Below, in pieces: positions 1-64,000 of a stretch of DNA of 64,000 bases. The notes below the pieces were generated by a model that was not told the origin of the DNA, made no database searches, and saw only the letters and a list, made by a program, of their open reading frames with translations. The stretch is taken from NCBI GenBank assembly GCA_965198225.1, contig CBDAOY010000009.1, forward strand, positions 864,001 to 928,000, in the 5' to 3' direction. The position numbers and the translations under genes are program-made. The stretch's first letter is position 1, and every line of letters begins with the position of its first letter. This stretch comes from Terriglobia bacterium (GTDB lineage Bacteria; Acidobacteriota; Terriglobia; 20CM-2-55-15).

Positions 1-511
1 CGATGCCGACGATCTCCAGATCGCGGCGACGTCCGTTGATTATGGCTCGGAGCGTGTCTCCCGGTTCGAACCCGTGGGCCAGGGCGAATCCCTCGCTGAC
101 GAGAACCTCGCCCGACCGGGTCGGATCGATGTAGCGTCCGCGCCTGATGAACAAGTCGTTCAATATCGTCCGGCGGCGCGACGGTATCGAGACCAGTTTG
201 CCGACGGCCGGTTCGGACATACCCTCGATGTCCAGCGTGGAGACTGCGCTGACCCGCAGTTCCACCCCCGCGACCCCCGGAATCTCGGCGATCCGACCCT
301 CCAGGTACTGCGGAGCGCGTTTGAGCGACGCGAAGACGTCGGCGAACCGGTAGCGGTCGTAGTAGGTCTGCTGCGTGAGCCGGAGCGATTCGAAAGCGCC
401 CAGGTACATGACATAGACCGTCACCGCTGCGGCGATCACCAGGCTGATCGCCAGCACCTGGCCTTTCATGCGCCAGAGGTCTCGGACGAGTTTGCGGTTG
501 ATGGCTTCCAT
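1..511 (-). CDS. ABC transporter permease (FtsX/MacB-like), N-terminal part; runs off the window start
   Basis: Not in the ORF track; hand translation from ATG at 511 gives MEAINRKLVRDLWRMKGQVLAISLVIAAAVTVYV...YYDRYRFADVFASLKRAP. Lies directly downstream of an ABC ATPase. Confidence 0.8.
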   Translation of the reverse strand, partial: MEAINRKLVRDLWRMKGQVLAISLVIAAAVTVYVMYLGAFESLRLTQQTYYDRYRFADVFASLKRAPQYLEGRIAEIPGVAGVELRVSAVSTLDIEGMSEPAVGKLVSIPSRRRTILNDLFIRRGRYIDPTRSGEVLVSEGFALAHGFEPGDTLRAIINGRRRDLEIVGI

Positions 512-522
512 CAGTCCTGTAA

Positions 523-646
523 CAAGATGCTGAAAAAGCCTTCCATGGCTTTTGTCAGCACCGCCACTCGCGAGGCGCGACTCCCTCGTGGCTTACATTT
601 TCAATGGCTTGTAGCCATTGAAAATGGGCCCATCCTGAGCCGCTAG
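523..646. mobile_element. Partial MITE, family B (homologous to 31332-31492)
   Basis: CAAGATGCTGAAAAAGCC...CAATGGCTTGTAGCCATTGAAAATGG aligns by eye with the reverse complement of the 31332-31492 element; ends at CTAG. Confidence 0.65.
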
Positions 647-656
647 TGGCCATTAC

Positions 657-1406
657 CTACCATTCCAGCTCGGACGGCCGGATCTTGTGCGCGTTCTCAC
701 GCATCGATGCGATGTGTCCGTCCGACAACGCGATCACGCGGTCCGCCATCGCTGCGATCGATGCGTTGTGTGTGATCACCGCCGTCGTCGTGCCCAGTTC
801 CCGGTTGACCTTCGCGATCGCCTCGAGGACGACGATGCCGGTCGTGATGTCCAGCGCTCCTGTCGGCTCGTCACACAGGAGGACGTCGGGACGTTTCGCG
901 ATAGCACGGGCAATGGCGACTCGCTGTTGCTCGCCGCCCGAGAGTTGAGAAGGGAAGTGGTCGATGCGATCTCCGAGGTCGACCCGCTCGAGAGCTTCCT
1001 CGGGTGTCAGCGGATCATCCCCGATGTCGGTCACCAGCGCGACGTTTTCCCGTGCCGTGAGGCTCGGGATCAAGTTGTAGAACTGGAACACGAAACCGAC
1101 GTGACGGCGCCGGTACGAGGTGAGCTCGTGTTCCTCTGCCGCCGTTAGATCGCGACCGCGGTATATGACCGTCCCGGCGGTCGGTACATCCAGCCCGCCC
1201 AGGATGTTCAGCAGCGTCGACTTTCCGCTGCCCGACGGGCCGAGAAGCACGATGAACTCGGACTCGTAAAGCGATACGTCGATGCCGCGCAGCGCGTGAA
1301 CCTCGACATCCCCCATGGGGTAGACCTTCGTGATGCCGCGGGCTTCGAATACGACTTCAGCGGGTGTAGCTCGGTCTCGATCGGCTGTTTCCGGTTGGAC
1401 TCTCAT
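657..1406 (-). CDS. ABC transporter ATP-binding protein (LolD/MacB-like)
   Basis: Walker A GPSGSGKS, signature LSGGEQQRV, Walker [12 protein letters not shown]. Confidence 0.93.
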
Positions 1407-1506
1407 CGGTGGCGCCCACTACTATCAGTTTAGCCTGGATTTCTCACAAGAAATCCAGGTTACCGCGTTTTCGCGTGCGCGAACTTGCGCAGAGTCAATC
1501 TATTGT

Positions 1507-1573
1507 GTAGGTGCGCTCTATGAGCGCACAGCAGTTGCTTTCGCGACCGTGTGCGGTCATATACCGCACCTAC
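1507..1573. repeat. GTAG-type REP doublet (REPIN-like)
   Basis: GTAGGTGCGCTCTATGAGCGCAC followed by the inverted GTGCGGTCATATACCGCACCTAC; the unit recurs at five other loci. Confidence 0.85.
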
Positions 1574-1657
1574 AAGCTCTTGACAACTCTCGTGTTCTAG
1601 GGGGAGTAACGAGTGCTTGTGAGAAATGCGCATTAGTAAGCGGGGTCCCGGTCCAAC

Positions 1658-1689
1658 AAAAAACCCTCTCCTTCCGGAGAGGGTTTTTT
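1658..1689. terminator. Bidirectional intrinsic terminator downstream of the oxidoreductase beta gene
   Basis: AAAAAACCCTCTCC-TTCC-GGAGAGGGTTTTTT hairpin with T-tracts on both strands. Confidence 0.85.
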
Positions 1690-1737
1690 GTGAATACCGT
1701 GAACCGGCCGCGCTCGCCGTTTTTTTCGACAGCCGTC

Positions 1738-2640
1738 CTACAAGAGCTCGGCCACGAACTTCTCCGCGACCTTGGGGTCGACCTTCAGCGGTCGGTGAGG
1801 CAGCGACGTTCCTTCGCCCAGTACGGGTTCTTCCTGGTCCAGCGCCGGCAGGTCGGTCCGCTGGAAAAACTTCCCGATCGGAATCTCGTCACCCCAGAGC
1901 AGGGACCGTGTCATCGCTTCAGACCAGTCCGATGAGTCGTAGCTCTCGTCGTCTTCCAGTTTCTTCACCCGCTCCCGGAACCAGGGATAGGTGTTGTCGT
2001 GGTTGTACGTCACGCAGGGACTGAAGACGTCGATGAACGCGAATCCCCTATGCTCGAACGCCTGCTGGATCAGATCGATCAAATGTTTCTGCTGTCCACT
2101 GAATCCCCGTGCGACGAAAGTGGCTCCGCACGCCAGCGCCAGGGCGATTGGGTTGACGGGCTCCTCGATGTTGCCGAAAGGCATACTCTTCGTCTTCATG
2201 CCGACTTGACTGGTCGGCGAGGTCTGACCCGTCGTCAGACCGTATATCTGGTTATCCATGACGATATAGACCAGGTCGACATTCCGCCTCATGGTATGGA
2301 CGAAATGGTTGCCTCCGATACCGAAACCGTCGCCGTCACCTCCCGTGACGACTACGTGCAGATCAGGATTCGACATCTTCACGCCCGTAGCGACGGCGAG
2401 GGCCCGACCGTGCAGGGTGTGCATTCCGTAGGTATCGACGTAGCCGGGCAGGTTCGAGGAGCAACCGATGCCGCTGATGGTCACAACGTCGTGAGGCTGG
2501 ATCTGTAGTTCGACAAGGGCTTTCTGCACGGAAGCCAAAACGCCGAAATCACCACATCCCGGACACCAGTCCGGATCGACAGGCCCCTTGAAATCCTTGA
2601 TCGTCAGTTGGCCTTCAGGCTGTTGAATCGTAGTCGACAA
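1738..2640 (-). CDS. korB: 2-oxoacid:ferredoxin oxidoreductase beta subunit
   Basis: WCPGCGDFG, SGIGCS, TPP-binding GGDGD...IGGNH and DNQIYGLT motifs; TTG start with GGAGG RBS. Substrate specificity not determinable. Confidence 0.92.
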   Translation of the reverse strand: MSTTIQQPEGQLTIKDFKGPVDPDWCPGCGDFGVLASVQKALVELQIQPHDVVTISGIGCSSNLPGYVDTYGMHTLHGRALAVATGVKMSNPDLHVVVTGGDGDGFGIGGNHFVHTMRRNVDLVYIVMDNQIYGLTTGQTSPTSQVGMKTKSMPFGNIEEPVNPIALALACGATFVARGFSGQQKHLIDLIQQAFEHRGFAFIDVFSPCVTYNHDNTYPWFRERVKKLEDDESYDSSDWSEAMTRSLLWGDEIPIGKFFQRTDLPALDQEEPVLGEGTSLPHRPLKVDPKVAEKFVAELL

Positions 2641-2650
2641 TTTCTCCTCC

Positions 2651-4423
2651 TCAAACGTTCATTTCGTGCATCGGTACCGACAGCGTAGTATTGCCGCCCA
2701 GTTGTTGTTTCACACTTTCGACGATATGGTGCGGCATGAAGGGCTCCCCATCGTACTTGCGGATGTGCCCGTCGGCGTCGTAGCCGGTTTCACTTCGCAG
2801 GTAGCGCGCGAACTGACCACTGTAGTTGTTCTCGACGATGATCGTGTGCTTCTCCGCCTTGAGGATCTCGACGATCGCGGCGCCGTGCAGGGGTACAAGC
2901 CATCGAATCTGAAGGTGGTTGGCCGAAACACCGTCCGCGTTCAGCATTTGTACTGCTTCCTCGATGACACCCAGCGTCGAGCCCCATCCGACCAGCGTCA
3001 CCTCCGCTCCCGGATTCCCCATCAATTCCGGCGCTGGAACCGCGGCTTCGATTCCCTCCACTTTCTTCTGCCGTTTTTCCATCATCGCCCGTCGTTTGCC
3101 GGGGTTCGTGAACTCGTCGCTGATCAGAACGCCGTCTTCGTCGTGTTCGTCGGTTGAAGCGGTATGGGTGTGGTGGGGCACCCCCGGAATGGCTCGGGGA
3201 GACACCCCGCTTTCGGTGATTTCGTACCGTTTGTAACCGTTGGCTCCGTTGCTGGAAGTGATGAGTTCTCCCCGATCGATTTCGACATCGAAGTCGAGAT
3301 CCTCAGGGTTCACACTGCCAGTTCCTTCCGACAGGAGAAGATCGCTCAGGACAATTCCGGGACACTGGAACCGATCGGTCAGGTTGAACAGCTCCGGCAG
3401 AACCTTGAAACAGTCGAGAATCTCGGTCGGAGCCACGATCGCCCGGGGGTAGTCGCCATGACCGGCCCCGAGCATCTGCCAGAGGTCGCCCTGCTCGGTT
3501 TTCGTCGGAACTCCGGTTGACGGTCCCGCGCGCTGCACGTCGATGACGACGACCGGTGTCTCCATCATCGCCGACATGCCGAGACCTTCCGTCATCAGGG
3601 CGAACCCTCCACCGGAAGTCGCGCACATCGCCCGGACTCCGGTATGAGCCGCACCGATTGCCATGTTGATGACACCGATCTCGTCTTCGACCTGGCGAAC
3701 CATGATTCCGGCCGCACGGGCGTGTCCCGCCATCCAGTGCAGGACCCCGGTCGCCGGGCTCATCGGATAGGCACAGTAGAATTTGACGCCGGCCGCGGCG
3801 CCACCCATTCCCAATGCCATGTTCCCTGTCAGCATGGCCTTCGGCTCGTCGGTCATCGGCAGGGGATCGTCAAAGGCCTTGAAGTTTGCGGTTGCGTGGT
3901 CGTAGCCCGCCTTTGCGACCTTCACGTTCTCGTCGACGACAGCCTGGCCCTTGCGTTTGAATTGAGCCGTGAGGACCTCTTCGAGCGGTTTGAAACCAAC
4001 ACCCATCATGCTCAGCGCCGCGCCGAGCGCAAGCGTGTTCTGGGCGACCTTGTTTCGGGTGATGTCGGCCAACTCCCCGACCGGCAAGGCGCAGAGTTGC
4101 ACGCCGTCGGCCGCTCCGTCCGCCTGGATCGAATCCCCGTTGTAGATGACGGCTGTGCCCGGGCCCATCTGCTCGAGATGGCGATTCATCGTGTCCTGGT
4201 TGAGAGGGATCAGCAGATCGAGCTTGTCGCCCATGTTCGTCACGGGATCGACACCCGTCCGTACGGTCAGCAACGTGTGACCACCCCGGATGATCGACTG
4301 ATAGGCGTTGTACGCATTCAGGTGCAGCCCTCGGCGGACGAAGATCCGTGCAAATATGTTTCCAGGGGTGGCAACACCCTGTCCTGCAGCCCCGCCGATC
4401 GCGACCGCGAAAGTCCGATTCAT
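2651..4423 (-). CDS. korA: 2-oxoacid:ferredoxin oxidoreductase alpha subunit (gamma-alpha fusion)
   Basis: GGAAGQGV N-terminus, AYPMSPA, QVEDEI, TSGGGFALM, QRAGPSTGVPT; start set at MNRTFAV. Confidence 0.92.
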   Translation of the reverse strand: MNRTFAVAIGGAAGQGVATPGNIFARIFVRRGLHLNAYNAYQSIIRGGHTLLTVRTGVDPVTNMGDKLDLLIPLNQDTMNRHLEQMGPGTAVIYNGDSIQADGAADGVQLCALPVGELADITRNKVAQNTLALGAALSMMGVGFKPLEEVLTAQFKRKGQAVVDENVKVAKAGYDHATANFKAFDDPLPMTDEPKAMLTGNMALGMGGAAAGVKFYCAYPMSPATGVLHWMAGHARAAGIMVRQVEDEIGVINMAIGAAHTGVRAMCATSGGGFALMTEGLGMSAMMETPVVVIDVQRAGPSTGVPTKTEQGDLWQMLGAGHGDYPRAIVAPTEILDCFKVLPELFNLTDRFQCPGIVLSDLLLSEGTGSVNPEDLDFDVEIDRGELITSSNGANGYKRYEITESGVSPRAIPGVPHHTHTASTDEHDEDGVLISDEFTNPGKRRAMMEKRQKKVEGIEAAVPAPELMGNPGAEVTLVGWGSTLGVIEEAVQMLNADGVSANHLQIRWLVPLHGAAIVEILKAEKHTIIVENNYSGQFARYLRSETGYDADGHIRKYDGEPFMPHHIVESVKQQLGGNTTLSVPMHEMNV

Positions 4424-4760
4424 TCCCAACCTCCTGGCCGCTTTTCGCAGCGGCTCTTGGCCCATGACTTCAACGCGGGTTCCGACAAACCGATCAAGTA
4501 GAGTAGGCGCGCCTACAAAGCGTTCAACTGTGGTTCCACCGGCAGCGTCGGAGAGTGGTCGAAAAGGACGCGATGCGCGATTGCGACCAATCTCTTATTG
4601 AGTAAAGAGACTTAGTCTAGTCGCAGATGCCTGTTCCGAGCAAGGTTTTTCGCTGCCGCAGGGGGCCGAAGCCTTGTGTTTCCATAAGGTTGGCGTCAAG
4701 AGCACTCCTCGAGACACCAACACCGCCCGGCCTGACGAAAGCCGGGGCCGCCTCGCGGGA

Positions 4761-7181
4761 TCACAGCGCCAGCTTTCGGAGGCGTAGGGCATTCGAGATC
4801 ACAGAGACCGAACTGAACGTCATTGCGGCGCTGGCGATGATGGGACTCAGGAGGATTCCAAAGACGGGATAGAGAACCCCGGCGGCAATCGGCACGCCGA
4901 TCGAGTTGTACACAAACGCGAAGAACAGATTCTGGCGGATGTTTCGCATCGTACCGCGACTCAGCCGTCGCGCCCGAACGATACCTCTGAGGTCCCCCTT
5001 CACCAGTGTGATGCCAGCACTCTCGATTGCGACGTCCGTCCCGTCACCCATAGCGATCCCGACGTGGGCGGCAGCCAGCGCAGGTGCGTCGTTGATGCCG
5101 TCTCCGGCCATCGCAACGATCCGGCCCTCGCGTTGGAGGTCCTGGATCGTCCGGTGCTTCGCATCGGGCAGGACCTCCGCTCGAACGTCGTCGATTCCGA
5201 GCCGCCGCCCGACTGCTTCTGCCGTCGGGCGGCTGTCTCCGGTCAACATCACGATGTCGATGCCTTCGATGCGGAGCATCTGGATCGCTTCCGGCGTCGA
5301 GTCTTTGATGGGGTCGGATACGCCGATCAGACCGGCCGGCCGATCATCGACCCCAAGCAGGACCACCGTATCTCCTTCCCTCCGCATCCGTTCGGCCTCT
5401 TCGAGTAGCGGTAGTGGATCGATGTCGCGCTGTTGGAAGAGCCTCTGGTTACCGAGTACGATCTTGCGTCCGCCGACGGCTCCGATCACACCCTTGCCCG
5501 GGACTGCGCGAAATTTTTCCGCTGAGGTGAAAGCGACCCCCCGGTGATGCGCCCCGTCGACGATTGCGGCGGCGAGTGGGTGTTCGCTACCGGCCTCGAT
5601 CCCAGCCGCCGCCCGCAACACCTCCGACTCCGACCAGCCTGGAAGCGCGATCACCCTCGTCAAGCGAGGCTTGCCCTCCGTCAGGGTGCCTGTCTTGTCC
5701 ACCACCAGCGTATCCACCTTCTCGAGCACCTCCAGCATTTCGGCACTCTTGATCAGGACCCCAGCCGTCGCCCCGCGCCCGGTACCCACCATGATCGACA
5801 TCGGCGTGGCGAGCCCCAGGGCGCACGGACATGCGATGATCAACACCGCTATCGCGTTGAGCAGAGCGAACGCCATCCGCGGCTCCGGACCGATCGTCGC
5901 CCAGACGGCGAAGCTGGCCGCCGACACCATTACCACTGCGGGTACAAAATAGGACGCGACGGCGTCGGCCAGCCGCTGGATGGGTGCACGGCTGCGCTGG
6001 GCTTCGCTGACCATCCGTACGATCCTGGCCAGGACGGTCTCGCTTCCGACGTGTTCGGCGACCATGACGAGGGTACCCGTCCCGTTCACCGTGCCTCCGG
6101 TCACTCCCTCGCCCGCCGCCTTCTCCACGGGGAACGACTCGCCCGTGATCATCGACTCGTCGATCGAACTTGATCCTTCCTCCACTCGTCCGTCGACCGG
6201 GACTTTTTCTCCGGGACGAACTCGCAGCCGATCCCCCTCCCGGACCTCCGCAAGGGGGATGTCCTCCTCCAGCCCGCTCTCTGAAATCCGCCGCGCCTGG
6301 GCCGGGGCCAGGGAGAGCAGGGCCCGGATGGCGTTGCTGGTTCGGCTCCGGGCGCGGAGTTCCAGCACCTGTCCCAGGAGAACCAGTACGACGATTGCCG
6401 CCGCCGCCTCGAAATACACGGCGACGGCTCCCCCTGCGCCACGGAAGGAGTCGGGAAAGAGATCCGGCGCGACGGTAGCGGAGACGCTATACACGTAAGC
6501 CACACCTGTTCCGATCCCGATCAGGGTGAACATGTTCAGGTTGCGACTCACAACTGAGGTCCAGGCCCGCTCGAAGAACGGAAAGCCGCACCAGGCGACG
6601 ACGGGGGTCGCGAGCGCGAGCTGTATCCAGTTCAAAGTCCGCGCTCCCAGAACCTCCTCCAACAGGCCTCCGGGCATCATGTGCCCCATCGCGAGGGCCA
6701 GCAGCGGTATCGTGAAGACCAGCCCCACCCTGAAGCGGCGAGTCATCATTTCCAGTTCCGGATTGGCTTCCTCCGCGACGACGCTCGTCGGCTCAAGAGC
6801 CATTCCACACTTCGGACAGGTTCCGGCCTCGTCCCGCTCGACCTCGGGATGCATGGGGCACGTGTACACGGTGCGGAGGCGGCCCGGGTCTACTTCGAGC
6901 GGTTCGAGAGCCATGCCGCACTTCGGACATGCACCGGGACCCCGCTGCCGCACCTCGGGGTCCATCGGGCAAGTGTAGGTGTCGGATTGACCGACCGGCC
7001 GGGCCGGCTGGGACTCGTCCGTTTTGGTCACGAATCTCTCCGGATCAGTGCTGAACTTCTCGAGGCAATGATTGGCGCAGAAGTAGTAGGTCTGCCCGCG
7101 ATACTGGTGCCGTCCGGCGGCAGTTTCCTCGGCCACGGCCATTCCGCAGACAGGGTCTTTGTGGAGGGTCGAACTCATCAC
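4761..7181 (-). CDS. copA: Copper-translocating P1B-type ATPase with N-terminal YHS and heavy-metal-binding repeats
   Basis: DPVCGM...YYFC (YHS), YTCPM(D/H)PEV...CPKCGM twice, TGES, CPC, DKTGT, GDGIND. Confidence 0.92.
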
Positions 7182-7276
7182 GGTCAGTGTACAACGTCGC
7201 GAAGAGCAAGGAGTGGTCGGTTAGTCCGTTGCCAGATGCGATCGTTTTTACGCGGAATGACCCGCGAGAGAGCCAT

Positions 7277-7310
7277 GTGAGGGGGACAGGGGCCTGGCCC
7301 TGTCCCCGGG
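7277..7310. repeat. GTGA-type REP-like palindrome
   Basis: GTGAGGGGGACAGGGGCCTGGCCCTGTCCCC; related copies near 28857, 29145-29175 and 44071-44100. Confidence 0.7.
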
Positions 7311-7605
7311 TGTTGGCTATGCAGAAAAGTTGGGAAAAGGGTTGCTTCGCACCGCTCTGCCCGACAGTAGGAGTGTTCGGATTTTCTTGGTCAACACCAC
7401 CCCGGCGCTTCGCGCCACCCCTCCTCATCTGAGGAGGGGTGTTTGGGTAGTGGCCAACCCAAGAGACGGACCGCTTCCCCAGAGCTCGCCACATTGTCCG
7501 GCCCGGCGAACTTGATTTGTCGAAATGGCAAATCGAGGGGCGAAAGGGACAATCCTGATATTCATCATGTAACTCATTCTATGTAGTTTATCTGGCCCAA
7601 GAAGC

Positions 7606-7620
7606 TGGCCTCCGAATTGC
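7606..7620 (+). promoter_or_regulatory. Putative sigma-54 (-24/-12) promoter for the USP gene
   Basis: TGGCCTCCGAATTGC fits GG-N10-GC with TTGC, is preceded by an AT-rich tract, and ends ~47 nt before the ATG. Confidence 0.55.
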
Positions 7621-7666
7621 CATTCTCATAGCGGGAAGTTGAATCTCACTCAAGAGGGAGGTCACC

Positions 7667-8629
7667 ATGCTCAGAATCAGAAAAATTCTGGTCCCCGTTG
7701 ATTTCTCAGACCCCTCCAGGAAGGCGCTGAACTACGGGATCTCGCTGGCGGTGGAATTGGATGCCACCCTGCTGGTCGCACACATTGTGCAGTTATCGGT
7801 GCCGGTTGCGTACGCGGCCCCGATCGAGACCGATGAGATTCAGAGGAACCAGGTCGACGACACCAAGCAGAGACTCCGTGAGTGGATCCCGACCGACCTC
7901 CGGGAGATGCTCAAGTACCATTTGATTGTCCAGGGCGGAGTCATCGAGCGCGAGCTTCTTGGCATCGTGCAAAACGAGGGGGTGGACCTGGTGGTAATGG
8001 GAACCCATGGACGCCGTCGCTTCGAAAGATGGTTGTTGGGCTCTTCGACCGAGCACATCCTGCGCAAGATCCCGGTTCCGGTCCTCACCGTCTCGCATCT
8101 TGACGAGGAGCACGACATCGGGGATCCGCGTCCGATCCCGCTGCAAAAGCTGCTCTACGCCACCGACCTCTCCGAGAATTCAGGGGAAGCGATGAACCTG
8201 TCGCTGGAGTTGGCGAAGGAATTCTCCGCGGAGCTGATCGTCCTGCACGTCATGAGGAGTCTCCAGTGGGCTTACGGCACGGAGTACGTCCCGCTGGACA
8301 TCGAAAGCGACACGGTCAAGCTGCGCGAGAGTCTCTGGGAGCGGCTGGAAGCGTCGGTGCCTGAACCCTCCAGACACGATCCGAGGGTCCGAACCGAACT
8401 CCTCGAAGGTGTGCCGTACGAGACGATCCTCAGAGTCGCCGACGAAGAGAAGGCCGACATGATCGTCATGAACCTGCAGGGCAAGAGTGGCCTGGAGCGC
8501 GCTCTGCTCGGTTCCACCGCAGAAAGGGTGGTGCGCGGGGCGCACAAGCCGGTGCTTTCGGTTCCGGGCGAGACCATCAGCCGTGTGCAGGAACCGGCGC
8601 GGGCGGAGTCCGTCCGTAGCGCCAGGTAG
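7667..8629 (+). CDS. Universal stress protein with two USP domains
   Basis: ILVPVDFS...LVVMGTHGRR...LLGSSTE and a second domain LLYATDLS...LLGSTAERVVR; GGAGG RBS. Confidence 0.93.
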   Translation: MLRIRKILVPVDFSDPSRKALNYGISLAVELDATLLVAHIVQLSVPVAYAAPIETDEIQRNQVDDTKQRLREWIPTDLREMLKYHLIVQGGVIERELLGIVQNEGVDLVVMGTHGRRRFERWLLGSSTEHILRKIPVPVLTVSHLDEEHDIGDPRPIPLQKLLYATDLSENSGEAMNLSLELAKEFSAELIVLHVMRSLQWAYGTEYVPLDIESDTVKLRESLWERLEASVPEPSRHDPRVRTELLEGVPYETILRVADEEKADMIVMNLQGKSGLERALLGSTAERVVRGAHKPVLSVPGETISRVQEPARAESVRSAR

Positions 8630-8642
8630 AAGCTTTAGGAGC

Positions 8643-9578
8643 ATGACAACGATGGAAAAGAATGCGACGACTATTGCTACCTTCGACGACTGGGTCGACT
8701 ACTTCAAGAAATGGCAGGACGACATCGGACTGGACCGGAAAGTTTTCGGCGATTACGAGTGGTGCACGAAGTTCGGCGAGATCGACTCCGGCGAAGTTGA
8801 ATTTGGGGACTTCGCGGGGCGCGCAAAGTGGGAGAGTGTGATGCAGATCCCGGATCAGCGCATTCGAGACAGCCTGCTGCACTTGATCGTTTACCAGGGA
8901 GATACCGAGTTTGCCTCCACCGAGCAGCAACGCCACCTGCTGGCGAACGCGCCGAGCGAATACGAACTCCAGGCTGCGGCCCGCGTGATGAGGGAGGAGA
9001 TGCGCCACGGTTGGCAGATTGTGGAGATCGTCCAGAAGTACATCAACCGTTGGTTCTCCTCTGCGCTGGACCTGTTCGGCATCGACCATTCGTCGTCCGC
9101 GTCATGGTTTTACGTGTGGGGTTTGAAGGGTCGTTTCGACGAGCATGGTCCCTGTGGAGATCGTCCAGAAGTACATCAACCGTTGGTTCTCCTCTGCGCT
9201 GGACCTGTTCGGCATCGATTCGTCGTCCGCGTCAAGGAGGGTCGTTTCGACGAGCACGAACGAGGGATCGACAAGGATCACCTGAACGATCGTGCGCGAA
9301 CGCAGTATCATCGGGAGGTGACGGATCTGATCGGCCTCCTGAACAACGACATTACCGAGGGCAGGACCAGGCTCTACACCCCCGACATCAAGTTCAACCG
9401 TTCCCTCGGCGAGTACCAGGGCAAGACTTACAGCGTCCGGGGGGAGCTGCTAAGCTCTGAAGACTTTGTCAGCCACCTGGCCGACGTCCTGCCCGGACCG
9501 GCCGATCGAGCCAGGCTGGAAGAAATCTTCAAGGAAAAGGGCTGGATCTACCCGGTGGGGGAGCAGGTGACTGTGTGA
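8643..9578 (+). pseudogene. BoxB/PaaA-like ferritin-fold diiron epoxidase subunit, internally deleted and duplicated
   Basis: LIVYQGDTEFASTEQQRHL...EEMRH resembles BoxB. The central part with the second EExxH is absent and 9020-9145 is duplicated at 9153-9256. The frame stays open. Confidence 0.65.
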
Positions 9579-9607
9579 AGACCGTTATCCGTAGGCCGTA
9601 GGCCGTT

Positions 9608-9648
9608 GAAGAGAAGGCCCGGGCGCTTTCTGCCCGGGCCTTCTCTTC
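9608..9648. terminator. Hairpin between convergent genes
   Basis: GAAGAGAAGGCCCGGGC...GCCCGGGCCTTCTCTTC, flanked by inverted CCGTAGG heptamer repeats. Confidence 0.7.
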
Positions 9649-9683
9649 TTCTTACAACGGGTAACGGCCTACGGCCTACGCCC

Positions 9684-10745
9684 CTACTGCTCTGCCTGTG
9701 GCAGAGCAGTAGGGGGCTCCACCTGCCATCCTTCGCCGTTGAGCGATCGCATGAACTCGAGCAGGTCGGCTTTTTCCGTGTCGGTCAGTTCCAGCTCTTT
9801 CATTTCCGGGTCGAGACTCGCGTTCTGGATACCGCCATCGTTGTAGAAGTCGATAACTTCCTCCAGCGTCCAGAACCGGCCATCGTGCATGTAGGGGCGT
9901 GTGTAGGCCAGGTCGCGAAGCGTGGGAGTCTTGAACCGTCCGCGGTCCTCCTCAGCTTCCGTCACCATATAGCGTCCGAGATCCGGATTCTCCTTATCCA
10001 GGCCCACGCCGAGGTTGTGGAACTGATTGTCGGTCAGGTTGAAGCCGGCGTGACATTTCAAGCAGTTGGCCTTCTCCTGGAACAATGTCCAGCCGCGCCG
10101 CGCGGATTCAGAGAGAGCGCTCTCTTCTCCCTTCATGAACCTGTCCCAGGGCGAGTTTCCGGAAATGATCGTTCGCTCGAAGGCGGCGATCGCCTTCCCA
10201 ACACTGTCGATCGTGATATCGGGTGAGCCGAAAATCGCTTCGAACTGCTGGCGGTACCCCGGTATGCCGTTCAGAGTCTCCACCACCACCCGGTGTGTGT
10301 TGGCCATCTCGATCGGATTGGCCATCGGTCCGACGGCCTGTTCTTCAAGGTCTCTGGCGCGGCCGTCCCAGAATACGCCCAACTGTGCGTAGGCCAGGTT
10401 GATCACGGTCGGCGCGCTCCGGCCACCTTCCTGCGCCATGACGCCCATGCTGACGGGTCGGCCGTCGGTGAAGCCCATGACGGGGTTGTGACAGGTCGCG
10501 CAACTCACAGTCCCGTCCGATGACAGTCGCGGGTCGAAAAAGAGTTGCTTGCCAAGCTCGACCTTCGCGAGCGTCATCGGATTGTCTTCGGGGATCGGTG
10601 GTGGGGCGTCTATTCCCAGCGGCAGCTCGATTTCCATGGGGTCGTGTGCTCCGGGAGGGAACTGGTACCCGCTGTCGGGAGCCTGCGGCTGACAGGCGAT
10701 CGCCATCAGCCCGAATACGCTCAGTGTGATCAATGTCTTCGACAC
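9684..10745 (-). CDS. Di-heme cytochrome c peroxidase family lipoprotein (CCP/MauG superfamily)
   Basis: LGKQLFFDPRLS, CATCH, FWDGRA, CLKCH, FKTPTLR, PYMHDG; GTG start with GGAGG RBS and lipobox-like LMAIAC. Confidence 0.9.
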   Translation of the reverse strand: MSKTLITLSVFGLMAIACQPQAPDSGYQFPPGAHDPMEIELPLGIDAPPPIPEDNPMTLAKVELGKQLFFDPRLSSDGTVSCATCHNPVMGFTDGRPVSMGVMAQEGGRSAPTVINLAYAQLGVFWDGRARDLEEQAVGPMANPIEMANTHRVVVETLNGIPGYRQQFEAIFGSPDITIDSVGKAIAAFERTIISGNSPWDRFMKGEESALSESARRGWTLFQEKANCLKCHAGFNLTDNQFHNLGVGLDKENPDLGRYMVTEAEEDRGRFKTPTLRDLAYTRPYMHDGRFWTLEEVIDFYNDGGIQNASLDPEMKELELTDTEKADLLEFMRSLNGEGWQVEPPTALPQAEQ

Positions 10746-10802
10746 AGGAACCTCCTTACAAACATCATGCCGAGGTCGATCGAGGAATCGGTCCTCCAAT
10801 GG

Positions 10803-10828
10803 CCGATAGCTCCGTTACAGGCCACTAG
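10803..10828. mobile_element. Solo right end of MITE family A
   Basis: CCGATAGCTCCGTTACAGGCCA-CTAG matches the terminal repeat of 18786-19052. Confidence 0.65.
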
Positions 10829-10843
10829 AATCACCATCCCGTT

Positions 10844-13609
10844 TCACCTGGAACTCATCTGCCGCAGAACGTACTGCAGAATCCCGCCATGCCTGTAATA
10901 CTCGATCTCGACGGGCGTGTCCAGCCGGGCCAGGACTTCGAAGCTCTTTTCCTGACCGGATTCGTCTCTTGTCCGGACCCGCAGCTTCTGACGGGGTTCG
11001 AGTCCCCCGCTGATGCCCTCGACATCGAACGTTTCATAGCCGCGCAACCCCAGGCTCGATCTTCCTTCGCCGTCGGCGAACTCGAGCGGCAGGACGCCCA
11101 TGCCGATCAGGTTGCTCCGGTGGATCCGTTCGAAACTCTGAGCCAGGACCGCCCGTACACCCAGCAGACGGGTTCCTTTGGCGGCCCAGTCGCGCGACGA
11201 TCCAGTGCCGTATTCCTTCCCGGCCACCACGACGAGCGGGGTTCCCTCTTTCTGGTAACGCATGGCCGCGTCGTAGATCGTCATCTGATCCCCATCGGGC
11301 ACGTGCAGAGTCCAACCGCCTTCAGTCCCCGGCGCCATCTGGTTTCGGAGCCTGATGTTCCCAAAGGTGCCCCGCATCATCACTTCATGATTACCACGCC
11401 GGGCCCCGAAGGAGTTGAAGTTCGCCGGCTCGACCCCGTTTTCCTGAAGGTACTGACCGGCGGGGCCGTCGGCCGGTATCGCCCCCGCGGGGGAGATGTG
11501 ATCGGTCGTGACCGAGTCGCCGAGCACTGCCAGGGCCCGAGCTCCGCGGATGTCCTCCAGATCCGGCGCCTCGCGCGGCATGTCCTCGAAGAACGGTGGT
11601 TTCTTGACGTACGTGGATTCCGGATCCCAGCCGTAGCTGTTGCCGGTCGGCACGCTCAGTTGGTTCCAGCGCTCATCGCCCTGGAGCGACTCTTCGTAGG
11701 CCTTGCGGAACATCTGCGGCTTGAGTGTGGAGGCGATCGCGCTCTGAATTTCCTCCTGATTGGGCCAGATGTCCTTCAGAAAGACCGGTTCGCCATCCGA
11801 GCCGGTTCCCAGAGGTTCGTTGACCAAGTCCACGTCCATGTTTCCCGCGATCGCATAGGCGACCACCAGCGGCGGCGACGCCAGGTAGTTCGCGCGAACG
11901 AGGGGGTTCACCCGGCCCTCGAAATTGCGGTTTCCACTCAGGACGGAGGCCGCCACCAGGCTGCCGCCTTGAATTCCTGCAGCGATGGGGCCGGGCAGCG
12001 GGCCGCTGTTGCCGATACAGGTCGTGCAACCGTATCCGACGAGGTGGAATTTCAACGCCTCCAGATCTTGGAGCAGTCCCGTTTCTCTGAGGTAATCCGT
12101 GACCACTCTGGATCCCGGAGCGAGGCTGGTCTTCACCCACGGCTGGACGTTCAGGCCCCGCCCGACGGCCTTGCGCGCCAGCAGCCCGGCGGCGATCATC
12201 ACGGAAGGGTTGGAGGTATTCGTACAGCTCGTGATCGCGGCGATCACGACGGACCCGTGACCGATCGAAAACTCCTCCGAATCGATCTTTACGGGCACCG
12301 CCTTGACCAGGGGCGCTAGTTCGTCGTCTCCGGAAACCGCATTCGAGGATGCCGAGGGCGCAGAGCCCGAGTCGATCCAGTCCTGCACCTTACCCCGATT
12401 GCCGCTGCCGTTCAGCATCGACGCCAGTACTCTCCGAAAGTCCTTCTTGGACCGGCTCAACGGAATTCGATCCTGGGGTCTCTTGGGCCCGGCGATCGCC
12501 GGTTCGACAGTCGAGAGGTCCAGCTCCAGCGAATCCCGGAAGACGGGTTCCGGCGTTTCCGGGGTGCGGAAGAGACCCTGCGCCTTCGAGTAGGCGTCCA
12601 CGAGCGCAATCCCGGCCGGATCGCGCCCGGTGAGCTCCATGTAGCTGAGCGTCTCGTCGTCCACAGGGAAGAACCCGATCGTCGCACCGTACTCGGGAGC
12701 CATATTCGATATGGTCGCCCGGTCGGCCAGCGACAGGTGCTCGATTCCCGGACCGAAGAACTCGACAAACTTGCCCACGACTCCCTTTGCGCGAAGAATC
12801 TCGACGACTCGGAGGACGGCGTCGGTGGCCGTTGATCCTTCCGGCAGCCGTCCGCTCAACCTGAAGCCCACGACATCGGGGATCAGCATCGACAGCGGCT
12901 GACCGAGCATCGCGCCTTCCGCTTCGATTCCTCCGACCCCCCAACCGACCACACCGATTCCGTTGATCATCGTGGTGTGGGAGTCGGTTCCGACCAGTGT
13001 GTCCGGGTATGCCACTGGCGGGGAGCCCCCTTCGTCGCGGAATACAACGGGGGCCAGATATTCCAGGTTCACCTGGTGCACGATTCCCGTGTCGGGAGGC
13101 ACGACCCTGAAATTGTCGAAGGCTTTCTGTCCCCACTTGAGGAACAGGTACCGCTCCCGGTTTCGCTCCAGCTCCCGTTCGGCGTTGAAGTCGAACGCCG
13201 CCGCAGTACCGAAGCGATCCACCTGCACCGAATGATCGATCACCAGATCGACTGGCTGTAGCGGGTTGATGCGTTCCGGATTGCCTCCCAGATCGCGGAT
13301 CATGTCCCTCATCGTGGCGAGGTCGACCACGGCTGGTACCCCGGTGAAGTCCTGCATGAGAACCCGCGCCGGGCGGAATGCGATCTCGCGTTCGCGACGT
13401 TCTCCGACCACGGATTCTGCCACCGCGCGCACATCGTCGGCCGATACAGACTCCCCGTCTTCGTGACGCAGGAGGTTCTCGATCATGATCTTCAGTGAAA
13501 AGGGCAGGCGGGACACTTCAACACCGGACTTCTCCAGCGCTTCCAGCGAGTAGTAGAGGAGCGACTCCTCGCCAAGTCGCAGTGTCGAGCGGGCTTCGAA
13601 ACTGTTCAT
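10844..13609 (-). CDS. acnA: Aconitate hydratase A
   Basis: [54 protein letters not shown]. Confidence 0.96.
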
Positions 13610-13873
13610 AGTCGTGATTCTCTCTCCTGATTAACTGCGTGCGGGACAGCAAGGAGCGGCTCGGCTCGTTTGTTAACCACCCATTATAGTAGGGTCTTCC
13701 AGAAACTTAGTGGGTCCGTTTGCATGTCGCGATATTGAGGAATCCGCATTACAGATCGTTCATCGGGAATTGCTCAAGTCGAATCTTGGAGAACGAGCAT
13801 TCGGAGAGTTCAGGCATGGCCATCGCTGCCGCCTATTCAGTCCGTAGCAGGACTGCCCGAAGCCTCCGGACTC

Positions 13874-14998
13874 CTACCCGATTATGCTGACGCCGAGCAA
13901 CGTCCCGATGCCGTAGGTGGCGCTCGCCGCAAGCGCCCCTATCCCGAGCATCCGCGCCCCGCTAAAGAGTGCGTTCCTTCCCGTGAAGATCGAAATCAGG
14001 ACACCGGCACCGAACAAGGCGGCCGCAGCGCAGGAAGCGGACGCCAGAAAGGCGTAGTTGCCGCCGAGAAGCAGGTAAGGACCGACCGGGACGAAGGCAC
14101 CGAGGGCGAACGCGACGAACGAACTGGCCGCTGCCCCTCTCGGTGATCCCAGCGAAGTGGGATCCAAGCCGAGTTCTTCCCGGGCGAGCGTCTGGATGGC
14201 CTGTGCCGGGTCCGAAATGATGTGTTGTGCCAGGGCGTCCGCTTGATCGGCCGGGATCCCCTTCGCCTGGTAGATGAGCGCCAGTTCCTCGCGCTCCTCG
14301 TCGGGAGACATCTCCAGTTCCTGCGCTTCGAGCGCGATCTGCTGTTCGTAGAGTTCTCTCTGAGATTTGACCGACACGTATTCGCCCGCCGCCATAGAGA
14401 ACGCCCCGGCCAGCAGGCCGGCCACGCCGGCGAGCAGGATGATATCGGTGTCGACGTTGGCGCCGGCAATGCCCATTACCAGGCTGAAGTTGGAAACCAG
14501 ACCGTCGTTCATCCCGAAGACGGCCGCTCGGAGGCTCCCCCCGTAGCTGGTCCGGTGCCAGCGCTCCGCTCCCAGAATCGCGTCGGCCCCCGCCCCGGCC
14601 CCGATCGGGTCGTGCATTGCCTGGATGGTACGACGGTGACTGCGTTCCTCTGCCGGAAGCCTGCCTGCGTCGGCCTGCCCGGCGTACTCATCTTCGACGC
14701 CTGCTTCGATGCCGCTGATGACAGGTAACACATAGGACGTTCCGAAACGCTTTGCCAGCAGAGCCAGCAGGCCCACACGCCAGCTGGGCTTGAACCGCGG
14801 AACCGACTCCCCCGCCGACTCCATGAGGTGTGCCCAGCGCCGGCAGTGGCGTTCCTCCGCATTCGCGAGCTTCTTGAAGAGCTCCGCGCGCTCGGAGTTT
14901 GTTTCGGCCTCTGCCAGAGCCAGGTAAAGCGCGACCCCTTCCTTTTCGCGGAGGTAGTTCTGGCGGTGCCGCTTGATGTCTTCTGAGTCAGGTTTCAC
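13874..14998 (-). CDS. Rubrerythrin-like domain fused to a VIT1/CCC1 transporter
   Basis: N-terminal E..Y...EERH...EERSH ferritin-like motifs; LRAAVFGMNDGL, AFSMAAGEYVSV VIT1 motifs. Confidence 0.88.
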   Translation of the reverse strand: MKPDSEDIKRHRQNYLREKEGVALYLALAEAETNSERAELFKKLANAEERHCRRWAHLMESAGESVPRFKPSWRVGLLALLAKRFGTSYVLPVISGIEAGVEDEYAGQADAGRLPAEERSHRRTIQAMHDPIGAGAGADAILGAERWHRTSYGGSLRAAVFGMNDGLVSNFSLVMGIAGANVDTDIILLAGVAGLLAGAFSMAAGEYVSVKSQRELYEQQIALEAQELEMSPDEEREELALIYQAKGIPADQADALAQHIISDPAQAIQTLAREELGLDPTSLGSPRGAAASSFVAFALGAFVPVGPYLLLGGNYAFLASASCAAAALFGAGVLISIFTGRNALFSGARMLGIGALAASATYGIGTLLGVSIIG

Positions 14999-15137
14999 CG
15001 GTCCAGAATACTATAGAGATCGACGCCGAAAGGCCCACGACAAGATTGGTGAACCCTGCTTGAATTGACCCACCCCTTTTGCTAGCGTTAGCGTTTTGGT
15101 CTTTGCGCCGAATTTGTTCCGTTTGAGCCGCAAAAAG

Positions 15138-15662
15138 ATGATTCACGAATTCAAAGGTATGCGTCCCAGAATCGGGGCAGGGGTTTTCCTCGCCCCCGGG
15201 TCTCACGTCATCGGCGACGTCGAGATCGGGGACAATTCCAGCATCTGGTTCAACGCCGTGGTGCGCGGCGACATCGACTCCATCCGTATCGGGCACTACA
15301 CCAACATCCAGGATGCGTGCGTTTGCCACGTCATGATGGATGAATGCCCGCTGATCCTGGGTGACTACGTCACCGTTGGACATTCGGCGACGTTGCACGG
15401 CTGCGTGATCGAATCTCACTGCCTGATCGGCATGAGCTCGACGATCCTGAATGACGTGCGCGTGGGCGAGGGCTCGATCGTGGCGGCCGGTGCCCTCTTG
15501 ACCGAAAACCTCATCGTGCCACCCCGGAGCCTGGTTATGGGTATGCCAGCCAAGGTCAAACGGGAATTGACGGACGAAGAAGTCGCCGACATCGACGAAT
15601 ACGCCAGGCGCTACGTGGAGTACAAGGACAGTTATCTGGCAGGAGTGACAAGTGGCGGGTGA
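15138..15662 (+). CDS. Gamma carbonic anhydrase family protein (YrdA-like)
   Basis: IGDVEIG..SSIWFNAVVRGD, NIQD..H, VTVGH...LHGC hexapeptide repeats. Confidence 0.92.
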   Translation: MIHEFKGMRPRIGAGVFLAPGSHVIGDVEIGDNSSIWFNAVVRGDIDSIRIGHYTNIQDACVCHVMMDECPLILGDYVTVGHSATLHGCVIESHCLIGMSSTILNDVRVGEGSIVAAGALLTENLIVPPRSLVMGMPAKVKRELTDEEVADIDEYARRYVEYKDSYLAGVTSGG

Positions 15663-15680
15663 CGGGTGACGCGTAATGAT

Positions 15681-15743
15681 GTGCGGTCATAGACCGCACC
15701 TACATCACTGATGCAACAATGTGCGGTCACAGACCGCACCTAC
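15681..15743. repeat. Two tandem GTAG-type REP units
   Basis: GTGCGGTCA(T/C)AGACCGCACCTAC at 15681-15703 and 15721-15743. Confidence 0.85.
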
Positions 15744-15752
15744 AATCGCTTC

Positions 15753-17012
15753 ATGATCAAATCCGTTCGTGGAACATACGACATCCTTCCCTCTGACGTC
15801 CGGCACTGGCATGCCCTCGAGACGGAGATGAGAGCTGTCTTCGAGTCCTACGCCTTCGGCGAGATTCGAACCCCGATTTTCGAAGCGACGGAGTTGTTCG
15901 TCCGCGGTGTGGGCCAGGAAACCGACATCGTCGCCAAAGAGATGTACACGTTCACGGACAAGAGCGAAAAGGGATCCTTGACGCTGCGACCGGAAGGGAC
16001 GGCTCCCGTCGTCCGTTCCTACATCGAGCACCACATGGCCGGTGAGTCTCGCATGGTCAAGCTGTACTACATCGGGCCGATGTTCCGGTACGAACGTCCG
16101 CAGCGGGGACGCTTCCGGCAGTTGCACCAGGCCGGCGTCGAAGTCCTCTCCTCCGACGACAACCCCGCGATCGAGGCCGAGGTTGTCGAGATGCTCATGC
16201 TGTTGTTCGAACGGCTCAATGTCACGGACCTGGAGACGGTGGTCAATTCGATTGGCTGTCGGGAATGCAGGCCCGCGTTCATTGAGGAACTCAGGGGCGC
16301 GATACGTGATCGGGCCTCCGACTTTTGCGGCGATTGCATTCGCCGCGCGGAAAGCAATCCACTGCGGGTTTTCGACTGCAAAGTCCCATCATGCCAGCCA
16401 TTGTTGGCGGAACTGCCCGCGATCACCGACAATCTTTGCGATTCTTGCCGGGAGCACTTCGAGAAGTTTCGGGCGTTTCTGGACGAACGGGGGATCACCT
16501 ACCGCATCGACCCAAGGCTTGTTCGGGGTCTGGACTATTACATGAGGACGACCTTCGAGATCCTGTCGGGGAGTCTCGGGGCTCAGGACGCGCTGGTCGG
16601 CGGGGGACGCTACGACGGCCTCATCGAAGCCCTCGACGGGCCGCCCACGAAGGGCTTCGGATTCGCCATGGGCCTGGACCGGCTGCTGTTGTCGATCCCG
16701 GACCTTGGCGCGCTTGCGTCGTACCAGGGGCCGGAGTACTTCATCGCGACGCTGGGAGACGAAGCGTTTCATTACGCTACGCTCCTGGCCCGGAAGCTGC
16801 GATCCCGGGGCAGCCGGGTTTACCTTGATTTCGATGGGCGCAGCCTGAAGAGCCAGATGCGGTTGGCCGGCAAGCTCGAGGCCGGCCAGGTTGTCATCAT
16901 CGGTCCCGAAGAGTTGAAGGCGGGGAAGCTCGTAGTGCGGGACATGGAAACCGGTGAGCAACAGGAAATGTCGGAGACGGAACTACTCGCACCCGAAAGG
17001 CAGGGCCATTAG
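15753..17012 (+). CDS. hisS: Histidine--tRNA ligase
   Basis: MIKSVRGTYD, LRPEGTA, FRYERPQ, LVRGLDYY, GGGRYDGL; start moved downstream of the REP. Confidence 0.96.
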   Translation: MIKSVRGTYDILPSDVRHWHALETEMRAVFESYAFGEIRTPIFEATELFVRGVGQETDIVAKEMYTFTDKSEKGSLTLRPEGTAPVVRSYIEHHMAGESRMVKLYYIGPMFRYERPQRGRFRQLHQAGVEVLSSDDNPAIEAEVVEMLMLLFERLNVTDLETVVNSIGCRECRPAFIEELRGAIRDRASDFCGDCIRRAESNPLRVFDCKVPSCQPLLAELPAITDNLCDSCREHFEKFRAFLDERGITYRIDPRLVRGLDYYMRTTFEILSGSLGAQDALVGGGRYDGLIEALDGPPTKGFGFAMGLDRLLLSIPDLGALASYQGPEYFIATLGDEAFHYATLLARKLRSRGSRVYLDFDGRSLKSQMRLAGKLEAGQVVIIGPEELKAGKLVVRDMETGEQQEMSETELLAPERQGH

Positions 17013-17021
17013 GTCCCACGT

Positions 17022-18785
17022 ATGTCAGAGAAGCGAAAAACTCACAGTTGCGCCGCCTTGACGGCCCACGACGACGGAGCCGAGGTCGTTTTGATGGGCT
17101 GGGTGCACCGTCGCCGGGACCACGGAGGGCTGGTATTCATCGACCTTCGGGATCGCGAGGGTGTAACCCAGGTTGTCTTTAATCCCGAGCGACATGCCGA
17201 GTCTCACCTGCAGGCGAAGGATCTGCGTTCCGAGTTCGTGGTCGCGGTTTCCGGAACCGTCACAAAGCGAGCTCCCGACCTGGTGAACACCAAACTCAAG
17301 ACGGGTGAGATCGAGGTGATGGCCGCCGGACTGGAAATACTAAGTGAAGCCAGGACCACGCCGTTTCCGATCGAAGACGACATCACGACCGCGGAAGACT
17401 TGAGGTTGAAGTACCGCTACCTCGACTTGCGTCGGCCGAAGATGCAGGCCAACTTCCACCTTCGACACCGGGCCATGATGGCCATCCGAAGCTACATGGA
17501 CGGACAGGGGTTCTGGGAAATCGAGACGCCGTTCCTGACGAAGTCGACGCCCGAAGGCGCCAGAGATTACCTGGTCCCCAGTCGTCTCTATCACGGCAAC
17601 TTCTACGCCTTGCCGCAGTCGCCTCAGATCTTCAAGCAAATCCTGATGGTGTCCGGCTTCGAGAAATACTTCCAGATCGTACGCTGCTTCCGTGACGAGG
17701 ACCTGCGCGCGGACCGGCAGCCCGAATTCACGCAGATCGACATCGAGGTCTCGTTCCCGGACGAGGACGGGTTCTTCTCTTCGATCGAAGGCCTGATGTC
17801 CGACGTTTTCGGGGTCCAGGAAATCGAGATCCAAGTCCCGTTTCCCCGGATGAGTTACGTCGAAGCGATGGATCGGTACGGCAGCGACAAGCCGGATACG
17901 CGCTTCGGATTGGAGTTGGCGGACTTCAGCGAAGTGTTTCGCGCCGCCGAGCCGTCGCTGTTTCGTGAGATCGTCGCCTCCGGCAACACCGTGCGTGGGC
18001 TCGTGGCGCCGGTTTCCTACTCTCGTAAGATCTCGGATGAAATCGACGAGTTCGTCAAGCAACTCGGAGGGGCCGGCGTCGCCTGGGTAAAGGTCTCCGA
18101 CGAGGGCTGGACGGGCACTCCGCCGGTCAAGAAAGCCGGCGCGCAGGCGATTGATGCGCTCATCAGCCAGGCCGGTGCGAAGCCCGGCGAGACGATCTTC
18201 ATGATTGCCGGGGACCGTATGGAGGCGCTGAATCTGCTGGGGGCTCTCCGGCTCGAGGTTGCCCGTCGGGAGGACTGGATCCCCCAGAACAAATGGAACT
18301 TCCTGTGGGTTGTCGACTTCCCTCTGTTCGAATTCGACGCGGCTGACGACCGCTGGGTGTCGCTGCACCATCCGTTCACGTCGCCGGTTCCGGAGGACCT
18401 GTCGATTCTGGAAAGCGAACCGGGCAAGGTCCGGGCCCGCGCGTACGACCTGGTCCTGAACGGCGTGGAGTGCGGCGGGGGTTCGGTCAGAATCCACCGC
18501 AGTGACGTCCAGAGCCGAATCTTCCGGTTGCTCGGGATGGATGAGGAAGAGGCGCAGGAGAAGTTTGGATTCTTCCTGGAGGCTCTCGAGTACGGGACGC
18601 CGCCACACGGGGGCATTGCGCTGGGCCTGGACCGAATCATCATGCTGCTGGCCGGCGGAACATCCCTCCGCGACGTGATCGCGTTTCCGAAGACCGCACG
18701 AGCCGTCGACCTGATGAGCGGCTCGCCGTCGCCCGTCATCGACCAGCAACTGAGGGAGCTTGGCATCAAACTCCGCAAGGGCTAG
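17022..18785 (+). CDS. aspS: Aspartate--tRNA ligase
   Basis: [50 protein letters not shown]. Confidence 0.96.
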
Positions 18786-19052
18786 TGGCCTGTAACGGAG
18801 ATATCGGCACCATCGCCGATGGGTCTTGCCAGTCGAGGTCGAGGAGAGAGGAGGAATTGATGCGGTTTCATCATGACGACGAACGACAAAGAGATCGACG
18901 GCAACCCCCATCGGCCCGGAGGGTTGCGGCGGAACGGCACCGTCTTCGTTGTCGCTCCTCCTCGCAATGTAGGAGCATTACCTCGTCGTCGGCTCCTAGA
19001 ATCCGGTGCCGTTCCACCGCAACGCTGGTACCGATATCTCCGTTACAGGCCA
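18786..19052. mobile_element. MITE family A (267 bp) at the aspS stop codon
   Basis: Perfect 22-bp TIR TGGCCTGTAACGGAGATATCGG; CTAG on both sides (18782-18785, 19053-19056); no transposase. Confidence 0.85.
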
Positions 19053-19069
19053 CTAGGGGCATGGTGCGT

Positions 19070-19135
19070 GTAGGTGCGGTCTATGACCGCACATTCTTCG
19101 AACCGCAACAGCGTGCGCTCATAGAGCGTTCCTAC
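19070..19135. repeat. GTAG-type REP doublet
   Basis: GTAGGTGCGGTCTATGACCGCAC ... GTGCGCTCATAGAGCGTTCCTAC. Confidence 0.85.
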
Positions 19136-19226
19136 ACCCTTTCGAGGCCTCCCGTGCCTCCGGAGGGTCCCCGGTTGGGCCGCCTGCATGCCAAGCTCAG
19201 GAATGCCTGTCGCTTCTCCGCGTGAT

Positions 19227-21050
19227 ATGTCCAGGATCCACGTACTGCCCGATGACGTTCGGAACCAGATTGCGGCCGGCGAGGTGGTGGAGCGTCCGGC
19301 GTCGATCGTCAAGGAACTGATCGAGAACGCGATCGATGCCCGGTCGACCAGGATTTCTGTAGAAGTGCGCGGGGGTGGCCGCCAGTCTATCCGGGTCACG
19401 GACGATGGCGACGGGATCGCTGCCGCCGACGCGGAGCTCTGCTTCCGGCGACACGCAACCAGCAAGCTCCAGACGGCGGACGACCTGTTTGCGATCCAGA
19501 CGCTCGGATTCCGGGGCGAAGCCTTACCTTCGATAGGGTCCGTTTCCCGCGTTCTCCTGGAGACCCAGACGCACCAGGAACCGGTCGGCACTTCTGTGCA
19601 GGTCGCCGCCGGAGAAGTCATCTCCCGGCAGGAAGGAGCCTTCCCCGCGGGAACGCAGATCACCGTCGAAGACGTGTTCTACAACGTCCCGGCCCGGCGC
19701 AAGTTTCTGAAGTCCGAGTCATCCGAGCTCGGCCAGGTCACTACGCATTCAACCCACTATGCCCTGGCGTTTCCTGAGATTCATTTCACGCTCAAGAGCG
19801 GAAACTACGAGGTGTTGTCCACACCGCCTGCCGCAGATGCCAGGGAGCGCGTCTTCCAGGTTTTCGGCCAGGACCTGCTCGACGAACTGGTCGAACATAG
19901 GCAGGACTTCGGGTCTTCGGGAGTGAAGGTTCACCTGTTTACATCGAGGCCCCACGTCCAGAAGTACAACCGCAACTCGATGTTCTTCTTCGTCAACGGG
20001 CGCGCGGTTCGTGACCGGATTATCTTGCACGCCTACAACGAGGCTTACCGAAGCATCCTGCCGTCGGGGACCTTCCCGGTGACCATCCTGTTCGTCGAGG
20101 CGCGGGCCCGGGACATCGACGTGAACGTCCACCCGGCAAAGACGGAAGTGCGGTTCCGCCACGGACCGCTCGTGCACGACGCGATTCGCGACACCGTCCT
20201 GGAAGCGCTGAAATCAGACAAGACGATCATTCCCATGGGCTCTGAAGCGCCGCTTGGGTCACCTTACAAAGCGCCCGCCTTCCAGAGTAAAGTTCCCGAT
20301 TCCTGGAAGAACGGACCGATCGCCACCGAACCTCTCAAGGATTCGCCTGCGCGGCTGACTTTTTCAGATTCCCGAGCGCTGGATCTGAATTTCGAGCAGG
20401 CCCAGACCATCGTAGGAGCCGGTTCCGCCGAATCGGCGCTGGATTCAAGCCTTCCCGATTTCGACCTCGTACAGAAACAGATCCGGCCCCTCGGTCAGCT
20501 CCAGGACAGTTTCATCGTTGCGGTGGACTCGTCCGGTCTCGTTGTCATCGACCAGCACGTGGCTCACGAACGTGTCCTGTTTGAGACGTACCTGAGGGAG
20601 CGGATGGAAGGCAAGATCGATGTCCAACAGTTGCTCATGCCGATTGTGCTGGAAATCAGCCCGCGCCAGGAGGTTATTTACGAGGGCATCGCGCCGGAGT
20701 TGATGCGCAACGGTTTCGAGGTCGAGCCCTTCGGTCCCCGCACCATCGCCGTCAAGACGGCTCCGGCGATCCTGAAGGCGGGCGGCGTCGAGAAACTGCT
20801 TCGAGAACTCCTGGACGGACTGGAAGCAGAGAACAAGAAACTCGATATCGACAGTTTCAGACAAAAAATCGCGGCAACCGTCTCCTGCCATGCCGCAATC
20901 AAGATCAACAATCCGCTGGATAGTGTTAAGATGCGGTGGCTGGTTACGGAGCTGATGAAGACCGATTGCCCGACGGTCTGCCCGCACGGGCGCCCAATCA
21001 TCCTGAGGTACGATCTTCGGGAGATCCAGAAGGCCTTCAAGAGGTCGTGA
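19227..21050 (+). CDS. mutL: DNA mismatch repair endonuclease MutL
   Basis: NQIAAGEVVERP, GFRGEAL, DVNVHPAK, DQHVAHERVLFE, SCHAA, CPHGRP. Confidence 0.96.
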   Translation: MSRIHVLPDDVRNQIAAGEVVERPASIVKELIENAIDARSTRISVEVRGGGRQSIRVTDDGDGIAAADAELCFRRHATSKLQTADDLFAIQTLGFRGEALPSIGSVSRVLLETQTHQEPVGTSVQVAAGEVISRQEGAFPAGTQITVEDVFYNVPARRKFLKSESSELGQVTTHSTHYALAFPEIHFTLKSGNYEVLSTPPAADARERVFQVFGQDLLDELVEHRQDFGSSGVKVHLFTSRPHVQKYNRNSMFFFVNGRAVRDRIILHAYNEAYRSILPSGTFPVTILFVEARARDIDVNVHPAKTEVRFRHGPLVHDAIRDTVLEALKSDKTIIPMGSEAPLGSPYKAPAFQSKVPDSWKNGPIATEPLKDSPARLTFSDSRALDLNFEQAQTIVGAGSAESALDSSLPDFDLVQKQIRPLGQLQDSFIVAVDSSGLVVIDQHVAHERVLFETYLRERMEGKIDVQQLLMPIVLEISPRQEVIYEGIAPELMRNGFEVEPFGPRTIAVKTAPAILKAGGVEKLLRELLDGLEAENKKLDIDSFRQKIAATVSCHAAIKINNPLDSVKMRWLVTELMKTDCPTVCPHGRPIILRYDLREIQKAFKRS

Positions 21051-21163
21051 CTCAGGCTGAAGAAAGGATGCGACATTTCGGTTTGTCGCCGCCGAGTCGG
21101 TGGCTTTGGTTTAGCAAGCAATCACGATAGTCTCTATATTCAAATCCACTAGGAGGACGCTGT

Positions 21164-21478
21164 ATGGCAGGTAAGTTGACTCAGACTCAGATCATTGCCG
21201 CGCTGGCGGAGAAGGCGAGCGTCAGCAAGAAAGAGGCGAAAGAATTTCTCGGCACGCTTTCAGACCTGGCGCACAAGGAAGCAAAGAAGAACGGCGAGTT
21301 CACTCTTCCCGGCATCGGCAAGCTGGTGAAGCAGAAAAGAAAGGCCCGGATGGGGCGCAACCCGGCAACGGGCGAGGCGATCAAGATTCCTGCCAAGACC
21401 GTTTTGAAATTCCGGATCGCCAAAGCGGCCAAAGATGCGGTTCTCGGTGCTGCCGCCGCTAAGAAAAAGAAGAAGTAG
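21164..21478 (+). CDS. hup: HU family DNA-binding protein with Lys-rich tail
   Basis: RKARMGRNPATGEAIKIPAK; AGGAGG RBS. Confidence 0.9.
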   Translation: MAGKLTQTQIIAALAEKASVSKKEAKEFLGTLSDLAHKEAKKNGEFTLPGIGKLVKQKRKARMGRNPATGEAIKIPAKTVLKFRIAKAAKDAVLGAAAAKKKKK

Positions 21479-21567
21479 ACCGGCCCTACGTACATGGACG
21501 CGGGAATTTCGACGCTTGCGGGCGGCGACGGCACCCGCGTCCGCTTCTTTCCGAGTAAGCCTAAGGA

Positions 21568-22023
21568 TCAAGCGTCCTGAGGTTGCTCGGGGGGAATCAG
21601 TCCTCCCATGAACCATCCGATGACGGCGGCGACCGCGCCAATCACGGCGTTGACGACGAGACCTCCGGCCCGTATTCCCATCGCCGTCCCGAAACCCACC
21701 GGTCCATCCTGATTCAGAGCCGCCGGATAGTTGAAGTGCGTGTCGCCGATCACATAGGAGAGGCCGGTTCCGAAAAAAATCAGAATCTGCGACGCCAGCG
21801 CGATGAGAATGCCGACCTGTACTGCCCCTCCGATTCCGTAGCCCTTGTAGCGCCGCGCGACCGCAGGCCACAGCAGAGCGAGATGGACTTGCAACGTGAC
21901 CATCGAGAAGAACTGTAGACCCGTTTCGTAGGGCGTTCCAGCCTGGCTCATGATTAGCTTGCCCAGGAAGAAAATCAGCAACAGCAGTGCGGGAACTGTG
22001 ACGAACTGAATTTTCTCTTTCAT
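21568..22023 (-). CDS. Hypothetical membrane protein (about 4 TM)
   Basis: Hydrophobic segments; GGAGG RBS upstream of the ATG. Confidence 0.7.
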   Translation of the reverse strand: MKEKIQFVTVPALLLLIFFLGKLIMSQAGTPYETGLQFFSMVTLQVHLALLWPAVARRYKGYGIGGAVQVGILIALASQILIFFGTGLSYVIGDTHFNYPAALNQDGPVGFGTAMGIRAGGLVVNAVIGAVAAVIGWFMGGLIPPEQPQDA

Positions 22024-22221
22024 CTGCGTTCCTCCTGGCGTGGATTGTATGCCAGCACGAAGCCGGTAGGGAACCGCGAAGAGACCGGCTATGGTCGATG
22101 TCGGACACGTGAAGGAGCGGTCGTCTCGCGACCCGGTCCGTTGATGCGGGGCAGCGCGCTCTCAAAAGAGCAAGGTTCTTGCAGAAACGTTAGGGGTCTG
22201 ATCGCAAATCGTATATTTGAA

Positions 22222-22335
22222 CAATCCGCATCGCAGGCACCCTTGGGACGCGTGGGCCTCGATCAATGACAACTCCAGCAATTCCAATATCCAACTTCAA
22301 ATGCGGATTCGTCCAATGGCCAAATCTTAAATCAC
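22222..22335. repeat. AATCCGCATT-core palindromic intergenic repeat (family D)
   Basis: Inverted AATCCGCAT/ATGCGGATT pair; the reverse strand resembles 52390-52440. Confidence 0.5.
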
Positions 22336-22472
22336 TCTTGGCAGGAGCGGGATCTCCGGGCTCACTCAAGACCGCAATCCCAACAAAAAAGACGACCCTC
22401 GAGGCCGTCTTCAATAAACGTCGAATCGGTGCTATCCGTCCGGGCTATTCCACCTAGTTGGTGGATTCTCGC

Positions 22473-22663
22473 TCAGTTCCTTCGATCTGCCTTCGCGGAC
22501 TTCCAGTTGTGGAAATCGGATCCCAGGATAAAGAACTTCCGGCCAATTCGCATCGTCGGGATGCCGTCCTCCTCGATGATGCGGCGGAAGTGCCTGATGG
22601 AAAAGCCCGCCAATGACGCCGCTGTAGGTCCGCGTTGTTTGTAGGGGTCGCCTCTTTGAGCAT
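22473..22663 (-). pseudogene. Small excisionase-like HTH protein, frameshifted near the N-terminus
   Basis: AAGGAGG RBS then MLKEATPTNNAD; another frame gives AASLAGFSIRHFRRIIEEDGIPTMRIGRKFFI, an Xis/HTH_17-like pattern; 191 nt is not a multiple of 3. Confidence 0.5.
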
Positions 22664-23078
22664 CGCGCCGCCTCCTTTTCTCCCCTCCCCAGAGCAAGTC
22701 GTCTTCCAGACCCGGGCCGGGTTTCGGGTTCGAGAGAGTCGTGACGAAAGGTGGCGCCAGTGGCCGGGCTGGCCAGGATCGACGGGAGCGATCGGCAGGC
22801 CGGGCAGATAACGAAATCGAGGCACGCCCGTGCGAACGTCTCGAAATCACGTCCGTGCAGCCCTGCAAGTTATTCAGCCGATTGCCACAGGCCGTGCCCG
22901 ACCTGTTCGCTAAGGGCGTCGCCGGTGGTGTTCGGTTGGCGTTGCTCGGTTTCTGATGGCAAGGCGTCCGAGCTTCTGCTCAGTTAGAGAGCCGCGTTCG
23001 CACGAAAGCCGGCCTTATGGCTCCAGGCACGTGTGGGCGAGTCGGTCAATTCGATGACGATAGGGGTTGGAGGGAGTG

Positions 23079-24320
23079 TCAGGAAACTGAACAGTTTTTC
23101 CGGGGGGCGTCGCCCGTCCCGAGGGGGAGGGTCGGCCGAGAGTTGGAGTTTCTCGGCTTTCTCCGAGGGGGTCCGAGCGGAAACGAGAGTTGGAGTTTCT
23201 CGACAGCTTTCGAAATCTGGATCGATTCGAATCGTGCGGCCCGGTCGTTACCCAGCGCCAACTCGATGCTACCGAGATGAAACTGTGCGCCGGCCAGGTA
23301 TTCGTGGTTCCGCGCGAAGAGGACCCTTCGGAACAACTCCCTCGCTTCCCGAAGCTGACCGCTTCTTTCCAGAGTGGACGCCGTGTCGTACAGGGCCAGC
23401 GGCGAGTTGGAGCGGCCCGGCGCCTGTCGAATGCTGCTGATCTTCTGGAGTTCCTCCTGCGCGCCTTTCAGGAAGTAGTGTCTGTACACGTCCGAGAAAG
23501 CCTGCGCGGTGTCGTCGTCCAGCGTCGAGGTGGGGTCGGACTCCAGTATTTCGAGCCGTTCTACAGTCCGCGAGATTGAATCGGTGAGTTTTTCGTTCCG
23601 CAAGATTGCATCGATGTCGCCCAATTCCGGAGTGTGGTTCGGGAAACTGGAGTGGAGGTAGACGGCAGATTTCCCTTCTTCGAGCTCCCGGTGAATCAGG
23701 TCCAGGACCTCCATCGACTTGTGGTGATAGCCGACGGCCAGGGGGTGCAACCGAACCTCGAACCCCTTCCGCTTCAACCGCAGTCCCAGTTCAACGTCTT
23801 CGAGCCCGTAATGCGTAAAGCCTTCGTCAAACCCGCCGTTCTCGAGCACCAACGGCTTCCACAGGATTGTGTTTCCCGTCGATAGGTTCGCCAGAGGTTG
23901 AGGCTGATCCCCGGCCAGATCGCGGAACGGTCCGTGCTTTTCCAGCCAGTCCATGGTCAGTGTACGTCCGAGTTCTGGATCCCAGACCACGCGTCCGACG
24001 ATCGCACCCTTACGGTTCTTCCATTTTCGAAACGCGAATGCCAGCTCTTCGACCATCGACGGGGTAGCGTAGATGTCGTCATCCAGAATCAGGACGGTTT
24101 CGTGTAGCGCCTTGTGTAATCCGGTGTTGACGGTGGCGGCGCGTCCCCGGTTGCTCCCGTGCCGAACGAGGCGGACATGGTCAGGGCACTCGACCCGCAC
24201 CAGGGAACCATCGTCGACGACGATGACGTCGGCGTCAGGGTAGTTCAGGTGCTCCAGGCACTGCGAGATACTGCCGTTCCTGTTATAGGTCGGGATGATG
24301 ATGCTCAGTTCGGTGCTCAT
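23079..24320 (-). CDS. GT2 glycosyltransferase with C-terminal TPR; 3' end probably corrupted
   Basis: LSIIIPTYNR, VVDDGS, LILDDD, GGFDEGF..YGLEDVE; TPR-like helices; 19-bp duplication at 23137/23184. Confidence 0.8.
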   Translation of the reverse strand: MSTELSIIIPTYNRNGSISQCLEHLNYPDADVIVVDDGSLVRVECPDHVRLVRHGSNRGRAATVNTGLHKALHETVLILDDDIYATPSMVEELAFAFRKWKNRKGAIVGRVVWDPELGRTLTMDWLEKHGPFRDLAGDQPQPLANLSTGNTILWKPLVLENGGFDEGFTHYGLEDVELGLRLKRKGFEVRLHPLAVGYHHKSMEVLDLIHRELEEGKSAVYLHSSFPNHTPELGDIDAILRNEKLTDSISRTVERLEILESDPTSTLDDDTAQAFSDVYRHYFLKGAQEELQKISSIRQAPGRSNSPLALYDTASTLERSGQLREARELFRRVLFARNHEYLAGAQFHLGSIELALGNDRAARFESIQISKAVEKLQLSFPLGPPRRKPRNSNSRPTLPLGTGDAPRKNCSVS

Positions 24321-24345
24321 GGCGGTTGGATCCGCAGCATGTATC

Positions 24346-24361
24346 GCAACCGACGGTCCAA
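24346..24361 (-). promoter_or_regulatory. Possible sigma-54 promoter upstream of the GT2 gene
   Basis: Minus strand TTGGACCGTCGGTTGC (GG-N10-GC), about 25 nt before the ATG at 24320. Confidence 0.35.
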
Positions 24362-24476
24362 ACACCCAGGCCTTGCTTTTCAGTGGATTGCAACGATCTG
24401 CTGCCCGCTCAGGTCCATAGATTTGACGGTGTCCCGGTTTCGGTGACCGGCAGCCGTCACCGGTCCGCCCAGGGGC

Positions 24477-25775
24477 TCACGTTCGGAAGGAATCAGCCTT
24501 GAGTCGCTCTAGAGCGTGCAATGCCTCTCGGTGCCCCGGCTCCCGCTGGAGCACGCTCTCGAACTGGCCCGTCGCACCATCCCGATCACCCAAGGCTTCC
24601 AACGTCATGGCCAGGTAGAATCGCGCGCTGAGATCCAGACCCGGAAATAGATGTGAGGCGCCCAGCAGAAAGCGGAGTTCGGTCGATGCCTGCCCGAGGT
24701 GACCGTCGCGGAACAGCTCTTTCGCCCTCTGCAGTTGACGCAGAATGAGCGCCTCCACTTCGGAGGTCGGTTTCTTGAATCCCCTGAAGACAGCCTTTGG
24801 GATCTGGCCGCTCCGGTTGAGATAGTGGGCCAGCACCACCTGCTCGTTCCTTCCGCTCTGGAAGTGGCGGACGGCTTCTTCTACCTCTTCCGCGACCTCT
24901 CGCGCCTCTTCTCGAAGGCTGGCCAAGAGGACGGCGAGATCCTCGGCGAAGGCGTCCCGAACGAGAATGGTCGTCAGCTCACCGTAGACGGATGCCCGGC
25001 TGCGTCTTGTCCGATTCGAAAGCCACGACACCACCTTTGGAAGACCGTGTTTCTCGAGGAAGTGTCGTTTGGCGATCAGGGCTAGTTCGGTCGTGTAGCC
25101 GCGGGCGTGGATGTCGGGTTTCGAATCGTGAACCCGGGAATCATGCAAGGGCTCTTCCAGGAGTGCAACTTCGCTTCGCATTGCTATTTCGAGCCAGAGC
25201 AGGTAGTCGGATACCTTCCCCAAGTCGGGCAGCCTGTCGTCGTTTTCCAGCAACGGACCGATGGCGTCGAGGAGTTCTCTTCTCACGAGGACCGTTCCCG
25301 CGTTGATGAAGTTGCCTGCCAGCAGGCGGAAGAACGCGCGCTCGCCGGTGCAGTTCTCCGGAACCGTGACGGAGTGAGTCGCCCCGGCCTGGTCGATGTG
25401 CCTGTAGGCGGTGTGGACCATGCCTGCCGCCGGCCGGTCTTCCATCACCCGGACCATGGTCCCCAGGCATTCCCGCCGACAACGACCGGCGGCGTTCATC
25501 CAGCTGAAGTATTGGCCCCGCATCGCCCGGATGCCCACATTGACTGCTCGAGAAGAGGTGGCCGGGCCATCGTGCAGACGGATCAGTCGAACCTTCTCGG
25601 GAAGTCGGCTGACGTACCTGCCGGCGATGCCGAGGGAGTCGTCTGTGGATGTGTCGTCCACGATGATGACTTCCCACTCCTCAAAAGACTGCGAGAGTAC
25701 GCTGTCCAGGCATTCAGAGAGAAAATGACCGCGGTTGTAGTTTGGTAGGACGATCGATACGACTGGCGTTCTCAT
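24477..25775 (-). CDS. GT2 glycosyltransferase with C-terminal TPR
   Basis: VSIVLPNYNRGHFL..CLDSVLSQ, IVDDTSTD; C-terminal ARFYLAMTLEALGDRDGA...EPGHREA TPR. Confidence 0.82.
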   Translation of the reverse strand: MRTPVVSIVLPNYNRGHFLSECLDSVLSQSFEEWEVIIVDDTSTDDSLGIAGRYVSRLPEKVRLIRLHDGPATSSRAVNVGIRAMRGQYFSWMNAAGRCRRECLGTMVRVMEDRPAAGMVHTAYRHIDQAGATHSVTVPENCTGERAFFRLLAGNFINAGTVLVRRELLDAIGPLLENDDRLPDLGKVSDYLLWLEIAMRSEVALLEEPLHDSRVHDSKPDIHARGYTTELALIAKRHFLEKHGLPKVVSWLSNRTRRSRASVYGELTTILVRDAFAEDLAVLLASLREEAREVAEEVEEAVRHFQSGRNEQVVLAHYLNRSGQIPKAVFRGFKKPTSEVEALILRQLQRAKELFRDGHLGQASTELRFLLGASHLFPGLDLSARFYLAMTLEALGDRDGATGQFESVLQREPGHREALHALERLKADSFRT

Positions 25776-26044
25776 GATGTCGCTTCAGTTTCGGGATTCA
25801 GACACGCTTACGGCGTGCTAGTGGCGATACGGGAGTCGGAGCTGTACCCACTATCCCGAATCTCCCGCATCACATCAGCAGCTTCAATTCCAAAGCGCAG
25901 CGGAAAACAATAATCGAACCATAAATAGTCGTTTCGACAACGCGTTGAGGCCGTTCTCCGCAGGCGGACCAAAACATGACGACTAAGTCGCTAGCGCTGG
26001 GAGAGGGCAAATGCTGACCGCTGACGGCGTGGACCACCCACAGT

Positions 26045-26073
26045 TTGACACCTCCGGATTGTGCTCCTATCCT
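26045..26073 (+). promoter_or_regulatory. Sigma-70 promoter, probably giving a leaderless mRNA
   Basis: TTGACA (26045-26050), 17 bp, TATCCT (26068-26073); ATG at 26080 with no SD. Confidence 0.6.
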
Positions 26074-26079
26074 CACTCT

Positions 26080-27003
26080 ATGTTGCCGATTCCACCGGCT
26101 CTCGAAGTCGCATCGCTTTCGAAGACCTACCGCCGATGGTGGTCGAGAAAGGGCGTGCGTGCCCTCGACGATGTCAACTTGACGATTGAGCGGGGGTCGA
26201 TCTTCGGCCTGCTCGGCCCGAACGGTGCCGGAAAGACATCCCTGATCAAGATCGCGTTGACGATTGCGCGTCCTACCAGCGGTCGGGTGCGACTATTGGG
26301 CGAAGACACACGCAACCGGTCGGTTTTTCGCCGGGTGGGTTACCTCCCGGAAAACCCACGATTTCCAACCCACCTTAGCGCCAACAACGTGCTGCGTCTG
26401 TATGGAAGCATGAGTGGCCGCGACATGGCCTACATCCGCGAGAAGGGGCCGGAATGGCTCGAACGGGTTGGTCTGAGCGGCTGGGAGCGGACCAAGGTCG
26501 CGAAGTTTTCCAAGGGAATGGTCGAGCGCCTGGCGTTCGCTCAGGCCGTGATTCACGACCCGGACCTGATCTTCCTGGACGAGCCGACCGATGGCCTGGA
26601 CCCGGTTGGTCGGATGGAGATCCGGAAGATTTGTCGTGAACTCGCCGATCAAGGAAAGACTGTCTTCATCAACTCGCATATCCTGGCCGAAATCGAGATG
26701 GTTTGCGACCGGGTCGCGCTGATGAAGCACGGGCGCATCGTCGACGTCGGTACGGTTTCGGAGTTCACATCGGGCGGGGAGGCCTACGAGGTTACGGTGG
26801 CGGCCGATGATGGTTTGAAGGTGTGGTTCCAGACCCAGGATCTGGAGTACACGTCCACCAACGGTCGTCTTCATGTGACGCTCGCCGACCGGAGTTCAGC
26901 AAATCAGCTCATCGATGCCCTGAGGAGGCGGGGGGTTGAGATCGATTCCGTGCGGCCGCGGAGCAAGACGCTCGAATCGGTGTTTCTGGAAAGGGTCGGC
27001 TGA
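26080..27003 (+). CDS. ABC-2 type transporter ATP-binding protein
   Basis: GPNGAGKT, FSKGM, FLDEPTDGLDP, NSHIL. Confidence 0.92.
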   Translation: MLPIPPALEVASLSKTYRRWWSRKGVRALDDVNLTIERGSIFGLLGPNGAGKTSLIKIALTIARPTSGRVRLLGEDTRNRSVFRRVGYLPENPRFPTHLSANNVLRLYGSMSGRDMAYIREKGPEWLERVGLSGWERTKVAKFSKGMVERLAFAQAVIHDPDLIFLDEPTDGLDPVGRMEIRKICRELADQGKTVFINSHILAEIEMVCDRVALMKHGRIVDVGTVSEFTSGGEAYEVTVAADDGLKVWFQTQDLEYTSTNGRLHVTLADRSSANQLIDALRRRGVEIDSVRPRSKTLESVFLERVG

Positions 27004-27836
27004 TGTGGATGCCACTCAAACCAGGGGTGTTTCTCGATACGTTCGAGGAGTCGTTCCGGAACAAAATGTTCCTGTTCTTCTTCGTGATTTCATCGCTGAT
27101 CATCGGCTCCATCGGCCTGGCGCTGAACATGGACATCGTCACCGGAGCAATCACCGGGGTGACGTTCTTCGGAGAGGAACTCGAAATCCCTCGGATGACG
27201 GTTCAGCAGTTCATCAACGCGGTACAGGCCGGTCTGGCTACGTTGATTGCCACCATCGGCCTCTTTCTGGCTCTGATGGCGACGGCGACGCTGTTCCCGC
27301 TGATGCTTCAGAAGGGCAGCGTTGAGTTGATTCTCTGCAGGCCCGCGCCGCGGTGGCGGCTTTTGCTGGCCCGGTTCGTCGGAGGGACCGCCATCATGGC
27401 GTTGAACGCCGCCTACCTGATGGTCGGTGTCTGGCTCGTCCTCGGTTACAAGTCGGGGATCTGGAATACCGGGTTTCCGAAGTCGACGATCTTCATCGTT
27501 CTGGCGTTTGTCTTTCTGTACTCTGCCGTGATGGCGTTCTCGGTGATGACGGAAAACGGTTCCGTGGGACTGCTGGCAGGGTACGCCATCCTGATGTTTT
27601 CGCCGATCCTTGCCGCCCACGAACGGATCACCCCGGTGTTCTCAAAGGAACTTTACCGGGACATGTTTCGTTCTCTGTATTGGGTGCTGCCCAAGGTGGC
27701 CGAGCTGATTGGGGCGGTCCGGGGTGTTATCGCCGGCACGCCTCTGGAGATCGAAATGGTACTGGCGACCTCCGCGCTGTTCGCCGCCGGTTGTTTTTCT
27801 GTCACGATGATATACTTCACGAGAAGAGACTATTAG
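27003..27836 (+). CDS. ABC-2 type transporter permease
   Basis: About 6 TM segments, ends FTRRDY; overlaps the ATPase stop (TGATG). Confidence 0.85.
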   Translation: MWMPLKPGVFLDTFEESFRNKMFLFFFVISSLIIGSIGLALNMDIVTGAITGVTFFGEELEIPRMTVQQFINAVQAGLATLIATIGLFLALMATATLFPLMLQKGSVELILCRPAPRWRLLLARFVGGTAIMALNAAYLMVGVWLVLGYKSGIWNTGFPKSTIFIVLAFVFLYSAVMAFSVMTENGSVGLLAGYAILMFSPILAAHERITPVFSKELYRDMFRSLYWVLPKVAELIGAVRGVIAGTPLEIEMVLATSALFAAGCFSVTMIYFTRRDY

Positions 27837-27850
27837 TTGAGGTTCCTGCC

Positions 27851-28774
27851 ATGAAATGGGTTATCGGTGTCTTCGCCCTTGCGGCAACGATCGCCGTCGT
27901 CGCCGGCTTTCCGGGCGCCACAGCCGAGGCGGTCAGTCCGGATGAAGAGTTATTGAAGCTTTTCCCCGCTGACACCGATGGTGTCGGGTTCATCGACGTA
28001 GCCGAGCTGCGTGACAACCCGCTGGTAGACGACCTGGTCCAGACCCGGCTGAGAGGCCGCGCCCGGCGCGGCCTGGACGAATTCACTGAGCGAACAGGTC
28101 TCGATCCGATTAGAGATCTGGAACAGGTGATGGTCGGGCGCACGGGACGGGATAGCTTTCTGGTCGTCGCCCGCGCGAGCTATGACGCCGTTCGCGTCTC
28201 GCAGTTTTTCGGCGACCGGGATGTCGTTTCCGAAGCGTATCTCGGCCGAACCATGTACAGGCCCCAAGCGGATGACGACTGGGTCGTGTCTTTCATCGAC
28301 GACCTTGTTCTGGGAGGTTCGGACGATGCCGTTCGAGGGGCTATCGACCGGCTGGCCGCTCCCGATTCCAGCGCCCTGGACAACCAGTCGCTCGTCGACG
28401 CGATCTCCTCGATCGACGACGGAAACCAGGTTTGGGCCGTGGGAGCCTTTTCGTTGCTGCTTCCGGCCGGGATTGCTCCGCCCATGGCGACAGATCTGGT
28501 CGATTCACTCGAGCGTGGCACCTACCAGATGAGGCTCGACACGGCTTTGACGGCGCGTGCCATCGGAGATTTTTCGAGTCCCGAGATGGCACGGAGGACC
28601 ACGGATTTATTGCGCGGTTTTATCGCTCTCGGCAAGATGCAGGCCGTCGAGCGTATGGAGCTGATCGAACTGCTCGACGGAGTCGCGATCGATGCCGTGG
28701 ACTCTTCCGTACACATCAATTTTGAGGCGGACGGAGAACTGCTCCGGCGGTTGGGCGATGTAGCGGAACAGTAA
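27851..28774 (+). CDS. Hypothetical secreted protein
   Basis: Signal peptide MKWVIGVFALAATIAVVAG; GAGG RBS; ORF-track upstream extension rejected. Confidence 0.7.
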   Translation: MKWVIGVFALAATIAVVAGFPGATAEAVSPDEELLKLFPADTDGVGFIDVAELRDNPLVDDLVQTRLRGRARRGLDEFTERTGLDPIRDLEQVMVGRTGRDSFLVVARASYDAVRVSQFFGDRDVVSEAYLGRTMYRPQADDDWVVSFIDDLVLGGSDDAVRGAIDRLAAPDSSALDNQSLVDAISSIDDGNQVWAVGAFSLLLPAGIAPPMATDLVDSLERGTYQMRLDTALTARAIGDFSSPEMARRTTDLLRGFIALGKMQAVERMELIELLDGVAIDAVDSSVHINFEADGELLRRLGDVAEQ

Positions 28775-28790
28775 GGGTCACGTACCTAAG

Positions 28791-28823
28791 AAAAGGGGCG
28801 CTCGTACGAGCGCCCCTTTTTTT
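28791..28823. terminator. Intrinsic terminator
   Basis: AAAAGGGGCGCTCGTACGAGCGCCCCTTTTTT. Confidence 0.85.
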
Positions 28824-28854
28824 GGTTTTTGAGTAACGTGCCGCGAGGGAGCCA

Positions 28855-29176
28855 ATGTGAGGGGACAGGGACTTGCCCTGTCCCCGGGTGTGTGCTGATC
28901 AGAAGTGTTGGGTATAGCCCTGTCCCCGCGTGTGTGCTGATCAGAACGGTCCCGGAACGCCGGATCGCAAATCTTTCTATTGCAGAATCCGCATTGGAGA
29001 TTTGGCGATTCGAGATTTGAAATTGTAGATCGAAAGACAGGTGTAGGTGCGGTCTGTGACCGCACGTTGTTTCGGTCCGAGAAGTGTGCGGTCATAGACC
29101 GCCCCTACACCGTTGTCCCCCGGCTTTTCTGCTTAGCGAAGACCCGGGGACAGGGCAAGTCCCTGTCCCCCTCACC
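28855..29176. repeat. Composite repeat mosaic: GTGA-REP, family D, GTAG REPIN (29043-29108), inverted GTGA-REP
   Basis: Each part matches copies elsewhere in the window. Confidence 0.75.
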
Positions 29177-29213
29177 ACAGAGAGCGGTGCCTCCGCCGCT
29201 CGACCGGGGGTGC

Positions 29214-30533
29214 CTACCTGGCTCCGCTCATTGAGGCCAGGAAGTCCGCGTTCGCCTTGGTCTTGCCCATCTTTTCGAGCAGCAATTCCATCGCCTCGAC
29301 CGTCGAAAGCGGATTGAGAACCTTACGCAGGATCCATATGCGGGTCAACTCGTCCTTCGAAACCAGCAGCTCTTCCTTCCGCGTTCCGGACCGGTTGATG
29401 TCGATGGCCGGGAACACGCGCTTGTCGACGAGCTTCCGGTCCAGACCGATCTCCATGTTGCCCGTACCCTTGAACTCCTCGAAGATGACGTCGTCCATTC
29501 GGCTGCCCGTGTCGATCAGGGCCGTGGCGATGATCGTCAGGCTACCACCCTCCTCGATGTTGCGCGCAGCGCCGAAGAACCGTTTCGGACGTTGCAGCGC
29601 GTTCGAGTCGACTCCGCCGGAGAGGACCTTACCGGACGGCGGCACGATCGTGTTGTAGGCGCGCGCCAGCCGGGTTATAGAGTCCAGCAGAATCACGACG
29701 TCACGCTTGTGTTCCACGAGGCGTTTCGCTTTTTCGATCACCATCTCGGCGACCTGCACGTGGCGGGAGGCAGGTTCATCGAAGGTTGAACTGATCACCT
29801 CTCCGTTCACGGACCGCTGCATGTCGGTCACTTCCTCGGGACGCTCGTCGATCAGCAGGACGATCAGGATGACTTCCGGTTGGTTCGCCGTGATCGAGTT
29901 TGCGATCGTTTGAAGGAGCATGGTCTTGCCCGTGCGCGGCGGCGCGACGATCAGTCCTCGTTGTCCCTTGCCGATGGGGGTGAGCAAGTCGAGCACCCGG
30001 GCCGACAGGTTGTCTTTCTCGGTTTCCAGCTTTAACCGTTCGTCCGGATAGAGCGGGGTCAGGTTGTCGAAAAAGATCTTGTTGCGCGCCTGATCGGGAT
30101 GCTCGAAGTTGACGGCTTCGACCTTGATCAGGGCGAAATACCGTTCGCCTTCCTTCGGGGGGCGGACCTGTCCCGATACCGTGTCGCCTGTTCTCAGGTC
30201 GAACTTTCGTATCTGAGAAGGCGAGACGTAGATGTCGTCCGGGCCCGGCAGGTAGTTGTAGTCCGGCGCGCGCAGAAAACCGAAGCCGTCCGGCAGAGTC
30301 TCCAACACACCTTCGCTGAAAATGAAGCCGCTCTTTTCAGTCTGGGCCTGGAGGATCTTGAAGATCAGCTCCTGTTTCCGCATCCCCGATGCTCCCTGGA
30401 TGTTCAGGTCTTTGGCGACCTGGGTCAGGGAGGAGATGTTCATCTCCTTCAACTGGGCGATGTCCATCGCCGCGGTGCCGTCCGGGCGTTCTGTTACGAG
30501 TTTTTTTGTCACTGGCGGGTTTTTCTTACTCAT
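29214..30533 (-). CDS. rho: Transcription termination factor Rho
   Basis: [44 protein letters not shown]. Confidence 0.96.
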
Positions 30534-30596
30534 GTGGGGTTTGTGTGAAATTGTGGTGTCCCGGTCGCGGATCCTGGCGGATCCAGCGTCCTCCAC

Positions 30597-31172
30597 CTAG
30601 GAAATCGCAGTTCGTATCCTGGTCAAGACGGTGTCCTTACCAAGACGCTTGACTGCTGAGAATGGAATCACTTCGTCGGCCGCGAGGGCTTCCGTGGTCC
30701 TCGTAATCGACTTGTTGAGTTGATTCCGTGAAAGTTTGTCTGCTTTGGTCAGAATGATGGCGTTCTCTATAGCGTAATGGTCCAGCCACTCCTTCATCGA
30801 AACATCATTCGGGGTGGGCGGGATTCGGCAGTCAATGAGCAACAATGCCAGTCTCAGCTGCGGGCGATCCCGCAGATACCCTTCGACCATCTTCTTCCAG
30901 CCGGCTTGCACCGTTTTGGGTACCTTCGCGTATCCGTATCCGGGCAGGTCGACGAAGTAAAAGCGATCATTGATCGAATAGAAATTAACTGTCTGTGTGC
31001 GACCTGGCGACGAACTGATCCGGGCCAGGCCACCGATGTTGACCAGCGCGTTCAGCAATCTCGATTTTCCGACGTTCGACCGGCCAATGAATGCTATCTC
31101 CTGAAATTGATCACGGGGAAAGTCCGCCGGTTTCAGGGCACTCTTGACAAATCGGGCGGAAGTAACTTTCAC
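30597..31172 (-). CDS. yihA: Ribosome biogenesis GTPase YihA/YsxC
   Basis: GRSNVGKS, PGRT, DLPGYGYA, TKADK; downstream of lon. Confidence 0.93.
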   Translation of the reverse strand: MKVTSARFVKSALKPADFPRDQFQEIAFIGRSNVGKSRLLNALVNIGGLARISSSPGRTQTVNFYSINDRFYFVDLPGYGYAKVPKTVQAGWKKMVEGYLRDRPQLRLALLLIDCRIPPTPNDVSMKEWLDHYAIENAIILTKADKLSRNQLNKSITRTTEALAADEVIPFSAVKRLGKDTVLTRIRTAIS

Positions 31173-31331
31173 GGGAGGCTGAGCACGGATGGCTCATTTC
31201 CGAACCCACTTATTCTATCAATTCTCTACCAAAAAGATCCAGCCGGTAATCCACCGGACAAGATTCGGAGATCAAGAGCTGATTGCGCAGTCTGACAGTA
31301 AAACCCCCAAACTGCAGGATCAACCGTCTAG

Positions 31332-31492
31332 CAGGCTGCTGAAAAACTCCGTTTTTCGGCTGTCTGTGTCGCGGCATAGGATGTGCCGCCATTTTCGATG
31401 GCTGTAAGCCATTGAGAATGTGAGGCACCTGAGAATCACACTTCTCAGGTGACGTTGCTGAAAAAGCCACTGAGGGCTTTTTCAGCATCCTG
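31332..31492. mobile_element. MITE family B (161 bp) at the lon stop codon
   Basis: TIRs CAGGCTGCTGAAAAA / TTTTTCAGCATCCTG; CTAG at 31328-31331 and 31493-31496. Confidence 0.82.
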
Positions 31493-33901
31493 CTAGTGAG
31501 TAATCGAAGTCTGGCGGTCCGCCGGGTTGCTTGCGGCACGAGGGTCGAACGCTTCGGATTCGTCCAATGGGGTCGGTTGGTCCGTCAGCGCGACCTTCAG
31601 GACCTCGTCCATGCCGTCGACGAGGTGGATCGTGAACTCGTCCATGATCGCCGTCGGGATATCCGCCAGGTCCTTCTGGTTGTCCTTCGGAAGGATGATG
31701 GTTCGAATACCGGCCCGGTGAGCTGCCAGCAGTTTCTCCTTGACGCCTCCGATGGGTAGAACCTTGCCGCGGAGCGTGATTTCGCCAGTCATGGCGACAT
31801 CGCAGTGGACCGGGATCTGGGTCAGCCCGCTCACGATCGAGGTGGCCATCGTGATGCCTGCCGAAGGCCCGTCCTTCGGTATAGCTCCTTCCGGCACGTG
31901 GATGTGCAGATCGAGCCTCTGGTAGAAATCCTTGGGGATTCCGAAGGCGTGCGATCGAGACCGAACATAGCTCATCGCCGCCTGGGCCGATTCCTGCATC
32001 ACGTCACCGAGCTTGCCCGTCAGCGTCAACTTGCCGCTGCCCTCCATCAGAGTGGCTTCGGTGGCGAGTATCTCGCCGCCGACTTCGGTCCACGCAAGGC
32101 CGGTCACGAGACCGATCTCGTTCTTCTCCTCGGGGCGGTCGGGTCGATACTTCGGAATGCCAAGGTAGTCGACCAGATTGTCCGGCGAGATCTGGGTCTG
32201 ATACTTCTTGCCTTCCCGGACGACGGCCCGGGACACCTTGCGGCAGACAGACGAGATCTCCCGTTCCAGATTCCGCACACCCGCCTCGCGCGTGTAGCGG
32301 CGGATGATCGTTGGCACGGTCTCCTCGTCGAACTGCAACTGCTTATGGGTGATGCCCGTCGTTTCCACCTGTTTCGGGATCAGGAATCGCGTGGCGATTT
32401 CCCGCTTTTCCTGCTCCGTGTAGCCGGGGAGCCGCAGTATCTCCATGCGGTCCTGCAGCGGCTGAGGGATCGTGTGGAGCACGTTTGCCGTGGCGATGAA
32501 CATGACCTGTGACAGGTCGTAGTCCACGTCCAGGTAGTGATCGTTGAACGTGGAGTTCTGTTCGGGGTCGAGGACTTCAAGCAGAGCCGCTGCCGGGTCG
32601 CCGCGGAAGTCCATGCTCATCTTGTCGACCTCGTCGAGCAGGAACACCGGGTTCATCGTTCCGGCCTTCTTGATCATCTGGATGATCTGTCCGGGCAGGG
32701 CGCCGATGTAAGTGCGGCGGTGACCACGAATCTCGGCTTCGTCGCGGATGCCGCCCAGGGCCAGACGGACGAACTTACGTCCCGTGGCTCGCGCGATCGA
32801 CATGCCAAGCGACGTCTTGCCGACTCCCGGCGGTCCGGCGAAGCAGAGGATCGATCCCTTCGGTTTCTTGACGAGCTGGCGGACGGCCAGGAACTCGAGG
32901 ATGCGGTCCTTGACCTTGTTCAAACCGTAGTGGTCTTCGTTCAAGATCCGCTCGGCTGCCTCGATGTTGCGGATCTCACGTGTGCGTTTCTTCCACGGGA
33001 CGGCGATCAGCCAGTCTACGTAGTTGCGCGAGACCGTCGATTCGGCCGACATCTGGGGCATCATTTCGAGCCGGCGCATTTCCTGCATTGCCTTTTCGTA
33101 CGCATCCTTGGACATGCCGACTTCTTCGATTTTGGCTCGAAGCTCTTCCAGATCGGATTTCTCGTCCTTCTTCCCGAGCTCACGCTGAATCGCCTTGATC
33201 TTCTCGTTCAGGTAGTACTCTTTCTGGGCGCGCTCCATCTGCCGCTTCACACGACTCTGAATGGAACGGTCGACTTGCAGCTTTTCGATTTCAATGTCCA
33301 GCAGGTCGGCTAGCCGCTTGCAGCGCTCGACCGGATTGAAGATTTCAATCAGCTCCTGCTTTTCTTCGATCGAAAGCGTCAGGTGCGAGCAGACCGTGTC
33401 CGCCAGCCGCCCGATATCGTCCATCCGGATCGCCGACAGGACCTGCTCGTAGTTCACGTTCTGGCTCAGCTTGACGTATTGCTCGAAGAGCTGGCTGACG
33501 CGGGAAATAAGGGTGTCGTATCCGGTGAACGATTGGCTGCGGAAGGGCGAGAGTCGGAGGTTGGCCGTCAGGTGGCCGTCGTCCTCCGACATCTGCAGGA
33601 TCCGAGCCCGCTCGATGCCTTCGACCAGGACCTTCGTGTTCCCGTCCGGCAGCTTCAGCGCCTGGACGAGATTCGCAATCGTTCCGATCTGATAGATTTC
33701 GTTCGGTTTGGGGCTATCGACGGATGCGTCGTACTGAGTGGCTAAAAAGATTCGTTTGTCGCCCTCGAGTGCTGATTCAAGCGCCCGCACTGAGGACTTA
33801 CGGCCGATCACGAAGGGCACCAGCATATAAGGGAAGATGACTACGTCCCTGATGGGCACCATCGGTAGCGTGACTTGTTCGTATTTGTCCTTCGTACTCA
33901 T
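31493..33901 (-). CDS. lon: ATP-dependent protease La
   Basis: [34 protein letters not shown]. Confidence 0.97.
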
Positions 33902-33970
33902 AAGTTCACTTCCGCGTTCAGGACTGTCCAGGGACCCTGAGAGCCGACGGGGAGCATGTCCACGGTTCCC

Positions 33971-35218
33971 CTATCCGGCCTTCTCGTACGGCAACTGTAC
34001 TTCCTTCTTTTCGACCATTTGTTTCGTGATCGTTAGCTCAGATTGGCTTTTTTGTCCCGGAAGGGTGTACATCACGTCGAGCATCAGCTCTTCCATAATT
34101 ATTCGCAGCCCTCGAGCGCCGACATTCCGCTTGATCGATTGCTCTGCGATCCCCTCTATGGCCCCGTCGGCGAACTTCAGCTTGACGTTTTCGTACTCGA
34201 AAAGGCGCTGGAACTGTTTGACCAGCGCATTCTTGGGGGTGGTCAGGATTTCGACCAGAGCGGAGCGATCCAGTTCATGCAGGGTCGCCACTACCGGCAC
34301 GCGGCCGACGAACTCGGGAATCATTCCGTACTTGATCAGATCTTCGGGCTCGACAGCTTCTATGAGTAGCGATTTTTCTTCAGACTTGGCCTTTAGCTCC
34401 CCCTGGAAGCCCATCGTGCTCCTCTTGGCCAGCCTTTTCTCAACGATATTTTCCAGCCCGACGAACGCACCGCCGCAGATGAACAGGATGTTGGTCGTGT
34501 CGACCTGGGTGAATTCCTGGTGGGGGTGCTTCCGGCCGCCCTGGGGCGGTACATTGGCGACGGTACCCTCGAGCATCTTGAGGAGAGCCTGCTGGACGCC
34601 CTCTCCCGAGACATCGCGGGTAATCGAGGGGTTCTCGTCCTTGCGTCCAATCTTATCGATTTCGTCGATGTAGATGATGCCGGTCTGAGAGCGTTCGACA
34701 TCTCCGCCGGCGCTCTGCACCAGACGAAGGATGATGTTCTCGACATCCTCGCCGACGTAACCCGCTTCGGTGAGGGTCGTGGCGTCGACGATAGCAAACG
34801 GCACGCTCAGCAGCCGGGCCAGCGTCTGAGCCAGCAATGTCTTGCCGGTCCCGGTCGGTCCGATCAACAGAATGTTGGATTTCTGGAGTTCGACTTCGGA
34901 TTTCTTGCGTGCGAGTTCGATCCTCTTGTAGTGGTTGTAGACCGCGACTGCCAGCTTCTTCTTCGTCTTCTGTTGCCCGATGACGTACCCATCCAGAAAT
35001 TCTTTGATCTCGGGAGGCTTGGGAAGGTGGACGTTGTGCGGTGTCGGTTCGAAGCTCTGATCTTCGTCAATAATGTCCTGGCAGACGGCGACGCACTCGT
35101 CGCAGATGAAGACGGTCGGTCCGGCGATCAGTTTCCTGACGTCATTCTGGCTCTTGTTGCAAAAGGAGCATCGAAGCACATCACCGTTGTTTTTCTTCAA
35201 ACCGCTTTCCTCCACCAA
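33971..35218 (-). CDS. clpX: Clp protease ATP-binding subunit ClpX
   Basis: CSFC..ICDEC zinc finger, [18 protein letters not shown]. Confidence 0.97.
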
Positions 35219-35280
35219 GCCGAGATCCGACCTAGAGACCTGGGATCGCTTAAGTGCAGCTAATTCAGTGAATTGGGGCG

Positions 35281-35892
35281 CTATTGACGTTGTGAAATGA
35301 CGTCGTCAATTATACCATAGACCTTACACTGGTCCGCGCTCATGATGTAGTCGCGCTCCACGTCCTTTTCGATACGTTCCAGTGGCTGACCTGTGTGTTT
35401 AGCCAGGATATCGTTGAGGATGCTCCGCATCCTCAAGATCTCCTTGGCGTGAATTTCGATGTCGCTCGCCTGGCCCTGCAGACCCCCCAGCCACGGTTGG
35501 TGGATCATGATGCGCGAGTTCGGCAGAGCGAACCGTTTGTCGGCCGCGCCCGCGGCCAGCAGCACCGCCCCCATGCTGGCGGCCTGACCGACGCAGATCG
35601 TCGAGACGTCCGGGCGGATGAACTGGATCGTGTCGTAGATCGCCAGCCCGGCCGTGATCGAGCCGCCCGGAGAGTTGACGTAAAGGGATATATCCCGTTC
35701 GGGATCTTCCGCCTCCAGGAACAGCAACTGTGCCGTGACCACGTTGGAGACGTTGTCGTCGATCGGTGTGCCTATAAAGATGATGCTGTCGCGCAGCAGC
35801 CGCGAATAGATGTCGTAGGCTCGCTCTCCCCGGTTCGTCTGCTCCACCACCATCGGGATGAGCGTGTTCTTTTCTTCAAAGTTGTTGGGCAT
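35281..35892 (-). CDS. clpP: Clp protease proteolytic subunit
   Basis: [25 protein letters not shown]. Confidence 0.97.
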
Positions 35893-36034
35893 TTACTCGT
35901 CCACTGAAATAGTCGCCTTGGGCCTCAATTGATACTTATCGGTATATCCTGTTGCAAACTGTCGCCAAAAACAGCATACCTCATCGGCGAGAAAATCAAG
36001 ATAGGATTGGAGATGGCTCTTCCGCGCAGGTCTT

Positions 36035-37366
36035 CTATGACGGTTGTTCCTCCGATGCCTCCGTTTCGGACAGGCTTCCCGCAGGGACGAAGTTCGCCAG
36101 CTCCTGGACCATCCCAAGCACCTTCCTGTTGCGAATCTGGCCCTTGATACGATCCAACCCGTCGTTCTTGGTCAGGATCTCCCGGACATTTTCCTTGGGT
36201 CGGCCCATCTGTCCAGCGATCGCTTCGATCTCTCGTTCGATTTCTTCGTCCTCGACCTCGATCTTCTCGCGTTCGGCCAGATGTTCGAGAATCAGTGAAC
36301 CCCGCACGTCCCGGACCGCCTGTTCGTACTGATCGGCCCGTATCCTGCCCCAGTCCACGTCCAGACCCTGAGGGTTGACACCCTGCTGGGACAGCTCGCG
36401 CATCATGCGTTGGAGTCGTGTCTGAAGCTGTTGCTCGACCAGCGAATCCGGGACTTCGAACTCGTTGTTGTCTTCCAGCCACCCGAGGATCGCCTCGTGA
36501 GTCTGCTCGTCCGCATGGTGCCGGCGGTGCTGTTCCAGGTTCTCACGCACGTTGGCCTTCAGGTCGTCGAGCTTGTCGAAGTCGCCCAGGCTCTGAGCGA
36601 AATCGTCGTCGAGCTCGGGACGGTGCTTTTCCTTAATGGAGTCGACCTCTACCGTGAAGTGGGCGTTCTTCCCTGCGAGGTTCTTGTCCGGGTGGTCGTC
36701 CTTGTATACGACGTCGAACGTCGCTTCCTCCCCGGCCTTTAGTCCGGTGAGGTTTTTGGTGAACTCGCGCAGAGTCGTCTCGCCTCCGATCTCACAGAGT
36801 GCCTTCTCTGCGGAGAGGTCCGGGGCGTCGTCGCCGGCATCTTCGATGGAGCCCGTGAAAGAAATCTCGACGAAATCCCCATCCTTGATCTCGCGGTCTT
36901 CCTCGACGGGCGTCATCTCCGCATGCTCCTCGAGCATCCGCTCCAACGCCTGATCGATTTCGGCGTCCGAGACTTCGGTCGGGATCTCTTCGACAGGAAT
37001 CCCCGTGTGGTTCGTGACGTCGAGCCGAGGGTAGACCTCGAAAACGGCCTTGAAGCTCAAGGCTTCGCCGTTGTCGTAGTCGACATCCTCATAGCTGGGT
37101 GCGTGGACGACATCCAGGTCCTGCTCCCTTGCGGCGTCGGAGAAGTACTTTGGCAACAGGCTCTGGAAGACTTCGGAGAGAATGTCGTCCCGGTAGCGGT
37201 TTTTCACGACGCCGAGCGGCGCCTTGCCCGGTCGGAAGCCCGGTACCCGGGCGCGGCGTCGGAACTGCCGCGCGACCGATGTCACTTCTCCGTCGACGAC
37301 TTCCGGAGGGATCTCGATGTCGAGGCTTTTCTTTACAGTGCTGATGTCGGTCAGTTCTGCCTTCAT
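36035..37366 (-). CDS. tig: Trigger factor
   Basis: VPGFRPGKAP ribosome-binding motif; tig-clpP-clpX-lon synteny. Confidence 0.95.
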   Translation of the reverse strand: MKAELTDISTVKKSLDIEIPPEVVDGEVTSVARQFRRRARVPGFRPGKAPLGVVKNRYRDDILSEVFQSLLPKYFSDAAREQDLDVVHAPSYEDVDYDNGEALSFKAVFEVYPRLDVTNHTGIPVEEIPTEVSDAEIDQALERMLEEHAEMTPVEEDREIKDGDFVEISFTGSIEDAGDDAPDLSAEKALCEIGGETTLREFTKNLTGLKAGEEATFDVVYKDDHPDKNLAGKNAHFTVEVDSIKEKHRPELDDDFAQSLGDFDKLDDLKANVRENLEQHRRHHADEQTHEAILGWLEDNNEFEVPDSLVEQQLQTRLQRMMRELSQQGVNPQGLDVDWGRIRADQYEQAVRDVRGSLILEHLAEREKIEVEDEEIEREIEAIAGQMGRPKENVREILTKNDGLDRIKGQIRNRKVLGMVQELANFVPAGSLSETEASEEQPS

Positions 37367-37512
37367 ACGGGGCGATCGTGGTCAGTGGTCCGTTGCAAGT
37401 GGTCGTAGCGGGTCACGGCCAACCCGCGCCCAGCCCTTCGGCATTGGGGCAACCCCTCACCGCTGTGAACCGATAGCTGAGGGGAATTCGGTCTCCGTCC
37501 CCGATTCCCCCA

Positions 37513-37594
37513 TGCGAAAGGAGGGACTCGAACCCTCATGGGTTGCCCCACTGGATCCTAAGTCCAGCGCGTCTGCCAATTCCGCCACTTTCGC
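37513..37594 (-). tRNA. tRNA-Leu(TAG)
   Basis: GCGAAAG-TGGCGGAATTGGCAGACGCG-CTGGA-CTTAGGA-TCCAG, long variable arm, GGTTCGAGTCC, CTTTCGC-A; CCA not encoded. Confidence 0.95.
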
Positions 37595-37708
37595 GTGTCT
37601 TCCAAATCAGTGACTTGCCGAATCCTATCACTTTCACTTCTTTCGTCGATGGGGGATCTTGTGGGGGACTCGACTCCCAATGTTTGGAAGTTTTTCGATG
37701 GCCCGTCG

Positions 37709-37733
37709 CTAGTAACCTGTTACAGGCCACCAG
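37709..37733. mobile_element. Collapsed family-A MITE (fused ends)
   Basis: CTAG-TAACCTGT-TACAGGCCA-CCAG. Confidence 0.5.
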
Positions 37734-37914
37734 TAGTCCATCGAGAGACGAGTATACCGTATCGTCATCTCCGGGTCCTCATGTCCCATCAGCCCCATCA
37801 CGGCCTTCTGGTTCACATCGGCCATCCCAGGTACGATACGAAGCGGGGCCGCAGACGACGAAAGCGGAAATAGTTCAAGCCGGCGCGATCGACGGCGTTT
37901 GCGGATGTGGTTCT
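37732..37914 (-). pseudogene. Tyrosine recombinase/integrase C-terminal remnant
   Basis: Hand translation: RTTSANAVDRAGLNYFRFRRLRPRFVSYL, frameshift, then MADVNQKAVMGLMGHEDPEMTIRYTRLS; matches the FHDLRHTFAS...LGH...T.RY pattern. Confidence 0.75.
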
Positions 37915-38078
37915 CCGCGGTTACGCCTTTTTAACCCGTGACAACATGCATCAAAGAAAGGCACCATACCGCCGACCCCATGGTCGGCCTGTTCTTCGTC
38001 CCGGGCCCACCCTGCGATGGCCAGGGTTTGAACTGCCACGGTGAGTGAGAGGATCGGGCCACGTAGAGGGTGCGCAGC

Positions 38079-39364
38079 ATGGATGAAGTCACAGTCGGGA
38101 ACGTCGTCATTTCCTGCGACAATCATCGTCTGACCTTCAAGAGCCGAGAGGACCCGCGCCGGCAAGTCACGATCTCCGCGGCCTCCCTGCCCGACGTCCT
38201 CTACTTTCTTCAGAGTGTCAACCCCAGTGGGAGCGACCAGCGTGTGGCTTTTCGCGTACCGCTTGACCGCAAGAGCGCCCTCAGAACCACCCTTGGGGTC
38301 GGCAGTTTACGGTTGCCGGTTTGGGCTGTGGACATCAGCCTGTCGGGGATGCTGGTGGAAATGCCGACCAGTCTCCACGAATTGACGATCGGGTCTTCGG
38401 TGGAAATCACTCTCGAACTCGATATGAAGTCTGCGACGCTCGGCAACGAGGGAAGTTCCGGCCGTTGGGCATTCCGTGTCTCCGGGATCGGGTGGTGCAG
38501 ACGGCGGCGATGCTCTGGACGCTTTCCCGGCTCGGACGTGTGCCTATGTAGGCGGCACCCGTGTCCGGCCGGTAGTTGCAACCAATCCGGTAGCCGAGGA
38601 ACGTCATCGATTCCTCCGGCACCCGGCAGCAGCGGGTCTTCTCAACGTTCATCGCCAACTTCAGACGTTTCATCAGGGCTTCGACCGCCGCTAGCATTAC
38701 CGCTGCCGGCGCGCGACCGATCTCGCCGCTGTTCAGCAACATCTACATGCGGCGCTTCATTCTGGGCTGGAAGGTGCTGGGCTACGCCCGGCACTTCAAG
38801 GCGGAAATCGTCAACTACGCGGCCGAACCGCATGCGGCCGATAGGTCCCTTCCTTCAGGTCCCGCGCCAGTGCTCCCAGCCACCGGTCTACCCCAAGCGC
38901 CTCGATGTCTCCGACCGTCTCGCCGTCCACCCCGGCCGCGCCGCCGTTGCGGCGCACGGCCTGCCAGGCGACTGCGAGCACGTCGTCGCGCCACACCTTG
39001 TCGCTCAGAGAGTAGAACCGGAAGCCCAGAGCTTCCTTCGCTTTCGCATGTAGCGCCGTCTGGAGTCGCTGAACTCTCTCCGAGGCTGTTAGGCTCTCGC
39101 CAGTCCTCATGTCCCTTCCTCCGTCATGCGCTGCTCTGCGTGCCGGTCAATCGCCTCGTAGGCCGGGCTGACCTGTCCCAGGGTGAAGTAGTTCGCCCAA
39201 CCGGTCAGCAACCGGTTGAGGCGTCCCACTACGACCTCCGGCGGCAGGAGCGCGGGATCATATTTGCGGACTGCCAGATGGAAGGGGATCTCGACCCGCC
39301 AGGCTCGCTCATGGTCATCTTCAGGGCGCTTGAAAGGACATGGCTCGCCAGGAAAGTAGAGTAA
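38079..39364 (+). pseudogene. PilZ-domain protein interrupted by scrambled RT fragments
   Basis: QRVAFR (RxxxR) and DISLSG motifs up to ~38440; the probable C-terminus GIIFADC...RKVE* resumes at ~39255. Confidence 0.65.
38441..39254. mobile_element. Shuffled fragments of a group II intron reverse transcriptase/maturase
   Basis: RPLGIPCLRDRVVQ (+), LKLAMNVEKTR...FLGY (-), ISPLFSNIYM...VNYA (+), AWQAVRRNGGAAGVDG (-), LNRLLTGWANYF (-). Confidence 0.88.
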
Positions 39365-39420
39365 GGAGATAGGAACACGCGCGCCTTTCTTTTCTGAGCC
39401 GGGAGTATCGCCGATTCAGG

Positions 39421-40560
39421 ATGCCCAAGACCGGAGAACAACCCACTCGGAGTTACCGCGCCCGGGTTCTCATACTTGGCGCGGGTGTCGCGATTGTCCT
39501 CTCGATTCTTCCCGATGTCGCAGGGTCGACGCCCGCCGAGGCGCGGTCCCAGGACGCCCCCGATCGCTCACACTTGCGGGTCGTCACAGCGGGAAGCGCG
39601 CCCTTTGTCATGGCGAACGGCGCCGGTGGGGCTGAGGGTCTGAGCCTCGACGTGTGGTCTGCGATCGCAGAAGACCTCGCCCTCGAATACGAGATGGTCC
39701 CGGCGGAGGGCATCTCGGAAGCGATCGACATGGTCGCCGAGGGGCGTGCGGATGTGGTCGTGGGCCCTGTCAGCATCACCGCCGATCGCTCCGTCCAGGT
39801 CGAGTTCACCCAGCCCTACTTTAACGCGACTCTAGCTATACTGGCTCCGGCCTCCAGAAGCCTGCTCGACGGCATTGCGCCCTTCCTGTCGAGGGCCTTC
39901 CTTACGGGCATCTTTTTCCTGCTCGGGATACTTCTCGTCGTCGGAGTTCTGCTGTGGATGGCAGAACGGAGGGCGAACGCCGAACACTTTCCGGATCGTC
40001 CACTGGCGGGAATCGGGAACGGTATCTGGGCCGCCCTGGTAACGCTGACGACCGTGGGCTACGGAGACGTCGTTCCCCGCTCGCTCGCGGGACGAGTCGT
40101 CGCCGGCGCCTGGATGCTCATGTCCGTGGTCGTGGCATCGTCGTTTACCGCGTTTATCGCCACGGCCCTGACGCTTTCCCAGATCGACACGGGATCGATA
40201 TCGACGGCCGGGGATCTCGCCGGGCGGCGTGTAGGTTCGGTTGCCGGTACGACTTCGGCCGAGTTTGCGTCCGAAAACGGAGCTCGTCTCCAGGCGGTGG
40301 CGGACATAGACGCGGCGTTTGCAGATCTTCAGGCTGAGAGAACGGAGGCGATCGTCTTCGACCGCCCGATTTTGCGATACCTGCTCGCCCGGAATCCCGG
40401 CACCGACTTTCTCATTTCGGAGCCTTCTTACCGTCCGCAGGGCTATGGGTTTGCCCTCGCTATGGACTCTGCGGTTCGTCAGGAGATAGTGGTCGCTATT
40501 CTGCGACTGCAGGAAAGCGGAGAATTGGACGCGATCGCTGAGGTTTGGCTGGGACCCTGA
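39421..40560 (+). CDS. GluR0-like channel: amino-acid-binding (PBP2) domain split by a K+ channel pore
   Basis: PF...G...D...ISITADR...FTQPYF (S1), TM, TLTTVGYGD filter, TM, then GTTS...FD...YGFA (S2). Confidence 0.85.
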   Translation: MPKTGEQPTRSYRARVLILGAGVAIVLSILPDVAGSTPAEARSQDAPDRSHLRVVTAGSAPFVMANGAGGAEGLSLDVWSAIAEDLALEYEMVPAEGISEAIDMVAEGRADVVVGPVSITADRSVQVEFTQPYFNATLAILAPASRSLLDGIAPFLSRAFLTGIFFLLGILLVVGVLLWMAERRANAEHFPDRPLAGIGNGIWAALVTLTTVGYGDVVPRSLAGRVVAGAWMLMSVVVASSFTAFIATALTLSQIDTGSISTAGDLAGRRVGSVAGTTSAEFASENGARLQAVADIDAAFADLQAERTEAIVFDRPILRYLLARNPGTDFLISEPSYRPQGYGFALAMDSAVRQEIVVAILRLQESGELDAIAEVWLGP

Positions 40561-40695
40561 AGAAGCTATCAGCCTTCAGCGTTCAGCTTCCGAACGAAAG
40601 CTCAAAGCTGAGTGCTGATCGCTGATGGCACGCATGATCCCCTTGGATCACCCGGTAACTCTTTCCTACCGCCCGGCCTTTGCCACGGCCCCGAT

Positions 40696-40971
40696 CTAGT
40701 AACTCTTTCCTACCGCCCGGGAGTCAATCGGCTTGGCCTCGTTTACCTGAAGCGCACCGCCTTCCAGTTCCTGTCCATGCAGCTCTTCGATCGCTGAGCC
40801 CAGCTGCGATTCGTCTTCCAGTTGGGCGAAGCCGAAGCCCCGGGGCCGTCCGGAGTCGCGGTACGTCAGGATGTGAACCGACTCGAGGGGATATCCCCGG
40901 GATTCGATCCACTCGTGGAGATCGTCGTCAGACACCGAATAGGGAACGTTACCAATGAAGAGTTTGGGCAT
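40696..40971 (-). CDS. RNA-binding protein (single RRM)
   Basis: KLFIGNVPY (RNP2), RPRGFGFAQ (RNP1), VNEAKP; the tail is affected by a 22-bp duplication. Confidence 0.9.
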   Translation of the reverse strand: MPKLFIGNVPYSVSDDDLHEWIESRGYPLESVHILTYRDSGRPRGFGFAQLEDESQLGSAIEELHGQELEGGALQVNEAKPIDSRAVGKSY

Positions 40972-41258
40972 GATTTCCTTTCAACTTTTAATGTCCGGAC
41001 GTGTGGGCACACGAAACCCACGTCACCCTTAGATCTAATAAGACGTAAAAGGCCGCCCGTTCCGTGCGGCCTGACTGCGATTTTTGTGGGGAATCTGGAA
41101 GCTGTCGGCTGTCAGCGTTCAGTTATCAGCTTCGGAATGACGACAGAATACTCTCCTGTGGCTGCGCGGCTTCCTAAGCCGAAAACTGATAGCTGAATGC
41201 CGCCAACACGCTTGCCGCTGAATATGGTAACAAAACACTCGAGCTCGAGGACCAAGGG

Positions 41259-41840
41259 TCAGTGGCCAAGGGCCGCCTCGATGGCTCCCGTTATCTGTCG
41301 CGACTCCGGTTCGACCGCGGAACGGAACCTTCCGATAATCTTCCCGTCGCGTCCGATAAGGAACTTTTCGAAATTCCAGTCAACCTCACCGGGGGAGGCC
41401 TCGTTCGCCGCGCTCGACGTCAGGTAGTCGTACAGTGGCACCTTGTTCGGACCCCGAACGACGATCTTGGCGAACATGTCGAATTCCACCCCGTAGTTGC
41501 GTTCGCAGAAGTCTTTGATCTCGACTGCCGAACCCGGTTCTTGCCGGCCGAAGTCATTGGAAGGGAATCCCAGCACCTTCAGTCCCCGGGCGGCGTACTT
41601 TTCGTGCAGGTTCTGAAGGCCTTCGTACTGGTAGGTGTAGCCGCACTCGCTGGCGACGTTGACGATCAGTACGACCTTACCGCGATACCGCCCCAGCTCC
41701 ACGCTCTCGCCGTCGAGACTATTCATCGTGAATTCAAAAATGCTCGCCATTTCATTCGCCGCGGCGCTCATGTTTCCCACGGCCGCTGCCGACATGGTCA
41801 GGATCAATGCCGTAGCGAACGAAAGTGTCACTCTCATCAT
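41259..41840 (-). CDS. Glutathione peroxidase family protein (Cys type) with signal peptide
   Basis: VNVASECGYT, GFPSNDFGRQEPG, WNFEKFL; exact start among ATG repeats uncertain. Confidence 0.92.
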   Translation of the reverse strand: MMRVTLSFATALILTMSAAAVGNMSAAANEMASIFEFTMNSLDGESVELGRYRGKVVLIVNVASECGYTYQYEGLQNLHEKYAARGLKVLGFPSNDFGRQEPGSAVEIKDFCERNYGVEFDMFAKIVVRGPNKVPLYDYLTSSAANEASPGEVDWNFEKFLIGRDGKIIGRFRSAVEPESRQITGAIEAALGH

Positions 41841-41893
41841 CATCATCCCTCCAGGATTCGTGTGGGAAAGTGTCAACCCGATTGCTGCGGGAA

Positions 41894-43600
41894 TCAAGCT
41901 CTTTCCCTTCGGCTGGATGAGGCCGGGTAGAGCGTCGGGCCAGAATCGTCGCCGAGAAGCTGGCTCCTGACCAGCCTGATCGGGATACCGCCCTGGCGGA
42001 CGAAGTCGTCATGAAAATCCCGGAGACTGTAGCGGCTCCCTTTCTCCTTGCGATAGTCGTCCCGGAGCTTGCAGACTTGCAGCTTCCCGAGCGTGTACGC
42101 GAGATAGGTCGGGTCGTACGCCCCTCGCCGGGCTTCTTCGTAGGCATTGGCCGGTTCCTGGAAGCCGTTCTCGACAAACACGCGGGCGCCCTCCTCAACG
42201 CTCATGCCGGCGGTGTGCAGCTTCATACCGACGACCCAGCGACAGTCCCGGAGCAATGCCTCGAGGAGTTGCGCGAGACGAATGCGCTCGTCGCCCTGCC
42301 CGTAGCCCTCCTCGCCCATCATCTGCTCGGTATAGTGTGCCCACCCTTCGACATTCGAGTAGCAGCTGACCAACTTGCGGGTCTTGGTCGGGAATTGATC
42401 CGCGTAAAGAAACTGGATGTAATGGCCGGGATAGGCCTCGTGGATGGTGATGACCTCCATGACCGCCCGGTTGAACAATCTGAGGTGCTCCTCTTTGTGC
42501 TCCGGGCTCCAGTCCTCTTCGGGCGGTGTGACGTAGTAAAAGGCTTCGCGCGCCCGGTCTTCATAAGGTCCCGGCGTGTCCATGGCCGCAAAGGCGCCGA
42601 AACGGAAGTAGGGCGGGGTTTCCTCAATCAGGGGCCGAACGTCGGACGGGACAGTAACGATCTTCCTCTCTTCGAGGAAGCGAACGATTCCCTCGATCGT
42701 CTGCTGCGCTCTTGGAATCAGGTTTTCCGCCGAGGGGAAATCGTCCGACAGCGAACGCACCACTTCTTCAGGAGAACGGCCAGGATCGATTCGCCGTGCC
42801 GTCTCGATGAAGTCACGACGATCGCGAGCGAGGTTGGACTCTCCTATCGCGAGCAGTTCGTCAAGAGGGACATCGATCATCTCTTCATACCGCAGCTTGG
42901 CGGCGAAAGCCTCCGCACCGATGGCATACTCCCCGTCGGAGCGGGGAAGCAGGTCGTTCTCGAGCCAGGTTGCGGCCTGGCTGACGGCTTCAGCCGCCGC
43001 CGTCTGTGACCGACGGAATTCGTCGAACATGGGCTCGTCAGTCCCGACCGTGCTCGTCGCCCAATCCTTTATAGTGTCCCCGAAGAACCTGACCGAGCCT
43101 CGGGCGATCCGGATCGCAAGGTCGGTGAACTCCCGCGGTGGGTTTTCCAAGTTGTCCTTCATCGCGCCCAGGATTGCCCCTACGCCGCCCAGTCGAGAGG
43201 TCATCGCGCGCAGGCGTTCCGAGGGAGGCGCGAAGCTACGCTTCATCAACCCGTCGATGGATTCTCCGAGCGACCAGACGTAGTTGATAGGGTTCCTGCG
43301 CCAGCTTTCCAGGGTTTCGAGGTCGAGCAACTCCGCCCGAATTTTCCCGGCCAGGATTTCGGCGTCGATGTGGTCCGAGGCCGAAAGTGTTTCCTGCGTG
43401 ATGGCATCGAGCCGCTCGCTGAACGCGGTCAGGGAATCGATGCGGCCCAGATGTGCGGGTCGTGAGAAGTCGGCAAACTTCGAATCGTAATCATGGATGC
43501 CCGCCGCGGTCGCCTCGCTCGGCTTCCACTCGAAGAGGGCGTCGAAGTAGTCGTCGACGAACCGGGAGAACTCTGTGGGATGCGCAGTTTGTATCTCCAT
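41894..43600 (-). CDS. DUF885 family protein
   Basis: HEAYPGHYIQ, EGWAHYTE, YTLGKL. Confidence 0.85.
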   Translation of the reverse strand: MEIQTAHPTEFSRFVDDYFDALFEWKPSEATAAGIHDYDSKFADFSRPAHLGRIDSLTAFSERLDAITQETLSASDHIDAEILAGKIRAELLDLETLESWRRNPINYVWSLGESIDGLMKRSFAPPSERLRAMTSRLGGVGAILGAMKDNLENPPREFTDLAIRIARGSVRFFGDTIKDWATSTVGTDEPMFDEFRRSQTAAAEAVSQAATWLENDLLPRSDGEYAIGAEAFAAKLRYEEMIDVPLDELLAIGESNLARDRRDFIETARRIDPGRSPEEVVRSLSDDFPSAENLIPRAQQTIEGIVRFLEERKIVTVPSDVRPLIEETPPYFRFGAFAAMDTPGPYEDRAREAFYYVTPPEEDWSPEHKEEHLRLFNRAVMEVITIHEAYPGHYIQFLYADQFPTKTRKLVSCYSNVEGWAHYTEQMMGEEGYGQGDERIRLAQLLEALLRDCRWVVGMKLHTAGMSVEEGARVFVENGFQEPANAYEEARRGAYDPTYLAYTLGKLQVCKLRDDYRKEKGSRYSLRDFHDDFVRQGGIPIRLVRSQLLGDDSGPTLYPASSSRRERA

Positions 43601-43640
43601 CGGGGCACTTATTATAGAATCCCACCAGGAGATTCTCGAA

Positions 43641-44012
43641 ATGACATCTGTCCCCGCCGAAGTTCAGCGAGTGCTGATGAGACTCCGGGTCGAGATGCTC
43701 ACTCATCTCGGCCGTGGCGAAGACGACACCGACTTCTGCGGACGCTGCCATCTCCCTCTTCCGGCCGGAGACTTCGAGTCTTACGAATTCTGCCCGTGGT
43801 GCTGCCAGTCGATCAACGGGTTCGTCCCGCGGTTGGACGAATCCCGTCGAATCGTCGAACACCAATGGGACGTCAACACCGAGATCCAGTGCGGTGAGTG
43901 CGGCGGTGAGTACGAGCAGCCGACCCGCTACGCCTTCCGTTTCTGCCCGCACTGCGGCGCACCCTTCGCCGAACACGACGAGCTCATGATCGAACTGCCT
44001 TTCTTGATTTGA
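43641..44012 (+). CDS. Small multi-zinc-ribbon protein
   Basis: CGRC, CPWC, CGEC, CPHC; AGGAG RBS. Confidence 0.7.
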   Translation: MTSVPAEVQRVLMRLRVEMLTHLGRGEDDTDFCGRCHLPLPAGDFESYEFCPWCCQSINGFVPRLDESRRIVEHQWDVNTEIQCGECGGEYEQPTRYAFRFCPHCGAPFAEHDELMIELPFLI

Positions 44013-44070
44013 TTGTTGCGCGGTGACTGATGGTTGTGTCGTTTTAGAACGTTCCTGCTTATCGGACGAC

Positions 44071-44102
44071 CGGGGACAGGGCAAGCCCTGTCCCCCTCAC
44101 AT
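44071..44102. repeat. GTGA-type REP-like palindrome (inverted)
   Basis: GGGGACAGGGCAAGCCCTGTCCCCCTCAC. Confidence 0.7.
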
Positions 44103-44380
44103 TGATTCTCTCACGTAACCGTCCTCTTTAACGATCCGCAGGTGTCGTAGGCTATTCGTGGCGGAGGGCGATCATGGGTCGACCACTTCTTCCGGTGCCG
44201 AACTCCTTCGACGTCGTGCGGAGACCGGAGAGAAGAACAATAACTTACGGGGAGTTTGTCCGAGCAGTTTCGGAGGTGCCCCAAGGCAGGGTTCTCCATT
44301 GGGTCTTTCGGATGAAAAAGCATCGATTCGAGCAGTGTGCCGGTCTGCGCGGCCTCGTGTAGAATGTCGGAGAAGAAGCG

Positions 44381-46019
44381 ATGACCAAGCGATTCTACTT
44401 CTTGGCTATCTGGACGCTCGTACTTGCCCCGACCGCAGGGACGGCGCTTCCGCAAACCACGGAGAGTCCCCGCCTGATCCTTTTCGTGGTGGTCGATCAG
44501 ATGCGCTTCGACTACCTCACCCGGTTCGACGACATCTACTCGGGGGGGCTGAGAACCCTGCTGGATCGGGGAGCCGTTTTCAGCAACGCCAGATACCGCC
44601 ATGCGCTGACGCAGACCGGCCCCGGACATTCCGCTCTGATGTCGGGTCGACATCCACGGCATTCCGGGATCGTCGCCAACAGATTGGTGGGACCCGTTGT
44701 TGAAGAAGATAGTCAACGTCGTCGATGATCCCTTCCAGCAGCCGCTCGGGGGACCGGGGCGATCGGCGTCACCGGTGAATTTCGACGGGTTCACGATCGG
44801 TGATGTCCTGAAGCAGCGAAATCGCCAATCCAGAGTCGTCGGTGTGTCGACCAAGGACCGAGCGGCGATTCTGATGTCGGGTCGGTTGGGAGACGCGGCG
44901 TTTTGGTTCGAGGAAGAGGGCGGCAACTTCATAACGAGTACCTACTACATGGACGAAGCCCCCGATTGGCTCGAGCAGTGGAACCGGCGCCGCATGGCCG
45001 ATTCCCGTGCCGGGACGGTCTGGACACGCCTGATCGATGACGAATCACAATACAGGCGCTACGCCGGGCTCGACGCCGTCGTCGGAGAATGGACGGCGGA
45101 AGATACTGTCTTCCCGCACCGGATTCCGGGAACACCCCCGGACCCGGTGTTCTACAAGTACGTGAGGCGTACCCCGTTTGCCGATGAGATGACGCTGTCG
45201 GTCGCCTTATCTGCGATGGTGGCGCATGACATCGGCGAAGACCAGTTCACCGACATCCTCGCAGTCAGCTTCTCCGGAACCGACCTGGTCGGACACGAGT
45301 TTGGTCCGGACAGCCAGGAAGTCATGGATCAGCTCCTGCGATTGGACCGACTGCTCGGCGAGTTGCTGGAAAGGATCGACAGGCGCACCGGTCTGGACCG
45401 GACTATGGTCGTATTGAGTTCCGACCACGGTGCGCTACCGCTGGTGGAAGTTCTCGAGGAACGCGGACGAGGGGGGCGGCGTTCGACTCGACAGGTGCTG
45501 CTGGGTGTTCTCGAGGCGGCCATGCTCGAACGCCACCCGAATGCTCAAGGGGTGATTTCGGCAATGGAGGCTTCGGGGGTTTACCTCGACGAAGGTCTGA
45601 TCGCGGCACGAGGTCTGGACCGGGCCTCGATCGAGGCAACGATCACCGACGCTCTGGAAGCGACCGGCCTGGTTGCGGCCGTTTACACCCACGAGCAGAT
45701 GGCAGGCGGCACGCCCTCCGACGACCCGTTCCTGGATCTGTACCGTAACTCGTTCGTTTCGTCCAGGAGTGCTCATTTGACGTACCGTCTGGCAGAGCAC
45801 GTCTACATCGATGGGGCCGATCCGGGTGGCACGGGTCACGGAACTCCGTACGAATACGACCGGCATATACCGATTATCTTCATGGGTCGCGGAATCCAAC
45901 CCGGGTGGTATCCCGATGCCTGTGGTCCGGAAGATATCGCACCGACGCTGGGCCATATTCTCGGTCTTGAAATCCCGAAGGAGCCCGCCGCACGGATTCT
46001 GACGGAAATGCTCAACTAG
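44381..46019 (+). pseudogene. PafA-like alkaline phosphatase family protein with a +1 frameshift at ~44681
   Basis: VVVDQMR, TQTGPGHS, DLVGH, SSDHG, GHGTPYEYD; removing one A restores GIVAN-DWWDPLLKKIVN. Confidence 0.8.
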
Positions 46020-46280
46020 TGGCCTGTAACAGAGAGAGTGATAGTGGCGTTCGGAGCGCAACGGTACCGGATTCTAGGAGCGCCGCCCGAGGTAATGCCG
46101 CTTCATTGCGAGAAGGCGCGGCAACGAAGACGGTGCTGTTCCGCCGCACCCCGAAGGGACGATGGGCCTTGCCAGCCACGCAGAGGAGTTAGGAACAGCG
46201 ATGGTTTTCCATCGGCGACGACTCGTGAGAGGATCTGCAAGGCCCATCGGCGACGCTGTCACTATCTCTTTTACAGGCTA
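46020..46280. mobile_element. MITE family A, diverged and inverted, at the phosphatase stop codon
   Basis: CTAG-TGGCCTGTAAC...TTACAGGCTA-CTGG; internal sequence aligns to the reverse complement of 18786-19052. Confidence 0.78.
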
Positions 46281-46415
46281 CTGGGCCACTGGTGACGGCC
46301 GTCAAGCTTTTCGCTTCCTAATCTTTCGGATGCCGTCATAAACTCCGGTAGTTGTCCAAGCAGTCTTGACAGAGACGATCCGTGGTTCGTTCGATTTTTC
46401 CGGAGGGAGTATTCG

Positions 46416-48848
46416 ATGAAGACTCTAAAGCTTTTCGTTCCCGTCCTCGCGATCATCGCGGTGGCGTCCCTCAACGCATCGGCCCAGCTTGTGAGTCAGT
46501 CCGAGCTGACGAGAGCCGATGTCGATCCGGACTTTGAACTGACATTGGACCATCTGTCCTACGATTCCCGGTGGTTGGGACTGTCTCCGAGAGGCGTGAC
46601 GTGGTCGCCCGACGGAGGGACCGTCTACTTCCGTTGGCGGGATGATCCGGCATCCGGACAGAATCCGGACACCGATCCCTGGCATGCCGTCAATCGCGCC
46701 GGAACACGTGTCCGGATGGTCGATACCGAAGAAGTCCGGAGGATCCCCTCGGGCAACCTCAGTTGGTCCGGGGACCGTGCCGTGGCTGCCTGGTCCAAAT
46801 CGGGTACGCTGTTCCTCTGGAACCGGGGTCGCGGAGCGCGTGCCGTGTACACGGCGGCCTCCGGTTTGGGCAATCTTCAGACGGCTCCTGATGGCTCTCG
46901 CGTCTTCTTCTCCACGGAGGGCTTTGGTCGGACCTCTCCCGAGTCATCGAACAACCACAGTTCGGACCTTTGGGCCTATGACGTGGACGGCGGTCACGTC
47001 CGTCAGCTTGCCGCCATTACCGAGAAGGAGGAGGACCCGAGTGATAAGGAACACGTGAAGTGGCTCGAAGACCAGCAACTGGAGTTGATCGAGATCGTCC
47101 GGCAGCGCAAGAACGACCGTGAGGAGTCCGACGCGCTGTCGCGCGAACGCGAACCGTTCCGGCCTCAGGTCATCTCGATCGAGAAAGGTGCGCGCGCCTA
47201 CAACATTCGGTTGAGTCCGGACGGGCACTACGTCACCTTCCAGTGGATGAAGCGGGCGTCTGCCGCCGAGCGCACGAGCTTCCTCGAGTTCGTCAACGAG
47301 AGCGGACAGGCCACGGAGAAGGAAGCGCGACCGAAAGTGGGCGACCCGGTGCCTGAATACAAGATGGGCATCGTCCGCCTCGACCCGCTCGTCGATCCCG
47401 AGGATGTGGAGATTACCTGGGTGGATACGGGAGTCGAGGGGGAGACCGTTGTGCACGGACCGTACTGGAGCCCGGCCGGAGATCACGGCATCGTGCAGAT
47501 CCTCTCGATGGACCACAAGAACCGCTGGATCTCATCCCTCGATGTCGCTACCGGCCAGGTCACCCCCATCCACCACGAACACCAGGACGAATGGATCGGC
47601 GGGCCGCTGGTAGGGGGTCGCTGGAATCCCGGCTATCTCCAGTGGCTCCATGACGGGAGCGCTTTTGGGTTCGTCACCGAAGAGACAGGCTGGACGATGC
47701 TGAACCTGGCCGATGCGGACGGTAACGTGACACGCCTGACCGATGGCGAGTTCGAGGTTCGGGGAAGTCTGCTCGGGGCCGACGGAAACTGGTACCTCAC
47801 CACGAGCCGCGAACACCCCGGCGAGATCCATCTCTACCGACTCGGCGCGCGCGGCGGTGAACTCGAACGGATCACGATGGGGGAAGGACGCAACAGCGCG
47901 ACCCTCTCGCCCGACGGTCAACGCATTGCTGTGCTGTATCAGTCGACGCTGGATCTGTCGGACCTCTACCTCCAGGACAATCGTCCTGGAGCCGAGAAGC
48001 AGCGGATCACCAAGGCCGGGACCGACGATTATTACCGCTACGATTGGATCGACAGCGAGATCATCAGCTTTCCGGACGCCGCGGGGGAAACGACCTGGGC
48101 CAAGATCTGGGAGCGGCCGCAGGACCCCAACGGCGCGGCGGTCGTCCACATTCACGGGTGCGGCGAGTGCGCTCAGGGCGTCACGAAAGGGTGGCAGGGC
48201 TCGGCGGGTGTCTATGCCAACTATCTGCACCAGATGGGCTACACGTCGGCTTCCCTGGATTATCGTGGCAGTTCCGGGTACGGCCACGCCAACCGGACGT
48301 ATGCGTACCGCCAGATGGGGATTTCCGATGTCGACAGCGGGCTGGCGCTGCTGGATGTCCTCGTGGACTCCTACGGCGTCGAGCGTGAGCGAATCGGCCT
48401 CTACGGCGGTTCCTACGGAGGGTTCTTCACGATCATGTCGCTGTTCCGCAATCCCGGCAAGTGGAAGGCGGGAGTGGCACTGTATCCGGTGACCGACTGG
48501 GCCCACTACAACCAGGGTTACACCAGCCGGATCCTGAACGGCACACCCCAGTCCGACGACGAAGCCTACCGGCAGTCCAGCCCGATCTACTATGCCGAGA
48601 ACCTGCAGGATCACCTGCAGATCCAGCATGGCCTGGTCGACAACAATGTCCAGATCCAGGATTCGTTCCGGTTGTCACAAATCCTGATGGAGATGAAGAA
48701 AGATTTCGACCTGGTCGTATACCCGGTCGAAGACCATGGCTGGGACGAGGTTCCGAGCCGCCGTGACAGTTATTTTCGGATGACACGGTGGTTCGACCGC
48801 CACCTCCTGGGCGAGGGCGCCGGTGTCGCGACGCAGCAGAATAAATGA
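46416..48848 (+). CDS. Secreted S9 peptidase (DPP IV-like)
   Basis: Signal peptide, WSPDG propeller repeats, GGSYGG, HGLVDNNV, EDHG. Confidence 0.9.
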   Translation: MKTLKLFVPVLAIIAVASLNASAQLVSQSELTRADVDPDFELTLDHLSYDSRWLGLSPRGVTWSPDGGTVYFRWRDDPASGQNPDTDPWHAVNRAGTRVRMVDTEEVRRIPSGNLSWSGDRAVAAWSKSGTLFLWNRGRGARAVYTAASGLGNLQTAPDGSRVFFSTEGFGRTSPESSNNHSSDLWAYDVDGGHVRQLAAITEKEEDPSDKEHVKWLEDQQLELIEIVRQRKNDREESDALSREREPFRPQVISIEKGARAYNIRLSPDGHYVTFQWMKRASAAERTSFLEFVNESGQATEKEARPKVGDPVPEYKMGIVRLDPLVDPEDVEITWVDTGVEGETVVHGPYWSPAGDHGIVQILSMDHKNRWISSLDVATGQVTPIHHEHQDEWIGGPLVGGRWNPGYLQWLHDGSAFGFVTEETGWTMLNLADADGNVTRLTDGEFEVRGSLLGADGNWYLTTSREHPGEIHLYRLGARGGELERITMGEGRNSATLSPDGQRIAVLYQSTLDLSDLYLQDNRPGAEKQRITKAGTDDYYRYDWIDSEIISFPDAAGETTWAKIWERPQDPNGAAVVHIHGCGECAQGVTKGWQGSAGVYANYLHQMGYTSASLDYRGSSGYGHANRTYAYRQMGISDVDSGLALLDVLVDSYGVERERIGLYGGSYGGFFTIMSLFRNPGKWKAGVALYPVTDWAHYNQGYTSRILNGTPQSDDEAYRQSSPIYYAENLQDHLQIQHGLVDNNVQIQDSFRLSQILMEMKKDFDLVVYPVEDHGWDEVPSRRDSYFRMTRWFDRHLLGEGAGVATQQNK

Positions 48849-48851
48849 CCT

Positions 48852-48919
48852 GTAGGTGCGCTCTATGAGCGCACAAGACGTTGCACCCGAGACAACGAGC
48901 GGTCATAGATCGCAGCAAC
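48852..48919. repeat. GTAG-type REP doublet (second unit degenerate)
   Basis: GTAGGTGCGCTCTATGAGCGCAC ... GAGCGGTCATAGATCGCAGCAAC. Confidence 0.75.
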
Positions 48920-49011
48920 ACCGGCCGAAGGATCCGTTCAGCTAAGGGAGTAGCAACCATCGATTGAGGGGCTCTAAAGTGTCGAACAATAAGAAGGAAG
49001 GCCTGCTGGCC

Positions 49012-50709
49012 ATGAATCGTCGGCGTTTCGTCGGCTACTTCTCAGCCGTCGGTCTGGGATCCAGTCTGATTCCCGGTGCGCTGACGGCTGTGGCTCAGGA
49101 TGCCGACACGATCACTCCGGAGATGGTCCAGGCCGCTTCGAACCTGGCCGGATTGACGTTCACAACCGAGGAAGTCGAGAAGATCGCCGAAGATTTCAAC
49201 GGTCGCCGGAGCCCGCTTCCGCAGTACGAATCGCTCCGCGACATGGACCTGGGCAACGACACGCCGCCATCGCTCGTCTTCAACCCGGTCCCCGCCTCGA
49301 TGAAGCTGCCCGCCGGCCGCCGGCCGTTCAAGAGAAGCGAGCCGGACGTGTCGATGCCGGCTACCGACGACGAACTGGCCTTCCTGCCCGTGACCCATCT
49401 CTCGAGGCTCATCGAAACCCGGCAGGTCAGCTCGACCGATCTCACCAAGCTGTACCTGGCGCGCCTGAAGGCGCACGACCCGACCCTGCTGTGCGTCGTC
49501 AACCTGACCGAAGAAATGGCGTTGCAGCAGGCCCGGAAGGCAGATGAAGAGCTTGCGGCAGGGATGTACCGGGGACCGCTGCACGGAATTCCGTGGGGAG
49601 CCAAGGACCTGCTGGCGGTCAAGGGGTACCCGACCACGTGGGGTGCCAGCCCGTACAAGGAACAGATCATCGACGTGAACGCGACGGTGTTCGAGAAACT
49701 CACCCAGGCCGGCGCGGTTCTCGTGGCGAAGCTGACGCTCGGGGCTCTGGCCCAGGGAGACCGCTGGTTCGGAGGTCGGACTCGAAACCCCTGGAACCCG
49801 GAGCAGGGATCCAGTGGATCTTCGGCCGGTCCGGGATCGGCGACCGCTGCCGGCCTCGTCGGGTTTTCGATCGGCACCGAGACCCGGGGTTCGATCATGT
49901 CTCCATCGGGCCGAAACGGGGTGACCGGGTTGCGGCCGACCTATGGACGGGTGAGCCGTTACGGTGCCATGGCCTTGAGTTGGAGTATGGACAAGATCGG
50001 GCCGATGTGCCGGTCGGCGGAGGACTGCGCGCTGGTCTTTGACGCGATCTATGGCCCCGACGGAAGGGATAACAGCATCATCGATGTCCCGTTCAACTTC
50101 GACGCTACCGCCGACGTTCGGAAACTGCGTGTCGGCTATCTCAAGGATCGATACTTTGCCGATATCGAGGACGATCCGGAGAATCCCGAACAGGTCGAAA
50201 GACGACGGGAAAACAAGAAGTTCGACGATGCGGCGCTGAACCTGCTGATGTCGATGGGAGTCGAGTTGAAGCCGATCGAGTTGCCGGACCTGCCGAGTGA
50301 TTCGATCGGGTTCATCCTTTCGACCGAGTCCGCCGCCGCCTTCGACGATCTGACGCGCAGTGTGCGGGACAACATGATGGTGCCCGAGGAGAGCAACTGG
50401 CCGGACACGTTCCGCCGCCAGCGGTTCATCCCGGCGGTCGAGTACATCCAGGCGAACCGTCTGCGGACCCGGATCATCGAGGACTTCAACGATGTGTTCG
50501 ACGATCTGGATCTGTTCGTCGGGAGTAACCTCGGTTTGACCAACCTCACCGGACACCCTGAGATCAGCGTGCCTCACGGGTTCAACTCGGAGGGGAATCC
50601 GACCAACCTGAGGTTCACCGGAAAACTGTTCGGCGAAGCCGAGGTCCTGTTGCTTGCCCACGCATTCCAGAGCGCGACGGACCATCACCTGAAACATCCG
50701 AGGCTGTAG
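49012..50709 (+). CDS. Amidase signature family protein with Tat-like signal
   Basis: MNRRRF, GPLHGIPWGAKD, SSGSSAG, IGTETRGSI. Confidence 0.9.
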   Translation: MNRRRFVGYFSAVGLGSSLIPGALTAVAQDADTITPEMVQAASNLAGLTFTTEEVEKIAEDFNGRRSPLPQYESLRDMDLGNDTPPSLVFNPVPASMKLPAGRRPFKRSEPDVSMPATDDELAFLPVTHLSRLIETRQVSSTDLTKLYLARLKAHDPTLLCVVNLTEEMALQQARKADEELAAGMYRGPLHGIPWGAKDLLAVKGYPTTWGASPYKEQIIDVNATVFEKLTQAGAVLVAKLTLGALAQGDRWFGGRTRNPWNPEQGSSGSSAGPGSATAAGLVGFSIGTETRGSIMSPSGRNGVTGLRPTYGRVSRYGAMALSWSMDKIGPMCRSAEDCALVFDAIYGPDGRDNSIIDVPFNFDATADVRKLRVGYLKDRYFADIEDDPENPEQVERRRENKKFDDAALNLLMSMGVELKPIELPDLPSDSIGFILSTESAAAFDDLTRSVRDNMMVPEESNWPDTFRRQRFIPAVEYIQANRLRTRIIEDFNDVFDDLDLFVGSNLGLTNLTGHPEISVPHGFNSEGNPTNLRFTGKLFGEAEVLLLAHAFQSATDHHLKHPRL

Positions 50710-50729
50710 AGACCCTGGAGGGCAACTGA

Positions 50730-52358
50730 ATGGGACGCTCAAAGAAAGGACTTCTGATGCGATGCCGTTTCCGAGCCTTCGCCTTGCTTCTGGTGATTGC
50801 TCCATTGTTTGCTGCCTGCTCCTCGTCACCGCCGATCATCCGCGGAATCGAGTTGGACAGGAGGCCCAGCGCCACAGTTCCGCTCGCCGCGCAACTCGCC
50901 TTCGTCACGGATCGGCCGACCACTTTCTTTCTCGAAATCGACGACGGCTCGGGGGTGCGGCTCGTCAATCCCGGTATGCCCCCGGCCACTGAACACATCG
51001 TGCCGGTGCTGGGGATGCGCCCGGACACCCGGCACACCGTTCAGGTCATCGTCAGCGCTCGAAACGGCGCCACGGCGTCCTCGCTCCCGCTTCAAGTCGA
51101 TACCCCGCCGCTACCCGCGGATTTTCCGCCCATCGAACTGTCGATGAGCGACCCGGCCCGGATGGAACCCGGCGTCACACTCTTTAACTTGATCCACTGG
51201 CCCGAGTCCGGGAACGACGCGGCATACGGCCTGCTGGTCGCTCTCGACGAGCGTGGCGAGGTGGTCTGGTACTACCGGCCCGATCACGGCGTGGGCGATG
51301 CGCGCCGCCTTCAAAACGGCAACCTCCTGTACATGTCCGGACGAGCCGGTCATCTCTATGAGATCGATATGCTCGGCAACGTGGTCGCCGAATGGCATTC
51401 CAACCGCGCACCGGAAGACGAGTTGGGCCCCGGAAGCGTTCCTGTAGACACCGAATCCTTCCACCACGAAGCCTTCGAAACCGTCTCCGGGAACATCCTG
51501 ACGATCAGTTCGGAGATCCGAGCCTACGAGGGGTACCCGACGAGCGCAACGAACGCGGCCGCACCGAAATCGACGGCGAACGTGATCGGTGACGTCCTTG
51601 TCGAATTCACCCGGCGGGGCGAGATCGTTCGAGAAGTGAAGCTGCTGGATGTGCTGGATCCCTACCGGGTCGGCTATAGTTCGCTGGGAGCCGGGTTCTG
51701 GTCTCCGGTGTACACGGAAGAATACGAGTATCCTCTGAGGGATTGGGCGCACACGAACGCCGTGGCGAGCGATGCCAGCGGCCGCTATGCCCTGGCTTCC
51801 CTGCGAGCGCAGGATGCCGTCGTCAAAATCGATCTCGAAACCGGTGAACCGTTGTGGATACTTGGCCATCATGATGGGTGGGCTCCCGAATTCGAGGACC
51901 TTCTGCTCGAACCGGTTGGCGACCTGCTCTGGCCCTACCACCAGCACGCTCCGATGTTCACTCCGGAAGGAACCATCCTGATGTTCGACAACGGCAACGA
52001 ACGGGCCTGGCCCTTCCAGACCAGGACACCTCCATCAGAAGCCTTCAGCCGCGCGGTCGAATATCGAGTAGACGAAGACAACATGGAGGTCTCCCAGTTG
52101 TGGGCTTACGGTGGGCCGGGTAGCGAGTATTTCTTCTCGACCTTCATCAGTGACGCCGACTGGCTTCCCACGACCCGGAACGTGCTGGTTACCGACGGCG
52201 GCAAGGTGACCGACCCGAATGCTCATCATTGGGCGAGGATCGTAGAAGTCACCCACACGACGCCAGCGGAGAAAGTCTTCGAGATCTTCATCGACGACGA
52301 GGCGCCGGAAGGTTGGGCGGTCTACCGCGCCGAGCGCCTCGCGAGTCTGTATCCCTGA
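50730..52358 (+). CDS. Aryl-sulfate sulfotransferase (ASST) family lipoprotein
   Basis: Lipobox-like LFAAC, FHHEA, DWAHTNA, YHQHAP, FDNG, YRAER. Confidence 0.82.
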   Translation: MGRSKKGLLMRCRFRAFALLLVIAPLFAACSSSPPIIRGIELDRRPSATVPLAAQLAFVTDRPTTFFLEIDDGSGVRLVNPGMPPATEHIVPVLGMRPDTRHTVQVIVSARNGATASSLPLQVDTPPLPADFPPIELSMSDPARMEPGVTLFNLIHWPESGNDAAYGLLVALDERGEVVWYYRPDHGVGDARRLQNGNLLYMSGRAGHLYEIDMLGNVVAEWHSNRAPEDELGPGSVPVDTESFHHEAFETVSGNILTISSEIRAYEGYPTSATNAAAPKSTANVIGDVLVEFTRRGEIVREVKLLDVLDPYRVGYSSLGAGFWSPVYTEEYEYPLRDWAHTNAVASDASGRYALASLRAQDAVVKIDLETGEPLWILGHHDGWAPEFEDLLLEPVGDLLWPYHQHAPMFTPEGTILMFDNGNERAWPFQTRTPPSEAFSRAVEYRVDEDNMEVSQLWAYGGPGSEYFFSTFISDADWLPTTRNVLVTDGGKVTDPNAHHWARIVEVTHTTPAEKVFEIFIDDEAPEGWAVYRAERLASLYP

Positions 52359-52389
52359 TGTTCCGAGCGCTCCTCAAACCATCGCAGAT

Positions 52390-52502
52390 TGGTTATCGGA
52401 CGAATCCGCATTGGAAGTTGGAGATTGCGGATTGCTCATTTCCCTATCGGTCGGAAAATCTGAAATGAAGCAATCTCCAATGAGCAACGTGCAATGCGGA
52501 TT
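52390..52502. repeat. Family D palindromic repeat
   Basis: AATCCGCATTG...TTGGAGATTGC...GCAATCTCCAA...CAATGCGGATT. Confidence 0.6.
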
Positions 52503-52607
52503 ACTCAAATATTGCGATTTGCAATGGCTCCCACCAACCGCGGCCCTGCCGACGATCTTCAACGGGGCCTGTGGTGATCCATGGCCTGAAGGAAACCGAC
52601 CCAGCCG

Positions 52608-54551
52608 ATGAGTCCAATGACCGCCCCGTGTGGTTCCTGGGCGTCGCCCATCACCGCATCTCTGATTACCTCGGCGCAGGTGTCACTGGCCGAACCCCGC
52701 TTCTCGGACGGTACGCTCTATTGGCTCGAGGGTCGCCCGCTGGAGGCCGGGAGAGTGGCGATGGTCTCCCGTGGAGCGGACGGATTGGTTCGGGATGTAA
52801 CCGACCCGAATGCGAACGTCCGGACGCGCGTGCACGAATACGGGGGCGGACCTTATTTCCTCCACGGCGAGTCCGTGTTTTTCTCGGACTACGGAAGCCA
52901 GAGAATCTACCGGCAGGATCCCGGCATCGGTCCGAGGCCGTTGACGCCGGAGCCTACTTCCGACGCCGGATATCGCTACGCCGATGGCTGCGTCAGTCCG
53001 GATGGACGATGGATCTTCTGTGTCCGGGAGATCCAGGCCGAAGGCCAACCGGTTGTCAACGACATCGTGCTCCTCCCGTCAGACGGCTCCTCCACTCCTC
53101 GATCGATTATCTCCGGGGCGGACTTCTATTCGTCCCCACGCGTCAGTCCCGACGGGTCCCAACTGCTCTGGACCTCCTGGAACCATCCGCGGATGCCTTG
53201 GGACGGGACCGAGCTCTATTCGGCGAGGCTCGATGACACCGGATCGGTTTCCGATCGACGCCTGATCGCCGGTGGTGAGGAGGAGTCCATCTTCCAGCCG
53301 GAATGGGCTCCCGACGGGTCGACCCTCTTCGTTTCCGATCGTTCGGGTTGGTGGAACCTCTACAGCCGGAGGGACCGCCGGACCGTTGCCGTCGCCCCGA
53401 TGGAAGCCGAATTCGGCTACCCGCAGTGGATCTTCGGCCTGTCTCGATACGCTTTCGTCGGCGGGAATCGATTGGCCGCCGTCTATGCCCGGGATGGAAT
53501 CGAGCACGTAGCCGTCATCGATCCGACATCCGGCACCCTCGACCGCATGGAACTGGGGTACACGTCCATCTTCTGGCTTGTCAGTGACGGTGCGAATCGA
53601 ATCGCTCTCGTCGCCGCTTCTCCGTCGCGCGCCCCCGAGTTGGCCCTTGTCGATATGAAGACGGGAGTGCTTGACGTCGTGAAGCGAAGCGTCGAACTGG
53701 ACATCGACCCAGGATACCTGTCGTATCCGTCGCACTTCGAGTTTCCGACTACAGGGGAGCGGACGGCCTTTGCGTTCTTCTACCCCCCGGCGAACAAAGA
53801 TCATGAGTCCCGTCCTGATGAGCGCCCCCCCCTGCTCGTCACGAGTCATGGCGGGCCGACCGCGACGGCTTTTGCAGCCTTGAATCTTGGGATTCAGTTC
53901 TGGACGAGCCGAGGTTTCGGCGTCGTCGACGTCAACTACGGCGGAAGTACCGGCTACGGGCGCGCTTACCGTGAGCGGCTGCAGGGAGAATGGGGAATCG
54001 TCGATACCGACGACTGCGTGAATGCCGCTCTGTACCTGGTCGCGAAGGGTGATGCCGATCGGGCTCGTATGGCGATTCGGGGAAAGAGTGCGAGCGGATT
54101 CACGACGCTCTGCGCGTTGATGTTCCGCGATGTGTTTGCCGCTGGTGCGAGCTATTACGGCGTGGCCGATCTCCGCGGCCTCGTCGCCGATACCCACAAG
54201 TTTGAGTCACGCTACCTCGATGGCTTGATCGGCCCCTATCCGGAAGCCGACGAACTGTACCAGAATCGCTCTCCACTGGAGCATGCCGCCAGGTTGTCGA
54301 CGCCCGTCATACTGATGCAGGGCCTCGAAGACCGGGTCGTCCCGCCCTCTCAGGCCGAAGTCCTGGTTGAAGTGTTGCGCGAGAAGAAATTGCCGTTCGC
54401 TTACGTGACGTTCGAAGAAGAGGGCCACGGGTTTCGCAAGGCCGAGAACATCAAACGCGCTCTCGAGGCCGAACTGTATTTCTACTCGCGCGTGTTCGGG
54501 TTTCGCCCTGCGGATGACATCGAACCCATTACCATCGAGAACCTTCCATGA
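52608..54551 (+). CDS. S9 family peptidase (acylaminoacyl-peptidase-like)
   Basis: APCGSWASPI, VHEYGGG, HPRMPWD, HGGPT, GKSASG, QGLEDRVV, EGHGFR. Confidence 0.9.
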   Translation: MSPMTAPCGSWASPITASLITSAQVSLAEPRFSDGTLYWLEGRPLEAGRVAMVSRGADGLVRDVTDPNANVRTRVHEYGGGPYFLHGESVFFSDYGSQRIYRQDPGIGPRPLTPEPTSDAGYRYADGCVSPDGRWIFCVREIQAEGQPVVNDIVLLPSDGSSTPRSIISGADFYSSPRVSPDGSQLLWTSWNHPRMPWDGTELYSARLDDTGSVSDRRLIAGGEEESIFQPEWAPDGSTLFVSDRSGWWNLYSRRDRRTVAVAPMEAEFGYPQWIFGLSRYAFVGGNRLAAVYARDGIEHVAVIDPTSGTLDRMELGYTSIFWLVSDGANRIALVAASPSRAPELALVDMKTGVLDVVKRSVELDIDPGYLSYPSHFEFPTTGERTAFAFFYPPANKDHESRPDERPPLLVTSHGGPTATAFAALNLGIQFWTSRGFGVVDVNYGGSTGYGRAYRERLQGEWGIVDTDDCVNAALYLVAKGDADRARMAIRGKSASGFTTLCALMFRDVFAAGASYYGVADLRGLVADTHKFESRYLDGLIGPYPEADELYQNRSPLEHAARLSTPVILMQGLEDRVVPPSQAEVLVEVLREKKLPFAYVTFEEEGHGFRKAENIKRALEAELYFYSRVFGFRPADDIEPITIENLP

Positions 54552-55471
54552 CGCGCCTCAGCTGCTTGTGGATTGTTGCCGGCCTCCTCTGGATGCAGCC
54601 GGTTGGTGCCCAATCCGTCGGGTGTGAAGCCTGGGGCCAAGCACGCCGGATCGGAGAGCTGCCAAAGATCATCGATGAGGCCAGTGGAGTGGAGGTATCC
54701 GGGAGATTCCCGGGCCGCTTCTACCACGTTGACGATTCCTCGGCGACGATTCACCTGACCGATTCGGTGGGCGGAAACGTGCAAGTGGTCCGCGTCTCGG
54801 GTGGAGGTGGAGTGGACGTGGAAGATCTCGCGCTGGGACCCTGCCCGGAAGGCTCCTGCCTGATCATTGCCGACATTGGCGACAACCGGGTGGGACGAAA
54901 CACACTCGAGCTGATCGTCGTCGCTGAGCTCGACGTCTACCCGCCTCTGGTCGAGTCGTTGAATCGGGTCCGATTCCGGTATCCGGCTGGTCCGAGAAAC
55001 GCCGAAGCTCTCGCCGTGCATCCGAACGGGGACATCTTCGTCGTATCGCGCAAACTCTTTCCTGCCGCCGATGAGACCCACGCACGGATCTACCGCCTGC
55101 CTGCCGCCGATTGGCACGCTACCCGCGCCGAAATACGTACTCTGATCCCCGTCGTCGATCTGGATTTCAGCCCGCTTGCCGATGTGTTGCCCGGCCGGCT
55201 AGTTACGGGGATGGATATTTCCAACGACGGTCGGCACATGTTGTTGCTGACCTACGAGGACGCCTTTGAGTTCCAGATCGATCCAGAGGAGGCGAAGTTG
55301 GGAATTTCCGAGGATCCGTCAGCCGGCTCCGACTACATGAGGATCGAACTCGTCCGGCTCCGCCAGCAAGAAGGGGTCGCCTATACGGCGGACTCAAAAG
55401 GATTCATCTACACTACCGAGGCGGGAAGGGGCGGCGCGCCCATTATGCAGGTGGATTGCCTTGAGCAATGA
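54548..55471 (+). CDS. Hypothetical secreted beta-propeller protein
   Basis: Signal peptide; EASG, DVEDLA, ADIGDN, NAEAL motifs; ATGA overlap with the upstream gene. Confidence 0.72.
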   Translation: MTRLSCLWIVAGLLWMQPVGAQSVGCEAWGQARRIGELPKIIDEASGVEVSGRFPGRFYHVDDSSATIHLTDSVGGNVQVVRVSGGGGVDVEDLALGPCPEGSCLIIADIGDNRVGRNTLELIVVAELDVYPPLVESLNRVRFRYPAGPRNAEALAVHPNGDIFVVSRKLFPAADETHARIYRLPAADWHATRAEIRTLIPVVDLDFSPLADVLPGRLVTGMDISNDGRHMLLLTYEDAFEFQIDPEEAKLGISEDPSAGSDYMRIELVRLRQQEGVAYTADSKGFIYTTEAGRGGAPIMQVDCLEQ

Positions 55472-55473
55472 AT

Positions 55474-55762
55474 GTAGGTGCGGTCTATGACCGGAACCAT
55501 TCATTAGCGTCGGGCCCACCGTCCCCCTCACGACGAAAGCGTGAGCGTTCGAGTACCGATCGCAGTGCGCGGGTGTGTGGAGAAAGACAGCTGGTCCGGT
55601 CCCCCCACGCCAGCTCTATCAGCGTCGGGCCCACCGTCCCTCTCACGACGAAAGGCTGAACGTTCACGGACCGAACTGCAGTGCGCGGGTTCGCGGAGAA
55701 AGCCAGTTGGTCCGGTCCCCCCACGCCCTCCAGAACAGAGTGCGGTCATAGACCGCACCTAC
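55474..55762. repeat. GTAG REPIN expanded by a tandem duplication with 115-bp period
   Basis: REP ends at 55474 and 55740-55762; units at 55506-55611 and 55621-55727. Confidence 0.8.
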
Positions 55763-55794
55763 ACTCGCCTGAGCGAGCCGCAGTGCGACCACGA

Positions 55795-57738
55795 CTACAG
55801 GTTTCGCCTTGGACCCAGAATCTGGAGTGGAGAGGGTTCGGGGGGCGCTGTCGCCTTGTCTTCCTCCTCAGCATCCCCATCCGTCTCACCTGGATTCACG
55901 AAGCGGTTTGCCTCCAGGCCGGCCTGCCGGGTGTAGAGGTCGAAGTATCTGCCCTGGACAGCGAGCAGTTGTTCGTGACTGCCCCGCTCGACGATCTTGC
56001 CGTCTTCCAGGACGAGTATCTGATGGGCGCTCCGGATCGTGCTCAACCGGTGGGCGATGACGAAAGTCGTCCTTCCCTTCATCAGGGCCGCCAGGCCTTG
56101 CTGGATACATGCCTCACTCTCGGTGTCGAGACTCGACGTGGCCTCGTCCAGGATAAGGATTCGGGGATCGGCCAGGATCGCCCGGGCGATCGCGACACGC
56201 TGGCGCTGGCCGCCGGACAGCTTAACGCCACGCTCCCCGATGATCGTGTCGTACTTCTCTTCCATTCGTAAGGCAAACTCGTCCACTCTGGCGATGGCCG
56301 CGGCCTGGTCCACGTCCTCCGGACTCGCGTCCGGCCTGCCGAAAAGGATGTTCTCGCGAATCGAGCCGTCGAAGAGGAAATTGTCCTGCAGGACGACGCC
56401 GAGCTGCGCGCGGTATGAATCCAGAAGAACCGTGGACAAATCGATGCCGTCGACGTAGACGGCACCGGATGTCGGCTTGGCAAAGGCGGAGACGAGCCCG
56501 ATGAGCGTACTCTTGCCGGAACCGGACGGGCCTACCAGGGCCGTCACCGTGTCCGGCCTTGCCTCGAGGCTGATTCCATGGAGGACGGGTTTGCCGGCGT
56601 CGTATTCGAACGTGACCTCGTCGAACACGAAGTGACCCTGGGTCCCGTCGACCGTCCGCACGCGATCCGGATCGACGTCTTCCGGCGTCTCCGCCAGCAC
56701 TTCCTGGACCCGGTCCAGGCCGGCCACCGCCTCGGTCAGCTGGCTGCCGATCGAGACGACCTGGATGACGGGAGCGACCATGAAACCCATGTACAGGGTG
56801 TAGGCAAAGAAGTCGCCGACCGTCATCGCACCGGACATGATCAGCCGGCCGCCCACGATCATGACCGTCACCGTGACGATTCCCATTAGCAACGTTGAGG
56901 CGAAGGTCACCGCGGCGGTCGCCGTGAGGGTCTTTCTGACGTTCTCGAAAAGCCGGAGAGCACCTTCTGCGAAAGTTTCGGCCTCGCGTTCCTCGGCGTG
57001 GAAGCCCTTCACGACCCGGATGCCGCCAAACGATTCCGTCAGCCGCCCCGTTACCTCTGCCCGGATCTTTCCACGCTCCCGGAACACCGGCCGTATCGTC
57101 CCGAACGCCTTCTTGAGAATCAAGGCGAAGACAGCCAGGAACCCCAGCGCCAGCAGGGTCAGGGTAACGTTGATCGTCAGGAGAAGGATGAAGGCAAGAA
57201 CGGCGGTGATCAGGCCGCCGATGAACTGGACCAGCCCGGTTCCGATCAGGTTGCGGACACCCTCGACATCGGACATGACCCGTGTGACGAGCGCCCCCGC
57301 CTTGTTGTCGTCGAAGTACCGGATCGGGAGCCGTCCCACGTGTTTCTGGATTTTAATACGCATGTCCGCGATCAATCGCTGAGCCGAGGTGCTGAGCAGG
57401 ATCGTCAGCGCGAAGGCGGTGACAGCCTGAATCGCGACGGCCAACCCCACCACCAGCACCAGCGGCGTCAGCATGGCGGTGTTGTTCGGCAAGACGACGT
57501 CGTCGATCAGGAACTTCATCGAGCCCGGCAGGACGAGGCCCGAAAGGCGGTTGATGATGACGAGGGCCAGGCCGAAGCCCAGCATGGCTCGTCGTGGCCA
57601 TATCAAGTCGCGAAATTCCCCGATTGCCTTTGCGGGCGGGACCGATCTTCGTTTTGTGTCGCTGCCGGAATTACCGTTATCGCCCGATCTTCTGCTCAAA
57701 GCACCCCCGTGATCAGTAGATCTTCCATCGTAACCCAT
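55795..57738 (-). CDS. ABC exporter, fused permease/ATPase (MsbA-like)
   Basis: TM domain, [30 protein letters not shown]. Confidence 0.93.
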   Translation of the reverse strand: MGYDGRSTDHGGALSRRSGDNGNSGSDTKRRSVPPAKAIGEFRDLIWPRRAMLGFGLALVIINRLSGLVLPGSMKFLIDDVVLPNNTAMLTPLVLVVGLAVAIQAVTAFALTILLSTSAQRLIADMRIKIQKHVGRLPIRYFDDNKAGALVTRVMSDVEGVRNLIGTGLVQFIGGLITAVLAFILLLTINVTLTLLALGFLAVFALILKKAFGTIRPVFRERGKIRAEVTGRLTESFGGIRVVKGFHAEEREAETFAEGALRLFENVRKTLTATAAVTFASTLLMGIVTVTVMIVGGRLIMSGAMTVGDFFAYTLYMGFMVAPVIQVVSIGSQLTEAVAGLDRVQEVLAETPEDVDPDRVRTVDGTQGHFVFDEVTFEYDAGKPVLHGISLEARPDTVTALVGPSGSGKSTLIGLVSAFAKPTSGAVYVDGIDLSTVLLDSYRAQLGVVLQDNFLFDGSIRENILFGRPDASPEDVDQAAAIARVDEFALRMEEKYDTIIGERGVKLSGGQRQRVAIARAILADPRILILDEATSSLDTESEACIQQGLAALMKGRTTFVIAHRLSTIRSAHQILVLEDGKIVERGSHEQLLAVQGRYFDLYTRQAGLEANRFVNPGETDGDAEEEDKATAPPEPSPLQILGPRRNL

Positions 57739-57942
57739 GCCGGATCGGATTTGGGGTCGATGAAGCTTCCATCATGTCTAAAGGCGTGGTATAAACCGAT
57801 GTTTTGAGCTTGGTTGGAATGCGAGCAGACTGGAGAGGAGCCGGATAGCCCCGACGTCGTTGCGGTCAACTCCGTGGACTTCCAAAACGCTGCATGTTCT
57901 AATTGAAAGACAGATTTCTTGACAGAGGACTCGGAGGTAACT

Positions 57943-58884
57943 ATGTACGCAACCCTGCTGCTGCTCGTGTTCCTGCCTATCCAGCAGGCCGACCCAGAGG
58001 AAGCCTATCGTCGCGACTACTCAGAGTACAACGAGATTTCGGCGATGACGGACCCAGCCGCCCAGGCCGAGCGGTTTTTTGCCTTCATCGACAAGGGGTA
58101 CGATGCAAGGCTGGAGGGCTCGATTCTCGCGGGGCTGCGGGGTGACATGGAAGCGCTCACCCAGGCTCGGAACTATGACGCGGTTTTCGATGTGGCAGAC
58201 AAGTGGGCCGCCCGTAACGGAGGTTTGGATCCGATCGCGCTTGCGTGGAACGCCGGTGCCGTTGCCGGCAACAACCAGGCCACGGTCAAGTATGGAGAGC
58301 AGCTATACGCGGCTCAGGCCATCCCCCAGGTTGCGATGAGTCTGGCGAATGCATACATGGCGCTGGGGAATGCCGCAAAGCTGAGGGAGTTCGGCGAGAT
58401 CGTCATCGACAGCCAGCCGATCACCGAGACCTGGAGCATCGCGTATGAGCTGGTCGGCCAGCACGAGTCGGCCGGGCGATTCAACCAGGCTTCGGAGATG
58501 GCGCGGAAAATCCAGAGTGGCCTGACATCCGCACCCGAGGGTATTTCCGGGACCGAGTGGACGCAGATTCGGACGTACTTGCAGGAAACCGTCGGCCGCG
58601 CCTCCTATGAAGCAGGCCGGTATGGGGCGGCAATTCAGCAGTTCAACGCCGTGCTGCGTTTCAACAGGCGGAACGACAAGGCCTATTACTACATCGGCGA
58701 GAGCCTTCTGAAGACCAACGAGATCGCCCCTGCGATGAACAGCTTCGCCAAGTCCTACCTGCTGAATGGCGGCTATTCCGCCCGTTCCAGAGGCATGCTG
58801 GAGACGATCTACAAGGCCAATCACGGCGGCAACCTGGTCGGCCTGGAAGACATCATCAACACGGCGCGCCGCGAGTTGAACTAG
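57943..58884 (+). CDS. Secreted TPR-repeat protein
   Basis: GGAGG RBS, signal-like N-terminus, GRASYEAGRYGAAIQQF...AYYYIGE. Confidence 0.75.
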   Translation: MYATLLLLVFLPIQQADPEEAYRRDYSEYNEISAMTDPAAQAERFFAFIDKGYDARLEGSILAGLRGDMEALTQARNYDAVFDVADKWAARNGGLDPIALAWNAGAVAGNNQATVKYGEQLYAAQAIPQVAMSLANAYMALGNAAKLREFGEIVIDSQPITETWSIAYELVGQHESAGRFNQASEMARKIQSGLTSAPEGISGTEWTQIRTYLQETVGRASYEAGRYGAAIQQFNAVLRFNRRNDKAYYYIGESLLKTNEIAPAMNSFAKSYLLNGGYSARSRGMLETIYKANHGGNLVGLEDIINTARRELN

Positions 58885-58897
58885 CGCCCAGGATCGG

Positions 58898-58927
58898 AAG
58901 GGGCTCAGCCAACCCGCTGAGCCCCTT
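58898..58927. terminator. Hairpin between convergent genes
   Basis: AAGGGGCTCAGC...GCTGAGCCCCTT. Confidence 0.7.
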
Positions 58928-58935
58928 GTTCCTCC

Positions 58936-60480
58936 TCACTCTCCCCCCGTACCTCCTTCAGCCTCGGAAATCTCTTCGAGCTGATCGAACCCACCGGTGG
59001 CCCCGTGGCCGCCCACGATTGTCCCGACGTTGAGCTCGAGGGTGCCGATTCCTTCGTAAAGACTCGTTGAATCCGGACTCGCGCTGGCCGCTCCCGGTGT
59101 GTACAGATCGCTTTCGAAAAGGATTCGCTCCCGTGGCAGATAGGCGACGACCATCGGCGCGACGTGCGGAGTGTCCTCCAGCGCGAACAGCTGGAGGGTC
59201 TGGTTTCCGTCCGTCAGCTCGTACTGTCCGTCGAAAGTCTCGATCGTGCCCACGTCCGAACTCCGTCCCATCGACGCGTTCGACATTGCGTGGAGTTCAT
59301 CGGGCGAGTATCCATGACGGGCCTCGATCAAATTCCGGATGGCCTCCTCGTGCCGCTGCTCGACGATGATCTTCGCGCCCATGGCGACCATCCTGCGAAG
59401 TCCGCCGACATGATCCGAGTGCGGGTGGGTCACGATGACGTACTCGATGGGTTTCAGGGGCGGGAGTTCCTCATAGACAACGTCGCTCAAGCGCTTACTC
59501 TGAGCGCTGGTTCCGGGAGCCTCGACGACGACCAGGTAGTTCGGGAACTCTACGACCAAGCTATTGTGCGAGAAGCCGACTGCCTGGTAGACCCCTCGCG
59601 CCAGGCGGTTCATCTCCATGGGAACGAACTCCCCGTTGGCGGCGTTTTCCGCTTCTTCTTCTGCCTCTTCGGGAATGGTGAAGACTGCCTCGTCCAGGCC
59701 CCCGTTGATGGTGATCGAGTCGTATTGCATGCTCGAAAACGCGACTCCGTCCTTGGTGATCGTCACCTGATGGGGAACCATCAAACCGCCGACGTCACGA
59801 TAATCTCCGACCGTATACCGAACTGGCACGTCCCCAAGGTGCGGATCGGTCTCCATCAACTCGAAACCGAGGAACACGTTGGTTTCCGGCTCGAAAAACA
59901 AGTCCGTGGCCTGACCTTCGAAATCGATCTCGACGCGACGCGCAGGCGTTCCGTTGAAATCGTTGAGCATCGCAACCCGGGTCGTGGTCGAGACCGCCTC
60001 GGTCGCCGCGAACATCAGGCCCAAGACGTCGCGGTTCAAGGCCATGTTCGGCGTGTCGAAGGCCGAGTAGCCGAGCAAGGCGTTCGGTGACACGACGGTA
60101 CCCCGTTCACCGACCATCGTGTAACCGACCGGCATCGCGTTTGAACCGCGCCCATGTTTCGTCAGCGTCTCGCGGCGATGCTGCCTGAACGAACCGAACG
60201 CCATCTCATACTCGAACGCGGCCCTTCCTCCGAGGAAATCGAGCGATTCGGTGAGGTTGGTCAGTTCTGCGGCTCTCGGCGCATCGCCCGCCGTACGTTC
60301 CTGTGCGAAGATCGTGCGGGTGCCACTACCGGTACGGACCATAGTCTCGATACCCTGCAGTCTCTCCAGGCCGCCCATGGCGGTGACGGCGCTGTCAACT
60401 ACGTCCCGGTACCCGGGATCGTTTACGCACCCGGCCAGCAGAATAACCAAGAGGACCGGGACGACAGATCGAATGGACAT
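58936..60480 (-). CDS. MBL-fold metallo-hydrolase lipoprotein
   Basis: Lipobox LAGC, THPHSDHVGG, PH, ESDLY, GGHG. Confidence 0.83.
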   Translation of the reverse strand: MSIRSVVPVLLVILLAGCVNDPGYRDVVDSAVTAMGGLERLQGIETMVRTGSGTRTIFAQERTAGDAPRAAELTNLTESLDFLGGRAAFEYEMAFGSFRQHRRETLTKHGRGSNAMPVGYTMVGERGTVVSPNALLGYSAFDTPNMALNRDVLGLMFAATEAVSTTTRVAMLNDFNGTPARRVEIDFEGQATDLFFEPETNVFLGFELMETDPHLGDVPVRYTVGDYRDVGGLMVPHQVTITKDGVAFSSMQYDSITINGGLDEAVFTIPEEAEEEAENAANGEFVPMEMNRLARGVYQAVGFSHNSLVVEFPNYLVVVEAPGTSAQSKRLSDVVYEELPPLKPIEYVIVTHPHSDHVGGLRRMVAMGAKIIVEQRHEEAIRNLIEARHGYSPDELHAMSNASMGRSSDVGTIETFDGQYELTDGNQTLQLFALEDTPHVAPMVVAYLPRERILFESDLYTPGAASASPDSTSLYEGIGTLELNVGTIVGGHGATGGFDQLEEISEAEGGTGGE

Positions 60481-60715
60481 AAACCCCCTCCTTACTTTCC
60501 AACGATCGAAAAATCTACGTATCTGTTACTTACCTGTACGGATAGCTACGCCAATTGTATTGCTCCTTAGCACGGAGTCAAGTGAAGAAGGATGAAACAG
60601 GGCGGGCCCGGTTCCCAGGTATGAGACAATCTACGTTTTCGGTTGGACGGCTCGGAGAGCCACACGCCCCGCACCGCGAGGCAAGAAACTCGATACACAG
60701 GAGATACCACGTCGC

Positions 60716-62344
60716 ATGAACGGTCATTTCAAAGTGCCAGACCCAGTCAACGAACCCGTGTTGTCATACGCCCCGAACACGCCCGAGAAGTCTGCCCTGA
60801 AAAAGAAGATTTCCGAGATGGCGTCGGGGGAGATCGAGATTCCGATCTTGATCGGCGGAAAGGAGGTTCGAACCGGAGAACTCGGGACACAGGTTGTCCC
60901 GCACAGCCACGGACATGTCCTCGCCAAATGGCACAAAGCCGGTCAGGCGGAAGTAGAGCAGGCGGCCGCAGCCGCCGCGCTGGCACACAAGGAGTGGGCG
61001 GCATGGAGTAACGACGCCCGTGCCGCCGTGTTCTTGAGAGCCGCCGAGCTGCTGGCCGGGTCTTGGCGGCAGACGCTCAACGCCGCGACGGTATTGTGTC
61101 AGAGCAAGACCGCTTTCCAGGCGGAGATCGATGCGGCCTGTGAGTTGATCGACTTCTGGCGCTTCAACGTCCGCTACGCGGAAGCGATCTACGGCGACCA
61201 GCCGCTTTCAGGCCCCGGCATGTGGAATCGGCTCGACTACCGGCCGTTGGAAGGTTTCGTGTTTGCCGTGACGCCGTTCAACTTCACGTCGATCGCCGGC
61301 AACCTCCCGACCGCACCGGCGATCATGGGAAATACCGTCGTGTGGAAGTGTGCCAGCTCGACCGTATACAGCGGCTACTACCTGGCCAAACTCTTCGAAG
61401 CGGCCGGCATGCCTCCGGGCGTGATCAACTTCGTTCCAGGGAGCGGGGCCGCGGTCGGCGGGCCGGCGATGGCGCACCCGGATCTGGCCGGCATCCACTT
61501 CACCGGTTCGACGGAGGTCTTCCAGGGGATGTGGCGTACCATCGGAGAGAACATCAAGCAGTATCGTTCCTATCCTCGAATCGTCGGCGAGACAGGCGGG
61601 AAGGACTTCATCATCGCCCATCCCAGCGCGAACGTCGATGCGGTTACGACGGCCATCATCCGCGCCGGCTATGAGTATCAAGGGCAGAAATGTAGCGCCG
61701 CCTCGCGGATTTACATTCCGGACAACCTCTGGAAGGCCATGAAGGACGACCTCATCGATCAGATCGACGGCATCGCGATGGGCGACCCGGCGGATTTCCG
61801 CAACTTCATGGGCGCCGTGATCGACCGTGAGGCATTCGACAAGCAGTCCGGCTACCTCGATTTCGTGCGCTCGTCGGACGATGCCGAGATTCTGGCCGGC
61901 GGGCAAGCCGATGACGCGGTCGGTTACTTCATCCGTCCAACCCTGATTCAGGCATCTCAGCCGGATTTCAGGACGATGTGTGAAGAGATTTTCGGACCCA
62001 TCGTGACCCTCTACGTCTACCCCGAGAACGAGTGGCAGCAGACTCTGGAACTTGTCAACAACACATCCCCTTACAGCTTGACCGGTGCCGTCTTCGCCGA
62101 GGATCGCCGTGCCATAGCCGATGCCCACCGTGAACTGCGGTACGCGGCCGGCAATTTCTACGTAAACGACAAACCCACCGCCGCCGTCGTCGGCCAGCAG
62201 CCATTCGGAGGGTCCCGAGCCAGCGGTACCAACGACAAAGCGGGCTCCATGCTGAACCTCCTGCGCTGGGTGTCGGCCCGAACGATCAAGGAGACCTTCG
62301 ACCCCCCCACCGACTACCGGTACCCGTTCATGGCGGAAGAGTAA
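60716..62344 (+). CDS. pruA: L-glutamate gamma-semialdehyde (P5C) dehydrogenase
   Basis: QAEIDAACELIDFWRFN, PFNFTSI, GETGGKDF, YQGQKCSA, QPFGGSRASGTNDKAG. Confidence 0.94.
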   Translation: MNGHFKVPDPVNEPVLSYAPNTPEKSALKKKISEMASGEIEIPILIGGKEVRTGELGTQVVPHSHGHVLAKWHKAGQAEVEQAAAAAALAHKEWAAWSNDARAAVFLRAAELLAGSWRQTLNAATVLCQSKTAFQAEIDAACELIDFWRFNVRYAEAIYGDQPLSGPGMWNRLDYRPLEGFVFAVTPFNFTSIAGNLPTAPAIMGNTVVWKCASSTVYSGYYLAKLFEAAGMPPGVINFVPGSGAAVGGPAMAHPDLAGIHFTGSTEVFQGMWRTIGENIKQYRSYPRIVGETGGKDFIIAHPSANVDAVTTAIIRAGYEYQGQKCSAASRIYIPDNLWKAMKDDLIDQIDGIAMGDPADFRNFMGAVIDREAFDKQSGYLDFVRSSDDAEILAGGQADDAVGYFIRPTLIQASQPDFRTMCEEIFGPIVTLYVYPENEWQQTLELVNNTSPYSLTGAVFAEDRRAIADAHRELRYAAGNFYVNDKPTAAVVGQQPFGGSRASGTNDKAGSMLNLLRWVSARTIKETFDPPTDYRYPFMAEE

Positions 62345-62709
62345 AAGAGGGATTTCACCGCAAAGACGCAAAGGCGCAAAGAAAACAAAGAGTGTCAGAG
62401 ACCTAGTTCTCTTGTAGCTGAGTGATGCTTACATAGATGGACTGATACCCTTTGCGTCTTGGCGTGCGGTAAGAGAATACGACCTTTCACTGATTCGATA
62501 CTGCACTGTTACACACGTTAGGCTGCGATGAGCGCTTGACGACAGCCGACGAAGGCAATTGCAAGTTTTCGTATCGGAAAATCCGCATTGGAAATCTATC
62601 CATTCGAGATTCGAGATTGAAAATCGAAAAACGTCAAAAGAGCGGATACCGAGGAGGGGAGTATAGAGGTTGCGGGGTGCTCTGTCCTTAACGGCCTACG
62701 GACAACGGC

Positions 62710-63210
62710 CTACGTCCTCATGACCAGCGTATCGGCGATCATGTCGTGGAGTGCCTGCTTCCGAGCCGAGAACGCCGCCATGATGAAACCGACGCCGAGG
62801 ATGAACGCGGAGAGATACTTGGCAAAATGTCTGCCTGTTGCCCGGCCGAATGTCAGACGCTGTCCATGGACGTCGGTGACGACTATCCCGAGTGCCATCT
62901 TGCCGAGAGTGGCCCTCGGTTCGCTACTCAACATGAGCGCTTCATACAGCCACGGCACGACCAGAAACGCGACGATACCCGGGCCCAACGACACGCCGGC
63001 GATCAAGGTGGTGATGATTCCGACGAAGATCCAGTCGATCAGGTAGGCGACAAACCGAATCCAGAATCCGCCGTATTGGACCGCAGGCGTAGCGACAGGT
63101 GGCGGAGCTTGGCCTGTCGGTGTGGCGCCCACGGGTATGGCCGCACCGCACGCCTGGCAAAACCGGGCGTGTTCAACGTTCGAGTGTCCACATGTAACGC
63201 AAACAGCCAT
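62710..63210 (-). CDS. RDD family protein with N-terminal zinc ribbon
   Basis: CVTCG...FCQACG, YGGFWIRFVAYLID, TLGKM, ALHDMIADT. Confidence 0.88.
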   Translation of the reverse strand: MAVCVTCGHSNVEHARFCQACGAAIPVGATPTGQAPPPVATPAVQYGGFWIRFVAYLIDWIFVGIITTLIAGVSLGPGIVAFLVVPWLYEALMLSSEPRATLGKMALGIVVTDVHGQRLTFGRATGRHFAKYLSAFILGVGFIMAAFSARKQALHDMIADTLVMRT

Positions 63211-63282
63211 CGCTGCCCCCGTTTCGATCGTGAAACCCGCTAGAGGAGTTCCTGCCGGAGATCCTGGATCCAGCGGGTCTAG

Positions 63283-63443
63283 TGACCTGTAACAGTGCTA
63301 TCGGTACCAGCGTTCGGCGGAACGGGGCCGTCTTCGTTGTCGTCGACTCCTACCAATGAATGAGCATTGCGTCGTCGTCGACTCCTAGAATCCGACCCCG
63401 TTGCGCTCCGAACGATAGCGACGCTATTTCTGACTCAGGACAC
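63283..63443. mobile_element. Shortened family-A MITE
   Basis: CTAG-TGACCTGTAAC; internal GGCGGAACGG..CCGTCTTCGTTGTCG...CTCCTAGAATCCG matches ~18928-19010; right end degenerate. Confidence 0.68.
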
Positions 63444-63549
63444 AAAATTCTAACCGATTTTTCGAACCTGCTCCCTCGACGATTTTGTCGAGCCGCTCCC
63501 TCCAGAGAGCACCTACAGCTACCAGATACGATCTCGGAACAGATAAAGT

Positions 63550-64000
63550 TCAATCCGCCTCGCACAAAGCCGGTGATGGAACACGCTCGGTGGCAGCCGC
63601 AATCCTGGTCTCACCCAGTCGGGCCAGGGTTTCGCTCATATCGTTCTCCCCAAGGTCCATCATCTGACGGATCTTCTTCTGCGAAAACCAGCAGGTCCCG
63701 GTATAAAAACAACCCAGGGGCTTCGAGGGAACGATCGACAACACCTGGGGGAGGGGCCGGCTTTCGGTCGGGAGGGCTTGTTTGTCGTGCGCCTGCCATC
63801 GAAGCTCGGCCCACTCGCGCAGCGCTTCCTGTCCGCCAATTCCGTCCGAGGGGTATCGTTCGGGTCGCAGTTTCTTGAGGAAGCTCCTGCCGCCGAGTTC
63901 AGGTCGCGCGAGGCTCGTATTGACGACGAAAAGCACATCGATGGCGTCTTCCAAGTCGAACAGCAACGGGGCCAGGGGGATATTGTCGGTCCATCCCCCG
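63550..64000 (-). CDS. Probable patatin-like phospholipase, C-terminal part; starts beyond the window
   Basis: The frame is open to the edge and begins GGWTDNIP, consistent with the patatin DGGxxDNxP motif. Confidence 0.5.
   Translation of the reverse strand, partial: GGWTDNIPLAPLLFDLEDAIDVLFVVNTSLARPELGGRSFLKKLRPERYPSDGIGGQEALREWAELRWQAHDKQALPTESRPLPQVLSIVPSKPLGCFYTGTCWFSQKKIRQMMDLGENDMSETLARLGETRIAAATERVPSPALCEAD

Follow-up and report, generated by a model that had tools for sequence, protein, structure and literature searches.

Parts of the report by White and Lambowitz (2012, PMC3280974) describe how linear group II introns retrohome with error-prone 5' junctions that are formed by end joining and that show exon deletions, intron truncations and microhomologies. 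As related in parts of the work on G2L4 and group II intron RTs, such enzymes perform MMEJ in which the two ends of a bacterial break are joined through short microhomologies (bioRxiv 10.1101/2022.03.14.484287; PMC12337344), and portions of the literature on eukaryotic NUMT/NUPT or T-DNA capture describe breaks filled by loose fragments with a small deletion of the target (PMC2567098, PMC7037861, PMC10923293). Most knowledge of end joining in bacteria comes from breaks induced in a few model species, and few natural scars can be set beside an empty allele that matches them. In chromothripsis, non-overlapping fragments of one segment, with near-shared breakpoints, are rejoined in random order and orientation, with some fragments lost and little homology at the joints. 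The locus described here makes available together the sequence before the event, that of the source, and six joints resolved to the single base.

The window, that is, the whole 64,000-nt stretch of DNA that was analysed, is G000:C9:864001-928000, where G000 denotes the source genome. Using BLAST against this genome and base-by-base views of the junctions, we found that window positions 38443-39254 are a mosaic of five pieces of the RT/maturase gene of one group II intron. The original prediction of five shuffled, partly inverted RT pieces inside a PilZ gene was thus borne out, and its coordinates were right to within a few bases, with piece B starting instead at 38509 and piece E ending at 39254. 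A BLAST start of piece B at 38498 was discarded as a spurious extension. Source coordinates below are counted along G000:C5:759471-763086 read in reverse complement, where the intron occupies approximately 1037-2940:

Piece A, 38443-38514, plus strand: source 1836-1907, RT2 region; 72/72 bases identical to 7 genomic intron copies.
Piece B, 38509-38720, minus strand: source 2357-2568, RT6-7; 211/212 identical to C5:760519-760730.
Piece C, 38717-38822, plus strand: source 2236-2341, from RT4 to the first D codon of YADD; 106/106 identical to 7 copies.
Piece D, 38822-39137, minus strand: source 1501-1816, RT0-1; 316/316 identical to C5:761271-761586, C5:811162-811477 and C6:407946-408261.
Piece E, 39137-39254, minus strand: source 2604-2721, maturase X domain; 118/118 identical to two C5 copies.

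Read along the minus strand, the order is E, D, C inverted, B and A inverted. The RT0-7 block names given to pieces A-D are not tool output and are labels that we take to apply. Summed over the five pieces, 823 of 824 bases match a resident intact intron copy at G000:C5:760147-762050, the intact source that the original prediction had proposed to seek elsewhere in the genome; each piece could be aligned to it, with microhomologies at all joints. Chance cannot account for identity of 99.5-100% over stretches of 72-316 nt. Pieces B, D and E are only 90-98% identical to the genome's other intron subfamily (90% for piece E), indicating that all five pieces derive from one source lineage.

In the window, the RT/maturase ORF is present only as five pieces on two strands, with 328 nt (RT2a/RT3) missing. 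Piece E is still recognized by Pfam GIIM (E=2.9e-7), and piece D has the start and ribosome-binding site of its own that had been noticed earlier (ATG at 39110, GGAGG upstream), extending 27 nt past the ATG. Consistent with the earlier remark that intron RNA termini were not recognizable, an Rfam scan of window positions 36900-40800 (E≤0.1) returned no group II ribozyme element, a tRNA being the only match. The locus thus has neither the ribozyme domains and GUGYG end nor the continuous RT/maturase ORF of a functional mobile group II intron. A retrohoming or retrotransposition product would be colinear, with the 3' end of the intron joined exactly to the 3' exon and every target base kept; here both intron ends are absent and the target lacks 33 nt.

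The source copy at C5:760147-762050, in locus L004, begins with GTGCG, as in full-length copies, and matches Rfam D1-D4 models at 114 and 81 bits, with a D5/D6 match (39.3 bits) just below the 40-bit cut-off. Its ORF of 492 aa matches RVT_1 (112 bits), GIIM (61 bits) and TIGR04416, the NCBIfam group II RT/maturase model (313 bits against a cut-off of 300); no endonuclease domain match was found in this ORF, which continues for approximately 30 residues after the maturase domain. Another group II-like element (Rfam D1D4-6, 114 bits) begins at approximately source 2919 of the L004 copy, and the intron copies at C5:606892-610252, C5:743404-748253 and C4:145572-148399 carry inserts of approximately 1.5 kb at common positions (source 1223/1227 and 1466/1467). 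Together, these inserts and the second element in L004 look like nested, twintron-like insertion. G000 is unusually intron-rich and holds several intron families, with 31 group II maturase-domain matches, most of them in ORFs of 400-580 aa. Copies 95-97% identical to the source intron over up to 1883 nt occur in G040, which belongs to another genus of the same family (for example C2:1625492-1627375), whereas the same-genus genomes G002 and G003 give only 71-76% matches, a pattern of identities that suggests recent lateral transfer of the intron.

Among the 14 clusters of the source intron in G000, the window locus is the only one with mixed strands. The other 13 are each colinear on a single strand and show nested insertions, truncations and deletions, some of which lie at short repeats. 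By eye, no adjacent pieces on both strands were apparent among the matches listed for 29 other genomes of the family, and with 30 intron-RT regions as queries the sole further mixed-strand cluster was a small non-intron scar beside C5:810k. Two internal-deletion derivatives of the intron were also seen: one has lost 134 nt between an 11-nt overlap (C5:811723-811733), and the other lacks the greater part of the ORF (source 1272-2201) and has an overlap of 2 nt (C6:839044-839045); these are further microhomology-type deletions in the source intron family.

The host gene can be read on both sides of the mosaic by comparison with P0013, a 169-aa PilZ protein in the protein collection (precomputed PF07238), and with the ortholog in G002, of the same genus:

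38079-38443, plus strand: 5' part of the PilZ gene, 121 codons and 2 bases; 99% identical to P0013 residues 1-121, 72% identical overall to the G002 ortholog.
39253-39364, plus strand: 3' part of the PilZ gene, 36 codons and the stop, in another frame than the 5' part; 100% identical to P0013 residues 134-169.

Where the window carries the mosaic, P0013 holds the twelve residues GGTVKRRIENRY, and of 157 aligned PilZ residues only one differs between the P0013 strain and the window. The comparison of the flanks with an uninterrupted ortholog, as first proposed, was provided by G002, in which the ORF of 169 aa is intact and has two alignments, to window 38047-38437 and to 39253-39374, separated by 39 nt (82% DNA identity to the 3' part). 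Approximately 809 nt of intron pieces therefore stand in place of 33 nt (12 codons) of a PilZ gene whose intact form encodes 169 aa, with no target duplication, in keeping with the expectation that PilZ resumes after a short loss. Pfam PilZ scores the N-terminal half in the window at 21 bits (cut-off 22.5) and the intact G002 ortholog at 30.2 bits. The two halves now lie in different frames, the ORF is broken, and the window copy is a dead gene, a pseudogene. Just upstream lie a tRNA gene (37513-37594, minus strand; Rfam 60.5 bits) and a 38-aa remnant that matches the C-terminal end of tyrosine integrases (37709-37825, minus strand; Pfam 20.6 bits, below the cut-off), which suggests a decayed integrated element.

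The empty allele was also found at the DNA level. In one contig of run X20, 38443 is joined to 39253 through 33 other letters, which by hand translation are in frame and encode the same twelve residues as P0013. Over 171 flank bases the contig has 6 differences from the window, indicating an origin in a related strain. The original prediction had taken reads of an empty allele as a sign of an assembly or amplification chimera; such an allele does exist, in a slightly different strain, and independent contigs carry the outer junctions of the filled allele, so that the empty allele is a polymorphism rather than evidence of a chimera.

At each of the six joints the two adjoining sequences overlap, by 1, 6, 4, 1, 1 and 2 nt from left to right, and there are zero untemplated letters:

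PilZ flank/A, 38443: 1 nt common.
A/B, 38509-38514: GATGCT common (6 nt).
B/C, 38717-38720: CCGA common.
C/D, 38822: 1 nt common.
D/E, 39137: 1 nt common.
E/PilZ, 39253-39254: CG common with the resuming PilZ sequence.

The A/B overlap had first been read as seven letters, GATGCTC; it is six, within a longer imperfect inverted repeat that matches at 13 of 15 positions. Random joins of the locus sequence share at least 1 nt in 48% of cases, at least 4 nt in 2.4% and at least 6 nt in 0.3%. Four of the six overlaps (1-2 nt) are singly within chance (P(≥1)=0.48), and under the null model the probability that all six reach at least 1 nt is 0.012 and that they sum to at least 15 nt is 0.003. No cleavage motif was evident by eye at the ten fragment ends. 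A direct 11-mer repeat (10/11 matching) lies exactly on two of the six joints, A/B (38507-38517) and D/E (39128-39138), and in source terms AGAGCA occurs both where D starts and where B ends. As there are 8 such repeat families in 1.1 kb, the placement of the 11-mer may be chance.

No two of the five pieces overlap in the source, where neighbours are separated by 19, 328, 15 and 35 nt. When five independently placed copies were simulated, freedom from overlap combined with three or more gaps no longer than 35 nt occurred in 366 of 500,000 trials, and in 483 of 500,000 when placement was confined to the span. In the product, the pieces with near-shared source ends do not lie next to one another. 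Non-overlap and near-shared ends of such pieces argue for one molecule that was broken and rejoined rather than for serial copying.

We accordingly hold, with slightly more confidence than doubt, that the mosaic records one repair, by end joining, of a broken PilZ gene, in which fragments of a single shattered molecule of the intron ORF were captured. Under this explanation, a double-strand break in the PilZ gene would have lost approximately 33 nt and been closed in one event, with five fragments of a single broken molecule containing the intron ORF region (source 1501-2721) stitched in. The fragment ends would have been trimmed by a few to approximately 20 nt until microhomologies of 1-6 nt could pair, and the fragments would then have been ligated in arbitrary order and orientation, with the 328-nt fragment (RT2a/RT3) lost. 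This would leave the PilZ gene dead and the intron mosaic without function. We infer that this was one event and that Ku/LigD or another microhomology-mediated pathway was the joiner. Within the end-joining explanation, a free or ectopic intron DNA or cDNA molecule is the likelier source of the fragments (about two thirds of the weight), and an intron freshly inserted at the site and shattered in place the less likely one (about one third).

G000 encodes candidate machinery for such a repair, with a Ku gene at C8:899556-900419 (164 bits) and a LigD Prim-Pol domain on C5 (291 bits) inside an open frame of 881 aa. An uninterrupted allele, few target bases replaced, no target-site duplication, above-chance microhomology and Ku/LigD genes are the features by which an end-joining filler scar would be recognized, and all are present. 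The explanation leaves two matters aside: it gives no cause for the cutting of a 1.2-kb stretch into six or more pieces, and no reason why all captured pieces should come from one intron.

The second micro-scar in the genome (L003:627-673, equal to G000:C5:810288-810334) lies in IS/transposase-like sequence upstream of an intron copy. Relative to a twin near C5:762k, 346 nt are deleted and an internal piece of 47 nt is re-inserted inverted, with 2-nt overlaps at both joints; as it lies in non-intron sequence, this scar speaks for a general process. An extra stretch of 31 nt at C5:810429-810459 was considered as filler and rejected, since it is also present in the copy at C9:22957 and reflects copy variation.

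We next weighed serial template switching of a copying type (MMBIR/FoSTeS-like, or RT switching and snap-back), in which a polymerase or the RT of the intron would copy stretches of intron RNA, cDNA or DNA and, by five jumps between places and strands, yield a product that bridges the break. Such an origin would fit several observations: every piece is intron ORF sequence, the A/B joint uses the imperfect inverted repeat (13/15), and RT is plentiful in a genome with so many maturase-domain matches. Parts of PMC3280974 report that group II intron RTs switch templates, including to internal intron regions and twice in a row, and parts of bioRxiv 10.1101/2022.03.14.484287 report MMEJ and snap-back synthesis in vitro by a YADD group II RT. 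However, copying need not avoid re-use of a template, yet the pieces show no overlaps and three neighbour pairs lie 15-35 nt apart (P about 1e-3), and the inverted duplications predicted by snap-back are not present at the locus. The same in vitro work, in the sections that concern end-to-end switching, finds RT switching best with a single base pair and longer pairing inhibitory, whereas the joints here include overlaps of 4 and 6 nt. The second scar of the genome is also in non-intron sequence. We therefore regard template switching as unlikely. The original prediction had proposed a break-repair or template-switching scar built from intron cDNA or ssDNA; the break-repair part stands, template switching is disfavoured, and a preference for cDNA or ssDNA over double-stranded DNA is not supported.

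A related and quite unlikely proposal, which we put forward only tentatively, is that the mobile intron's own RT drove the repair, bridging the break through microhomology-annealed fragments of intron RNA or cDNA that it held. If true, RTs of mobile introns, beyond the domesticated G2L4 type, would patch bacterial chromosomes with their own sequence.

The inner arrangement could also be an artefact of assembly, polishing or amplification laid over a real and simpler insertion. The left outer joint is spanned by contigs of X17 and X19 (38000-38472) and the right one by contigs of X15 and X17 (39206/39225-39600), in each case with 0 differences. These contigs come from runs of three studies, one of which runs may be the genome's own source sample, and they reach only 30-49 nt into the repeat, as expected for k-mer contigs. 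Runs X1-X14 and X21-X23 have small shares, and the contig comparison covered the other runs. Since the intron is entered at 1836 in sense at the left joint and left at 2604 in antisense at the right joint, at least one inversion is independently supported. For the inner joints, an artefact finds some room: the intron is multi-copy, the region has a summed depth of thousands-fold in the runs, and the four inner joints were found in the assembly alone, with contigs approximately 100 nt long inside the repeat and, among those listed, none that bridges an inner joint. An exact pattern of 146 nt over the B/C and C/D joints had 0 matches in metagenome contigs and 0 in genome contigs, and a protein search of either set with the N-terminal half of PilZ brought up no relative. 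Two junction-spanning ORFs, of 205 and 324 aa, gave partial protein matches and none of full length, mostly over the intron-derived part, with one being the intact allele P0013. Against an artefact stand the two outer joints themselves, seen without differences in runs of three studies and already demanding non-canonical entry (1836, sense) and exit (2604, antisense); the inner overlaps of 1-6 nt, too short to mislead a k-mer or overlap assembler; and the position of the locus approximately 902 kb into a contig of 1.3 Mb. We consider an artefact improbable.

Colinear retrotransposition into PilZ followed by stepwise decay through inversions and deletions would account for shared breakpoints, which ordinary inversions also yield, and deletions, truncations and nested insertions do mark the other 13 clusters, as with the 11-nt overlap at C5:811723-811733. 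Mixed strands, in contrast, occur in 0 of those 13. The signed order +5 +1 -3 +4 -2 has a reversal distance of 5 from a colinear intron on either strand, so that decay requires at least five inversions and would also have had to remove both intron ends and 33 nt of exon. The pieces are nevertheless still 823/824 identical to the source, and a strain differing at 1 of 157 PilZ residues keeps the empty site. By eye, the lost 33 nt showed no convincing match on either strand to the 5' exon motif of full-length copies. Five inversions set against one difference in 824 bases and a near-identical empty-site strain make stepwise decay very unlikely, and with its six novel joints the locus is, as the original prediction had suggested, not a decayed colinear intron. 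A shufflon or site-specific invertase was rejected, since no recombination-site repeat common to all joints was found.

In a limited literature search, no earlier account came up of a bacterial gene that contains a scrambled, multi-piece mosaic of a group II intron. If the end-joining explanation is right, several fragments can be stitched in together when a bacterium closes a break, a gene-scale counterpart of eukaryotic break-repair mosaics. The locus also provides a search pattern for long-read genomes, namely non-overlapping neighbouring pieces of one mobile element, on mixed strands, at an ectopic site; should such mosaics prove enriched for retroelement sequence, intron RTs would be tied to chromosomal repair in nature. 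For annotation, the locus is a warning that a gene containing intron-RT fragments in both orientations does not necessarily hold several decayed introns.

Like the products of linear-intron retrohoming described in parts of PMC3280974, the locus has intron sequence end-joined to exon DNA with microhomologies; those products are colinear and have a precise reverse-spliced 3' junction, whereas here five shuffled pieces from both strands are joined with no intron end and no extra nucleotides. With the MMEJ described in parts of the work on G2L4 and group II intron RTs (bioRxiv 10.1101/2022.03.14.484287; PMC12337344) it has in common a bacterial break, short microhomologies and an intron-type RT as a possible agent. 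There two ends are joined, whereas here intron-derived filler would have been captured in a genome that also has Ku and LigD genes. Eukaryotic NUMT/NUPT or T-DNA capture, as covered in portions of PMC2567098, PMC7037861 and PMC10923293, resembles the locus in that loose fragments fill a break with a small target deletion, and differs in that the locus is in a bacterium and its fragments are non-overlapping neighbours from one 1.2-kb stretch of a mobile intron. Truncated or degenerate intron copies are alike in their origin from the same intron family and in being non-functional remnants, and differ, in the other 13 clusters of G000, in being colinear and on one strand. The general pattern of chromothripsis, in turn, is matched by the source gaps (19, 328, 15 and 35 nt) and the signed order (+5 +1 -3 +4 -2). 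In contrast to chromothripsis, the scale is 70-316 nt rather than kilobases to megabases, a cause of the micronucleus type is inapplicable to a bacterium, and the product lies at another locus than its source.
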